The notes beneath the pieces were generated by a model, which saw only the letters and a program-made list of their open reading frames with translations, was not told where the DNA came from and searched no databases. Shown piece after piece: positions 1-64,000 of a stretch of DNA of 64,000 bases (position 1 is its first letter; each line of letters begins with the position of its first letter). This DNA is from Zygnema circumcarinatum SAG 698-1b (taxonomy: Eukaryota; Plantae; Zygnematophyceae), in the NCBI GenBank assembly GCA_037447605.1, contig CM074805.1:1893361-1957360 (forward strand), read 5' to 3'. Both the position numbers and the translations under genes were made by a program.

Positions 1-56
1 TCTGCCCTGAAACTCAGCCTCTGATAGGATGGTGGCGGACAGGGCGGCGCCTGCAG

Positions 57-1540
57 GCCCGCATTGCTCACTACGGCTCCATCAGCCTTATTGCAGAGCC
101 ATGCCGCTCTGCTCATGTAGCTTTCATGGATGCTGCACGAGCTTCTGGTGCCCTACTCTCTTATGATCCAAACTTGCGACTGCCACTTTGGTCCTCTGCT
201 GATGAGGCTCGCACGGAAATCAGGAGCATATGGAATCAGGCGCAGGTGATTAAGGTGCGCCGTTCTGTTGCTTTCCCTGGAACAACTGAACTATTTTAAA
301 CGCAATCTGCATTCTTTATTATCTGTTCTCAATTCAGCAATGGGGCTGTGCGGTTTCCAAACAGGTCCGTTTTTGCAATGTGATAGAACGGTGGAGGAGG
401 GAAGTTTGAATGGTTTGGTAGACCTTGAAGGAATGGTTTGATTTATTGCAGGTAAGTGAGGAGGAGATTACATTCTTGACTGAAGGAGGGGACCCCTACA
501 GCGATGAGGCAGCCCGAGCTCTTTTCCACGACAACCTTGTCGCCTTGCTGGTCACGGAAGGCAGTGCGGGCTGCCGTTACTACACGCAGGTGATGACTCC
601 TCCGCAGTCAGAAGAGATCCCTCCTTTTTACAGACTTAGGGGCATTGCTTGCGCCTTTTGCAAGAGTTTGCCACTCTCATGATGGCCTCTATGTTCGGCA
701 TGTTCATGTTCATTACTACTTTCGATTATCGCATGCAGGAATTTCAAGGCCGTGTTCCAGGCTTCAAGGTGGAAGCAGTGGATACGACCGGAGCAGGTGA
801 TGCCTTTGTCGCAGGCTTTCTAAAAAAGCTGGCGGAGGACAGGAGCCAATTGAAGGTCAGTGCAAAATCCCATGAATCACAGCAAAATCCTTGTTCATGT
901 TGGCTTAATGTCTGTACAAATAGTTTGGGACGCCAACGTGTATGATGGAGAGGTTACGGGTTCTACCCCACTGACCGGCGTGGCATCACATCCTAATTAC
1001 TATTTAGGAGAAGCTAAAGCAGTGCAGCGGTATCAAAAGCAATACCTCCGACCAGCCCCCAAGCGTCCCAATTGATCAGTTGCTTGGTATGTCACTCGTT
1101 TTTTGTCAAAGTTTGGACATGATGGAGCCCTCCGGAATACAGTATTTCGCCTTTGCAGTAGGAGCAGTGGTTTTTTGTGAGGCGGAGAAACAGAGCGACG
1201 TGGTCAGACAGTTATAGAGGAGGAATTGAGAGGTATTCAAAATTCATGTTCTTCACCATCAAGAAGTTCATGCTAATGAGGCTTTTCAAGAACTTGTAGA
1301 AGAAAGCTAGCAGGATAGCAACGCGACCTGTTACATGTATATTATGGAACCTCTGAAAGGTGAACTCTCCTTGACCTGCACGTCAGCTGGGGCTTGAGGG
1401 AACAGGATGAGGGCAAACTGCGAGAAACACTTCAATTTGCGAATGCTTGTGGGGCTCTCGCTACCACAGAGAGAGGGGCGATACCTGCGCTACCTACACC
1501 AGCCAAAGTGGAAACGCTTCTCACAAAAATAGCTGTCTAA
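57..1540 (+). CDS. FRK: pfkB-family fructokinase, 3' portion (5' exons lie outside the window); exons ~57-254, 452-589, 739-855, 1406-1540
   Basis: Spliced translation gives [42 protein letters not shown] (PfkB signature) and [20 protein letters not shown], ending TKIAV-TAA at 1540; GT-AG borders are in frame. Confidence 0.93.
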
Positions 1541-2514
1541 ACACAGCCTTCTGCTAATATCATTCTGATACTTTCCGAGCCATAACTTCCCCCCCTTCTT
1601 GCGAGCAATTACATAGCAATGGCAATAATTGTGCTTTCATTGTGCTTTAATTGTGCTACCAGGGCAGTGATTAGTTTAGGGTGGCTGTCTGTTTACGTGC
1701 ACGTGTGGTTTGTTGTGAGATCCTATGCCCACGCTCATGCTGCAAGTGCGAAACTAAGTTGTGCTACAACAGGAAACTAGCAATTGTGTTTCCCCTTTTC
1801 TGCTTGTTTCTAGCGTTGTTGCTTAATAAGGAACATCATAATACACAAGGCCTTAAAGAATCTCGAAAGAATGTTTACAACAATGTAGGAGATAATTCTA
1901 TTGGGAATTGCACTTGTCTCACAAAAAAATCAACAAATTCAGTCAAATTGTATCCAAAACGCCTTTCCATACGAAATGAACACTACCGGAGGAGCCTTCA
2001 CCTACACTGCCTTCCGTGACCAGCGGAATTTGCCGTTTAGACCTCCGATCTTCCTTGCTCTTTGAACCAAATACAAAGCAGAGTCTGAGTTCTTGGCAGG
2101 CATGTTGTTAAGACTTCCCTTTGCCTTTCTCAGAATGTTGTCCTTGTTGTTAAATTGACCCAGGTCCTTCCTACTAACTTCACCCTCTGCCATCTCTGCA
2201 AGTTTGAAACAAACTGCCCCTCAAATGCACACACGGAAAGAGCAAAATAATCCAAAAACATGAACACCTAGAAAAGTAAAAGCAAGGGGAAACGACGACG
2301 ACCTCAAAACTTCCTTAATAAAGAATGGGAAAATAACAAGCAATAAGTTTAGCTCTCAAGCTTCTACTTTTGCACTGACTAGCCGCCCCAACTTCCTGCT
2401 GCCCATATAGCCAGGCAACCGCACTCAGCACCCAAGCTAAGCTACAGCTGAATTAAGTTAAGCAAATCATAAATAAATCCTTCTTGAATACTAAGCGCTT
2501 CATCACTCGGCGGC

Positions 2515-5500
2515 TCTCCCTCCCTCCCTCCCTCCTCCTTCGGTGCCACTAAAAGCCGAGGGAGAGAGGGCCTGTAAGGGGCGCCATGGCCGCCTTCGCG
2601 CTTCCTCGCAGTCTTGCTTTGCTCGGGGAGGGAGTTACAGATGGCTCGGATGCTTGATGCCGCCACTCGTCGTCATTGCTTCTAGGATTTCGGCATCTGA
2701 AGACTGAATATTGGAAGAGACTGCGCTTCAGGAGTTGTGCGGCAATGCAAGAGACATCGCAGCGGGGAGGCCAGGAAGTGAAACTGTCGCGAGGGCGGAA
2801 CAAGGGTACAGGTGTGTGAGCTCGCAGCGTTTGTCAGAAGAGCTCAGGGTTACTCTTTTTGTTGTTAGCATTTTGGAAACTATCTCAGCGAGATTTGAGC
2901 GAAAATCGCAAGATGAAATGTAGGAAAAGCACGTTCCACGATGAGAATCGAGAAACCGTAGTACCGCTGTCTATCGGTGCGCGTGAAAAATTCTCGGCGG
3001 AGGAATTATCCTTGAGCAACGTGCCATGTATTTCCCCTCTAGAGGCGTGGAGAGCAACCGCATTTCAAACGATCCGAAGCTTCTGTTGTAGAGCTGACTT
3101 CTCAAACGAATGGGAATTGCTTCCCTTTATCCACTGGCCTAACTGCAGATGATTGCAATGTATATCTGTATTTACCATCATGAATTCCAAATTTTCTGCC
3201 GAAGCTCTTTGCTTTTGTTTGGGACATTGTGAATTGCTCTTTGTGTTTCGCTTCAACCACAACCATATTCACCTGCATCGACTCCTGCTGTTTGATTCTG
3301 ATTATGAAAATCTGATTCACTTGCGTCAGCCATGAACATCAGCAAACATGCCCTATGTTCAATTTGTGTCCTATGATTCCTATTTTCAAGATTTGAATGA
3401 AAGTTGTCATGGTTGCATAAATTCCTTTTCCGGATACGGCCAAATCTACATCTGGTTACGCGTTCCTCAACGCGGGCGGCGTCATTTCTTGGAGTTTGAA
3501 ACTGCTATCTTCTACCGAATCTGAGTACATGGCTGCGTGTCACGCCGCCAGGGAGGCTGTGTGGATCGCGCTGTTCTTTGAGGAATGTGACCGACCACAA
3601 TTCCCAGTGCAGATTCTGTCGGACAACAAATCTTCGATCGCGCTCATTTTGAGAACCCAGTACAATATTTCATCGGAAGAGCAAGCATATCAAGATCCAG
3701 TATCACTTTACGAGAGAGTTGGTGGATGCGGGAGAAATCGCGGTGTCATTTGTACGGACGACTGACATGGGCGCAGATATGCTGACGAAGGGAGTCGCGG
3801 GACCGACAATGTGGAGGAACAATCACCTCCTCGGATTGGGGCCCTATCCAGCCTAGCCCCAAGAGGGGGATTGTTGTACAGCGCTAGAGACCGTACAACT
3901 TATGGGACATAGACTCTCTAGGTCATGAAGGACTTGGGACTTAGGCGCGGACGCCAAGCGACAAGGTTGGTCGCACGGGCGCGGACGCGAAACGTCCTAC
4001 AAATTCATGGGACCGTGACGTGACGAACGGAAACATTATTCGGGCGTACGGACGACGGCGAAGCGCGACGCGACTNNNNNNNNNNTCTCCCTCCCTCCCT
4101 CCCTCCTCCTTCGGTGCCACTAAAAGCCGAGGGAGAGAGGGCCTGTAAGGGGCGCCATGGCCGCCTTCGCGCTTCCTCGCAGTCTTGCTTTGCTCGGGGA
4201 GGGAGTTACAGATGGCTCGGATGCTTGATGCCGCCACTCGTCGTCATTGCTTCTAGGATTTCGGCATCTGAAGACTGAATATTGGAAGAGACTGCGCTTC
4301 AGGAGTTGTGCGGCAATGCAAGAGACATCGCAGCGGGGAGGCCAGGAAGTGAAACTGTCGCGAGGGCGGAACAAGGGTACAGGTGTGTGAGCTCGCAGCG
4401 TTTGTCAGAAGAGCTCAGGGTTACTCTTTTTGTTGTTAGCATTTTGGAAACTATCTCAGCGAGATTTGAGCGAAAATCGCAAGATGAAATGTAGGAAAAG
4501 CACGTTCCACGATGAGAATCGAGAAACCGTAGTACCGCTGTCTATCGGTGCGCGTGAAAAATTCTCGGCGGAGGAATTATCCTTGAGCAACGTGCCATGT
4601 ATTTCCCCTCTAGAGGCGTGGAGAGCAACCGCATTTCAAACGATCCGAAGCTTCTGTTGTAGAGCTGACTTCTCAAACGAATGGGAATTGCTTCCCTTTA
4701 TCCACTGGCCTAACTGCAGATGATTGCAATGTATATCTGTATTTACCATCATGAATTCCAAATTTTCTGCCGAAGCTCTTTGCTTTTGTTTGGGACATTG
4801 TGAATTGCTCTTTGTGTTTCGCTTCAACCACAACCATATTCACCTGCATCGACTCCTGCTGTTTGATTCTGATTATGAAAATCTGATTCACTTGCGTCAG
4901 CCATGAACATCAGCAAACATGCCCTATGTTCAATTTGTGTCCTATGATTCCTATTTTCAAGATTTGAATGAAAGTTGTCATGGTTGCATAAATTCCTTTT
5001 CCGGATACGGCCAAATCTACATCTGGTTACGCGTTCCTCAACGCGGGCGGCGTCATTTCTTGGAGTTTGAAACTGCTATCTTCTACCGAATCTGAGTACA
5101 TGGCTGCGTGTCACGCCGCCAGGGAGGCTGTGTGGATCGCGCTATTCTTCGAGGAATGTGACCGACCACAATTCCCAGTGCAGATTCTGTCGGACAACAA
5201 ATCTTCGATCGCGCTCATTTTGAGAACCCAGTACAATATTTCATCGGAAGAGCAAGCATATCAAGATCCAGTATCACTTTACGAGAGAGTTGGTGGATGC
5301 GGGAGAAATCGCGGTGTCATTTGTACGGACGACTGACATGGGCGCAGATATGCTGACGAAGGGAGTCGCGGGACCGACAATGTGGAGGAACAATCACCTC
5401 CTCGGATTGGGACCCTATCGAGCCTAGCCCCAAGAGGGGGATTGTTGTACAGCGCTAGAGACCGTACAACTTATGGGACATAGACTCTCTAGGTCATGAA

Positions 5501-5646
5501 GGACTTGGGACTTAGGCGCGGACGCCAAGCGACAAGGTTGGTCGCACGGGCGCGGACGCGAAACGTCCTACAAATTCATGGGACCGTGACGTGACGAACG
5601 GAAACATTATTCGGGCGTACGGACGACGGCGAAGCGCGACGCGACT
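2515..5646. repeat. Near-identical 1561-bp direct duplication (2515-4075 / 4086-5646) separated by a 10-N gap
   Basis: Constant offset of 1571. Only four differences were spotted by eye (3573/5144, 3579/5150, 3841/5412, 3849/5420). The gap sits exactly at the junction. Confidence 0.95.
3427..4075 (+). mobile_element. Ty1/copia LTR-retrotransposon 3' remnant (RNase H, PPT, start of 3' LTR), copy 1, cut by the gap
   Basis: Frameshifted KSTSGYAFLNAGGVISWS..LSSTESEY..ILSDNKSSIAL..KHIKIQYHFTRE..ADMLTKG, then polypurine tract AAGAGGGGGA (3861-3870) and LTR start TGTTG at 3872. Confidence 0.88.
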
Positions 5647-5869
5647 GAGGGCGGAGCGCGAAATGTGAACGGAGGCGCGACGTGACAAAACAACCCCGTA
5701 AAAGTATTGGAGAACTATATACCGCCCCCCTTTTTTGGTTATCCCGCCACTGTTTTTTTGAAATCCGACCCTCCCATTTCGGCTATTCTGCCCCCTGTTT
5801 TGAAATATCCCGCCCCCCCCCATTTTGGATATTCCCCCCCGTTTTCTCCTTCTCACACATCAGCGCAAC

Positions 5870-6252
5870 GTTCGAGAGAGAGAGCAAAGGAGAGAAAGAG
5901 AGTGAGCAGAGGAGTGAAAGCAAAGGAGAGAGAGACTAGAGTAGAGAGCACAGGAGAGAGCAAAGGTGAGAGAAGAGAGAGGGAGCAAAGGAGCGAGAGC
6001 CGAGGGGAGAGAGTATAGAGGAGAGAGAAAGAGCAAAGGAGTGAGAGTAGGGGAGAGAGAGACTAGAGGAGAGAGCAAAGGAGAGAGAGAGAGAGTGAGT
6101 AGAGGAGTGAGAGCAAAGGAGAGAGAGACTAGAGGAGAGAGCACAGGAGAGAGAGACTAGAGGAGAGAGCACAGGAGAGAGCAAAGGAGAGAGAGAGAAT
6201 GAGCAGAGGAGAGAGAGTAGAGGAGAAAAAGACTAGAGGAGAGAGAGCAGAG

Positions 6253-6287
<35 letters not shown>

Positions 6288-6455
6288 CAAAAGAGCGAGA
6301 GCCGAGGAGAGAGAGTATAGAGGAGAGAGCAAAGGAGAGAGAAGAGAGAGAGAGAGCAAAGGAGCGAGAGCCGAGGAGAGAGAGTATAAAGGAGAGAGCA
6401 AAGGAGCGAGAGAGAGTGAGTAGAGGAGTGAGAGCAAAGGAGAGAGAGACTAGAG
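5870..6455 (+). repeat. GA-rich degenerate tandem repeat (GAGAGAGCAAAGGA / GAGACTAGAGGA units) inside the MULE
   Basis: Visible directly; almost entirely purine on the + strand. Confidence 0.9.
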
Positions 6456-6462
6456 GACAACA

Positions 6463-6720
6463 GACAGATTTTACAATCCACGTGTCCTTCTTGGAAAACG
6501 TCGCCCTGATCTCGAAAGGGCAATTTTTCAAGCGGATGGAAGTATTCCTCTTCTTACTACTCTCTTCCAGACCTCTGTCCTCGTAGGTCCCCCCGCTATA
6601 GCATTGTAGGTACAGTCGGCGGCTATCGCTATGCTTGCCGATCTTGATGTGAAATCCTTCCTGCTTGTAGTGCTTAGTCAAGACTTGTACAAGCTCATCG
6701 CGAGTCTTATACTCAGTCAT
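6463..6720 (-). pseudogene. FAR1-type DNA-binding domain fragment of a MULE transposase
   Basis: [44 protein letters not shown]...SIRLKNCPFEIRATFSKKDTWIV fits the FAR1 pattern (Y/F...GF.I...C...CP..I.A....W.V). No DDE domain follows. Confidence 0.7.
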
Positions 6721-6744
6721 TTGTGTGGAGATTGCAAACCGAGA

Positions 6745-7335
6745 GGAAGAAAGGAAGGAGGGGGTGGGCAGGGGAGGGGTGGGCAGGGGAGGGGAGGGAG
6801 GGAAGGGGAGGGGAGGGAGGGGTGGGCAGGGGAGGGAGGGGAGGGGAGGGGAGGGGAGGGAGGGAGGGGTGGGCAGGGGAGGGGAGGGGTGGGCAGGGGA
6901 GGGGAGGGGAGGGAGGGGAGGGGAGGGAGGGGTGGGCAGGGGAGGGGAGGGGAGGGGAGGGAAGGGAGGGAGGGAGGGGTGGGCAGGGGAGGGGAGGGGT
7001 GGGCAGGGGAGGGAGGGGAGGGGAGGGGAGGGGAGGGAGGGGTGGGGAGGGGAGGGGAGGGAGGGGTGGGCAGGGGAGGGGAGGGGAGGGGTGGACAGGG
7101 GAGGGAGGGGAGGGGTGGGCAGGGGAGGGAGGGGTGGAGCAGGGGAGGGAGGGGAGGGGAGGGGAGGGGAGGGAGGGAAGGGAGGGAGGGAGGGGTGGGC
7201 AGGGGAGGGGAGGGAGGGAGGGGAGGGGAGGGGAGGGAGGGGAGGGGAGGGGAGGGGAGGGCAGGGGAGGGGAGGGAAGGGGAGGGGAGGGAGGGGAGGG
7301 CAGGAGGGGAGGGGAGCGGACGGGAGGGGCGGGAA
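6745..7335 (+). repeat. G-run tandem repeat (GGGGA / GGGA / GGGGTGGGCAGGGGA units) inside the MULE
   Basis: Visible directly; dozens of G3-G4 runs with 1-2 nt spacers. Confidence 0.9.
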
Positions 7336-8365
7336 AGAAATATTCAAAAAAGGGGGGCCATCTCCTCCCGAAATATCCAAAATGGGGGAGGGGGGCAGAA
7401 TAGCCGAAATGGGAGGGTCGGATTTCAAAAAAACAGTGGCGGGATAACCAAAAAGGGGGGCGGTATATAGTTCTCCAAAAGTATTAGAGCCAACATTCCC
7501 GTGTTGGTACTTTTGGTGTTCCATTTGTTGATTTTCAAGCATTTGGCTGGATTATCCTGTTTAGAATCTGCTTATGGTGCACCAAAATTGCGTTATGCAG
7601 GCTGCGGCTACGGCCAACCCTAATCGCAGGCAGGCCCGGGCGGGCGCCGGGCGCGCGTCCCGCAGCAACCCTATCTGTAACTGCGGCCACAATCATTGGC
7701 AATTGCTGGTGCGCCTACCAATGGTAACAACCAGCGATTGGCAATGGTTGGCCGCGCACCCCAATCAATGGCGCCAACCAACACTTTTAAGGTGGTCGAA
7801 CCATCCAACCATTGCCAAGAGAGAGGTTGCAACCCGCGGCTCGACCCTCCAATGGTTGTGCCTCAACATGAGCCGTTGAACCATTGACACGACACGAGGC
7901 GTTTCTCAAGCAAAAGTTTGAACACAAAATTGTGGAGACTTAATCGAGTCCCCAACCGTTGAACCGTTGCTAATGGTTAACGACCACTGCATCTGCCAAC
8001 GAATGGTTGCAATCGTTGGTAGCTGGCTGGCTCTGCCAACGAATGGCTGCTGTGGTTGTAAAAACCATTGAATGAATCAACCAACCATTGGGGTTTTCCA
8101 TCGGTTGATCCATCGGTTGGTACCAGGGCACATTCACTTGCAAGATGTGAGTCTGGACCTGCGCTGCACCGCTCCATCCACAGCGCTTCAGCCGCAGAAC
8201 CCCTCTCCTGGAAGCAAGCAAAGTGAAGGGTGCGGCCTTGGAAGCAGCACCCACGACAAGCAGAAACAGGAGGGCGAGTTGGCCCCCCTGCATCAGGAGC
8301 TCGCTTGCTTCGCATTGCAGTAGGAGTAGTGGCATAAGGCTGGGTGTGAGGGTGTGCAGCGGGTG

Positions 8366-15478
<7,113 letters not shown>

Positions 15479-17035
15479 CTTTGTAGTGCCGGATTTGAGG
15501 AGAGGCCACGTTACAGGATACAAAAGTTTTGGAAAATAAGTGGCATGCTGGAGTCTAGCTTCATCGTTCCACTTTGGAAGTTTAGCAGAGGGGGTGTGAC
15601 CAACAACAGTCAGTGGTGATGAATGTATGTTTTGTTTTCCCGGAAAAGAAGTTAGTGGTGCGACTTTTAACAATGAGCTTCGAGTGTGCTATGATGGACA
15701 TATATGTAATGAGCATGCAAGGACTTCAGCCACCAATAATCGGCGAGTTGTTGAGAGCCATCCTGCGCGCCCATCAGGCGGAGCTTCGAAATATCGACTA
15801 GCTGCTCCGTTCCTCTGTTCCTTAAATTCTTCAGTTTGCGGAGGCTTCTTCGCGACTGTTGCAAAAGATGGAAGGTGCTGATGATGCATGGATTCGAGGA
15901 TCTGTAACAATTGGGCATCTTATTGGTTACAATAGTTCGTTAGCAAGAGAGCAAGCAAGAAAAGCCCATTCTGAGTGCTGAAAACAGAGGGTCAACTTTT
16001 GCGGCATTAGTTCATACAGTGGCCGGCCAAAGTCAATGTATTGCATCTATGTTGTCGTGCGCCAGTCAATCTTGCCAGCGTCTTGTCGCAAATTGATGTC
16101 TCTACTGCCCCCCCATGCATGCATAAAACAGATCAGCCCTTGTTGCAACTCCAAATGGGCCAGCGCCAAAAGCTTTGAGGCAGAATCTGCAGACCTGCAG
16201 CTATATGTGCAGATTATGACGAATACGACGGCGAAGAAGCTGGAGCAGTCAGATTAACAGATTGAAGAAGTAAATATCAGACTTTCTTAAGGTGCTAGTG
16301 GGATCCTGCACGCCCTACTGAACATAGAAGCGGATGCTTCTCCTATTAGGTAGACGTGCAAACGTGTTGTTTAAGCCTACATCATCAACATAATTCTGAG
16401 TGGGCCAGTCAAAGGGCTGAGTATGCATAACCAGAACTGTCGTAAGGGCCAGGCTTTGGTTACAATTGTTTTTGTTGTTGTTGTGAATGGTTTATTTTCG
16501 CTGCATCGTGCATGCAACAGATGCATCTCACAGCCCCAATGTATGTGCACCTATTTCTGTGAGCTTAGTAATGATGGGGCAACTGTTGGCAGTAATATGA
16601 TGATGCCACCCATCGATAACGTTGTACTGCAAATGCCTTACTGCCCAAAGTGCAGCCTTTTCAACATCTCACCCTAACTCTTATAAATATCAGATATATT
16701 CACAGGTTGTAGGAAGTTTGAATAAATCTGCAACCCGCACTGCGTATCGACGACCCTTTCTGTAGAGCAAAGTACGAGATATAGGTTGAGATCTTCTCAA
16801 CCATTGTTTAAAAACCCGGAGCTTAACGGTTTCAATGCCTTCTTAAACTAATCTACCGCTCTGCATCTAGCACATTCGAAGCACCGAACGAACCCACAGA
16901 GAGAAATCCCCACAGCCTTGGTCAGGTAATCATTACTACCCCAGTGCTATCCAAAAGCATCATAGAAGCGTGAAAGTTTAACATACCTCGTTCTGTGAAT
17001 CATCCCACCCACAATCCTCTCAATTCACAAACCAC

Positions 17036-17044
17036 AAACCCTAA
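17036..17044. promoter_or_regulatory. Telo-box (AAACCCTAA) in a probable minus-strand 5' leader exon whose donor (GAG|GTATGT) is at 16987/16986
   Basis: Exact motif, next to a GC-rich promoter-like region at ~17300-17650. Confidence 0.45.
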
Positions 17045-17834
17045 ACCCAAACCTCAAAAGTATGTTTAACGATGTATCAGCCCACGCCGCCCCCACCCCT
17101 CCCCTCCCCTCGCCTCCCCTCCCCTCCAGACCAGGCCGTAAGACCAGAGGCCACCCGAAGCTGTAAAGACGAGTGGTTCCGTGACTCGAACTCGTCCAGC
17201 CCCCACGGTCCCACCGACAATACCTGTCATTACCCGTTTTACCCGCCAACCGCTCCCGAATGCTCGCCCTTCCGGCGTCCGTCGTACGGAGGACGTCAAA
17301 ATGCACAAAGTCCTTACTCCCATTCGACAGATCTGAACCGCCGCCAGAAAGGACAAATTATCGCATCATGCAGATAAAACGGTTACCCTAATGACAAATT
17401 CTCTTTCAACCGCCCGCCCGTCCGATTGGGCCCGCTCTGTCGTCTGAATCGAATCGCGTTAGAATAACCGTCCGATTTTTCGGGATCGATGGTCCCGAAA
17501 CGTAGTCTCCAGCCTTTGACCGTTAGTCGTTGACGTGGTGACGGTTGTGGCGGTTGGAGGACCCGCCCTTCGGCCCGGGACTTCCCCCTGGCGGCCACCC
17601 ACGCAGGGCTGTGCGCTCTCAATATTGAGGCTCGCGCCTGCTCCTCTCTCTCCGTCTTCAGAGCTTCTCTCTTCTGCAATCCCTGCTTAGATTTCTATAA
17701 GTATCTTTTTGGTTTAGGGTTGCGGGGGCGTCTGTCAAGCATCTCGCCGAGCGAAAGGAAGGAAGGAAGGAAAGGAAAGGAAAGGAAAAGGGAGGAAGGA
17801 AGGAAGCGTGTTCTGTTGCATCAGGGCGTTCAAG

Positions 17835-18083
17835 ATGGTGAAGGATCTTTCTGTTACAGAGATAGTGGTGATTGCAGCGCTGTGTGTGCTGCCCGTAGTC
17901 ATGGGCATGCTGCTGGTGATCATTGCAGTCTGCCAGAAGACGGGAACAAGCGACGTTGAGTCGTGGCCGTCGGAGGGAGACGAAGAGCAGCAACTTGAAA
18001 CAGGGCCGAGTTCAGAACAAGTACCGCCTGAAAATTACGACTACGATGCTGCAGAGGTTGATGACGGAAGAAACAGGAGGTGA
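17835..18083 (+). CDS. Orphan 82-aa single-pass membrane microprotein with an acidic tail
   Basis: ATG in context CAAG-ATG-G. MVKDLSVTEIVVIAALCVLPVVMGMLLVIIAVCQKTG is a ~23-aa hydrophobic helix followed by basic residues, then an E/D-rich tail. Single exon. No family recognised. Confidence 0.55.
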   Translation: MVKDLSVTEIVVIAALCVLPVVMGMLLVIIAVCQKTGTSDVESWPSEGDEEQQLETGPSSEQVPPENYDYDAAEVDDGRNRR

Positions 18084-19362
18084 TTGTGGGAGGTTCAGTG
18101 CAAAGGAAATCGAGAACCCTGGGTTAAATGCTTAGGCTACTACTGTAATGTGAGTCGCAATAGACGGCTAAGTAAGGAAGTATGCTTTGGAAAAGAGAAG
18201 GTCATTATTCAGTTTGTCTGTGCGAATGAAGGATCTCCCAAACTAGTTTGAATCGCCATTGATGCGTACAGAAAGAGAGCCTTGCAGTGGAGAATAAATA
18301 AAGGAAACCTTTTGTCGTACTAAGCTGCGCAACCACCTGTTGTAATCGTTACCTCTTTATTCACACCAGAATAAAGGCTCGTCTTCGTTGCTTTTGACAG
18401 GCCTAGTTTGCAGATAGAAGGTAGCCACTTCTGTGCCAGTCAACTAGGGCGTATCCATGGCGGCGAGGGGTCTTATCAAGTCGATGCGTGTCACATACCG
18501 GGTGAACGCTGGACATGGTCAGGGCAGATAGCTGCTCGTAAGGTCAACTTTATTCCTGTAAAATATTTTATGCATCAGCCAGTCAAAGGGCTTAAACTTT
18601 TCCCGTATCCCTCTCTCTGGTCGTTGTCGCCTTCCAACATGAAGCTGTGTGAGCTCTGTGTTCCAGTGGATGCCATGCCATGGTTTGATAGAAAGTTAGA
18701 AGCGAGGTATTGTCTGGCATGCCATGCTCGCTAATAAGAGTGAGCTATTAACATTTTGCCATACGGTGACATAAATCGCTGCGGATTGACAGTGTTTTCA
18801 TGCAGCTCAAAGTAATCATCTCCTGTGTGTAAGAAAGCACAATTAAGTAGCGTATTTTTTGAGTTTGACACCCACCTGACGTACAAATGGCAACAGAAAA
18901 AGGTGCAAAGGTGAAAAGGTGCTCCTAGGAACAACGTTTCACTTTCTCATTCTCTAACTGCAACTCATTTTCATCAATTCCAATTGCAAGCCTCACTCTC
19001 ATGCAAAAACCCTAAAACCTCTGACGTTTGCAAAGAGCGTTTGAAACAACAAAAAGCGGGATAAGGTCCAAAAACTTCGGGTTAAGCAAACAAGGATAAA
19101 AAAAAGTGCCCAAACAACAAGTACGCGCACACTTGGTTCTTATAAATACAAATCAATTTACACAACAAACGGAGATGCCGCAACAGAGCTCACAAGGGGT
19201 AACAAATTTAACTACACTGCAAACCCCCCGTTCTTACATACTTTACACGGATTTATCTCAAAATAGCAAACTAATACTTCACAATACAGGCGCTTATGCC
19301 TGGCTTACTGCTGTAAGCTGCCGAAACACACCACGAGGGAAAGCTTACGGAATCTACCAACA

Positions 19363-21022
19363 TCAAGCGAAGCTTATGTCCTTTTCGAGCAGGGTTTTCC
19401 TTGCATTCAGACTCTGAACAACGAGCTGCTTCGCAAATATGCCTACAACGCCATCAAAGTACTTAAAGATATTGAGGTTCGCAAAAAGCTGCTGCTCCCA
19501 GGTAGTTTCAGCCTCGGGAACTTCCGGAAATCCTGAAGAGTTGTAAAGATACTCAACAGAAGTGGCGCCGTCGACATCATACAACTTCCATGTCTCAGTT
19601 CCGGTGCCTTGAACAGTTTTCAGCTCACGGACAACGGTAGGAATACCACCTGTGGTGCTTCCTTCAGGGTCGTATTGGAGAAGTTTGATATACACGTAAC
19701 CCTCGACCTGCAGAAATGGCCAGCCTCAGATGAATGGCCAATAAATGGGTTCAAACTGTCCACTCGAGACAAAATGTCCTAAATGCTGACAAGGTTAGCT
19801 ACTTGGATTTCACAGGAAGGCATTTCATGCTCAACAACTTAATGACACCATTAGGCAGTGTTATGGACAACACTTCCATATGAACCTTCAGTGAAGGGGG
19901 AACACAAGCCACTGCTTCAAGACGGAACCCTCTATCTTGCCAGAACAATGAATGTGGCTGGACCAGAAGCATTAGCCAGAGTTTGCGATCAACCGTGCAG
20001 ACCACCGCGCGGATTGCTTGATTAGACACGCACCTGTAGTCCGCCTCTCATGCGATTGACAGCCTGAGGTTGCTATGGGACAAAGCAAAACATGCAAGTG
20101 GATGCCAGTTGGCTTTTCACCTTCCCTGTTTCAAAGGAGGAACTTGCCTTGATGTCTGTGATGATTGGATAGAGTGGCCGTACAATGCCCTTCAGCTGAT
20201 AAGTGACTCCGCAACTTGTAGGAGACAAGTCTTCTGTGAACAATTTCACTTCTGCGATAGTAGGATCCTGGGCTGGATAAGTTGAAAGATCGATTATGTT
20301 ATCCAGCACCTGTCCGAATACACCCAGCGAGGAGACATATAGCTGAAAAAAAGGCAAGTAGCTTCATCTGATGCAATCCTGCGATATCGATGGGCATGCC
20401 ACCATGGAGGCAATGGAGGCCATATAGATTTTTCGAGAAACAAGCGCTTCACAGTTTCTGAACGGGGAAAGGGCTGCGCTGCATTTAATGCTCTGCAACA
20501 GATTACAGATCTGCGTCCCACATTCTATGCAAGACTATCTACCCTCTTAGAGAGCTTTTTCGGTAAGTTTCATGTGTGGATTACTTGCTGGGAATGTTTG
20601 ATTTTCATACCGTCTTGACTGGACGATCAATACGAACAGAGTGCTGAACGATGAATGAATTAATCCTTAAGGGACGGCGTTCTCTGTTTACTTGAACTAC
20701 CTTGAATGCACCCTGCTTCAAATTTTCGGAACCTGCAGTGCGATTACCTCAGGATGAACAAAAAGCAGAATGTACACAGCAAATGTGGACATATATGTAT
20801 TTTTCAAAGAAATCAGCTGTGCGACCCATGGTCTCGGTCCAGCAACTGACCCGCGCCCTTGAAAGACGCCTCCAGACCATTCACGCGGATCCCAGCTCCG
20901 CCTCCTGCTGCCCTTCCAAAGCCAGCAGACCTCCGACACATGCTACGGCAACCGCTTCCTTTCCAGGCTCCAACCAGAGAGGCTGAGATGCTGCTCGCGC
21001 CAGCGCGCTCAATCGCCGCCAT
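19363..21022 (-). CDS. Plastid-targeted protein with a probable SRPBCC/START (polyketide-cyclase-like) fold
   Basis: Transit-peptide-like MAAIERAGASSISAS. In-phase exons give GSENLKQGAFK, GQVLDNIIDLSTYPAQDPTIAEVKL (resembles the SRPBCC 'VxDxxxYPxF' region) and GTETWKLYDVDGATSVEY, plus a C-terminal helix. The fold call is by eye. Confidence 0.6.
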
Positions 21023-21960
21023 GGCGGGCGCAGTGCAGGCCTCTCCGACCTTCTTTCTGGCGCCTTCCCGGGATGTACAGTAGACGAGAGGCCAGATCCC
21101 CTGCGGGGCAAGTAATCGGGTCCTGCCAATGGCGGGCCGCCACGTGGACTCGGTTACCAAGTGGCAATTCGCCTATGGGCCACGCTTTTTGACAGTAGAG
21201 ACTGGAATGAAAGGGGTCGTGAAGTCGAACTGCAGAGGGCACAAAGCCAACGGCTGAGCTTCCCTTTTTTTTTTTTTTTTTTTTTCTCCCCTAAAAAATG
21301 CAGGTGATGTTGCTCTATAAACTAAAAATAATTATAATATGAGCACACAAGTATTTGTAGCTATAGAGTTGGCACTACGCTCTCCTTCCACACGACTTTT
21401 TTCAGTGCTAAGTTCATGCTTCCTCATGGCCTGGGTGACAAGCAGCATGCTCAAAGCAGAGCCTGCTGCACGTGGTTCTGAGCTTACCCCTCCACGCCTG
21501 ATCCTTTTAATGAAAATTGGGGATGTAAAATCGATCTCACGATGACGATGCCATCCTTTTATTCGTTTTATGATTCTTCTGAAATTTCAAAAGTTTGACG
21601 TTGATGAATGCTTTGGCGGGCTTTCATTTCAAATTCATCCTTGTAAGTTCTGAAACCTCTCCCATCCTTTTTAAGTCATTGGCTTCTAATGAAGCCATGT
21701 CATAGCAGTAGCAGTACGATGCAGGGTCATACAGACGAAGACAGGACCTTCACTTTCAGCATTATTTGCAGTGCCAATACTACACAAAATGAACACGTGG
21801 GTCGTGATGTGAAATTGTGAAGTGGCCTAAACAACCAGAAGCACGATTTTCTCAGAACAATTCCTGGCGTCATGAACCAGCATGGGCAAACTCTGCCAAG
21901 GAAGCTGCCTTTAACTTTCCACCACGTATCCATACTGCCTCCCCCCTCGGAACCCTTTGT

Positions 21961-24802
21961 TTATGGATCCTCGGCATACGTATCCCATCGATCAGGTTGC
22001 CCTTCCTTAGGGACTACTGCACTGCCGTAGCTCCGTGAACCCCCACCACGAGGAGCCCTTTGCGAGTTCCATGCTCTGCTTTCTCTTCGCCCTTCACCTC
22101 CATTTGCATTCTCCGCAAATTGCCTACTAGACCTGCCCTCATCAGGCCCCGCCGACCTTGACCTGAACCTGCTATTGTTAAGCTCGCCAGATCTAGACCT
22201 GAACCTATCCTCACCAGACTCGGCAAATCTGAATCGGGGCCTGCCCTCATCTTGAACTCGTCTCGCACTATTCTCGTCGTCATCCCCTGCATCAAACTGC
22301 CTACGTGAGAAACTCCTAGGCTTCTCATCCTGCCTTTCGATGTTCCCCACGTAATTGTTGTTCCCCCATTCCCTTCTTCCAGCTCTCCCATCATCTCGTG
22401 CCGAGGGTCGTTTATAGGGAGACTCTTCCGATGGTCTACTCCTCTCCCGTCGTTCATCAAAGTCCTCCCCAAAATCCCTACGTTCCTTGCCAGCAATAGG
22501 TCTTTCCCCCCAAGCTGCTGTTGAACCGCCCCTTCCCCCCCGTCGGGCCCCACTCATCGGAGCTCGGTCCCATTCCGGCTCTGTTTGCCTTTCGTATCTG
22601 CGAGGACTCCCCCTCCTTTCGCCTTCCATGCCCTCTTGCCCACCTCTTCGTGCCCCACTCCACGACTGTCCCCTCTCTCTCTCCTCCCCATCCCTACCCC
22701 TGCCTCCGATAGACATCCCAGACCTCCTAGGCTCGTCCTCTCGGCGACTCTCCCTACGCTGAGAGCCCCATTCTGAGCGCTCTCTACTAAATGATCCCTG
22801 CGGCTGCCATTCACTTCTAGGGGGGCCTCGGCCTACCTCTCTGTTTCCACCCGGCCTTTCCACATTACACTGACGGCACTCTTGATTGCGAGCATAATTG
22901 TTGTAACCGCAGCTGTTACAGACAAGCACGCAAATCAGCGAGAAAAGAGCTACATCTTATACATCCAAGCTTACCTGCCATGTGTTTCAAACATAAATAA
23001 TTGATCTATAGGAGCAGAAAACCAATGCTAAACACAAAGTCCATTTAACCTGCAATACCCTCAGCTGTGCCGATCAGAGGCAATTTCGTTTGGCTGCAGA
23101 TGAATCATCTCAACTGACCTTGGACAGGGCCAATCTCCGGGCAATGGCTCATATGCGGAACGTAACCCCCGCGACTCCTCCCAGGAACGCCTCTGAAGGC
23201 CTCCAGACGGTTTTGCATCACGCCGCCATTCTGAGCCACCAGTGCTCGGCTTTTTGGGCACATAAACGGGCTCCTCTTTTCTGTAGCAGCACAAAAAGGA
23301 AATTTCCCCTCACAGCCTGCCCCCTGGAAATTTGCAGAAGGTCTAGGAGTTCTAGCCCATCGTCAACTGTGCCCTAAAACTCCCTTAGCTTTGCTCTCAC
23401 TGGCCCTTAAGGCTAAAAAATTGCCTACCCAGCAAAAGAGTAGAAGGTTTATAACAACAAAACGAGCTCTGGCCCATGCAGAACACCTCAATACCAACCC
23501 ACCGGCGGACATTGCAGAATTGCACACACATTCAGGCATGCGTGTTGACACTTATCACGAGTAATCATGCGGTAATGTTTCCCATTTCAACTACCACAGC
23601 ACCTTTGGCTTAAACCCATGACCGCGAATTCCCTGCTGTCTACTGCCATGTCTGTGAAAAGGGCCAGATGGCAAGTTCGCTGACCTGGGCAAACTGGGGT
23701 CCCGTGGAAACTCGCTGAGCTTGAGCAGAATGCTCAATAGCGCACGACAGGCGTCCTGTACTGCCGGGGCCACATCCAGAGCAGCAGCATTGCCTACTCG
23801 AGTGGCATATGAGAGGATAAGGCGAACAACCTCCGCTGTCCCCAGACTGGTGCCACTTGGTGGAGCAAATGCTCGCGAACAAGACTCACGCAAGCTGCAA
23901 GGGGTACAAACCTGCAAGCATGATTCTTATTTGTTGGTTCAGAATATGACCTAATTTTTAGCTTCGCTAAAAACTCTAGCTGAGGAGGCCAACGAAGTCC
24001 CGTTCCATTTGCTGAGATATCGAAAAAAAGAGAGGTATATGTTATACAATACTTACACTATCCTCCGTCAGCCCTACGTGCGCACGGAGCCTCTTGGCAC
24101 TGTTCACTAATTTTCGTTCGACATCGGGGCATCCAGCAGCAGCTATCACGCGAAGATGCTCCTCGGGCAACCTCCTGCATAACCTTATCCATTATCTGCC
24201 GTCAATCTTCCGGTGAGATAAGATGACACTTGGCAATACAGGCATAACGGATGAAGGAAAACGCACTCAAACATGTCATCTCGGTCGCGTCCAAAGTTCA
24301 TGACTGCATGCTTCATCTCCGAATAGTTCTCGAAAGGGCCCTCTCCTCCGCGAGCTCCCGGCTCGCTCCTCCGCCCCTCAGCATCCACCGTCTTCTGGTA
24401 TCCCTGCTCATGAAGTCGCAGCAAAAAAAATCCCCATTCCGGCCAGGGATGCGCCCTTTCACGTAAGAAACTTTTCCCTGATTGCACAAATTCGACATTC
24501 TCTGCCTCCTCTTCCTCCTCCTCCTCCAAAAAAATATCCTTATCTTCAAATCCTAACTGCGGTTCCCGCGCCGAGGCGATGCAACGCACTGCAATTAGCG
24601 ACGCGCAGTGGGGAGCAGAGGGGATGCGTATGGCGAGGGGCTGCGACGAGAAGAGGAAAGGGGGAGAGGGAGAGAGAAAAGCTCTCCCTAATGGCAATTC
24701 ACGAAGGGCCCTGCACAGAGGAGGGGGAGGCGCGCCCCGGAAGGAGGCTCCGGCTGCAGCCATGGCGGCAAGCATTCTGAGGGTTAAGGGGCGCAGCTGC
24801 AT
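21961..24802 (-). CDS. Organelle zinc finger (OZ1/VAR3-family) RanBP2-type RNA-binding protein
   Basis: HPWPEW, MKHAVMNFGRDRDDMFE, GCPDVERKLVNSAKRLRAHVG..VCTPCSLRESCSRAF (OZ-family conserved region), one spliced RanBP2 finger GDWPCPS|CGYNNYARNQECRQC, and a long R/G/E/S tail. N-terminus resembles a transit peptide. Confidence 0.88.
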
Positions 24803-25789
24803 CGCTCCGCCCACTCCTCGCCTTTCCCTTCTTCAGGAACTCCCCCATCAAGTTGCTGATCTTGAACGAGGCACTATGGGCACAGTTCCGTTCCACCAGG
24901 TATTTGGTCACAGTTTCACGCTACGCGCAACTTTGCACTCTGAAACTTGAAATTTTGACGGTATACGTACTTCTACATAGATCGCAACAAATTTCAACAC
25001 GAATTTCAGCATGGAACTTTGCCAACTATACGCGAATTTCGGAGCATAGATCGCCTGGATCTGGAACTGCTCGCGCGCAAGGAGCACATGCCAGGAGGGA
25101 GCGGGAGGTGGGCGGGCCTTAGTCACTAGCCACTAGTGGTTAGGCATTAGTCACTACTGTTTTGGGAAAGGAGGCGTGAATTGACACATTGACTGGCCGA
25201 TCCGCCCCGCAGCGATTTATTATCCCGTGAAGGCGTGGCTGCTCGCGATGCGGCCCTCCCTCCCCCTCTTCGCAAGGCGCGCGCATATGCCGGCCGTGAC
25301 TCAGCCGGCGAGTTGGTTCCGATGGCTGCCGAGACTTGTGGGTGCCACGATGCCCGTTTGTAGATTTCCGCTCATAGGCCTTTTACTTTTGTCCTTGGGT
25401 ACTTTGTGACCTTTCCTTTGGTTGCCCATGTCGTTGATGTTGGCCATGTACACTTGATGGCATCATCGCCATCGTGCGATCAATGCCACTTCCCTTGCCC
25501 ACATCCTCTCTCTCTCGCGAATTTCTACGAGTGTGCGTTCGATCACAGACATGTAGAGCCACAAGTGCCACACGTGTCAAGAAGGCTCCTGAATGGTCGT
25601 TCTGATGTCAGAGTGCAGTCCGGCAGTCCCCTTAGGTGCAGTCGGACAATCATCAACCTAGGCGTTTCGTACAAGTCTCGTGGTCTGCCCGCCCGCACGC
25701 ACCCGGGCGGCCTCGCTTGTCGTATGAGGGAGCAGTCGGCGCGCCGCACGCCACAGCGGATCTCCAAAGCAATCAAATCGTTCAGTTCG

Positions 25790-26420
25790 GTACTAGTGTA
25801 CAGCAACAATGTCCGGTACTGTACTGTACTTGTGTACGGTAATGATGTACGGTAATACAGTCAACCGTCCTCGTATTTACCGCCCTGAGGAGTGCGTCCC
25901 CAAGAATTTCGCCCCGATTTTGCCGAAACCACCTTTTTGTACGGTAACTTAGTGTTACCGTACTGTCCGTATTATCCGTGCTGTCCGTACTAGCCGTACT
26001 AGCTGCACTAGCCGTTACGGCCTTACGCAAAACTCACCTAATCTCCCCGCACGTGCCGCCGTAAGAGGCGCTCGCTCTTCTCCCCTTCTTCTTGGCTTCG
26101 ATACGATACGAAATGATACGGTACGATATGGTACGATACGAAACACCCCGATACGGTACTATCCATACTAGCCGTACGAGATGTAGTAGCCGATACAGCA
26201 CGATACGGTACGATATAGTACGGTACGATACGTACGGTCCAACATGAACTCTAACATAATACCGCCCGTCTATTGGTAACACGAATCTTATATCTTATAT
26301 ATGCAAAATCAATATTTTCGCCTCATATTGGCCAAAACCAGGGTGGAAAATATGAGGACCCCTGACTGTAGTGTACATCAATGATGTACTGTACGGTAAC
26401 AATGTACGGTATGCAATCAT
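25790..26420. repeat. GTAC/GATAC-rich degenerate tandem repeat region, probably a transposon relic
   Basis: Repeats of GATACG, GTACG, CCGTACTAG and TGTACGGTAA. Similar blocks TAGTGTACA(G/T)CAA at ~25794 and ~26369. Confidence 0.6.
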
Positions 26421-26888
26421 GTACCGTCGGTTGGTCGGTCGGTCGGTACCTTTCGCCGCATCTCTCGGCGGGCGGGCGGGGCATGGTTCGCATGGCATCG
26501 GGGGGCGGCGGATGCTTGTTCGCCGCAACAAAAGGATGGGACCATGAAAGGAGCGGGACGGGATGGGATGGGACTATGGCCAACATGCGGGCACGCTTGT
26601 TGTTGTTGTTGATGGTGTTGTTGGTGGTGGTGTTGGTGGTGGTGTTGGCATACGTGAGTGCAGTGTAGTCTTGAGGACGCAAATTCTTACCGTAATTATT
26701 TGCGCGGTAGCGCAGGCAGCCTGCTGAAAGGAAGCACTGGATGGCTCGTGCGCGTGTTGCCAGGCCATCAGCCTCCATCGCAGTCTACCGCTGGCCCGCC
26801 CCGCGGCCCGCGGCCGCCGCCCCGCCCCGGGCCGGCCTCGCCTCGCCTCGTCCAGAGGCTGAGTCCAGTCCCCGTCCCGCCCGCTAGG

Positions 26889-27979
26889 TAGGGCTGGAGG
26901 CACGGGGTGTGGGGGGCACGGGCATGCCCGGGGGGGGGGGGGCATGCCCGGGGGGGGGGGGNNNNNNNNNNGGGGGGGCATGCCCGGGGGGGGGGGCATG
27001 CCCGGGACATGAAAACTGTGGCTCGACTGTGCCCCCTACGTCAGCGTACGACATCGCGTCACGCCCGGGGCCGGGACGATGACGGCTGACGGCTGACATG
27101 GAACTCCGCAATGTCCGTACCATGCGCACTTTCCGTCTGCTAATTAGGGGGTCTCAGACTTAAACAAAACTTGGTAATCGTACAGCTTGGTAATTGGTAA
27201 TCGGGGATAGAGAAATTGGTAATAATGATTACTTTGCCGAACCTGTGCCGAACCAAATGCAAGTCAACGCTGGTAATCGTACAAGTCCGAAATTGGTCAT
27301 GGGCGCCCCAGGACTTGGTAATCGTACAGCCTATCACCAGAAACTTATCACCACCCAAAACGGTGGTTTTCGGTCTCCGCGAAAGGAAATGGTAATGAAA
27401 CGGGCGTCACCATGACGTCCACACCCCGGCCTGACATCCCCCTCCCCGCCCGCCGCCACAGGGGTCCGGGTTTGCAATTCAAAATTGCGGCATCTGACGT
27501 CAGGTATCGGCGATCTACCCGCGCCGTTCGCAGCCTTTTTTTAAGTTTGAGACCCCCCCGCGCGGGCGAAGTTGGTCATCGCGCCTTTGGAAATTGGTCA
27601 TACCGGCAAATGCGGAGTGGTGATAAAGTCACGTCGCGTCACGATCACGGTTACGTTCGGGGGGCGCGAGACTGGTGAAGTTGACTCGAAAACTTGGTAA
27701 TCGTACAGCTTGGTAATTGGTAATCGTTTTTTAAGTCTGAGACCCCCTATTCAGGGACAGCCTCGGCCAGTGCCGATTCTTTTGTCCATACTGTACTGTA
27801 ATTGTAATGGGGGGAAACTTTCACGTAATTGTAATTGGTCCGATTTGAACTGTTTCTATATGGTCACGTCACGAGGCACGAAAAAGGGGCACATGCCCCG
27901 GGGTACGTGCCCCTCCCTTCGGGAAGGGGGGCACGTGCCCCGGGACACGACTTGGGCCGTGACCGTGCCCCCAACCCTA
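26889..27979. mobile_element. hAT-like non-autonomous element with GGGCACG/GGGCATGCCC subterminal repeats
   Basis: Inverted ends TAGGGCTGGAGGCACGG (26889-26905) vs the reverse complement of 27963-27979, TAGGGTTGGGGGCACGG (15/17). A TAGGG start is typical of hAT. No 8-bp TSD is recoverable. Confidence 0.5.
27146..27748. mobile_element. ~600-bp MITE nested in the hAT-like element
   Basis: Perfect TIR AGGGGGTCTCAGACTTAA / TTAAGTCTGAGACCCCCT, flanked by ATT on both sides (or TA if the ends shift by one). Internal direct repeats TTGGTAATCGTACAGC(TTGGTAATTGGTAATCG) at ~27171, 27315 and 27694. Confidence 0.8.
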
Positions 27980-28147
27980 TATGCAGGAGGCGGCAGAGGA
28001 GGCGGTAGAGGAGGCGGCAGAGAGTCGATCGGGTGGATCGCCACTCGCTCGCCCTCTCGCCTGCAGCTGTCTGCTGCAGCCGCTGCCGCTGCTAAGGCGG
28101 CGCCTTTCTGGTGGATGGCTGCAGCGATTGTGCAGACCTGAGACATC

Positions 28148-29242
28148 ATGTTGCGGTTGCTGCCGCAGCTGGAAGGGGGAGATCTGAAGGTGCTCCCTGT
28201 GGTAGCAGGGTATGCGATCTGCTCTTCTCTGCTGTCTATTATTAACAAGTATGCCATCACTGTGTTCGGCTTCCCCTCTCTTCTCACTGCTTTGCAGTAC
28301 CTCACCTGTGTGGTCACTGTATTCCTGCTCGGCCGCCTGAAGCTCCTGGAGCATGAGCCTCTCCGATTTGGAACACTCTACAAGTTTCTCCCTGCAGCTG
28401 GTGTCTTCTACTTGGCCATCTTCACCAATACTTCCCTTCTCAAGTATGCAAATGTCGACACTTTCATTATGGTTCGATCTTCTACGCCCATATTGGTAGC
28501 ATTCGCTGACACCATTTTCAGGAAGCAGCCGCTCCCAAGCCGAGCGACCTTCCTTTCGCTGCTGACGATTTTGCTGGGTGCCATTGGCTACGTGGCGACG
28601 GACAATCAGTTCACGCTGCGAGCCTACTCCTGGGCCTTTGCATATCTCTTCACCATAACCCTGGAAATGGTATACATCAAGCACATCGTCACCAGTTTAG
28701 GGCTTAGCACCTGGGGCTTTGTGCTGTACAACAACTTCATTTCCCTGCTCATCGCTCCTCTATTCTGGCTAGCCAGCGGCGAGTACAAGCTAACCTGGGC
28801 GATTAACTATAATTCTTGGATGGAGCCAAACGTGCTGTTTCCCGTCCTCCTCTCCTGCGCCTTTGGTCTAGCAATCAGCTTTTTTGGCTTCGCATGCCGG
28901 CGGGCTGTTTCAGCCACCTCCTTTACAGTGATTGGAGTCACCAACAAGCTCCTCACGATCATCATCAATACCCTCATTTGGGAGAAGCATGCTTCATTGA
29001 CAGGAATGGGATGTCTTTTGCTGACAATCGTCGGTGGAGTGGCCTATCAGCAAGCAGCATCCAAGAAGCCGCCCAAGCCCAAGATTGTTTCACAGGACGA
29101 GGAAGGGGGGCTGAAGAAACTTGAATCGTCAGATTCAGACGGTACTCCCGATAACTTACCATCTCCAGGGCTCGCATTCTTGTCATTAAAAAAGCAAGAC
29201 AACCGTAAGAGTTCTGCCAACCCGGAGTCGGGTGGCCAGTAG
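28148..29242 (+). CDS. GONST4: Golgi nucleotide-sugar transporter, GDP-fucose transporter GONST4/GFT1-like; intronless, 364 aa
   Basis: GYAICSSLLSIINKYAIT, NVDTFIMVRSSTPILVAFAD, EMVYIKHIV...WGFVLYNN..LLIAPLFWLASGEY, SATSFTVIGVTNKLLT. About 10 transmembrane helices. Confidence 0.88.
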   Translation: MLRLLPQLEGGDLKVLPVVAGYAICSSLLSIINKYAITVFGFPSLLTALQYLTCVVTVFLLGRLKLLEHEPLRFGTLYKFLPAAGVFYLAIFTNTSLLKYANVDTFIMVRSSTPILVAFADTIFRKQPLPSRATFLSLLTILLGAIGYVATDNQFTLRAYSWAFAYLFTITLEMVYIKHIVTSLGLSTWGFVLYNNFISLLIAPLFWLASGEYKLTWAINYNSWMEPNVLFPVLLSCAFGLAISFFGFACRRAVSATSFTVIGVTNKLLTIIINTLIWEKHASLTGMGCLLLTIVGGVAYQQAASKKPPKPKIVSQDEEGGLKKLESSDSDGTPDNLPSPGLAFLSLKKQDNRKSSANPESGGQ

Positions 29243-31681
29243 ATTAGAGGCCCTGTTTGATACAGCAACGCATCCCGTATTGTATGCATCAAAACCGATT
29301 GGCTCAGGAAGGGTAGCGTGGAGAGCTGTTAACTACAGACCAATGCATCGAACATTTTTTTCGTTTATGCGGTTAGGGTAAATAATGGTTTGTGGGTCTT
29401 CTGTTAGCGAATGTTGGCGAAGACCCCAATTCTTTTATAATTCGTTAGATATTGTAGGGGTTACTTTTTCATTATGTAACACTGTTATTGATGAACATAA
29501 AAGAAGTTCTTGGTGAACCCCTTTTCAGTGTCTGAGGCATTGGCGACTGCTGGGCTTGGAGTCCGCCCTTGCTGGACCCACATGGTGTGCGTCTCACTAG
29601 ATGAATGATGAAAGTGTTCCTATATGTGCATTTTTAGGAGACAACGAGGAAAACAAAACAAAATGAGTCTGCCTCTCGCGAAGGACTGCTGCATCGCACC
29701 TCCGTCTCATGAAGATGCCCCCGCTATCCCACAGGGTCCAAGGGGAAAGTTTTGCCATGCCAGCTCGATGATTTTGAGGGCTTTGCAGACCCCTGGACCC
29801 AAGATTCGCGTAAGGAAAGGGAAATGTCTAACTGCATTAGCACTCGCAAATTTAGTGCAAATTTTTGCATTTGCGTAAGCTGTGGGAATCACGATTTCCC
29901 TGTTCGATCTGGTCGATGAATCCAAATGGAAGGACCTTTCGTGCTCATTTTAAAAATGTTTATGAACAGGCGTCCCAAAGTTGGTATAGCCTTCTCTGGT
30001 AGTTGCCAACATAGCTCTCTACTTCTGAAGCAGGTTTAGAGATTCTGTCTGGCACTGTTTCGGGTGGACTGGGAATTATTCTTGCTGGTTGTGGTAGGCT
30101 TATTATTCTTTACCGTTGCGGAAATTGAATGTGGTTTGAGGAAACTGGAACTCTTTCTTGTGCCCCTTGACGCCGTTCTTGCGAGTTCCCTGAGAGAGCG
30201 CCTCCGGCACAATTGTGGATATTGATCGGACACATTTGCCCTTCGCCAATTGGAAATTTAAGAGTGCCTGTCACTGGATTTGGGCGCTTTGCCTTGACCC
30301 TCTGTGTGTTCAAGAGTTTATATGAAATGGATTCTGGGGAGGACTCATAGGTGCCATAGCTAAATCCTGGCGTAATTGATGGTTGCGAGTTAATATTGCT
30401 TCTGACTGTCGATTGTAAGAAACGATATTGAATCAGGTGTGGCTCCGCGTTCGGTATGAAGTATGATAGTCGTTCTTCTCGCATTCAGAAACAAGGAACC
30501 TTCTGGTGTGTGTGGAAGATGCAGGAAAGAAAACATGTTGGCATGAGGGAAACACAAGTGCTGGAAATGGCAGAGTTCATCACAAGCAATGCGGAAATTA
30601 ACAGACAGGAAATGTTCACGCCCTGCCCAGTAAGAGTCAGCGAGGAAGCGACCTCTGTTAGCCGGAGAGCTTGCGAGGCACAAGAGGACGTGGCGATTCT
30701 CGCAGTCTGTGATGAAGGGATTGAACTGCGTACCGTTTTGAGGTCAGACTTCCGTAGACCTGCCTGACATCATCAGCTGAAGATCCAAATTCTCTGTTTT
30801 CCTTCTTTAAAACGCGGAAAAGACGCAGCATTTTGAAATGAGGAGAAAATGGCATTGATCTCACGATGGCGAGGCCATCAAATGTACATGGACAAAAGCA
30901 GCATGGGGAACCACGAGGAACTGGTCGCTAAGGACCTAAGCATTCTGAAATCGATTCAACCCAGTAAGCATGTCATTGCTACCTTTCCCCCAAAACGGAA
31001 ATCTTTTCTTCCCCGGCAAACAATGACCGCTTTGCGGATATGTTTCCCATGGTGAAACTCTATAATTTAGGCAAAAGTACCAATATATCTATGAAAATTG
31101 ACACCCTCTAATACGCAAAGACGGAGTTTGAGCAAGCACGTAACGATTCAGAATCGCATAGGAAAGGAAGTTTTGTTTTGTTTTCTATTTCTAATCAACA
31201 ATGTCTTTCCTTCGTCTGACCAAGTTTTTGAAGTGCGGAATTTTGATGTTGTTGCGCTATAACTTTGACAAGAGATGGCAATTGGCTATTGGCGATTCCG
31301 TCTATTTGTCTGATGGACACTATCAAAGGCCGTACAAGGAGTTTCCTTGTATTTGTGATCTAGACAATTTCAAGAGAGTTTTTATAAGCTGAAACATCTC
31401 AGTAACGAAAACCGTGAGAGCTGACGTCAACAATGTCTACAAAATTTCAACAATGTGATAAAGTCGGACTCTGAGACCTCTTCACAAAGTGGAAGATACC
31501 ATCCACATAAGAGGGGCGGTGAAAACAGCACCAATAAAACTTGTCCCCCTGCACAGGATGCAATGAAATCTATCATCACATCTTTGGACTTTGGAGGGAG
31601 ACATTTTCATATTCTTTCCAGCCTTGAGTGATGGTGAAGGGGGAGCCCCCCTGTTGACCGAGGAGCGAGGAGTGAAGCTGT

Positions 31682-34382
31682 TCATCCCGAGCGGGAGGAA
31701 TTGGCGGAAGGGGCCTTGCTTCCGCCCCAAATGCTGACACCTGTTATTCGTCTTGAAAACTCCTCAAAGAGTGTCCTGTTAATCCCGAGACCACCAGCAT
31801 CACAAACTCCCATTAGGCTTGCTTTAGGATGGAATTGAAGTGGTGCAACACTCCACAGATTAAAGATTGCAGTTTAGGTTCTCGTCATATAATAGCTGCG
31901 GGCTGCTTTGCTGGAGTCCTCTGCTTTAGCTCACGCAATCGGATGATAAGAGGAAAGGGTCCAATTGACGCCCATGGAGACACAAACAGAGAATTGTAGA
32001 GCAGAAGTAATGCACCAGGTAAGAGCTTGGTGAAGAGCTCTTTTTGCTACACGGGGAACAATTCCTCGAAAGAAAGCTCCCATTCCACCAGCCTGCTCAC
32101 TCAAACACACATCGTATTGCATATTGGCGTCTAATTGGAAACGACAGCTTCTGGAGCCTCCTCCAACAGCATAGGTATTTAGCACTATTCGCCTGCATTC
32201 AAAGCTCGCAACGATTCGACTGGACACCTTCTAATGCTATTAAGGACGGCAGCCTGCATACCTGCACTATACGTTGTGTTGCCTTCCACACATTCTGTTG
32301 CCCACCTTCTAGCTGGAGGCTTGTCCGAAGCTGCAAAATGAAGTGGCAGAAAACGCCACGCACAATCCCACAGAAGAATCGTTGCCATAATCAACATTGA
32401 AACCGTCATGACAGTCGGCAGGGGCATAAGCATGAAGAACTAATACACTTTACAACTTTGCAAGGACTTTGAACTTTGGACTCTTTGGACTTTGACTTTG
32501 AAGGACTTTGCAAGGAAGAGAAACCAATCCAGCAAAAGGAAGTAGGCTCATCAATGAACGACGCATGATATATGGCATGAACAGTACATAGACAGAATAA
32601 AGACATTCCTACTGTCCTTCAATGCTCACCACATCAGGGGGATGGGTAATCACTGTTGCTACCGCGCCTGCAGTGCCACCTGTGAAGTCAAACATTACAA
32701 CAAAATTCCTCAGGATTTAAGCAATGTGCGGCTAATCTCAGAGTAGTCTTGGTTTTTTCGATGAACGAAAAAAACTGCCAGCAGGGTTTCTGAAGGAACT
32801 CGGAGATAGAAACGAAAATGAGGGGTTTGGTGCTGACAAGGAGGCAGCACCTGCCTGCCAGAAGGCTGACGAGGCCTTGCTGGGATCCTTCTGGCAACAC
32901 CTTCTCTGCAACAAACGCAGCCCTACTTCCGTCAGAATAACTTTCGTGAAAGGTCGTGAGTGTGATAACTCCTTTAAAATGGTATTGCATTCACCACTTG
33001 TGCCTTTTCTTGCTGTATTGCCGATCTATCATCCTTTTCACCACGGTTTTCCGTTCCTTCTGACTCCATGAACCTAGATGCTGGGTGCTTGATCCATACA
33101 TGCATACATGATCAGTCCTCGCACATTTGGAGAGCTCACCACGGAGAGAGGAGCACAGCCGTGTGTACAAAAGAAGGTAGAGACCTGAGTAGGGTGCATC
33201 CCGGAGCAGTGTAGGGCCCAGACCACTAAAAAGGCCTGCAGAGAAAGCTCAAGAAGGCATAGGAGCTTTAACAAAAAGGTTTGATGGATGTGACGTAACC
33301 ACACAACAGAATTTTAAAGCCCTCACATAGACTAGTACCGTAATATAAATCCCAGCAAGTGAAAACTTCTGCTTCTGGCATTAGGATAACTTGCAGCATT
33401 GTGGCCGATGTCAAATTAACGAGCGAAAAAACATTCCCTTAACAAAAGTATACAGAGCTCGAGTTTTCACCAGAATACAACAAGTTTGAGAAAGTGGAAT
33501 TTAATAAATGGCCTTTGAGTATCTTTAAAACAGTGTGTGCCACTACAAGTAATGATGGTGCAATGTTGGGTTATTATCTGCAAAAGTAAGACAATAATGC
33601 AAGTCGCCATACATAATACACTCCTGCCACAGCCTATGGGTTCAAAATGAAAGCAGTGCAAGAAGGAAGTAACACTTAAACCTTACCGCGGAGCCCTTCC
33701 TTATGGGCAATTACTCGGACTGCTTGGAGAGTGCCTGTGTAAGTCGATCCAGCTACTCCTGCGTACTGCTTGTTTCAACCCAAGTTTTGCCCCACCATGA
33801 ACAGATTAATCAACATCTGAACTGGTCCCCATTTCTATGCTTCAGATAGTCGCTCACATTTTGAAGAATGATCGCCACAAAACAATAGACATTATTCACA
33901 CACTCACACACCTCCATACGAGTTTTCACGACAGTCACAGGGCAGAGCAGGGTCGCTGCAATTGAACGAGTTAGAGCCCCCGCCCCAACAGTGGATGCTG
34001 CGCTGAGCTGCATGTGCTCTCCTCCACCGCCTCCTTCCCTGTTCTGTGCAGTTCGCAGAAGGTCCATAATATGGTCCAAAAGAGCAAAATAAAGCCCTGC
34101 TCCCAGGCCTACACGCACGCATGTTGGACCTGTTCCTCTCCACAATCCTCTCACACCTTCTTGGCGAATAATATCAGCAACAACGCCCTTCACAAGCCTC
34201 GTGCTGCCAACTGGCAGCGCACCAGGGGCCTGCAAATGCGTCCTTACGACGTCCAGCGGTTGCAGAAGGATGCTGCTGGCGATGCCAGACATGGCGCCTG
34301 TAACAAAGGTCAACTTCGTGCGTTTCCCACGTGAAGGTGTCTGCACCTCTTTTGTGCTCTGATGTCCTTCCATGGCTGCCAT
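31682..34382 (-). CDS. Mitochondrial carrier protein, SLC25A38/Hem25-like, 7 exons
   Basis: Three carrier signatures: QPLDVVRT, CPVTVVKTRME and HPPDVV(L)RT. Also GLWRGTGPTCVRVGLGAGLYF, LGPTLLRDAPYSGLY and FFRGIVPRVAKRALHQALTWTLFEE; stop at 31682. Confidence 0.9.
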
Positions 34383-35068
34383 TGGATTCTTATTCTGCGA
34401 GGAACTGGAACTGTAGTCAGGCTTCCTCTCTGGAAGCCCTGTTGATTCTGCCACCAGGAAGAAGTGCTTAGATCTGCAACCGTCCGTTTGTTCACTGTGC
34501 TGCTGCCACAGCACTTTCGCTTCTTGCCCTTAACTCGTCCATCATCACTCTTTATGCTTTTCTGGGTTTTTAGGCTTTAGGGTTCGAATGTTTTGCCGTG
34601 ACCACTCGCCTCCATGCAGCGAAAGCAAGTTGAATCAACTGAAATGGAAGGCCAATAATCGCAAATATGGTACGCTAACTGTTGGCTTTGCACTCGTCAC
34701 GATGTGGCTTGTGGCACTAAGGCCATCCAAAAGAAAGGGAACGAGAGTTGCTGTCATACATGCGCGGCCCTCTCGCAAGCGGAAGAAGCCACAATGCAAT
34801 GCGCTCTTCCTTCGCCTTCAAATGTCTGAGGCCAACCTCAGAGACCTGTGAGATGTAAGATTGCACGGCGAGTTTGAAAAGGCAAAAAGTAGCAAACGCC
34901 ACATTCAGCCAGCAGAAGCCAACCCAGTGGAACAAAACTCTTCTTCACCTCCTCTCTTCTCTCTCCTCCTCCCCTATCCTCTCTCGGATATCCGTACATC
35001 ACCGTACAGCACGGCACTCCTGACGAGGAGCTTTGTCACCGCAGGAGGATTAGGGCTCGCCGACGGCC

Positions 35069-36938
35069 ATGGCGGAGCCTGCGAGGGAGGAGGAGAGCGG
35101 CGCCATGGCGGCGGTGCTCGCCGCAGTGGAGAGCGATGCGCGCTCCGTCGCTGAGAGCGTGTGCGCTCTCATGGCGGATCTGCGCTCGTGCCTCGCGGAG
35201 GTCAGTCAGCTTGCAGAGCTCGAGGATGGATGTGCTGCTTGCAGGTGAATGTGAGGGTCGTTCTGTGAGTGTTGGGATAATTTTTCCGGAAAGGTTGAGC
35301 ACTAGTTAACACATCATTCCTTTGACGTTGGGAGTGAGCCCGTGTAGGCCCTGTTTTTTTTTGTTTTTTTGGAAGAGGTGATCGTACTCGAGGTAGGGAT
35401 GTAGGCGGCATAATGGAGCAAGCGGGTTTTTCTTTTGTTCGATGATGGCACATGCATGACATCAGGCGTCGCAGAACACTATAGAGCACATGGAGTGCCA
35501 CCTCGAGGCTGCAGGCCGTCTCCAAGAAGCAAGTAGGGCTTCCTTGTCCATCCCCAGAAGCTTACTGTATTTACAGAATTCTTTTTGTGGCTTTGTCTGT
35601 GAAGAACTGTGACTACACTTACGATCCATTGATTTCTTTGTCTTGAACAAAAAGGGCTATTGCGCAGGATTGAAAGCTGGCCGGTTTTTAAGACTTTAAG
35701 TCAAGTTTTGTTTGCTGCGTGTTTTTTTCGTTTCTTTTTTTCATGATGGAAGAGAGAGTGCCCTACTGTGAATGAGCCGCAGGACTCCTTATTGCCTAGA
35801 CCATAGTCTTCCTTTTTTTTTTTTTTTACCTTTGTTTGTGTTCCACTGTTGCAACCCTGTAATAACGTTCCTTTCGGAGTATGGAGCTTGAGACCTGTTC
35901 AAATGAAGTCATCATGTTGTGACTGGTTGCAGCTTTGGAAGCGGCAGCAAAGGGAAATCGATTTGTCAACGACTGTTTAAGGTGTGCCGATTGTGCTTTT
36001 GATGGTCGGATCAGGAGCTTGCTGAATTCCCCTAAGCTTGGCAATAAGAGGCACTAAGCTAAACCCGCCTCATGAGACGAGAACTTCCGTACAAACGACA
36101 GACGGCCAGATTCCATCACATTGCACCGTATTTGTTCGAGCATTCCTCTTGTACTCCACTTCATGTTTTGCCTTAGTTATAGCCATGCTATCGTTTTATT
36201 GGTGCTCCATTCCCCCTGTACAAACCCCAATGCCCGGCACTTCACGGCAATAACAGCGGTGATGAACAGCCGTGTATATCAGTAAAGCCCTGATGTTCAA
36301 ATTTATACAGACTGAACTGTTAAGCTTGCCTTTGATCTCTAGCACGAGAGTTTTACCGTTTCTGCTCCGCATTATGATACTGACAGATGTCGACCTTTGC
36401 AGGCTCAACGAGGAAATGCGTGGCATTGCTGAGGTGGCCCAACAAATGTAGGTCGCTTGCCATGAACTGAACTCTCTTTAAGCTCGAACTTGATGGCTCA
36501 AGAGTTTTCGCTGTCGAAACTGAACGATCACAAATGCTGAAAACACAAAGTTTGAGGTTCCATAGATGCAGGTGCATAATGTAAAGTGAGGCTGCAAAGG
36601 TGCGTGAGCAGTTGTCGATGGTGTTCTGCATGCACAAGAAGTTTTGCAGTTTTGCAGTTTTGCAGTTTTGCAGTTTTGCAGTTTTGTTAGAGTTCATATC
36701 CTGCCAGGCTAGCATCCTAGCATTGCTGGTCACATTTTGATTGTTGGTGTAGAAGAGGCGAGAAATTCTCGTAGATGCAATGTGAGAGGCAGCGCATCGT
36801 TTCCAAAAGCATGGAGGCTTTGGCTTTTGCCGAAACTAATCCTCTGCTCGCTGCCCTTGTCTTCACAGCAAAGCGCTGAGACAAAGGCTCGATCAGCTTG
36901 AAGCGCAGGCCTATCGGCACCTTCCTCAACTCACCTGA
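35069..36938 (+). CDS. BORCS6: BLOC-1-related complex subunit 6 (BORCS6 C-terminal helix protein), 5 exons
   Basis: In-frame splicing gives VESDARSVAESVCALMADLRSCLAE|ASQNTIEHMECHLEAAGRLQEA|TLEAAAKGNRFVNDCL|RLNEEMRGIAEVAQQI|KALRQRLDQLE, matching the plant family pattern (AAGRLQE..L.AA.KGNR.IN.CLRLNEEM). Confidence 0.8.
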
Positions 36939-38152
36939 TCGCCCTGCGAAGCACTCCCTTTGGCTTTCTCGTTGGACCAATTGCTTGCAGTTTTACGAGG
37001 AGTCGGTCCAATCTCAAAGCGTGCCATGCCAACCATGCAGACTTGTTTGCTTTTCAGCTTGCTTTCCAGTTTGACAGGTTGAATCCCAGAGAGATGTTTG
37101 ACACAAAAAGAAATACCTACAACACAGTGAATAGAGAGAGGGTGCTAGGCTCTGTACATATATACACAGTCAGCTGAATTAGAAAATCCTTATGGCTTCC
37201 TTCTTAGGAAGCACCTTCCATGAGACAGGTAGGAGTTTCCTTTCCCTTTTAGGAACGTAGATTCTGTGAAGTCTATGAAGGTAGTTCTCAACTGACTCAA
37301 ACATCTGCGTGTGAAGTTTTGGCTTGTTTGCCTCACTTAAATTTGTTGTCTCTCTGTTTGACATTGACATACCCTAATCCCAGAACCAAGGAGGGGTGGG
37401 CCCTAGCGCCTCATGGAGCAGGGGAACAGTTTAGCGTTGCGACGTAGCATAGATCCAGTAACATATCTCCGTCGTCCCACCAAGAGTGAGCAGTTCAAAG
37501 ATACGAGTCTATGAGTGTTGAGCAATTAATAGAAATATTGCTTTACACCCAAAGCAGTCGTGAGATCAATGCCACTTCCATACTTTTGTTGCTTTTCTTT
37601 CGGCAAATCTTTAGCATTTCTATCAACATGGTAAAGTGGTTCGCTGTATGCACTCAAGTGGTCCATTCCAATCCATCCACAACATTCGTCAGCGGCGACG
37701 GACGGACGGTAACCGCGGTGGGCCACAGCGGACACTTGAAATCGTCCACGCGGCGAATGCTGATTGGAAAAGCAATTTCTGATGGAGCCGCCGTTTTTTC
37801 TGCAAAGCGACGCATCCTCCGTGGCCCGTTACGAACCGTTACGCAACGCGCTCATGGAACCCGGCCCTAAAAACCCTGCACCCCACCCCTGTACGGCACC
37901 TTGCGGAATCCCGTCTCCTGATTCGTCGAAAGTCACGGGGAGTTGACTGGGGGGTTGAATAAGCCTGCCGACATGGCGCACGATGGCTCGGTCCTGACCA
38001 GTCAAGGCGCGTGTGCCCGCGAGGATACTCGGCCGGCCACGTAAGCAGTACTTCTGACGTGGTGATCTGTGATTGGCCATGCTGTATGGGGGTCGCCCTC
38101 AGATTTTCTCCCAATCTGCGCGAGCAGACAAAAGATTCAGCGCCAGATCCGC

Positions 38153-38828
38153 CACGTGAAATCCACGTGCAAATCTTGCTGACGTGACGCCCCGCGCTTA
38201 CAAGAGGTGTACGGCATTCTCCGTACAGTCCCGTGTTCCGCACAATAGTAATGCCTGAAAAAAAAGGAAGCAAAAGTTTCCAATGAGCTGCCTTACAGCT
38301 CTTTCTCGAGATCCGATTGGCCCTTGCATCTGCCCGCAAAACATCCCCCTTTCTCGTCTTCACGACTGCATTCCTATTTTCGCGAATATTCCAACAGCGA
38401 ACGGTCACGTCAATCTCCCCTCAAGGGTTGCCCTCGAAAGTAAGCCAATCAAGTTTGCCCACGTAGGCAAATACTTTACGTGGCAAGCTATTACAAAGCC
38501 AGCTCGGACCCAGTCTGCCCAATAAGGCGTCCCCTCGCTCAGATTTCCCGGCCCTCCCGAGCGAATCTTAGGGATTCTGCTCCACGTGGAAATATCTCCT
38601 TCGTGGCAGGCGGGGGGCCGGCCCAATCAGAGCGCCGGCTTTTCGAGATATTTTGGGCGGCACGATATGCCTGTCCGTACCGATGTGGGTCCCACGACCG
38701 CGAGATATTTGCAAGCCTACCGACATTTTCCGCTCTGCCCGTAAGAAAAGCGCGTCGGGCAGGCGCTCCGCCCGGCAGGCCTGAGAATCGGGCGCGGGCC
38801 GAGGGACTGCCACGTGGCGTGGCACGTG
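38153..38828 (+). promoter_or_regulatory. Promoter with three evening elements and five G-boxes
   Basis: AAATATCT 38590-38597; AGATATTTT (full evening element AAAATATCT, reverse) 38646-38654; AGATATTT 38703-38710. CACGTG at 38153, 38164, 38583, 38811 and 38823. Several CCAAT boxes. Confidence 0.75.
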
Positions 38829-38958
38829 CGGTAACGTACGGACGTACGGGACTCTTGGAAGCTGTTTAGGCGGCGCCTCTCCCTGCAGGCCAGCATTCAG
38901 CGGAGGGAGCCATGGCTGCCAGGGGAGGGGCGGCGGCTTGACAGGGAAGAGGGGCAGA

Positions 38959-41630
38959 ATGCAAACCCTAACGAGCGGGTATGGCGGCGGGAGCCTTTCC
39001 CGGAAGGCGGGCGAACATGCGGACGAATCGGAGGATGGTGGTGGAGTGGGGAGTGGGAGAGGCGGCAGTGGTCAGCACGTGATAGGGGCGCATTCCAGCC
39101 GAGGAGAGGTGACAGATGCGCAACAGGTGCGTGCTTTACTTCTCGTTTGCCAGCATCTTTTTCCATTTTTTTTTCATTCTGCCAAGGTCTACGCGCATTG
39201 GGGGCTCGGGCGAGGTAGCGGATGCATGCTTCGTTTAGGGTTTCTTGAAACGATCTATTTCCTGCGTGCGCTTGAGGGCTGGAATGGAGCATGGGCTAGA
39301 AGAGTAATTGTTTTTTGTGTGGCTGGAAGGGAGTGAGAGTGGATGTAGAGAGTGAGGGGGATTATGAGAACATCTCGTACAGTTTTAGGTTTTGAATCTG
39401 CTGGGGGCTGACGGATGAATTGTAGAATGGGTGGATGGTGAAGTGCAGGTTCCCAGCTGGTCCCTTGGAAGCAGGCTCCAGAGCGAGCAGTCATGGGGAG
39501 ATGAGACAGAGCTTGCGGTGGTTCCTGACTACAAAAGCGACAGGCTTTCTCCTGCAGAGAAGAATGCAAAGCGGCAGGTGGATGCGAAATCACAACAAGG
39601 GCATTCCTGGCCGGACGGGTCATCAGAGCACACACATGTGAGTCCATCTCTGAGGGAGGTTGAGAGTCCCGTCTCTGTTCTTCAAACTCGTGAAGAGTAA
39701 AGTTGGGGATGAGTGTTTGCAGGGGTCTCAGGGTGGGGACAGCTCGTTTCGGAATTGGAAGGTGCACAAGTGACCAAGGGCTGGGGCTTTTGCAGGGGGG
39801 AAAGGATGGCGGTGGCAGCAAGAAGGCGCGGGTATGGAAACTGCCCAGCACAATTCCGTGGTGGCCGACGTCAGCGGAAGAATGGGAGAGGCTGGCAGCG
39901 AGGAATGGAGGAGGGGCGTCAGGAGAGGAAGCGTTGCCGCAGGATTTGCTGACCGCCAGTGCGGTGCGGCAGACTATCTTGTCGCAGCAGTCCACTTTCG
40001 GAGAACAGGTGGGGACATCGTACCATGCGAATACTTTTACACCGAAAGTCTGTAAAGAATAGTGCTTATTTTGTTTCCGATTTTCTTTTGTGAGGCTTTG
40101 ACGGGGTCCTTGCTTGTGGGAGGGTTTTCTAATCAGGTGAAGGAGCTGCACCGCGTGTTGGAGCAGCAGAGAACCTTGTCCAGAAGCATGGCCAGTGGAG
40201 GAGATGGTGCTGCTCCGCAGAATTCGACCATGGCTTCCAGGCAAGCCCTTGGCGGAGAGGGGCCTCCTCAGTTAGCCTCTGATTGGAGTCAAGGGGGATG
40301 CTACAACCAGCCAAACGCGCGGATGGACCACTTGTGGCAGGGAAGCAGGGGGGCAGGTGGGCCGCCCCCTAGAAGTGGAGAGGCGTTTTCTTCGGGGAGC
40401 TGGGCGTGGGGACAGCAGCAGCACACGGAAGGAGGGCAGCCCGTTGCCTGCCCCATAGGGCCTCCGCCCCCTCTCCCTATGGCCACTTCTTCGCATTGCG
40501 ATTGGGGACATATGTCTGCCGGACAGTGGATGCAGCACTCGCTGCTGGCCACACAGGGGCCAAGAGGAGTTCCTATGTCTGCCGCAAGCTCGTGGTGGCT
40601 GGCCGGCATGCAGGGAGGCCATATGTCAGGCATAGCTCCCTGGTATGCCCATCAAGCTGCATCTGCTGCATGGGCTCAGGCTCAAGCTCAAGCTCAAGCT
40701 CAAGCTCAGGCTCAGGCTCAATCTCAGGCTCAAGCTCACGCTCAAGCTCAAGCTCAAGCTCAAGCTCAAGCTCAGGCTCAAGCTCACGCTCAAGCTCAAG
40801 CTCAAGCTCAGGTTCAGGCTCAGCATTTAGCGTCTCCTTTCTTTCAACAATGGAGGATGACAGGTGCAAACTCTGGTCCATTCCCTCAGTACGCTGATGG
40901 CGGAGAGTGGGCGGGTGGAACGGCCGCAGAGGCGAATCTTGGGCCCATGCTGTCCTGGCAGGCCCCTGCTGCGCCCATTGTGGCCCCTGCGCGGCCCCCC
41001 TTCAAGAGGCCGCCCCCGCTCGTGCTGGTCCGCGACAGGGATAAGCTCGAGCTCAAGCTGGTCGCCCCTGAACCCTCCACTACGACGGTTCGCAGGCAGA
41101 CAAGCGCAGGGAGCTCCTCGGCAGAGGAGCCTCCGGCAGGTGGACGGAAGGGGCAGGCGCAGTCGCAGGAGAGGGCTGCGAGGGAGGTGTCTAAGCAGGA
41201 GCCCCTTGAGAGGGCTTTCTCGCCGGGTGACGATGCATCAGGTGGTTCAGGAGAGGGGGTGGTCATTGATTCGAGAGAAGAGGGACCCAGATCTGGTGAT
41301 GCAGCAATCCCTCCGGATTCGTCTCAGCAGAGCCCATCACCTGGGGGACATGGGAATGCGACTGGGAGTGGGGGGGGGCACCAAGGAAGAGGCCATGAGG
41401 GAAGCAGGGGAGAGCGGCGACCTGGGGAGTGCACCATCCCGTTGAGGCCTCGACCTCGGAGACCGGAGGCGCGGAGGTTTCAGCAAGAGGAGGGTACGCA
41501 TGATAGGCCGGCTGATAATGCGAGGCACCAGCATTCGAATCTTGGTCATGAGGGAGTGATAACGGGCTGGCGACATGCGGCAGGATCAGCATTTGAGGCT
41601 GGGAGGAGGCCGGAGGGTCAAACAGGATAG
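38959..41630 (+). CDS. Uncharacterised disordered protein with a DUF863/ELF3-like ELHR helix, Gln-Ala repeat and LxLxL EAR motif; proposed exons 38959-39126, 39449-~39637, 39796-40008, 40137-41630
   Basis: The four exons join in phase 0. The junction gives [15 protein letters not shown]|[14 protein letters not shown], and LELKL is at 41046-41060. The start codon and the first two exons are less certain than exons 3-4. Confidence 0.7.
40674..40823 (+). repeat. (GCTCAA/GCTCAG)n coding hexamer repeat, ~25 Ala-Gln dipeptides
   Basis: Visible directly; third-position variation (CAA/CAG, occasional CAC, TCT, GTT) keeps the reading frame. Confidence 0.95.
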
Positions 41631-42511
41631 GACGAGATAGGAGGGCTAACGAGTCACCAAGTAGGAGGTGCAGAAATGTATTCGTTAATTCTGCGCCAAA
41701 TGACACTACGTGAAACTCGGTCTAGTAGGACTTACACACTCCATCTAACTGGCTAACTGATCGCCGTCTCATAGGTGCAAGCAAGCAACCCGGTGCAAGC
41801 AGATCGGGAGTGGAAACAACTGATGAAAACTGACTCTAACCGTGTTGGAAAGCAGTCGTTGATTTTGGAAACAGGGATGAGCTGCCTCCCTCGAAATGCA
41901 GAGGGAAGTCGGCAGTAGCCTTCAGTTCCTCTCTAGAAGGACAGCACTTCCGCCTCTCTATAGGATGGTGGATCCTCATCACCTTGTAACAAAACGTATA
42001 GGGGTCTTCTATAGAGCTCTGATCCTCGAGCATCGCTTTGAGTGGGTATGAATGCGTGTCCTTCATACTTGTGCCATGCTCTGTGAAGCATTATATAGAT
42101 CTAAGAATTTAACTTTTATGGCTTTGTGGATACAGACCAATTTTGGACCACCGTTAAGTATTCTACCCCCTCGTCTCGTAAGATGTTTTTGCTTTCAAAA
42201 TTTCCAATTTGTATTTCTTGATGCAATCGACAAAACCTCTGGTTTGAAGTCTTGGAATTGTGCGTCACCACATTGACATTTACCTTCACCATTACCTTCT
42301 TGGACATGTTGCTCTGTTGGAATAGACTTAATAAATATACCGGCTTCTGCCGAATAAACAGAATAGCAACCGTCGAAGGTTATATTTGATACTAGTTAAC
42401 ATCATCGCAACTGCAATGACCAACTAATCAAGCCATGACAAACTAAACTAAACAAGTCTTCATCTTACAGTCGGGCAGAAAGGCCACTTGACCACTTCAG
42501 AGTGCCGTCCC

Positions 42512-44724
42512 TCAGCCCTCTTCATCCACCCGTTTGAGTGCTTGGGATGCGCGAGATGACACTTCTCGGGTGACAAGGAGAGTGGCAACGGCTCCAACCT
42601 GTCGCCACAAAAGGTCAATCGTTCTGTCATGCAAATGCAGAGCATTGAGAAGGCCACAGAAATGAACACTTTTGATTCACATTCTAGGGCAACCTGCTCC
42701 GACATTTTGCTGTGCTTAGCAGCGCACAATCACACGAGCGTCATCTTCCTGAAAGCTACAATGACTCCAAGACGAAGGGATAACTTTCCAATACACGAGC
42801 AGGAATGAGCGTTAGCTCTATTTTATAATAAACCAAAACCGTCCTACAACCTCTTAAAGCTATGTGGACAGTTTACGCCCCAGTCATGCAACATGACTCG
42901 CAGTAACAAGGCAGCCAGGCGCATGTGGTTCAATGGACTGATGTGCAGAGAGAGACTGAAGAGGGGGGATGGAACAGGCTCGCAAAAACTGCAAAAACAA
43001 AGCTTACCACGTAGAGGATAATTTTTGCAGGCTCCACGGAACCATCGCTGGAAATGGCGTCCACTGTCGCCCTGCGGACAGGCATGAATTTGGAATTGTC
43101 ACCAGTTAGAAACAGCACGTCTTCCCTTGAGACCTAGCCTGCAAGCATAAAATATTACAAGCAACTTACCGCCCAACAGACCCCAAATAAACGTAGGTGA
43201 ACGTCCCAGGCAACATGGCCACCCAAGAGGCTCCTACGTACGGCCAAAAGCTGACTCCTGTCAAGCCAAACCTGCACTCACACACTCACTCAGCAGATCA
43301 GTACTTATACACCTTACTGACCTCATTCGTTTGAAAACTTTTCAGCTTTAAATTACCATGAACTTCAGTCCTCTGTAGTCTTAACTCTTACATGTAGTTG
43401 GAGAACGAGAATGGAAAGAGGGGCGAAAGCCTCCAAAGGAACACAATCTTCCAACCATCCTCTGATATTGCTCTGTCAACGAGGTCGAATTTGCGATTGC
43501 TGGCCAACTGCTTTGCCACCACAGGTCGAGCAGCATACCGTGCAATAAGAAATGCCAACGCCGCTGAAAAATTCAAACTCCCAAAAAATCAAGACAAGCC
43601 ATAATCAAGCAGTCTTCTTTGTAGATAACGGTCACCCTGTAACTAGCCGTGCCACAGCTGCCCTGCCTTCAGGAGCAACTTTGAGTGTCATAGCAACAGG
43701 AGAGGCAACAACCAACCTCCTGTCGTGGATGCTGCAGATACAATCGCAGTACCCTTGAGTGCCCCGAAGATATAACCTATAGCTTCCCACCATCCGTATT
43801 GTTAGGGCGAATATGCGCTTGTGTACCATTTCTGGTTTACTTAACTATCCAGTACCACAGCTTCGCATGCACGAAAACGATAGGTTCACGATAGGTTCGC
43901 AATCTGGTTTTTTAGTTGAGCATAGAGTACATGCAATTACATCAGCACGGCACTGACCTGCGCCAATTGTAAGAAATGAGGCTGGCAGCAACAACACAGT
44001 TGAAGCCACATATAGTCCAGAAAAATAAACGGGAGCAAGCGCTCCTGCTGACTCCACTGCTCCTGCCGCATCCTTCAAACGTTCTTCGAGCCACTGGCCA
44101 CAGACCCGCACTCAAGCTCTCTTCAGGAGCCGACTGTGGCAGCATATCTTGCACATTATCGTGCTTATTTGCTGCCATTCCAAGTGCACTCCATCAAGGA
44201 GGGCTTCAAGTGGGCATTATGCTGTCAGTGACCTTCAGGCTCTCGCTAGGCCCTCCAAAATAGGCGGTTGATCCGAGCAGCAGAAGCAGCACGGAGCCAC
44301 CAACGGCCAACGCCACCGCTTGACCTCCATTTGCTGTTACTTTTGTTGCTTCCCGGGAGGTTTTCTCTGGAGTATCGCCAAGAATAGCTCCCTCATCTGA
44401 GGGCTCTCTGACAAGTGGTTCCTCCTCCCTCAGCTGACTCATAGCGGGACCTGCATTTGCCTCCAGAATTCTGTTTGAGGTGAGGTAGAGGAAGAAAAAG
44501 CAGGACTTTCACAGAAATAATGAACAATCATGGACAAGACAGCGCAGGAGATGCAGAAAATAGCTTGCAACCACACCTGGTCGAGCGCTTTCCCTGCAAC
44601 GCGCCAGGTGTATGCGCTTTTGCAGTAATGCGGGAGAGCGCAGTCGCAGAGCGGAAGGGGGGAGTGGACAGCAGCGGATGAGGGCGAGGGGATGCAGTGC
44701 AGGAGCACTCCAACAGGTCGTCAT
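42512..44724 (-). CDS. TVP38/TMEM64 (SNARE-associated Golgi, VTT/DedA domain) membrane protein, probably plastid-targeted
   Basis: STVLLLPASFLTIGAG|YIFG, AALAFLIARYAARPVV, GWKIVFLWRLSPLFPFSFSNY and YGLTGVSFWPY...MLPGT. The upstream exon MTTCWSAPALHPLAL..RESARP splices in phase to GPAMSQLREE. Confidence 0.88.
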
Positions 44725-44824
44725 TCTGAGAGAGGCGCTGCAGACGCAGTCCGTCCCACCCTGCGCCTTTTTGAGCTTCAAGGGGAAAGGGCCGTAGGAC
44801 GAGGAGCGTCCTTCCCAGGCAGCG

Positions 44825-47800
44825 ATGCCGCTGCGTTGCCTTCGTTCCAGCACCATCTTAGCATTGCCGTGTACCAGCTGCCATCGCTTACCCTCTGCTC
44901 TCTCTTCTCTCGGTATTTCTGGCGCTTTTAGAGCTCCGAAGGACAGCTTCAGCTGCATTAGGAGTAGCCGCAGTCTGTTGCAGAATGGGTGGACGTATAC
45001 AGGAAGGGAATTTGAAAACATGGGGAGGTGGAAGCGGAATTTAAGAAAGGAGGCTATGACGCTGCTTGTAGCAGCAGCAACTAACGATGCAGGTGCATTG
45101 TCTGTTGAGCGGCAGCTCGAGCTTGCAAGGGAGCAGCAACAAGAAGCACTGCGAGAGCGGAGACTGCTGCAGCGAAAAAGGTTTGAGGTGCGTGATAGGC
45201 TATATCAAGCTTAACTCTAGGCTCGACATATGGTGAGTTACCTCCTACAGTATCTGACATTACTTTTGTTTGGAACAGGAGTCCCTTGCTGAGCTTGACA
45301 ACGAAATAGCAGTGCAAGAAATGGAGGTCACAGCAGCTACAAGCAGTAGTTTTGAAGGACAAGGCAGCATATCTCCTTTGAGGAACCTTTCGAATCAACC
45401 CTCGAAGCCCGGTGGTGACAGACAGAGCAGCGAACAGGGGAATAGAAGTGTGACTGGGGCAAAGAGCCAAGCCCATCCATACAGGGTTAGTCATGGAGGA
45501 CTTAGTCCTGTCCCCCGGCCAACAGAGGGTTGGGGCTCGCCACATCCTGCTTCTAGCGAGCTGGAAGCTGTTACGAAAATTGTTACCAATGAAAAGATGA
45601 GTGAGCAAGGAGGATTGCTTGGAGGAGGTGCACTTGGAGCTGCCGCTCAAGTAACTGGGCCACTCGCACATGCAGCCCTGAGACCTGTTATTTTAAAGCG
45701 CGATAAACCATTACCGGACTCCTGGGACACTCCTGGGGGCACTGTGGTGCTTGTAGATAAACCTCGCGGTATTCTCAATGGTGCCAGATGGGTCGTCTCT
45801 TTGTTATCACTCGCATCGTGTGCTCCAAGAAGAGAGTGTTCATTACCAAGCTGCACTTAGAAAAGAATAACGCAGTTTGCAGTTTCATTGCGTGCCATTT
45901 ATGCAAGGTGGCTTTTCTCAAAGAGAATGACACTAATGGAGAGCTATCCTTGATAACCAATTCAGGCCATTTGCATTGCAGGGTGGACATCCTTTGCAGT
46001 GTGTGGAAGACTGCGATCCGTGGTTGGCGTCAAGAAAGTGAGTAATTGCTTTGCACTTGCCGGAGCTTCTCATTTCAAAGCCGCCAAAAAAACCTTTTAT
46101 CGTCACTGCCTGACCCCCTCAGGGCACGGCTTTTTGGCCTTTGAATTTCACTTTTGACTTAATTCCCCTAAGGAGCACAGTATGAGGGCAACACTTTGGG
46201 AACTATCGGTTATTGAAGACATCAGCTACTGCGAGCATGAGAGCGGGAGTTCAGAGGAGGGGGTGCTTATGCTTGCAACAGCTTGGTAGAGCTACTTTTT
46301 CGTTTTTTCTCACGATTTAGCAGCTTCGATGCGTCTCTATAAAAATTTACAGCACTTGTAGCTTGGTAGGCAACCAAAGTTTAACGCTAATCAAATTTTG
46401 CAAATGGTTCTACTTTTCTACGGCGAGTTCTTCTTTGAGCGTGCCGACGAAATCATGTTCTCAGTGAAGCTGTCTATTAGTGTATGTTGTTAAAGACTAG
46501 CCATGTTCATGTCAAACCAACGTGGCCAATGAAGTTAGGAACAAATCGATGTTGCTGATTCTCTCACCTCATGACACAAATTTGAAGGCTTTGAATTTTC
46601 AAGTCTGGTTCTGTGAGTGAAATTCACTGAAGCGGGTAGTGTCCTTCACGTATAATGCAAAATGTGTTGTTATTTGCAAAAAACCATCTTACAGAATGGT
46701 AGAGTTTCATGTCTTTGTTGCTCTACATCTATTGCAGCTTTAACAGCAGTCATAATAACTGGAGAAGCTGTGCTTGACTTTACTTACAGGTAGGCCATGC
46801 TGGAACGTTGGACCCCCTGGCCACTGGGCTACTAGTGGTTTGCGTGGGCCGCGCCACGAAGCTGGCTGACAGGTGCCTGCAATAGCCCTCACATTCTAGT
46901 TGCTTTTTATGACTACGACGCAGAGAGCTCAGCGGCAGGGCAAGGGCGAATAGGAAGGAAAGCGTCTGCAAGATCCCAATACATTGCAGAGGAGCATAGG
47001 GTCTGTAAGAAGGAGCAGAAGTGAAGGATCTGAGGACCGCGGGATGGCATGCATGCAGCTTCCAAGCACTATATAAAGTTTATTCTGGCAGCATGAGACT
47101 CGGGGAGGGCACCCCATCCTTGGATGCTGACACTCCGGTAATGGGACCCTAGGCTTGTAAGGCTTTGCCTACAGAGATTGTCGTACGGCTGTATCTGCAT
47201 TTCCGTCTGTTCATTTTGGATTGACTTTTGATGTGGATTGTTGCATTTTCTGTGCTTTCCCAATCCCTTAATTTGGTCTGCTGCCGATTTACGACTCGCT
47301 ATTGGAAGTGTGCAGGTGAATGAGGTGATGCCTTGGGAGCATATCAGTGATTCTGATTTGGCAGCTGCAGCCGAGGCTAACCTTGGCGATATCCTGCAGA
47401 TTCCTCCTATGTACTCTGCGATAAAGGTAAGTCGGATGCCAACTTTTTGCTTGGCAGTGACTTCGGAATCATCGTAGCATACTTCCTTTAGGGGCCGTTG
47501 TGAGTCTCCAAATTTGTGCCTGTGTACATGAACTGGGCTTTAGGTTGTGACGAGCTTGATGAGTGATTCTCAATGACAGGACGGCCATCAGTATTGCGTT
47601 TGGATGTGAATGTATCTGGGGGGCAGGTTCGTGGAGAAAAAATGTATGAGAAGGCTCGGCGTGGGGAGACTCTCGAGCTGGACGCACGCCCAGTGAAGAT
47701 ATATGAGCTGACCTTGAGACGCAGCGACCAGCACCCGTAAAGCCTGCTTTGCTTATTCCCTTAGAGCAAGGATAACCTTTGCAAAACAGAATTCTTGCTG

Positions 47801-48745
47801 GCCGGATAAGAGTCTGGCCTGGGATGCAGAGGAATAAAGCCTCAATTTCATGATAGGAGATAGCAGGTGAGGATAATAATAGCAATAGCAAAAGTAATTT
47901 TCAGTTAATGATGGATTCGGGAAGAATTGAGGAGACGGGAGGTTGAACTGACCAGGTAAGGCTGTTGTGTTTTGTCATGAATCTGAGATGAAGTGGGGTC
48001 TGTATGTTTCGCAGACAGGAGGTGGATTTTCGGATGATGTGCTCCAAAGGCACTTATGTGCGCTCACTGTGCCGCGATATTGGTCGTCAGCTGGGCAGGC
48101 AGGTCTCCTAATCCTAAGTTTGCCTGGAAGGCGCTTTCCCCGTTGACAATTTCAGTCTACTTGTAGATTGTACTTAATGGAAATCCACTGTTGAAAATGG
48201 AGCCATGATACTATCTTGGACCAACAGCTTGTTACATTGTCAGTGCGAGGATTGAATCAGCTGCTAATCTCATTAACGGAGAAGTTAGGGGAGACTGGGA
48301 TCGTGGGGGGTGGAGGACAGCTGTGCACATCTGACCGCTCTCCGAAGAGAACAAATAGGTAAGTGCACACCAAACAAACTTTTCCCGAGTTGTGAGAGAA
48401 TTTGTCATCTTTCGGAATTGGATCTGAGAAGTTGGAGCTCAGTCATCGACAAACGCATTGGCATTTGCACTCTACAGGCAGCACTTTTGACTGCTGATGT
48501 GAGGCTGCAGCAGGAGTGGCCGGAAATCTGGCTGATTCAGCTTCAGAAACTGGAGATGTCTGTGATGCGCTAACCCCCCATGTTCATGGTCCAACTGCCG
48601 CTTCGCAGGAGAGCTTTCCGTGGAGGATGCCTGGAAGGCTGAGGAGTTGCTGGAGGCTATACAGGCACAGAGCGGAGTTGAGATTCGGCGCCCTCCTGCA
48701 GCCAGGACTGGTTCGTGGAGGCGTTCAGCCCAAGGGTCTGATTGA
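44825..48745 (+). CDS. TRUB: Organellar tRNA pseudouridine(55) synthase, TruB family
   Basis: [40 protein letters not shown] (catalytic Asp), [34 protein letters not shown] and AWKAEEL; stop at 48745. Confidence 0.93.
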
Positions 48746-49476
48746 CACACGTTTCATGTCGGAGCAATGGTTGGATCGGTTGCTGCTGTAGTTCAAGAAA
48801 CTGGCAGCATGAGAAAGAAGTAGGCTTCTCCTTCCACAAGGAAGCATTTCCTTTTTCGCTGAGTTTCTCGAGTATATACTGCTAACTCCATAGGTTTAGC
48901 ATGCTGCCATTGTAGGAGCAGGAGTCGCGTGATGCAACAGGCAGCCCTTTAGTGTTAGACTCACGTGCTGAAGGGGTACGTTTCCTTCTTCCAATGTAAA
49001 CTATTTCAATGTAAAAAGGTGACAAGCCAGCCTTGTGTTGCAGATGCACTACCCTGCAAGGGCCTCCATTTCCCATTTCTCTTCCAACCTTTAATTACAA
49101 GTGCGAAAGCAAAAGAAGTGTAATGTGAGGTGTTGACGAAAATGTGATGTTAACAAAATATATTTGGTCTCCAAAAAGTTAGATGTGGAATCACACATTA
49201 CACCTCGACTTTGCAAGCCACGATTGGAAGAAATGCCCCACCCAACGAAATGGGTAGAATTGCATCCTAAAAAATTACATTTCATCCAAAAGGGGTGCCC
49301 CGAACGGAAGCCCACCTTTACTTAAGTCCAACAAACTGCATACACTAATCCCCTAAAGATTGTGCTTTATTTTTAGTTTTAGAGATTCTGTATTTCTCAT
49401 TGAAACTCCCTCCACAAATATTAGACCTGTCAATCGACGTTCCTGGTCACATTGAATAAGGTGGGCCTGAAAACCC

Positions 49477-52435
49477 TCAAATGAGCCTTTCCAAAGCAGC
49501 CAGCAGCAAGTCGGTCTGCTCCGGCTTTCCCACAGAGATGCGAATATAGTCGCGCAACTCCACATTGTTGTAGTGTCGGAGCATGACACCTTCTTGGGCG
49601 AGAGTGGCCTGCAAGCATCATACATACATTCATACATACTGATAAGCTCCCTAAAGAACTTCAAAGCAACGTTCGCCGAACAGCCCTAGTCAGACACTGG
49701 GGTTGCTTGCCCCGATTTAGAAGCTGGGGCTTGCAAGCCTCCTTGAGCCTACATCATGAAACCATAAGAACGCACCTTGAGGTCCGCTGCTGACCGGCCT
49801 TGTAGCACAGAGCAGAGGATGAAGTTAGCCTGGCTGGGATGCGGTTTCAGGTACGGAATGCTCTCAAGCCGCTTGCTCAGACGCTCACGCTCTGCCACCA
49901 GGGCGTTGCGCACTTTCTGTATCGTCCCAAGCTGCGAGTCAGCAGGGGAACTGATCACGCCATACAGCATCAGGAAAAAGGTCTGCTTGCTCTCCTGGAT
50001 AGGCCTAAATCCTATCAGGCCTTCCACCTTGCTCTCACCTGGAGGTAATCCTTCTGTTCCAATGCTGCGCATGCTGCTAGTTCTGCTGCCACGGAGACAT
50101 TGTACGGCTGTTTAGCTCGCCACATGTAGGTGGCTAACGATAGAGGAAACGCGCCATATCCAATTCTGAGTCCAGCAAGACCTGCATGCTTCCTTCTTTG
50201 GATCAGCCACACCTAAACGTCCTGACCATTTCCCCTTCACTTCCGGAAAGCTAGCGATTCCCTTCACTTCGGGACATTGTGGTAGGTGCTGGAAGGAGCT
50301 CTGACACTTGTGTCAGGGGGGTTCACCTGCCCGTTTACTGAAAGTACGTAGCACAATGAGGTTGTCGTGCTCGCGGACGAGACCCATGCGGGATGGTGTA
50401 TCTGAGAACTCTATATATGCCTCATCGAGGACAACCAGCACCGGCAGTTTCAAGAGAGCTGTGAAAGCCTCATCACTCAACAAACTGCACCGCATCCTTC
50501 CTCCTCTCGTCAGCCCATTAGTAGCAGCCCTATTCTAAAGCAGAACTATTATAGAGCAGTACGGTGCTTGTTCTGACAAGGCCTTTAAAGACTCACCTGC
50601 CATCCGGATTATTAGGTGACGTCAGAAATAATAGTTTTGGTTGGTGAAGCTGTACTGCAGCTGTTACAGCTTCCACGTCGATGGAAAAATCAGGCTGTCG
50701 GAGCACTGCAAACAGCTGCAGGAAAGTTATTTCATGAGCATTTCGGGAGTTCCCTCATTTCTCTGGCTTCGTCAAGGCGTGCACTTGGAGAGCACGCAGG
50801 TAAGGGCACAAGTAGCATGGGAGGTCATTCGCCATTCAGCTCCAATCCGATCCAATCAGCTCAATCCCTCATACAATTTTCAATTGTTGAATCCGCTTCT
50901 CGTGCAAACGTGGACTGGGCCGATAGACTCGTGAAATAAAAATCACTTTTCTATTTACCGTCACAGCTGTGTAAGCAAATCACCTTTAATGACACGAGCA
51001 TTGTTCACTGCAGCGTCAAATGCATACATGGTGAAGGTGGGTGGGCAGTCCACAATTGCGTCGCCTGGCTCCAGAGTGCACCTAAGAGAAGCTTTGCATC
51101 ACGACATAACAGCTCCTGTCAGCCACTAGATGCCAAAGTTACCTTCTATAAGGAACGAGTGAAGCTTAAGAATAGGGACCACACCTCATGATGAGGTCGA
51201 TGAGCTCATCTGCCCCGCAGCCCACAAGGATATGCTCCGCAGGGACCCCAGAATCCTCAGCAAGTGCAGCTCGAAGGCGCCGACATTCAGGATCTGGGTA
51301 GATGTGTGGGAATTCCATGGACCTAAGAGCCTCCAGGACCTGTCAAGTTCATGCCTCAGCAGATTAAGAGCCTCTCCTTCGTAAATGTCTTCAGGTTGCA
51401 ACCCATCGCCTTGAACTACGACGAAATGCACGCATGATAAAACAGGGCCCTGCTGATCGCTACTCGCACTCCGAGGCCAATCTAGCCTCATTGGCCAGGC
51501 ATAGATAGCTCAAGCAAAACAACCGTTTGAAAAGTCTCTCCGATTAATGCTTTCACATTATGGCTCACCAAATTCCTCCTCCCGCATTGCATGCAATTCT
51601 CAAACGGCCTTCAATACAGACTTGGCTATAAGCCGAAGCATCCGGAAGAACTAAAATAAGTCAACTTATCAAACGAGAGAACTCGTCAATCACGTACAAC
51701 AGGCGCTAGAATGTAATTTTACAGATACGTGTCTTTATACCTTAAGCGGGTCACAAACTTTAGCATTCTCGGGCGGCAAATAAGGCCAGATTTTAAACAG
51801 TTAACTGGAGTTATTTTCTACAAATGAAAGAAGGATTTGAAAGGAAACACAGTTATGGATGAGCGGACGACAGGTTAAGCAAAAAGCAAACTGGCAGTTC
51901 ACTAAAGGCAAAGAATTGCAAAGAACTCGAGAGAGTTACAAATTAAGGGCACCTCTGGAGGCGGCCCATAAGGGTTCTCGTTGGCGTCCAGCTTCACAAT
52001 GTCTTTCGGATCCCTGCCTAGGCGTGCAGACAGCACCTGAATCCGACCATCAACAGCAGCAAGGAAATGATTCCAACTGGAAGGTAAGGAACAAGGCCAT
52101 GTCTCCAGCCATTGCAATACCCTCATAGCTTAACTTACCTCAAAGGGTTCTATGGGTTTGTATGCAGCCAACTGCTTCAAATGCGGCCGAATAAAGCGAC
52201 TGCCATCTTCAGCATCGGCATCAGAACGAGCTTGATTTGTGGTTTGCTGCAGAGAAGGCAATGATTCCGCCATAGTCGCCATCGTAATGTGCTGCAGTAC
52301 TCGAACTTGAGATGGAAATCGCACTGATGAAAGAGCCCTTGAAGCACTGCCTTCCAAAACCTGTTTGGAACTCGGCACAGCAGCCAGACCATGCCGTGCT
52401 GCTGCTTGGCAGGATGCTGGACAGACTGCCGCCAT
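49477..52435 (-). CDS. HISN6: Histidinol-phosphate aminotransferase, chloroplastic
   Basis: [90 protein letters not shown] (PLP lysine), [17 protein letters not shown] and [10 protein letters not shown]. Confidence 0.95.
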
Positions 52436-52729
52436 GGCTGCAGACCTTGCTCAGCTCCGTGGAACCCTTCGTGTTCTGGATACCACGTACAAACACACGT
52501 TAAATGTGTGTAAGAGCGAGAGAGAGAGAGAAGAGATAGACGGGGCCGGAGAGGCAATTTATCCGCTTGTTGAAAAGCCGCCGTACTCCCGTGCCCTGCA
52601 CGTCATTTTGAACCCCTATTGAGCCTTCCGCAGGGGTCGGCACTGCCGGCAGCATTTCCTGCAGTCTGCAAGGCGCTCGCTGCAGCAGGGGGTAAAGGGT
52701 GGGCGAGCTCCAATTTCAGGGCTGGTACG

Positions 52730-55700
52730 ATGATTTCAGCTCTGAGCTGGGTGCCACGGGGCGCTGCGAAGTATGTGCCGGATGCTGGTGGACAGGAGGA
52801 TGAAGTGGAGGATATAGCTGCGGAAGTTGAAGGATATGAACGGGACGAGGAGGAGGACGACGAGGAGGACGAGGATGAGGATGAGGAGGTGGAGGAGGGA
52901 GAGGAGAGAAGGTGAGTACTGCCGGGCATTCATAGATAATGTCGACGCATAAAGGTGATGACCATGGAAGAAGCAGTACGTCAGGAAGGTGTGGAACGTG
53001 TTGAAAGAAGGAGACTTTTGTTGTAATTCGCACTGAATCTGTGCCATTCAGATAACCTTGCCGCGGCGGCAATGCCAGGGAATTTCTTTGTTGCAGAATT
53101 CTGAAAATGTAGAATTCGTTGCTCGGTGCAGTGAAGATGAACGAATGGAGGATAGAGCTGAGGCTGACCCTGTTGAGAGAGCCAGAGCACTAGCAGCTGC
53201 CATAAAAGGCAAGAAAGCAAAGGGGTCGGGGAAGGTGTCGAATCGAGGGCAAAAGAAACTTGGCGATGAGCTTGCTGAGTTGGACATGGAACATTATGAC
53301 GATGATGGAGATGCAGGTGAGCCTTGTTTGCTTATTCATTTATCTTTTTTGACTCCTTTCCTGAGTTGTCATATTTTGGCCATTCGTTCATTTCCTGATT
53401 GTGCATTTTGACAGTTTGATAGCTCTGATCATTCGCTCTCCTCTCCGCCTGTTTCGCCTGTTTCCGTTCTCATGGCTTGTCCAATCGTTTTTTTTTTTTT
53501 TTGCAAGTCTTTTTTTATAAGGGCATCAAAACTGTTTAAGTATCAGTAATTGTTTACTTTTTCCTTTATTCCAGCTCCCTAATATCTCCTACCTTTCTTA
53601 TATTGTACTTCTTTCCCGCTTTCCAACATTGCCCTCGTTCCTTTAAACAGCATCTAATCGTGCACGTCTTCTTTCCTAAAGCTTCTCGTTTGAATTCTTG
53701 TTCATGGCCAGCTTGCTGCCCTTTTTTTTTTTACGTCGTCCCTCGTAACTGCTGGACTGGTAATCAAAGTAAATAAGAAATAAGACCCCTAGCAATTCGT
53801 TTTTTGTTGCGGACGTTAGAATTTCAATTCCTTCACCCCTTCCTCTTCTTATTTTTCACGTCTTCCGCTTCCATCCACTGTCCCTCTCCTTTTCTGCTTA
53901 CCCTGTCTTTTCTCTCTCACCTTCATCATTTGCTGTCCATCTCTTGGATCGCGGATTTCTTCGTGACCAGATGTCATCCTTCGCGACCTGAAATAGTTGC
54001 ATAACGTTGAGCTGTAAATTTGCTTCTCACTGTCAATCATGTTTGATTATAGGTGAGCTCCGATTATTCGGTAATGGAGGGTTAGGAGCGACCTACTATA
54101 AACCTGGCGAGGTGGATCCCCTGTTAAAAGACGATAAGTATGACGTGAGTAGCATGCACGTCAACGAGATTCATGGCAGTTCTGATTTCCTTTGCCCTTG
54201 AGAAATTTCATTCCAAGTCTTTTCTTACTGCCTCCTCTTTAGTTACAACATTCAAGCGCGTGTTTTCTGGCACTTTGCAAGGGACATTTTCTGACGTCTT
54301 TGGTTCATTTGCAGTATGTTGGAGTGATTTGTTTGGTCATATCAGTCGAGGGAGACAGGAAGCTGTGGTCATGAAGTGCAATCTCAGTCAAGAGGGCTCA
54401 CTGTTCCTTTCGGATATGCCTTTTTTGGTGGCCAGGAAGAGGATGAGGAAGAAGCCGACGATCTCACCATTCGGCCAACAGATCTTGTTCTAGTTGTAGC
54501 ACGAAATGAAGATGACGTCAGCCATCTCGAGGTGAGCTTAGCATGAATGAGGCAGTTTGGGCCTCCGAATTGTGTTGCCAAGTCTCAAGGATTATAAATT
54601 TTGCACAGAATGTACCAAGAAATTTGGGGGAATTGGAGGCTACAGGTATGGGTGTGTGAAGAATCACAGCCGGGAGATGATGATTTGAACACGTATGTAC
54701 ATCACGACCTTATGCTGCCCGCGTTCCCTCTCTCTATCTCTTGGCTTGGCTGCGACGTAAGGTCGGCCTCAGCATCAGATAAAGGTATATCACGAACTGC
54801 AAAATATGTTTTAAACAGAAAAGCAGAAAGCAGAAAGCAGCATGCAGGGAGAACATGGAGGGGCCGGGAGAGCTATCAGGACGCATGTCTTTTCCAACGC
54901 CTTGGTCCCGAGACCATCCCTTTTAGTAGTATTCATTCATTTTTTTTTTCGCTTCTTTATGAATTATGTTTCACTTGAATTTGCCTAGAAACTGAAATTG
55001 AGACTATTCATAGTCATGAAATTGGCAGTCTGAGAAAATGTAGTCAATATCTGTGCTCATGGCTTGCCTTCGTTTGGCAGTTGCACAATTAGGATTATCC
55101 TCTTACTCGTCTCCTTTGGACACTTTTGATTATGCAGGCAACTTCGTCGCAGTTGGTACCATGCAACCCGAAATTGAAATTTGGGACTTGGATCAGGTCA
55201 TACCCCAACTGCTCCACACAGTTCTGCCACTTTAGTGCCAATAGTTTCAAGCGTTGGGGCCAATGTTTGGAAGTCACGATGATCATGTGTAGCAATTCTG
55301 AGGTCCCCTTTTGTTGGACATTGATACGGCCCCCGCAGATTGAACAAGTGGAGCCGGTGGCTATTCTCGGAGGGGCAGACACAGCACAAGTAGCAGACAC
55401 AAGTGGCAAAAAGTCAAAAAGTGGGATGGTGAAGCAAAAGAAGAAGAAAAAGGTGAAGCCTGTTGAGCTTATCGCTGGCTGTTGTTTACTTTATTCTGGA
55501 AATCAGCATTTCTTTGTGTGTGCAAGTTATCGATTTCAACAGGTGAAGAGAGCGTTTCGTTATAGGAAAGCATATTGGACATGGCCGGAAGCCACCGCTA
55601 AACCTTTCTTGTTAGCAAGAGTTTATGTGGCCTAGGATTTTCAAGAGAGATTACTTCAGCACTGAATCCTAATCTTATCGAAGCTTTTCCCTGACGTTGT

Positions 55701-57703
55701 GATGTTTCTGCGTTGTCTAGAATGTTTCTTACATTGGTCTGCCTCTCGCCCCCCTATTACTCTTAGGTCCAGCCCCCACCAGAATAATTGTCAATGAATG
55801 GAGGTGAATGGGCTGTTGTCAGCTTGTGGAGGGCAGTCACAGTGACGCGGTGCTGGCCCTTGCGTGGAACATGGAGGAGCGAAGAGTTTTAGCAAGCGGT
55901 AGTGCGGATCGCAGTGTGAAGCTGTGGGATATCACAACTAAGCGTTGCGAGCGCACTCTCACTCATCATTCAGACAAGGTGCACCATTCTGCCCCAACTG
56001 TAGGACGTGAATGCGCTCCCAATACAGGATGGGAACTTGCCTTGGTGGGCTGGTGAATGGGATAGGTTAGGTTGGCGCGTTTGTTTGATTAGCATTCATT
56101 CAGGGATGACTCCTCCTGTCCTTTGGCTTTTGGGGTGTGCTTTGCTGTGGAAGGGTGAACAAGCAGTGTCAATCACAAATTAACCATTGAAGAGTGACTT
56201 TCATTGCGCAGGTTCAGGCTGTTGCTTGGAAGCCTCAAGATTCAGCAATGCTGTTGTCAGGATCCTTCGACCAGACAGCTGCACTGGTGAGTTCTGCTTT
56301 CTATATGGAAGGCTTGTCCATGGGGAACTTTGAAATTCTTGGCCTTCAATTTACTGTGGAAATGGGAGAGCAGGAGAAATGAATAGACGTGGAGTTCACT
56401 TTTACTGTTAGAGGCAATAAAGCTGCACCGCCTGTTTTGCGCTATGCAATTTCTAGAAAGGAGAGGGCTGAGAGTTGGCTGTGTGTCCTATAGGGCAAAA
56501 GGGACATGGCTAAAGGAGGATGCTGAAGCTTATGGGAGAAGGGGCCAGGCAGATGTGCGCAGTCCAAGCAGTGCAGTTCTTCAGTGGAACTTGGGAGCTG
56601 ATGTGGAATGTCTGACATGGAATCCCCAAAGAACCTCTTCCTTTGTGGTAAGTTATGGAAAGGCTTGACATGGGGTTTTCTCACTTCTCAGATCGTCTAT
56701 TCTGACCTAACCCTAATCTTCGTTCCAGAACTTGATGCCGGCCGGTGCTGTCCGGCCAGCTCTTGCCAGCCTTTGGCCTGTCTGCCTAATCTCCATGTCT
56801 ACCTGCCACAAAAGGAGCATTTCTCGCTTTGGCTGGTGGAGGGAGACAGGTGAGCACCGAGGACGGATTGGTGCGCTGCTACGATGTGAGGACGACTGGT
56901 GGGGCCACGGAGAATGTGGCGCTGTACACCCTGCATGCGCATGACAAGGCAACATGCGCTGTGTCGTTCAACCATCTCGTGCCAAATGTAAGGCCTTTGG
57001 AGTAGAATGGATATGCTGATGCGAGAGGAAGTGGATCAGAAACGCACTAAATGTGATTCCTTTCATGGGTGAGGGTTGGAACAGCTTTTGGCCACGGCTT
57101 CGACAGATAAAATGGTAAGGAGTGGAGTGCTTCAAGGGTTGGACGGAATGCTGGGTCAGGCATAGGGTTTAGCAGTGCATGTGAGCAGAAGTGAAAGCTT
57201 GACAGGCAGTCCGTGGCTGCAGGTGAAGCTGTGGGACACTACTGATGACCGGCCAACTTGCATCACTTCCACTAACCCTAAAGTTGTAAGTTTCCTGTCT
57301 ACATCTGCATTCACTTTCCAGAGAAGGCGGTCGTAATGCATGTGTCGGTGTGGGCACTTCCATTCACACGTGTTCTGCCGAGTTGCCGCAGGGTGCAATC
57401 TTTTCTGTGAGCTTTTGCGCCGACTCGCCCTTCCTGCTGGCCATGGGCGGCTCCAAGGGGAATCTGGAGGTGCGTGCTTTTCGGTCGCCCTTTAGCCGGC
57501 GGATGTCTGCCACCTCCTCGGGCAACCGGAGGCAGCAGTTGCCTGTCACGTCACGTCCTTTGCACTTGCAACGATTGGAATGTGTTTAATATTTCTTTTA
57601 AGAAAAGCTTCTCCTCACAAGGAATTGGGAAATGCAGGTTTGGGATACCATGAAGGTTTCGGCTGTGAGTCAGCGATATGGATCAGCGGCAACAGCCTCC
57701 TAG
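52730..57703 (+). CDS. PWP1: Periodic tryptophan protein 1 (WD40 ribosome-biogenesis factor)
   Basis: MISALSWVPRGAAK, an acidic tract, DLVLVVARNEDDVSHLEV, YVHHDLMLPAFPLSISWL, GNFVAVGTMQPEIEIWDLD and SHSDAVLALAWN...LASGSADRSVKLWD; last exon VWDTMKV..TAG at 57703. Confidence 0.92.
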
Positions 57704-58271
57704 TCTCTTTGGTCAGGGGCCAGAGAGAGAGTGTGAGAGAGAGAGTGGGGGGGGGGGAGAGAGAGATCTGTCTGTGGTCTCTGCGCTCAGTCGAACCAGT
57801 TGGAGCTCGCTTATAATTGCGAGGAAGTTCAGAAGTAGACAAGTGCTGCTGGAAGGTTGGGCTTTGGTTGTCTGTTTGTCTCAAGGAATAAAGAAATAAG
57901 CAGGGCTCCCTTTGCCTCTTTACCTTTTCACCAGGTGTCCTTGAGTTTTCAATTTGGCAACCACACGTAAAGGAAAGGAAAAGGATGGATGTAATCAGCT
58001 AGAGAAATAGTCCTGAAGATTTGTACGACATATTCCAGCGCTTAGACCCCTAGACCCATACTGAAACAAAACCCTTAAATGACCCATCAGTCTACTTTGA
58101 AACGGGGGTTCTACCAGCCATAATACAAGCAAGCGCACCTCCCATGCATAAAACTAATAGAAGCGGAACACCTAGCCTGGTTGATGTTAAGATCAGAGCC
58201 TACCAAATAAGACGCAGTTGTCTGCCATCTGAGCACTTTTATACAATTTTTTTAGGAAACGCCCTATTACT

Positions 58272-60176
58272 TCAAAAGTCGCCCTTGGCCAAAACTGCGT
58301 ACTCTCCCCCCATGAGCTCGAGAGTCTCCCGCCACAGCGGCACTGTGAGCCTCACCGCGTGCTTAAGAATGAGGTCCTTCGAGCAGGAAGCGAGGAACCA
58401 GACACCGGCTCCAACCTCCTTCTCCAGCTGCCCTGGACCCCATCCTGCATTTAGGCACGAGCCACAGTGTTAGGGAGGATGCAGTGAACGCACACTTATG
58501 TTTAAAATGATGTTTACGCATCACCGACTTTTTGCAGGACCGAAAGCCACGCCTTCATCGTTCAGGCCTTACTTGTAGTCTAAGTAATGATCAAGAGTTC
58601 CCAAAATGTCCGACTCATGAAAGTCCACATTGTTAATTCAGCTGGCAAGAACAACTTAAGGACTGAGGTAATGTCCTGCTCTCCCCATTTCCCTGCAATA
58701 GTAATGCTAAGAAAACGTGAGGATGCGTGTGTGGACTCCATCAGAACCGAGTTCCCTAAGTAAGAGGCTTACCTGAATAGCGTGCAAACCAACGGTAATC
58801 CATAGGGGAACTCCGACCCTGGTTCATATGGTCCTTCAAAGCCGAATACCCGCCCACATAAACACCAGAAATAATCTCCTTGGCACCCTCGAGGTCCCCA
58901 TGGCCATGAATGACGTGTGTGCTTTCCTCACCGACGTCCCCGCCCATGTACAGCGGACAATCTGAAAATACCGGATTCAACTCCTCGAAGCCTGCAAGCT
59001 GTCCTAGTGTGAATTCCGTGGGTCTGGAAACACATCAGCTCTCGAAAAATAAGTTAAATGGCTACGGAGTAGAGCTTATTGAAGCCTACAGGCAACTTCT
59101 GGCATGAATGCAGATTCTCATGGCAGCTAAATGTCCAATCCCAAGTCCCTTAACTCTGTGACCCAGCTCGAAATGACGTGTGAGTTCCGAAAATCGTTCA
59201 CAGCAAAATCTTACAGTCAGTGGCCGGGAAGTAACCCGACGACACATCACTAATTAGCTCGATGACTAAAGAAAGATTCTAGACTCTAAAGCTTCAGAAC
59301 TCTTTCATCGTTCTTCAGTCGAATGAATAATGTAACCTCTGGAAAATAAACAATGGAAGTTCAGCCATCCAAAATCGTACCTGTTCAGTATCACGCCTGC
59401 AGTCCCCTCGTCCCTGCATGCCCCAGTTTTCCGCTGCAGTGAGACTCCAAAAAAGTCGGCAGTCACCGATGCTCCTGACTGGTATTCACTATGCCTCGTA
59501 GTTTAAGCACCTTCAGAAGATCATTTCATGCCGAGCTGAATGGAAGTTGACTATTCTCCTCCTAACAGCATATAGAACAACCAGGCGACAATCTTGCAAA
59601 CTGGTGCTCGACATACCCGTGTGCAAAAATGAAGATCACTGATTGATGGAAGTACTGCTGCCGCGCACCAAACGCTGAAGGATGCGCAATGAGAATGCAC
59701 CCTGTTTCTGGCGCAGCCAGCGGGTGAGCCCAGGATGTTCGGCTCCCAGCTCCTCCCTTCTGCCCTTGCACCAACCGGGCCCTAAACTCTCTCCAGTCTC
59801 CCGCAGCACCACCGCTTATAGTTCCCTCCTCTCCCTCACCCATCGAAGCTCTCACTATCAATATCTCTCTCCTCTTCAGCAGGCGCCCCGGGATCATATC
59901 TTCTCCACGCAGAGGGTGCGCAAAGCCGCTCCCATGGCTGCAAGCGCCACGAACGGTCATGATGAGACTGCTAAAATAATATTTTTAGGGTTGCAGAAAA
60001 GCCTGGCAAACATGGCTTCCAGATAGATTGGAATGTTACCGCTGCCTTGAGAAAACTGCGCAAGCTCTGCGGCTTCCAGCACACCGCCAGCGCCATCGAC
60101 AAGGAGATGCTCGCCGGGAACCACTGGACGGAGGAGTGAAGAGGGAGGGCTGCAACAGTGGGGCTTGTGCCGCCAT
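58272..60176 (-). CDS. DUF179 (YqgE/AlgH, UPF0301) family plastid protein
   Basis: Transit peptide MAAQAPLLQPSLF splices in phase to DWREFRARLV..WAHPLAAPETGCILIA, FHQSVIFIFAHG, GVILNRPT, LYMGGDVG and RYSGWGPGQLEKEV..W. Confidence 0.9.
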
Positions 60177-60216
60177 GGCTTTAAGGAGGCGGAGACGACA
60201 GAGCTCCTACTGTGTA

Positions 60217-60225
60217 TTAGGGTTT
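60217..60225. promoter_or_regulatory. Telo-box (TTAGGGTTT) between the divergent DUF179 and WDR4 genes
   Basis: Exact motif. Telo-boxes are known from promoters of plant translation and ribosome-biogenesis genes. Confidence 0.45.
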
Positions 60226-60611
60226 CAATGGCTCCCGGCGGAGTGTGGTGAGGGGGGAAGACACCTGGCATCCTCTCCAGAAAGGAGGGGGGCCGAGCAC
60301 GGGGGGGAGAGCCACGTGGCAGTCGGTGTATTCCACTTTCCAGCAGCTCCCGGAAATGGCGGCAGTTCAACGCCTTATTGTGGATCCACAAAGGTTGATC
60401 TTCGTGACTGTTCACTGCTGTTGATCTGGTCCGACCAGGATCAACTCATGTACAGTACCGTATGTACTGTGTGGGTGGAATTCGGACTGGACCCGAGCTT
60501 GGTGGATCCTAGTTTTAAGGGTTAAAGTTGCACAGGCAGCCATAGCCGCAGGCATCCACGGAGCTCCAGAAGGGCACTGGGAGGAGCGGTGGGGGGTTGA
60601 AGTCTGGTGCC

Positions 60612-63600
60612 ATGGCGGACGAAGAGGATGAGGGAGGAGTTGAAGAGGTTTCGTTTGGCGTTCAGGGAGCAGACGGAGGGGATAAAGGAGTTCCTGCTGA
60701 GACTCAGCACAGGCGCACACCCATGGCGCCTGCCCTAATCGCTCTCTCTCCCGATGGCTCCTCTGTCGTTCTGGCCATTGGTGCTGTACTCCGTGTGTTC
60801 AATTTGCAGTAAGTTACTTTCAAGTCTCCTTTGTCGGAATGGGCTGCTGAAGAACAGAACATGCTTGTGGGTAGCTTGGGTTGGCAGCACGGAAGCCATT
60901 TTGACATGGCTTTGGCGCATTCTACTGATACTTTTCTCAGGTCCAATGCAGCTGTTCTGCTGCGAGATGACACGACTCCGGCACGCCATGGCGATGCGAT
61001 TCGCGCAATGGCGTTTGACGGCCGAGGGATGCGCTTTGTTTCAGCCGGCGATGACAAGCTGGTGAAGTTGTGGACGCATGAATGGCAATGCCAACGCAGT
61101 TTGTGAGTTTACTACTATGCTGTCATGTTTCGAAATTTGGTGCTGTTTCCATGCCATGGTTAGTGAGCATGACACCTTCCTTCTGCTCGGTGAGTTTGTT
61201 GATCATGCATCTTTGGATGAGTGACTGCTTGAGTTTCTCAAGCCCCATTGTCACTATAGTCTTTTTCGACATCCATGCATATGCTCTGGCGTCAGTCTCA
61301 TGAGAGGAAATGAGTCGTCCAATTGCCAGTCACTTGGAAGTGCTCTACATCTTCAATGTACAAAAGACCATTCACATGACAGGAGGTCAATTTGAACGCA
61401 GGCATACTATTCTTGAGGTTATGTAGACCTCGATTTCCAGCAGATAGTGTAACCTTGAGCCGCCTTTAGGTCTCTGCTGCAGCTGACGGAGATCCATGTG
61501 TGTTTGTGCCATGTTTCTGGTGGTAGGCGTGTACCCAAAAAAGTGAGCGCAGCAGCATTTAGTTTCGACGGCATGTGGCTCACGTTTGCGGACAAATATG
61601 GCATAGTGTATGTTGTGGCAACGGAGAATGGAAAAAGCACTCCTGTGCAGCTGCTTGGGCATTGCTGCTCCATCATCACTGACCTGGTAATTCACCTTGA
61701 CGGAAGACTAAATTCTGAAAGCATTCCAATCATTGACGGAAGAATTCAAGTTTGGTGTAGTATTTCTCTGGTACTGCCTTGTTGCTCCTTTGATGTGGCA
61801 CTTTCCTTAACTAGAAGGAGCCAGTCTTTTTCAAATGGGCTTTCAACATTCCTGAGTCAAGTCACCCTGGGCAGCCTGCTAGAGATAAACTCCGGGGTTG
61901 TTCATCGCGCTGGTTTCTGTAGGCGCTGTCGGCGAACAGCAAGTACATCGCCAGTGCGGATCGTGACTTCAAAGTTCGAGTGAGCTGCCTGCCCCCTCCA
62001 TGAGCTACTCTGGTGAGCGCTGACTTTTATTCTCTATGAGACCATCACGTAGCATAAATACAAATGGCTATGATTTTATCTTGACATGTAAGATGAGGAC
62101 CCTAAAGTAGTGTTTGTTTAAAGCGCCACAACTTTGTATTGACGTTTGCAGGTGAGCGTGTTCCCGGAGAATCCCCTGTCAGGCGCTCATGAAATTGAGA
62201 GTTTTTGTTTGGGCCACACTCTGTATCTTTTTCAGAAACGGAACTATTGCCTACTTCATGACAAAGCACTTCCTATCTTGTCTCTCCCTTCCCAACATTG
62301 CCTTTCCCTTGTTCCTTCGCAGTTTCTATATTCTGCCTGTTTTCCTCATATTTACCTCCTCCCCCTTTTATGGCAGTGTACATGGAGCCAACTGAACTCT
62401 AAAATAAGTTGCTATTCACATGTTCATAAAATTCTGGAAAGTGTCAATAACTATAGTGATCATGATTTTCAGCTCTATAGGAACCGCAACAATTTCGACT
62501 GCTAATGTAAAGCTATGGCATGAGAAAGATGATCGAGCCCCACCTGCTAGCTACCTTGACAGATAACTGAACCGTCAGATTTGTGACATGTGTAGCGTTT
62601 ATCGGATTCAATGAGAGAGAACCTGAAGGACTGCTCCTTTCTGGTGGTGGTGATGGCACGGTAAGAGCTAGGACGCTTGCTGTCCTTTCTATAAGCAGTC
62701 ATGAGGATCAAGCTGAGGCGAGTGGAATGTTCCGCATTGTCGTGACAGGCTAATCTGTTGCAGAGGAGTATGCTTTCAAAGGAGTGATGGGTGCAAGGAT
62801 AGAATCCTTGTTTCAAAAGAGGGACATGGGAAGGACCTTTCTTTCTTAAAGAACAGGAAGACGTCCTGAATGCAAATGGCCAGTTTGGAGCGTCTGCAGG
62901 TGCGTCTTTGGGAGCCGACGACTGGCAGGGAACTGCAATGCGTGCCGGTGCAACCTGAGGTATTTTTGTTGCTAAGCCATGAGTTTGCGATGCTTGGGCA
63001 AAGAATGGGTGTGTCTGTGTTCCATCATAGTTTTGGTTTCTATTAGTTTCAACGTTGTCGAAATTCTCTGCAGCGTGTGTGGATTCTGTTGCTGTAGGCC
63101 TTTGCCAGTGAGGAAGGCACCTCCTGCAATGGGAGGGATAACTCTCGATGGTGCAGCGCAGCGCTGATGCTGCCTTCATATCTCTAACGTAGAGTGTGCT
63201 CGGTTCGAAGGGGGAGCATTTGCAGACGAAAAGTTTGTCGGGAGGTGCGGCGGCATTGGAGCAAGAAGCTGAGAACAAGCAGGCAGTGATGGCTTTGGCT
63301 GTGGGATTTGACAACCGCAGCATCGCTGTGTCAGTGGAGAGGTGAGGCTGCCACGCTTCTTCATAGCTGCTATATTCCAGTTGCTTCTTCTTGGGTGGGC
63401 TGTGGCAGGGTCTAACGCCATCGTCCTTGTGGTGTTGTTCATACGAGAAGAATGTGACGCAAATGCCGCCTGGTCGCTCTCATCAGGCGTTCAGAACTGA
63501 TTTCTCCTCCTGAACTTGATCAAATGCTTAAGGAACGGTTGGAATGCAGAGTCGCTGGAGTCTTTCTTCTCGCAGTGGACCTCAGTGCAAAGACTCTGCA

Positions 63601-64000
63601 ACTTCTGCAGGTGAAAAACTGATCGTGAGCACAGGAAAGGCGAGATAGACAAGCAGAAAGAGGAGTTGCTCGCTATACACACGATTATTACTCCGAGATG
63701 GTGAAGATGCTTTTGCCTGCAGAGAGTAGTGAGACTCACGATGCTGTCTTTCCTGTTGATTGCAGATGGTGCCTTTTGCGGAACGGTGGCCGCCAACCAG
63801 ACTGCAGTTTGACCCTCATGGGCGCCTATGGCTCGCAGCCGGGGCAGTGCAGGTTGTGGGGAGTGATGATGCTGTTGTGACTCCCCAGGCGTTGGCAGAA
63901 ACTGAGGTGCGGGCTCACGAAATTGCATCCAAAGCAGCAGTGCGCATAGCAGTGCTTATTCCAAAAGGAGAAGAAAGGACTCCGTCTGCAGGTGTAGCGC
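60612..64000 (+). CDS. WDR4: tRNA (guanine-N7)-methyltransferase non-catalytic subunit WDR4/TRM82; runs off the window end
   Basis: APALIALSPDG, HGDAIRAMAFD...FVSAGDDKLVKLW, KKVSAAAFS..LTFADKYGIVY, LLGHCCSIITDL, YIASADRDFKVRV, AHEIESFCLGHT and FVTCVAF..LLSGGGDGTV. Confidence 0.9.

Follow-up and report, generated by a model that had tools for sequence, protein, structure and literature searches.

An expressed Zygnema gene with an evening-type promoter and a helix resembling ELF3 block II

The plant evening complex is built on the scaffold protein ELF3, the origin of which is unsettled; canonical ELF3 has been reported from charophytes onward. In Zygnema circumcarinatum, a zygnematophycean green alga, a 64-kb window (the whole stretch of DNA that was analysed, and to which all positions refer) holds a gene whose spliced product carries a helix like that of ELF3 block II, and the question it raises is how such a protein stands to ELF3 and to the clock. 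A first-pass annotation of the letters alone had proposed a novel clock or thermosensory repressor, in which an ELF3- or DUF863-type helix, an EAR motif and a poly(QA) tract were brought together in one protein.

The gene, its transcript and its promoter

Transcript contigs from three public runs of the same organism, produced in three studies, were aligned over 38700-42000, and with the translation of the coding sequence they revealed an expressed gene of four exons at 38959-41630 on the plus strand, encoding a protein of 687 amino acids. The contigs of all three runs were spliced and omitted 39127-39448, 39638-39795 and 40009-40136, and introns 1 to 3 are each GT..AG and of phase 0. The predicted joining of position 40008 to 40137, across which the motif of the first-pass annotation had been read, is real, since contigs from three studies skip 40009-40136 at a GT..AG intron of phase 0. 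The contigs were interrupted at the QA repeat, that of the third run continued past the 3' UTR into the adjoining region, and low-depth contigs within intron 1 showed that there is some unspliced RNA. The features of the transcript are as follows, the coding parts being based on the contigs and their translation.

38828-38958, plus strand: 5' leader, 38828 being the first base of the transcript contig
38912-38941, plus strand: upstream open reading frame of nine codons within the 5' leader, MAARGGAAA and a stop
38959-39126, 39449-39637, 39796-40008 and 40137-41627, plus strand: coding sequence, with its stop codon at 41628-41630
38959-39126, plus strand: coding part of exon 1, 56 amino acids, rich in Gly and Ser
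39449-39637, plus strand: exon 2, 63 amino acids
39796-40008, plus strand: exon 3, 71 amino acids, closing with the N-terminal half of the helix of block II type
40009-40136, plus strand: intron 3, 128 nt, GT..AG, phase 0, dividing the helix between Q and V (contigs of three runs)
40137-41627, plus strand: coding part of exon 4, 497 residues
41628-42180, plus strand: stop codon and 3' UTR; the contigs of two runs stop at about 42035-42180

The evening-element promoter that had been noted from the letters was confirmed, as the window's only three matches to the evening-element core AAATATCT all lie at 38590-38710, and the chance of three random sites falling within 121 nt or less is about 1e-5. 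On the minus strand, the site at 38646-38654 reads as a complete AAAATATCT. In the plant clock, MYB factors of the CCA1/RVE type bind evening elements, which are a mark of genes phased to the evening. G-boxes accompany them: the window has 20 where 10.1 would be expected, three of them within a promoter stretch of 250 nt (38583-38828), and the 3 kb upstream held no evident gene to own the promoter. The LUX-binding-site motif GATWCG has one site in the promoter, and since it is not enriched in the window (39 against 34.6 expected), its sites were not used as evidence. From its promoter sequence the gene is probably evening-expressed, the three evening-element cores and the G-boxes making clock gating towards dusk probable.

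38590-38710, strand not assigned to the group: three evening-element cores (AAATATCT), 120-240 nt ahead of the earliest base seen in a transcript
38583, 38811 and 38823, strand not assigned: G-boxes (CACGTG), bordering the evening-element cluster and the start of the transcript

A helix of the block II type across the third splice junction

The two halves of the helix lie on either side of intron 3, and the literature search turned up no account of the exon position of ELF3 block II with which this could be compared. Both separately folded halves are predicted to be helical up to the junction, so a single helix of about 40 residues spanning the junction of exons 3 and 4 is implied by the models.

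39940-40008, plus strand: first half of the helix (exon 3 residues 49-71), with an AlphaFold helix at residues 49-68, matching block II of ELF3 and Region 1 of CETL
40137-40193, plus strand: second half of the helix, opening exon 4, with an AlphaFold helix at residues 2-19 (pLDDT 73-85)

For scoring, the 16 residues that close exon 3 and the 14 that open exon 4 were set apart against the corresponding halves of each reference, and the BLOSUM62 scores were summed. The references, each of 30 columns, were block II of ELF3 from Arabidopsis, maize and tomato, and Region 1 of the Chlamydomonas protein CETL, all from the machine-read S6 Fig of PMC9612821; the AtELF3 string was verified against its own residue numbering.

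AtELF3 block II: summed score 57, 11 of 30 residues identical
ZmELF3 block II: summed score 62, 12 of 30 identical
SlELF3 block II: summed score 65, 13 of 30 identical
CETL Region 1: summed score 66, 13 of 30 identical

Composition-matched shuffles of the exon products gave best scores of 4-8 ± 5, with a maximum of 39, and none of 3000 per reference reached the observed value; the outcome was equal with the ELF3 26-mer of the first-pass annotation (0 of 5000 shuffles). Taken alone, the first half of block II finds its best local match in exon 3 at the very end (6 of 300 shuffles), and the second half finds its own in exon 4 in the opening residues (0 of 300), so that the two are in register at the junction. 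These results bear out the alignment first proposed for the spliced motif: with 57-65 for the three ELF3s, the helix resembles block II far more closely than sequence of matched composition would by chance, which suggests homology by descent, although a helix of such size could also be convergent.

The comparison with CETL (Cre07.g357500) is instructive, since this dusk-phased protein, which functions in the light input of the Chlamydomonas clock, has only block II, termed "Region 1", in common with ELF3 (PMC9612821). CETL scores 66-67 against the three ELF3s over the same 30 columns, so that the Zygnema helix is the equal of the published Region 1. A gapped alignment to CETL extends the match further upstream (AL.DLL...AVR.T). 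In each, the Region 1 helix occurs without ELF3 blocks I, III and IV, in a long, disordered protein with low-complexity tracts rich in Q, and the dusk phase of CETL has its counterpart here in an evening-type promoter. Region 2 of CETL is specific to chlorophytes. They differ in length (2392 amino acids in CETL against 687) and in the conserved glycine, which CETL retains: the position equivalent to AtELF3 G326, a glycine N-terminal of the helix that is reported to be invariant in Region 1 and is the site of elf3-12, falls in a three-residue gap against the LLG of CETL, the Zygnema protein having DLLTAS. A further difference is that the gene studied here comes from a streptophyte alga, a group from which canonical ELF3 homologues are reported. 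The claim that the protein is novel has to be tempered, since the precedent of a protein with block II alone had already been published.

The other blocks of ELF3, which had been looked for by eye and reported missing, were indeed no better matched than in shuffled sequence in any exon. Block I (PRAPPRNKMALYEQ) gave a best local score of 27-28 against a shuffle mean of 28-29, block III (QWL.PVMSP.EGL.YK) 19-20 against about 22, with FQQWRM having QW alone in common with it, and block IV (RVIKVVPH...AARIF.SIQ.ER) 23-27 against about 24. What the protein and ELF3/EEC have in common is thus the block II core R..I..QQ..F..Q..ELHR....Q, with 11-13 of 30 residues identical, together with a disordered, weakly polyampholytic character, a gene of four exons, as in ELF3, and a promoter of the evening-element type, which fits evening-complex genes. 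What sets them apart is the lack in the Zygnema protein of blocks I, III and IV and of a G326 equivalent, a C-terminal half that is unrelated by exhaustive profile search, and a repeat that is an unconserved poly(QA) in place of the polyQ of ELF3. With these blocks and the glycine lacking, the protein was not filed as a plain ELF3.

The N-terminal helix of DUF863 proteins, for which the consensus is xxMLxHExxFxxQVxELHRLY, had been named beside block II as a second match. DUF863 proteins are of about 1000 amino acids and are known from land plants. A relationship to DUF863 (PF05904) with no role in the clock would account for the helix, in that QT.L....F..QV.ELHR would fit DUF863, with its F..QV.ELHRLY, about as well as ELF3, and DUF863 proteins, too, would have this helix within their first third. 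We consider it improbable: Pfam searches with each exon product separately gave no PF05904 match at E ≤10, a weak argument as the helix was split between two queries, none of six papers that mention DUF863 ties it to ELF3, and the evening-element promoter suits regulation of the ELF3 kind.

The remainder of the protein

Beyond the helix the protein is predicted by AlphaFold to be mostly disordered, with 340 of the 497 residues of exon 4 at pLDDT <50, and it is rich in Gly, Ala, Ser, Gln and Trp (21 Trp in all), with an FCR of 0.185 and an NCPR of about 0. A word-index protein search with exon 4 gave a single true relative, P0001 (L001), amid low-complexity noise. Encoded by transcript contigs of the run series SRR81289xx, an algal transcriptome, it has 383 amino acids and is 47-49% identical to the C-terminal half of the protein, the part that the comparison covers, as the P0001 contig breaks at a QH repeat. 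In an exhaustive HMMER profile search with the 266 C-terminal amino acids that follow the QA tract, P0001 was the sole match among 1.84 billion representatives, and no ELF3 was among the matches. The collection searched included the proteomes of Mesotaenium, Spirogloea and Closterium, from which no protein matched; the C-terminal half is therefore, on the sequence record, either restricted to a narrow lineage or evolving very fast. Other searches gave the same picture: Pfam queries exon by exon returned no relevant match, residues 1-176 of exon 4 gave no match when used in the word-index search, ESM Atlas look-alikes of exon 4 gave no usable one, JGI metagenome scans with two alignments yielded no relative, phmmer against the PDB with exon 3 and the first 60 amino acids of exon 4 found no match, and neither did Rfam across the whole 64-kb window.

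Alignment with P0001 brought out the following conserved blocks, to which FQQWRM and SAGSSSA.EP are to be added.

40500-40661, plus strand: Trp/Met/Gln-rich block DW..SAGQWMQ..GPRG..WW..GMQ..HM..WYAHQAA (the letters are the invariant columns)
40992-41072, plus strand: most conserved block, 27 residues, 25 of them identical in P0001; predicted beta-hairpin with strands at exon 4 residues 295-300 and 303-308
41241-41273, plus strand: conserved block, 11 residues
41427-41462, plus strand: conserved block, 12 residues, with a basic patch (RPRPRR) that is a candidate nuclear localisation signal
41568-41606, plus strand: conserved C-terminal block, 13 residues

Nine of the 21 Trp are invariant between the two proteins. 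An Argonaute-hook (GW) reading was considered and dropped, the WG/GW dipeptides, four in number, being far too few.

This C-terminal half bears on two further explanations. A true ELF3 orthologue that has diverged very far, zygnematophyte ELF3s keeping block II alone and the rest having drifted beyond recognition, would be in accord with the one ELF3 homologue each in Mesotaenium, Penium and Spirogloea (PMC11523139), with the four exons, the helix and the evening-type promoter, and with FCR and NCPR values within the class that the same paper gives for all ELF3/EEC. The failure of the C-terminal profile to match any protein of Mesotaenium, Spirogloea or Closterium nevertheless makes it unlikely, for orthologues of the same class would be expected to retain blocks as strong as the 14-residue stretch of the beta-hairpin block, and the conserved glycine is missing as well. 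It is quite improbable, too, that the likeness to block II arose by convergence in a disordered protein confined to one lineage, such as an interaction platform rich in Trp. One relative alone in so large a collection, the many exon 4 residues of low pLDDT and the numerous and partly invariant Trp would suit that account; but the helix scores more than 10 SD above composition-matched shuffles with four independent references, its halves meet in register at the junction, and as a Trp-rich platform the protein has a WG/GW count far below that of an Argonaute hook.

The EAR motif and the prion-like tract of the first-pass annotation fared less well than the helix. LELKL is present at 41046-41060, but P0001, the sole known relative, has LELKV, with Val for the third Leu, and in the AlphaFold model the string is the second strand of the beta-hairpin within the 27-residue block; a conserved LxLxL EAR motif is therefore unsupported, although the string itself stands. 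The block that carries it matters. A single LxLxL string is what the protein has in common with EAR-motif adaptors such as NINJA and Aux/IAA, of whose other features it has none.

The segment rich in W, G, Q and M and the roughly 25 QA dipeptides into which it leads are both there as described.

40674-40822, plus strand: poly(QA) tract, a (GCTCAA)x24.8 microsatellite (TRF), species-specific by the P0001 alignment and predicted by AlphaFold to be alpha-helical

The copies of the repeat match at 88% (TRF), with about 25 xA dipeptides. The tract is missing at the equivalent site of P0001, which has its QH repeat some 75 residues upstream instead, and it is predicted to form a long alpha-helix (exon 4 residues 167-231, pLDDT 78-94). 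The idea of a conserved prion-like domain is weakened for it, since a DNA microsatellite that is absent from the relative and predicted with confidence to be helical does not look like a conserved domain of this kind; the same properties make it a young repeat, probably of variable length. In ELF3 itself the prion-like domain is reported to be practically limited to Brassicales (PMC11523139).

An adaptor that recruits TOPLESS through an EAR motif and has in its poly(QA) tract a prion-like domain for sensing temperature, as the first reading of the letters had it, can thus be regarded as very improbable. The acidic and basic residues that precede LELKL and the 42% Q+N in the best 60-aa window are in its favour, and the Val of P0001, the predicted strand, the microsatellite and the restriction of the ELF3 domain count against it. 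The repressor and thermosensor functions were pure conjecture and are unsupported.

A block-II-only protein and what it may do

We hold, with confidence and doubt about evenly balanced, that the protein is ELF3-like with block II alone, and likely a disordered, non-enzymatic scaffold as ELF3 is. Its helix would be a docking surface for a partner, the ELF4-binding region adjoining block II in Arabidopsis (PMC9612821). The Trp-rich block and the short C-terminal blocks, including the LELKL beta-hairpin and the basic RPRPRR patch, would serve as further docking motifs, and the other conserved short blocks may bind additional partners or direct nuclear import. Transcription from the evening-element and G-box promoter would be gated by the clock towards dusk. 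Partner binding, expression in the evening, a nuclear site and a clock function are all what we infer from these features.

Read in this way, the gene extends the known cases of proteins with block II alone to the Zygnematophyceae, the algae that are sister to land plants, and does so with a promoter of evening type. It supports the notion that the block II helix is an ancient functional core and that the remainder of the protein is replaceable, and it offers in the helix a short, testable element for the binding of a partner (ELF4) in an alga. A broader view, to which we give a rather low probability, is that green plants and algae have in the F..Q..ELH[RK] helix a docking module of great age, present by common descent in ELF3/EEC, CETL, DUF863 and the protein studied here, and that the gene encodes a second evening-expressed, ELF4-binding scaffold beside canonical ELF3, with C-terminal effector motifs of its own. 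Should the helix prove to be related to DUF863, it would provide a functional lead for a large uncharacterised plant family.

Elsewhere in the window, at 28148-29242, lies a neighbouring single-exon gene for a GONST4-like transporter, which assigns the window to a zygnematophycean alga outside the three genera of its best named relatives. These are from Closterium (64-65%), Mesotaenium endlicherianum (66%) and Spirogloea (58%), and the top match overall (72%) comes from the run series SRR81289xx.

Leader, telo-boxes and first intron

The 5' leader of the gene for the ELF3-like helix protein holds a nine-codon upstream open reading frame (MAARGGAAA*), which has a good start context and lies in a different frame from the main ATG at 38959. 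The telo-box AAACCCTAA occurs five times in the 64-kb window, against 0.45 expected, and two of these copies fall within the gene itself.

38912-38941, upstream open reading frame, 5' leader
38963-38971, telo-box, codons 2-4
39235-39243, minus strand, telo-box, intron 1
17036, 19007 and 60217, remaining telo-boxes

Transcript contigs within intron 1 (39129-39463) had a depth of 4-9, compared with 49-78 for the spliced contig, and indicate unspliced or intron-retaining RNA.

Q-rich repeat of the algal relative

The transcript contig of the relative (L001) starts inside a CAA/CAT repeat encoding QH (1-48), where its assembly is broken. This Q-rich repeat differs in placement from that of the window gene, lying ~75 residues upstream of the position of the poly(QA) tract.

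Surroundings of the gene

Three neighbours were identified:

13860-14591, plus strand, NSUN2-type pre-PUA domain
28148-29242, plus strand, single-exon GONST4-like nucleotide-sugar transporter
33810-34514, minus strand, mitochondrial carrier

At 26100-26232, adjoining a G-box at 26050, is a cluster of degenerate short repeats rich in GATACG/GGTACG, with seven plus-strand copies of GATACG, a sequence identical to the core of the LUX-binding site, but taken as a whole the cluster resembles a simple repeat. The stretch 6001-8000 (58% G+C) has an extreme strand asymmetry (GC skew +0.50, AT skew +0.36) and long overlapping open reading frames on both strands, one of which (6157-7542, minus strand) has a weak Pfam match to AFT, a WRKY-GCM1-like zinc finger.
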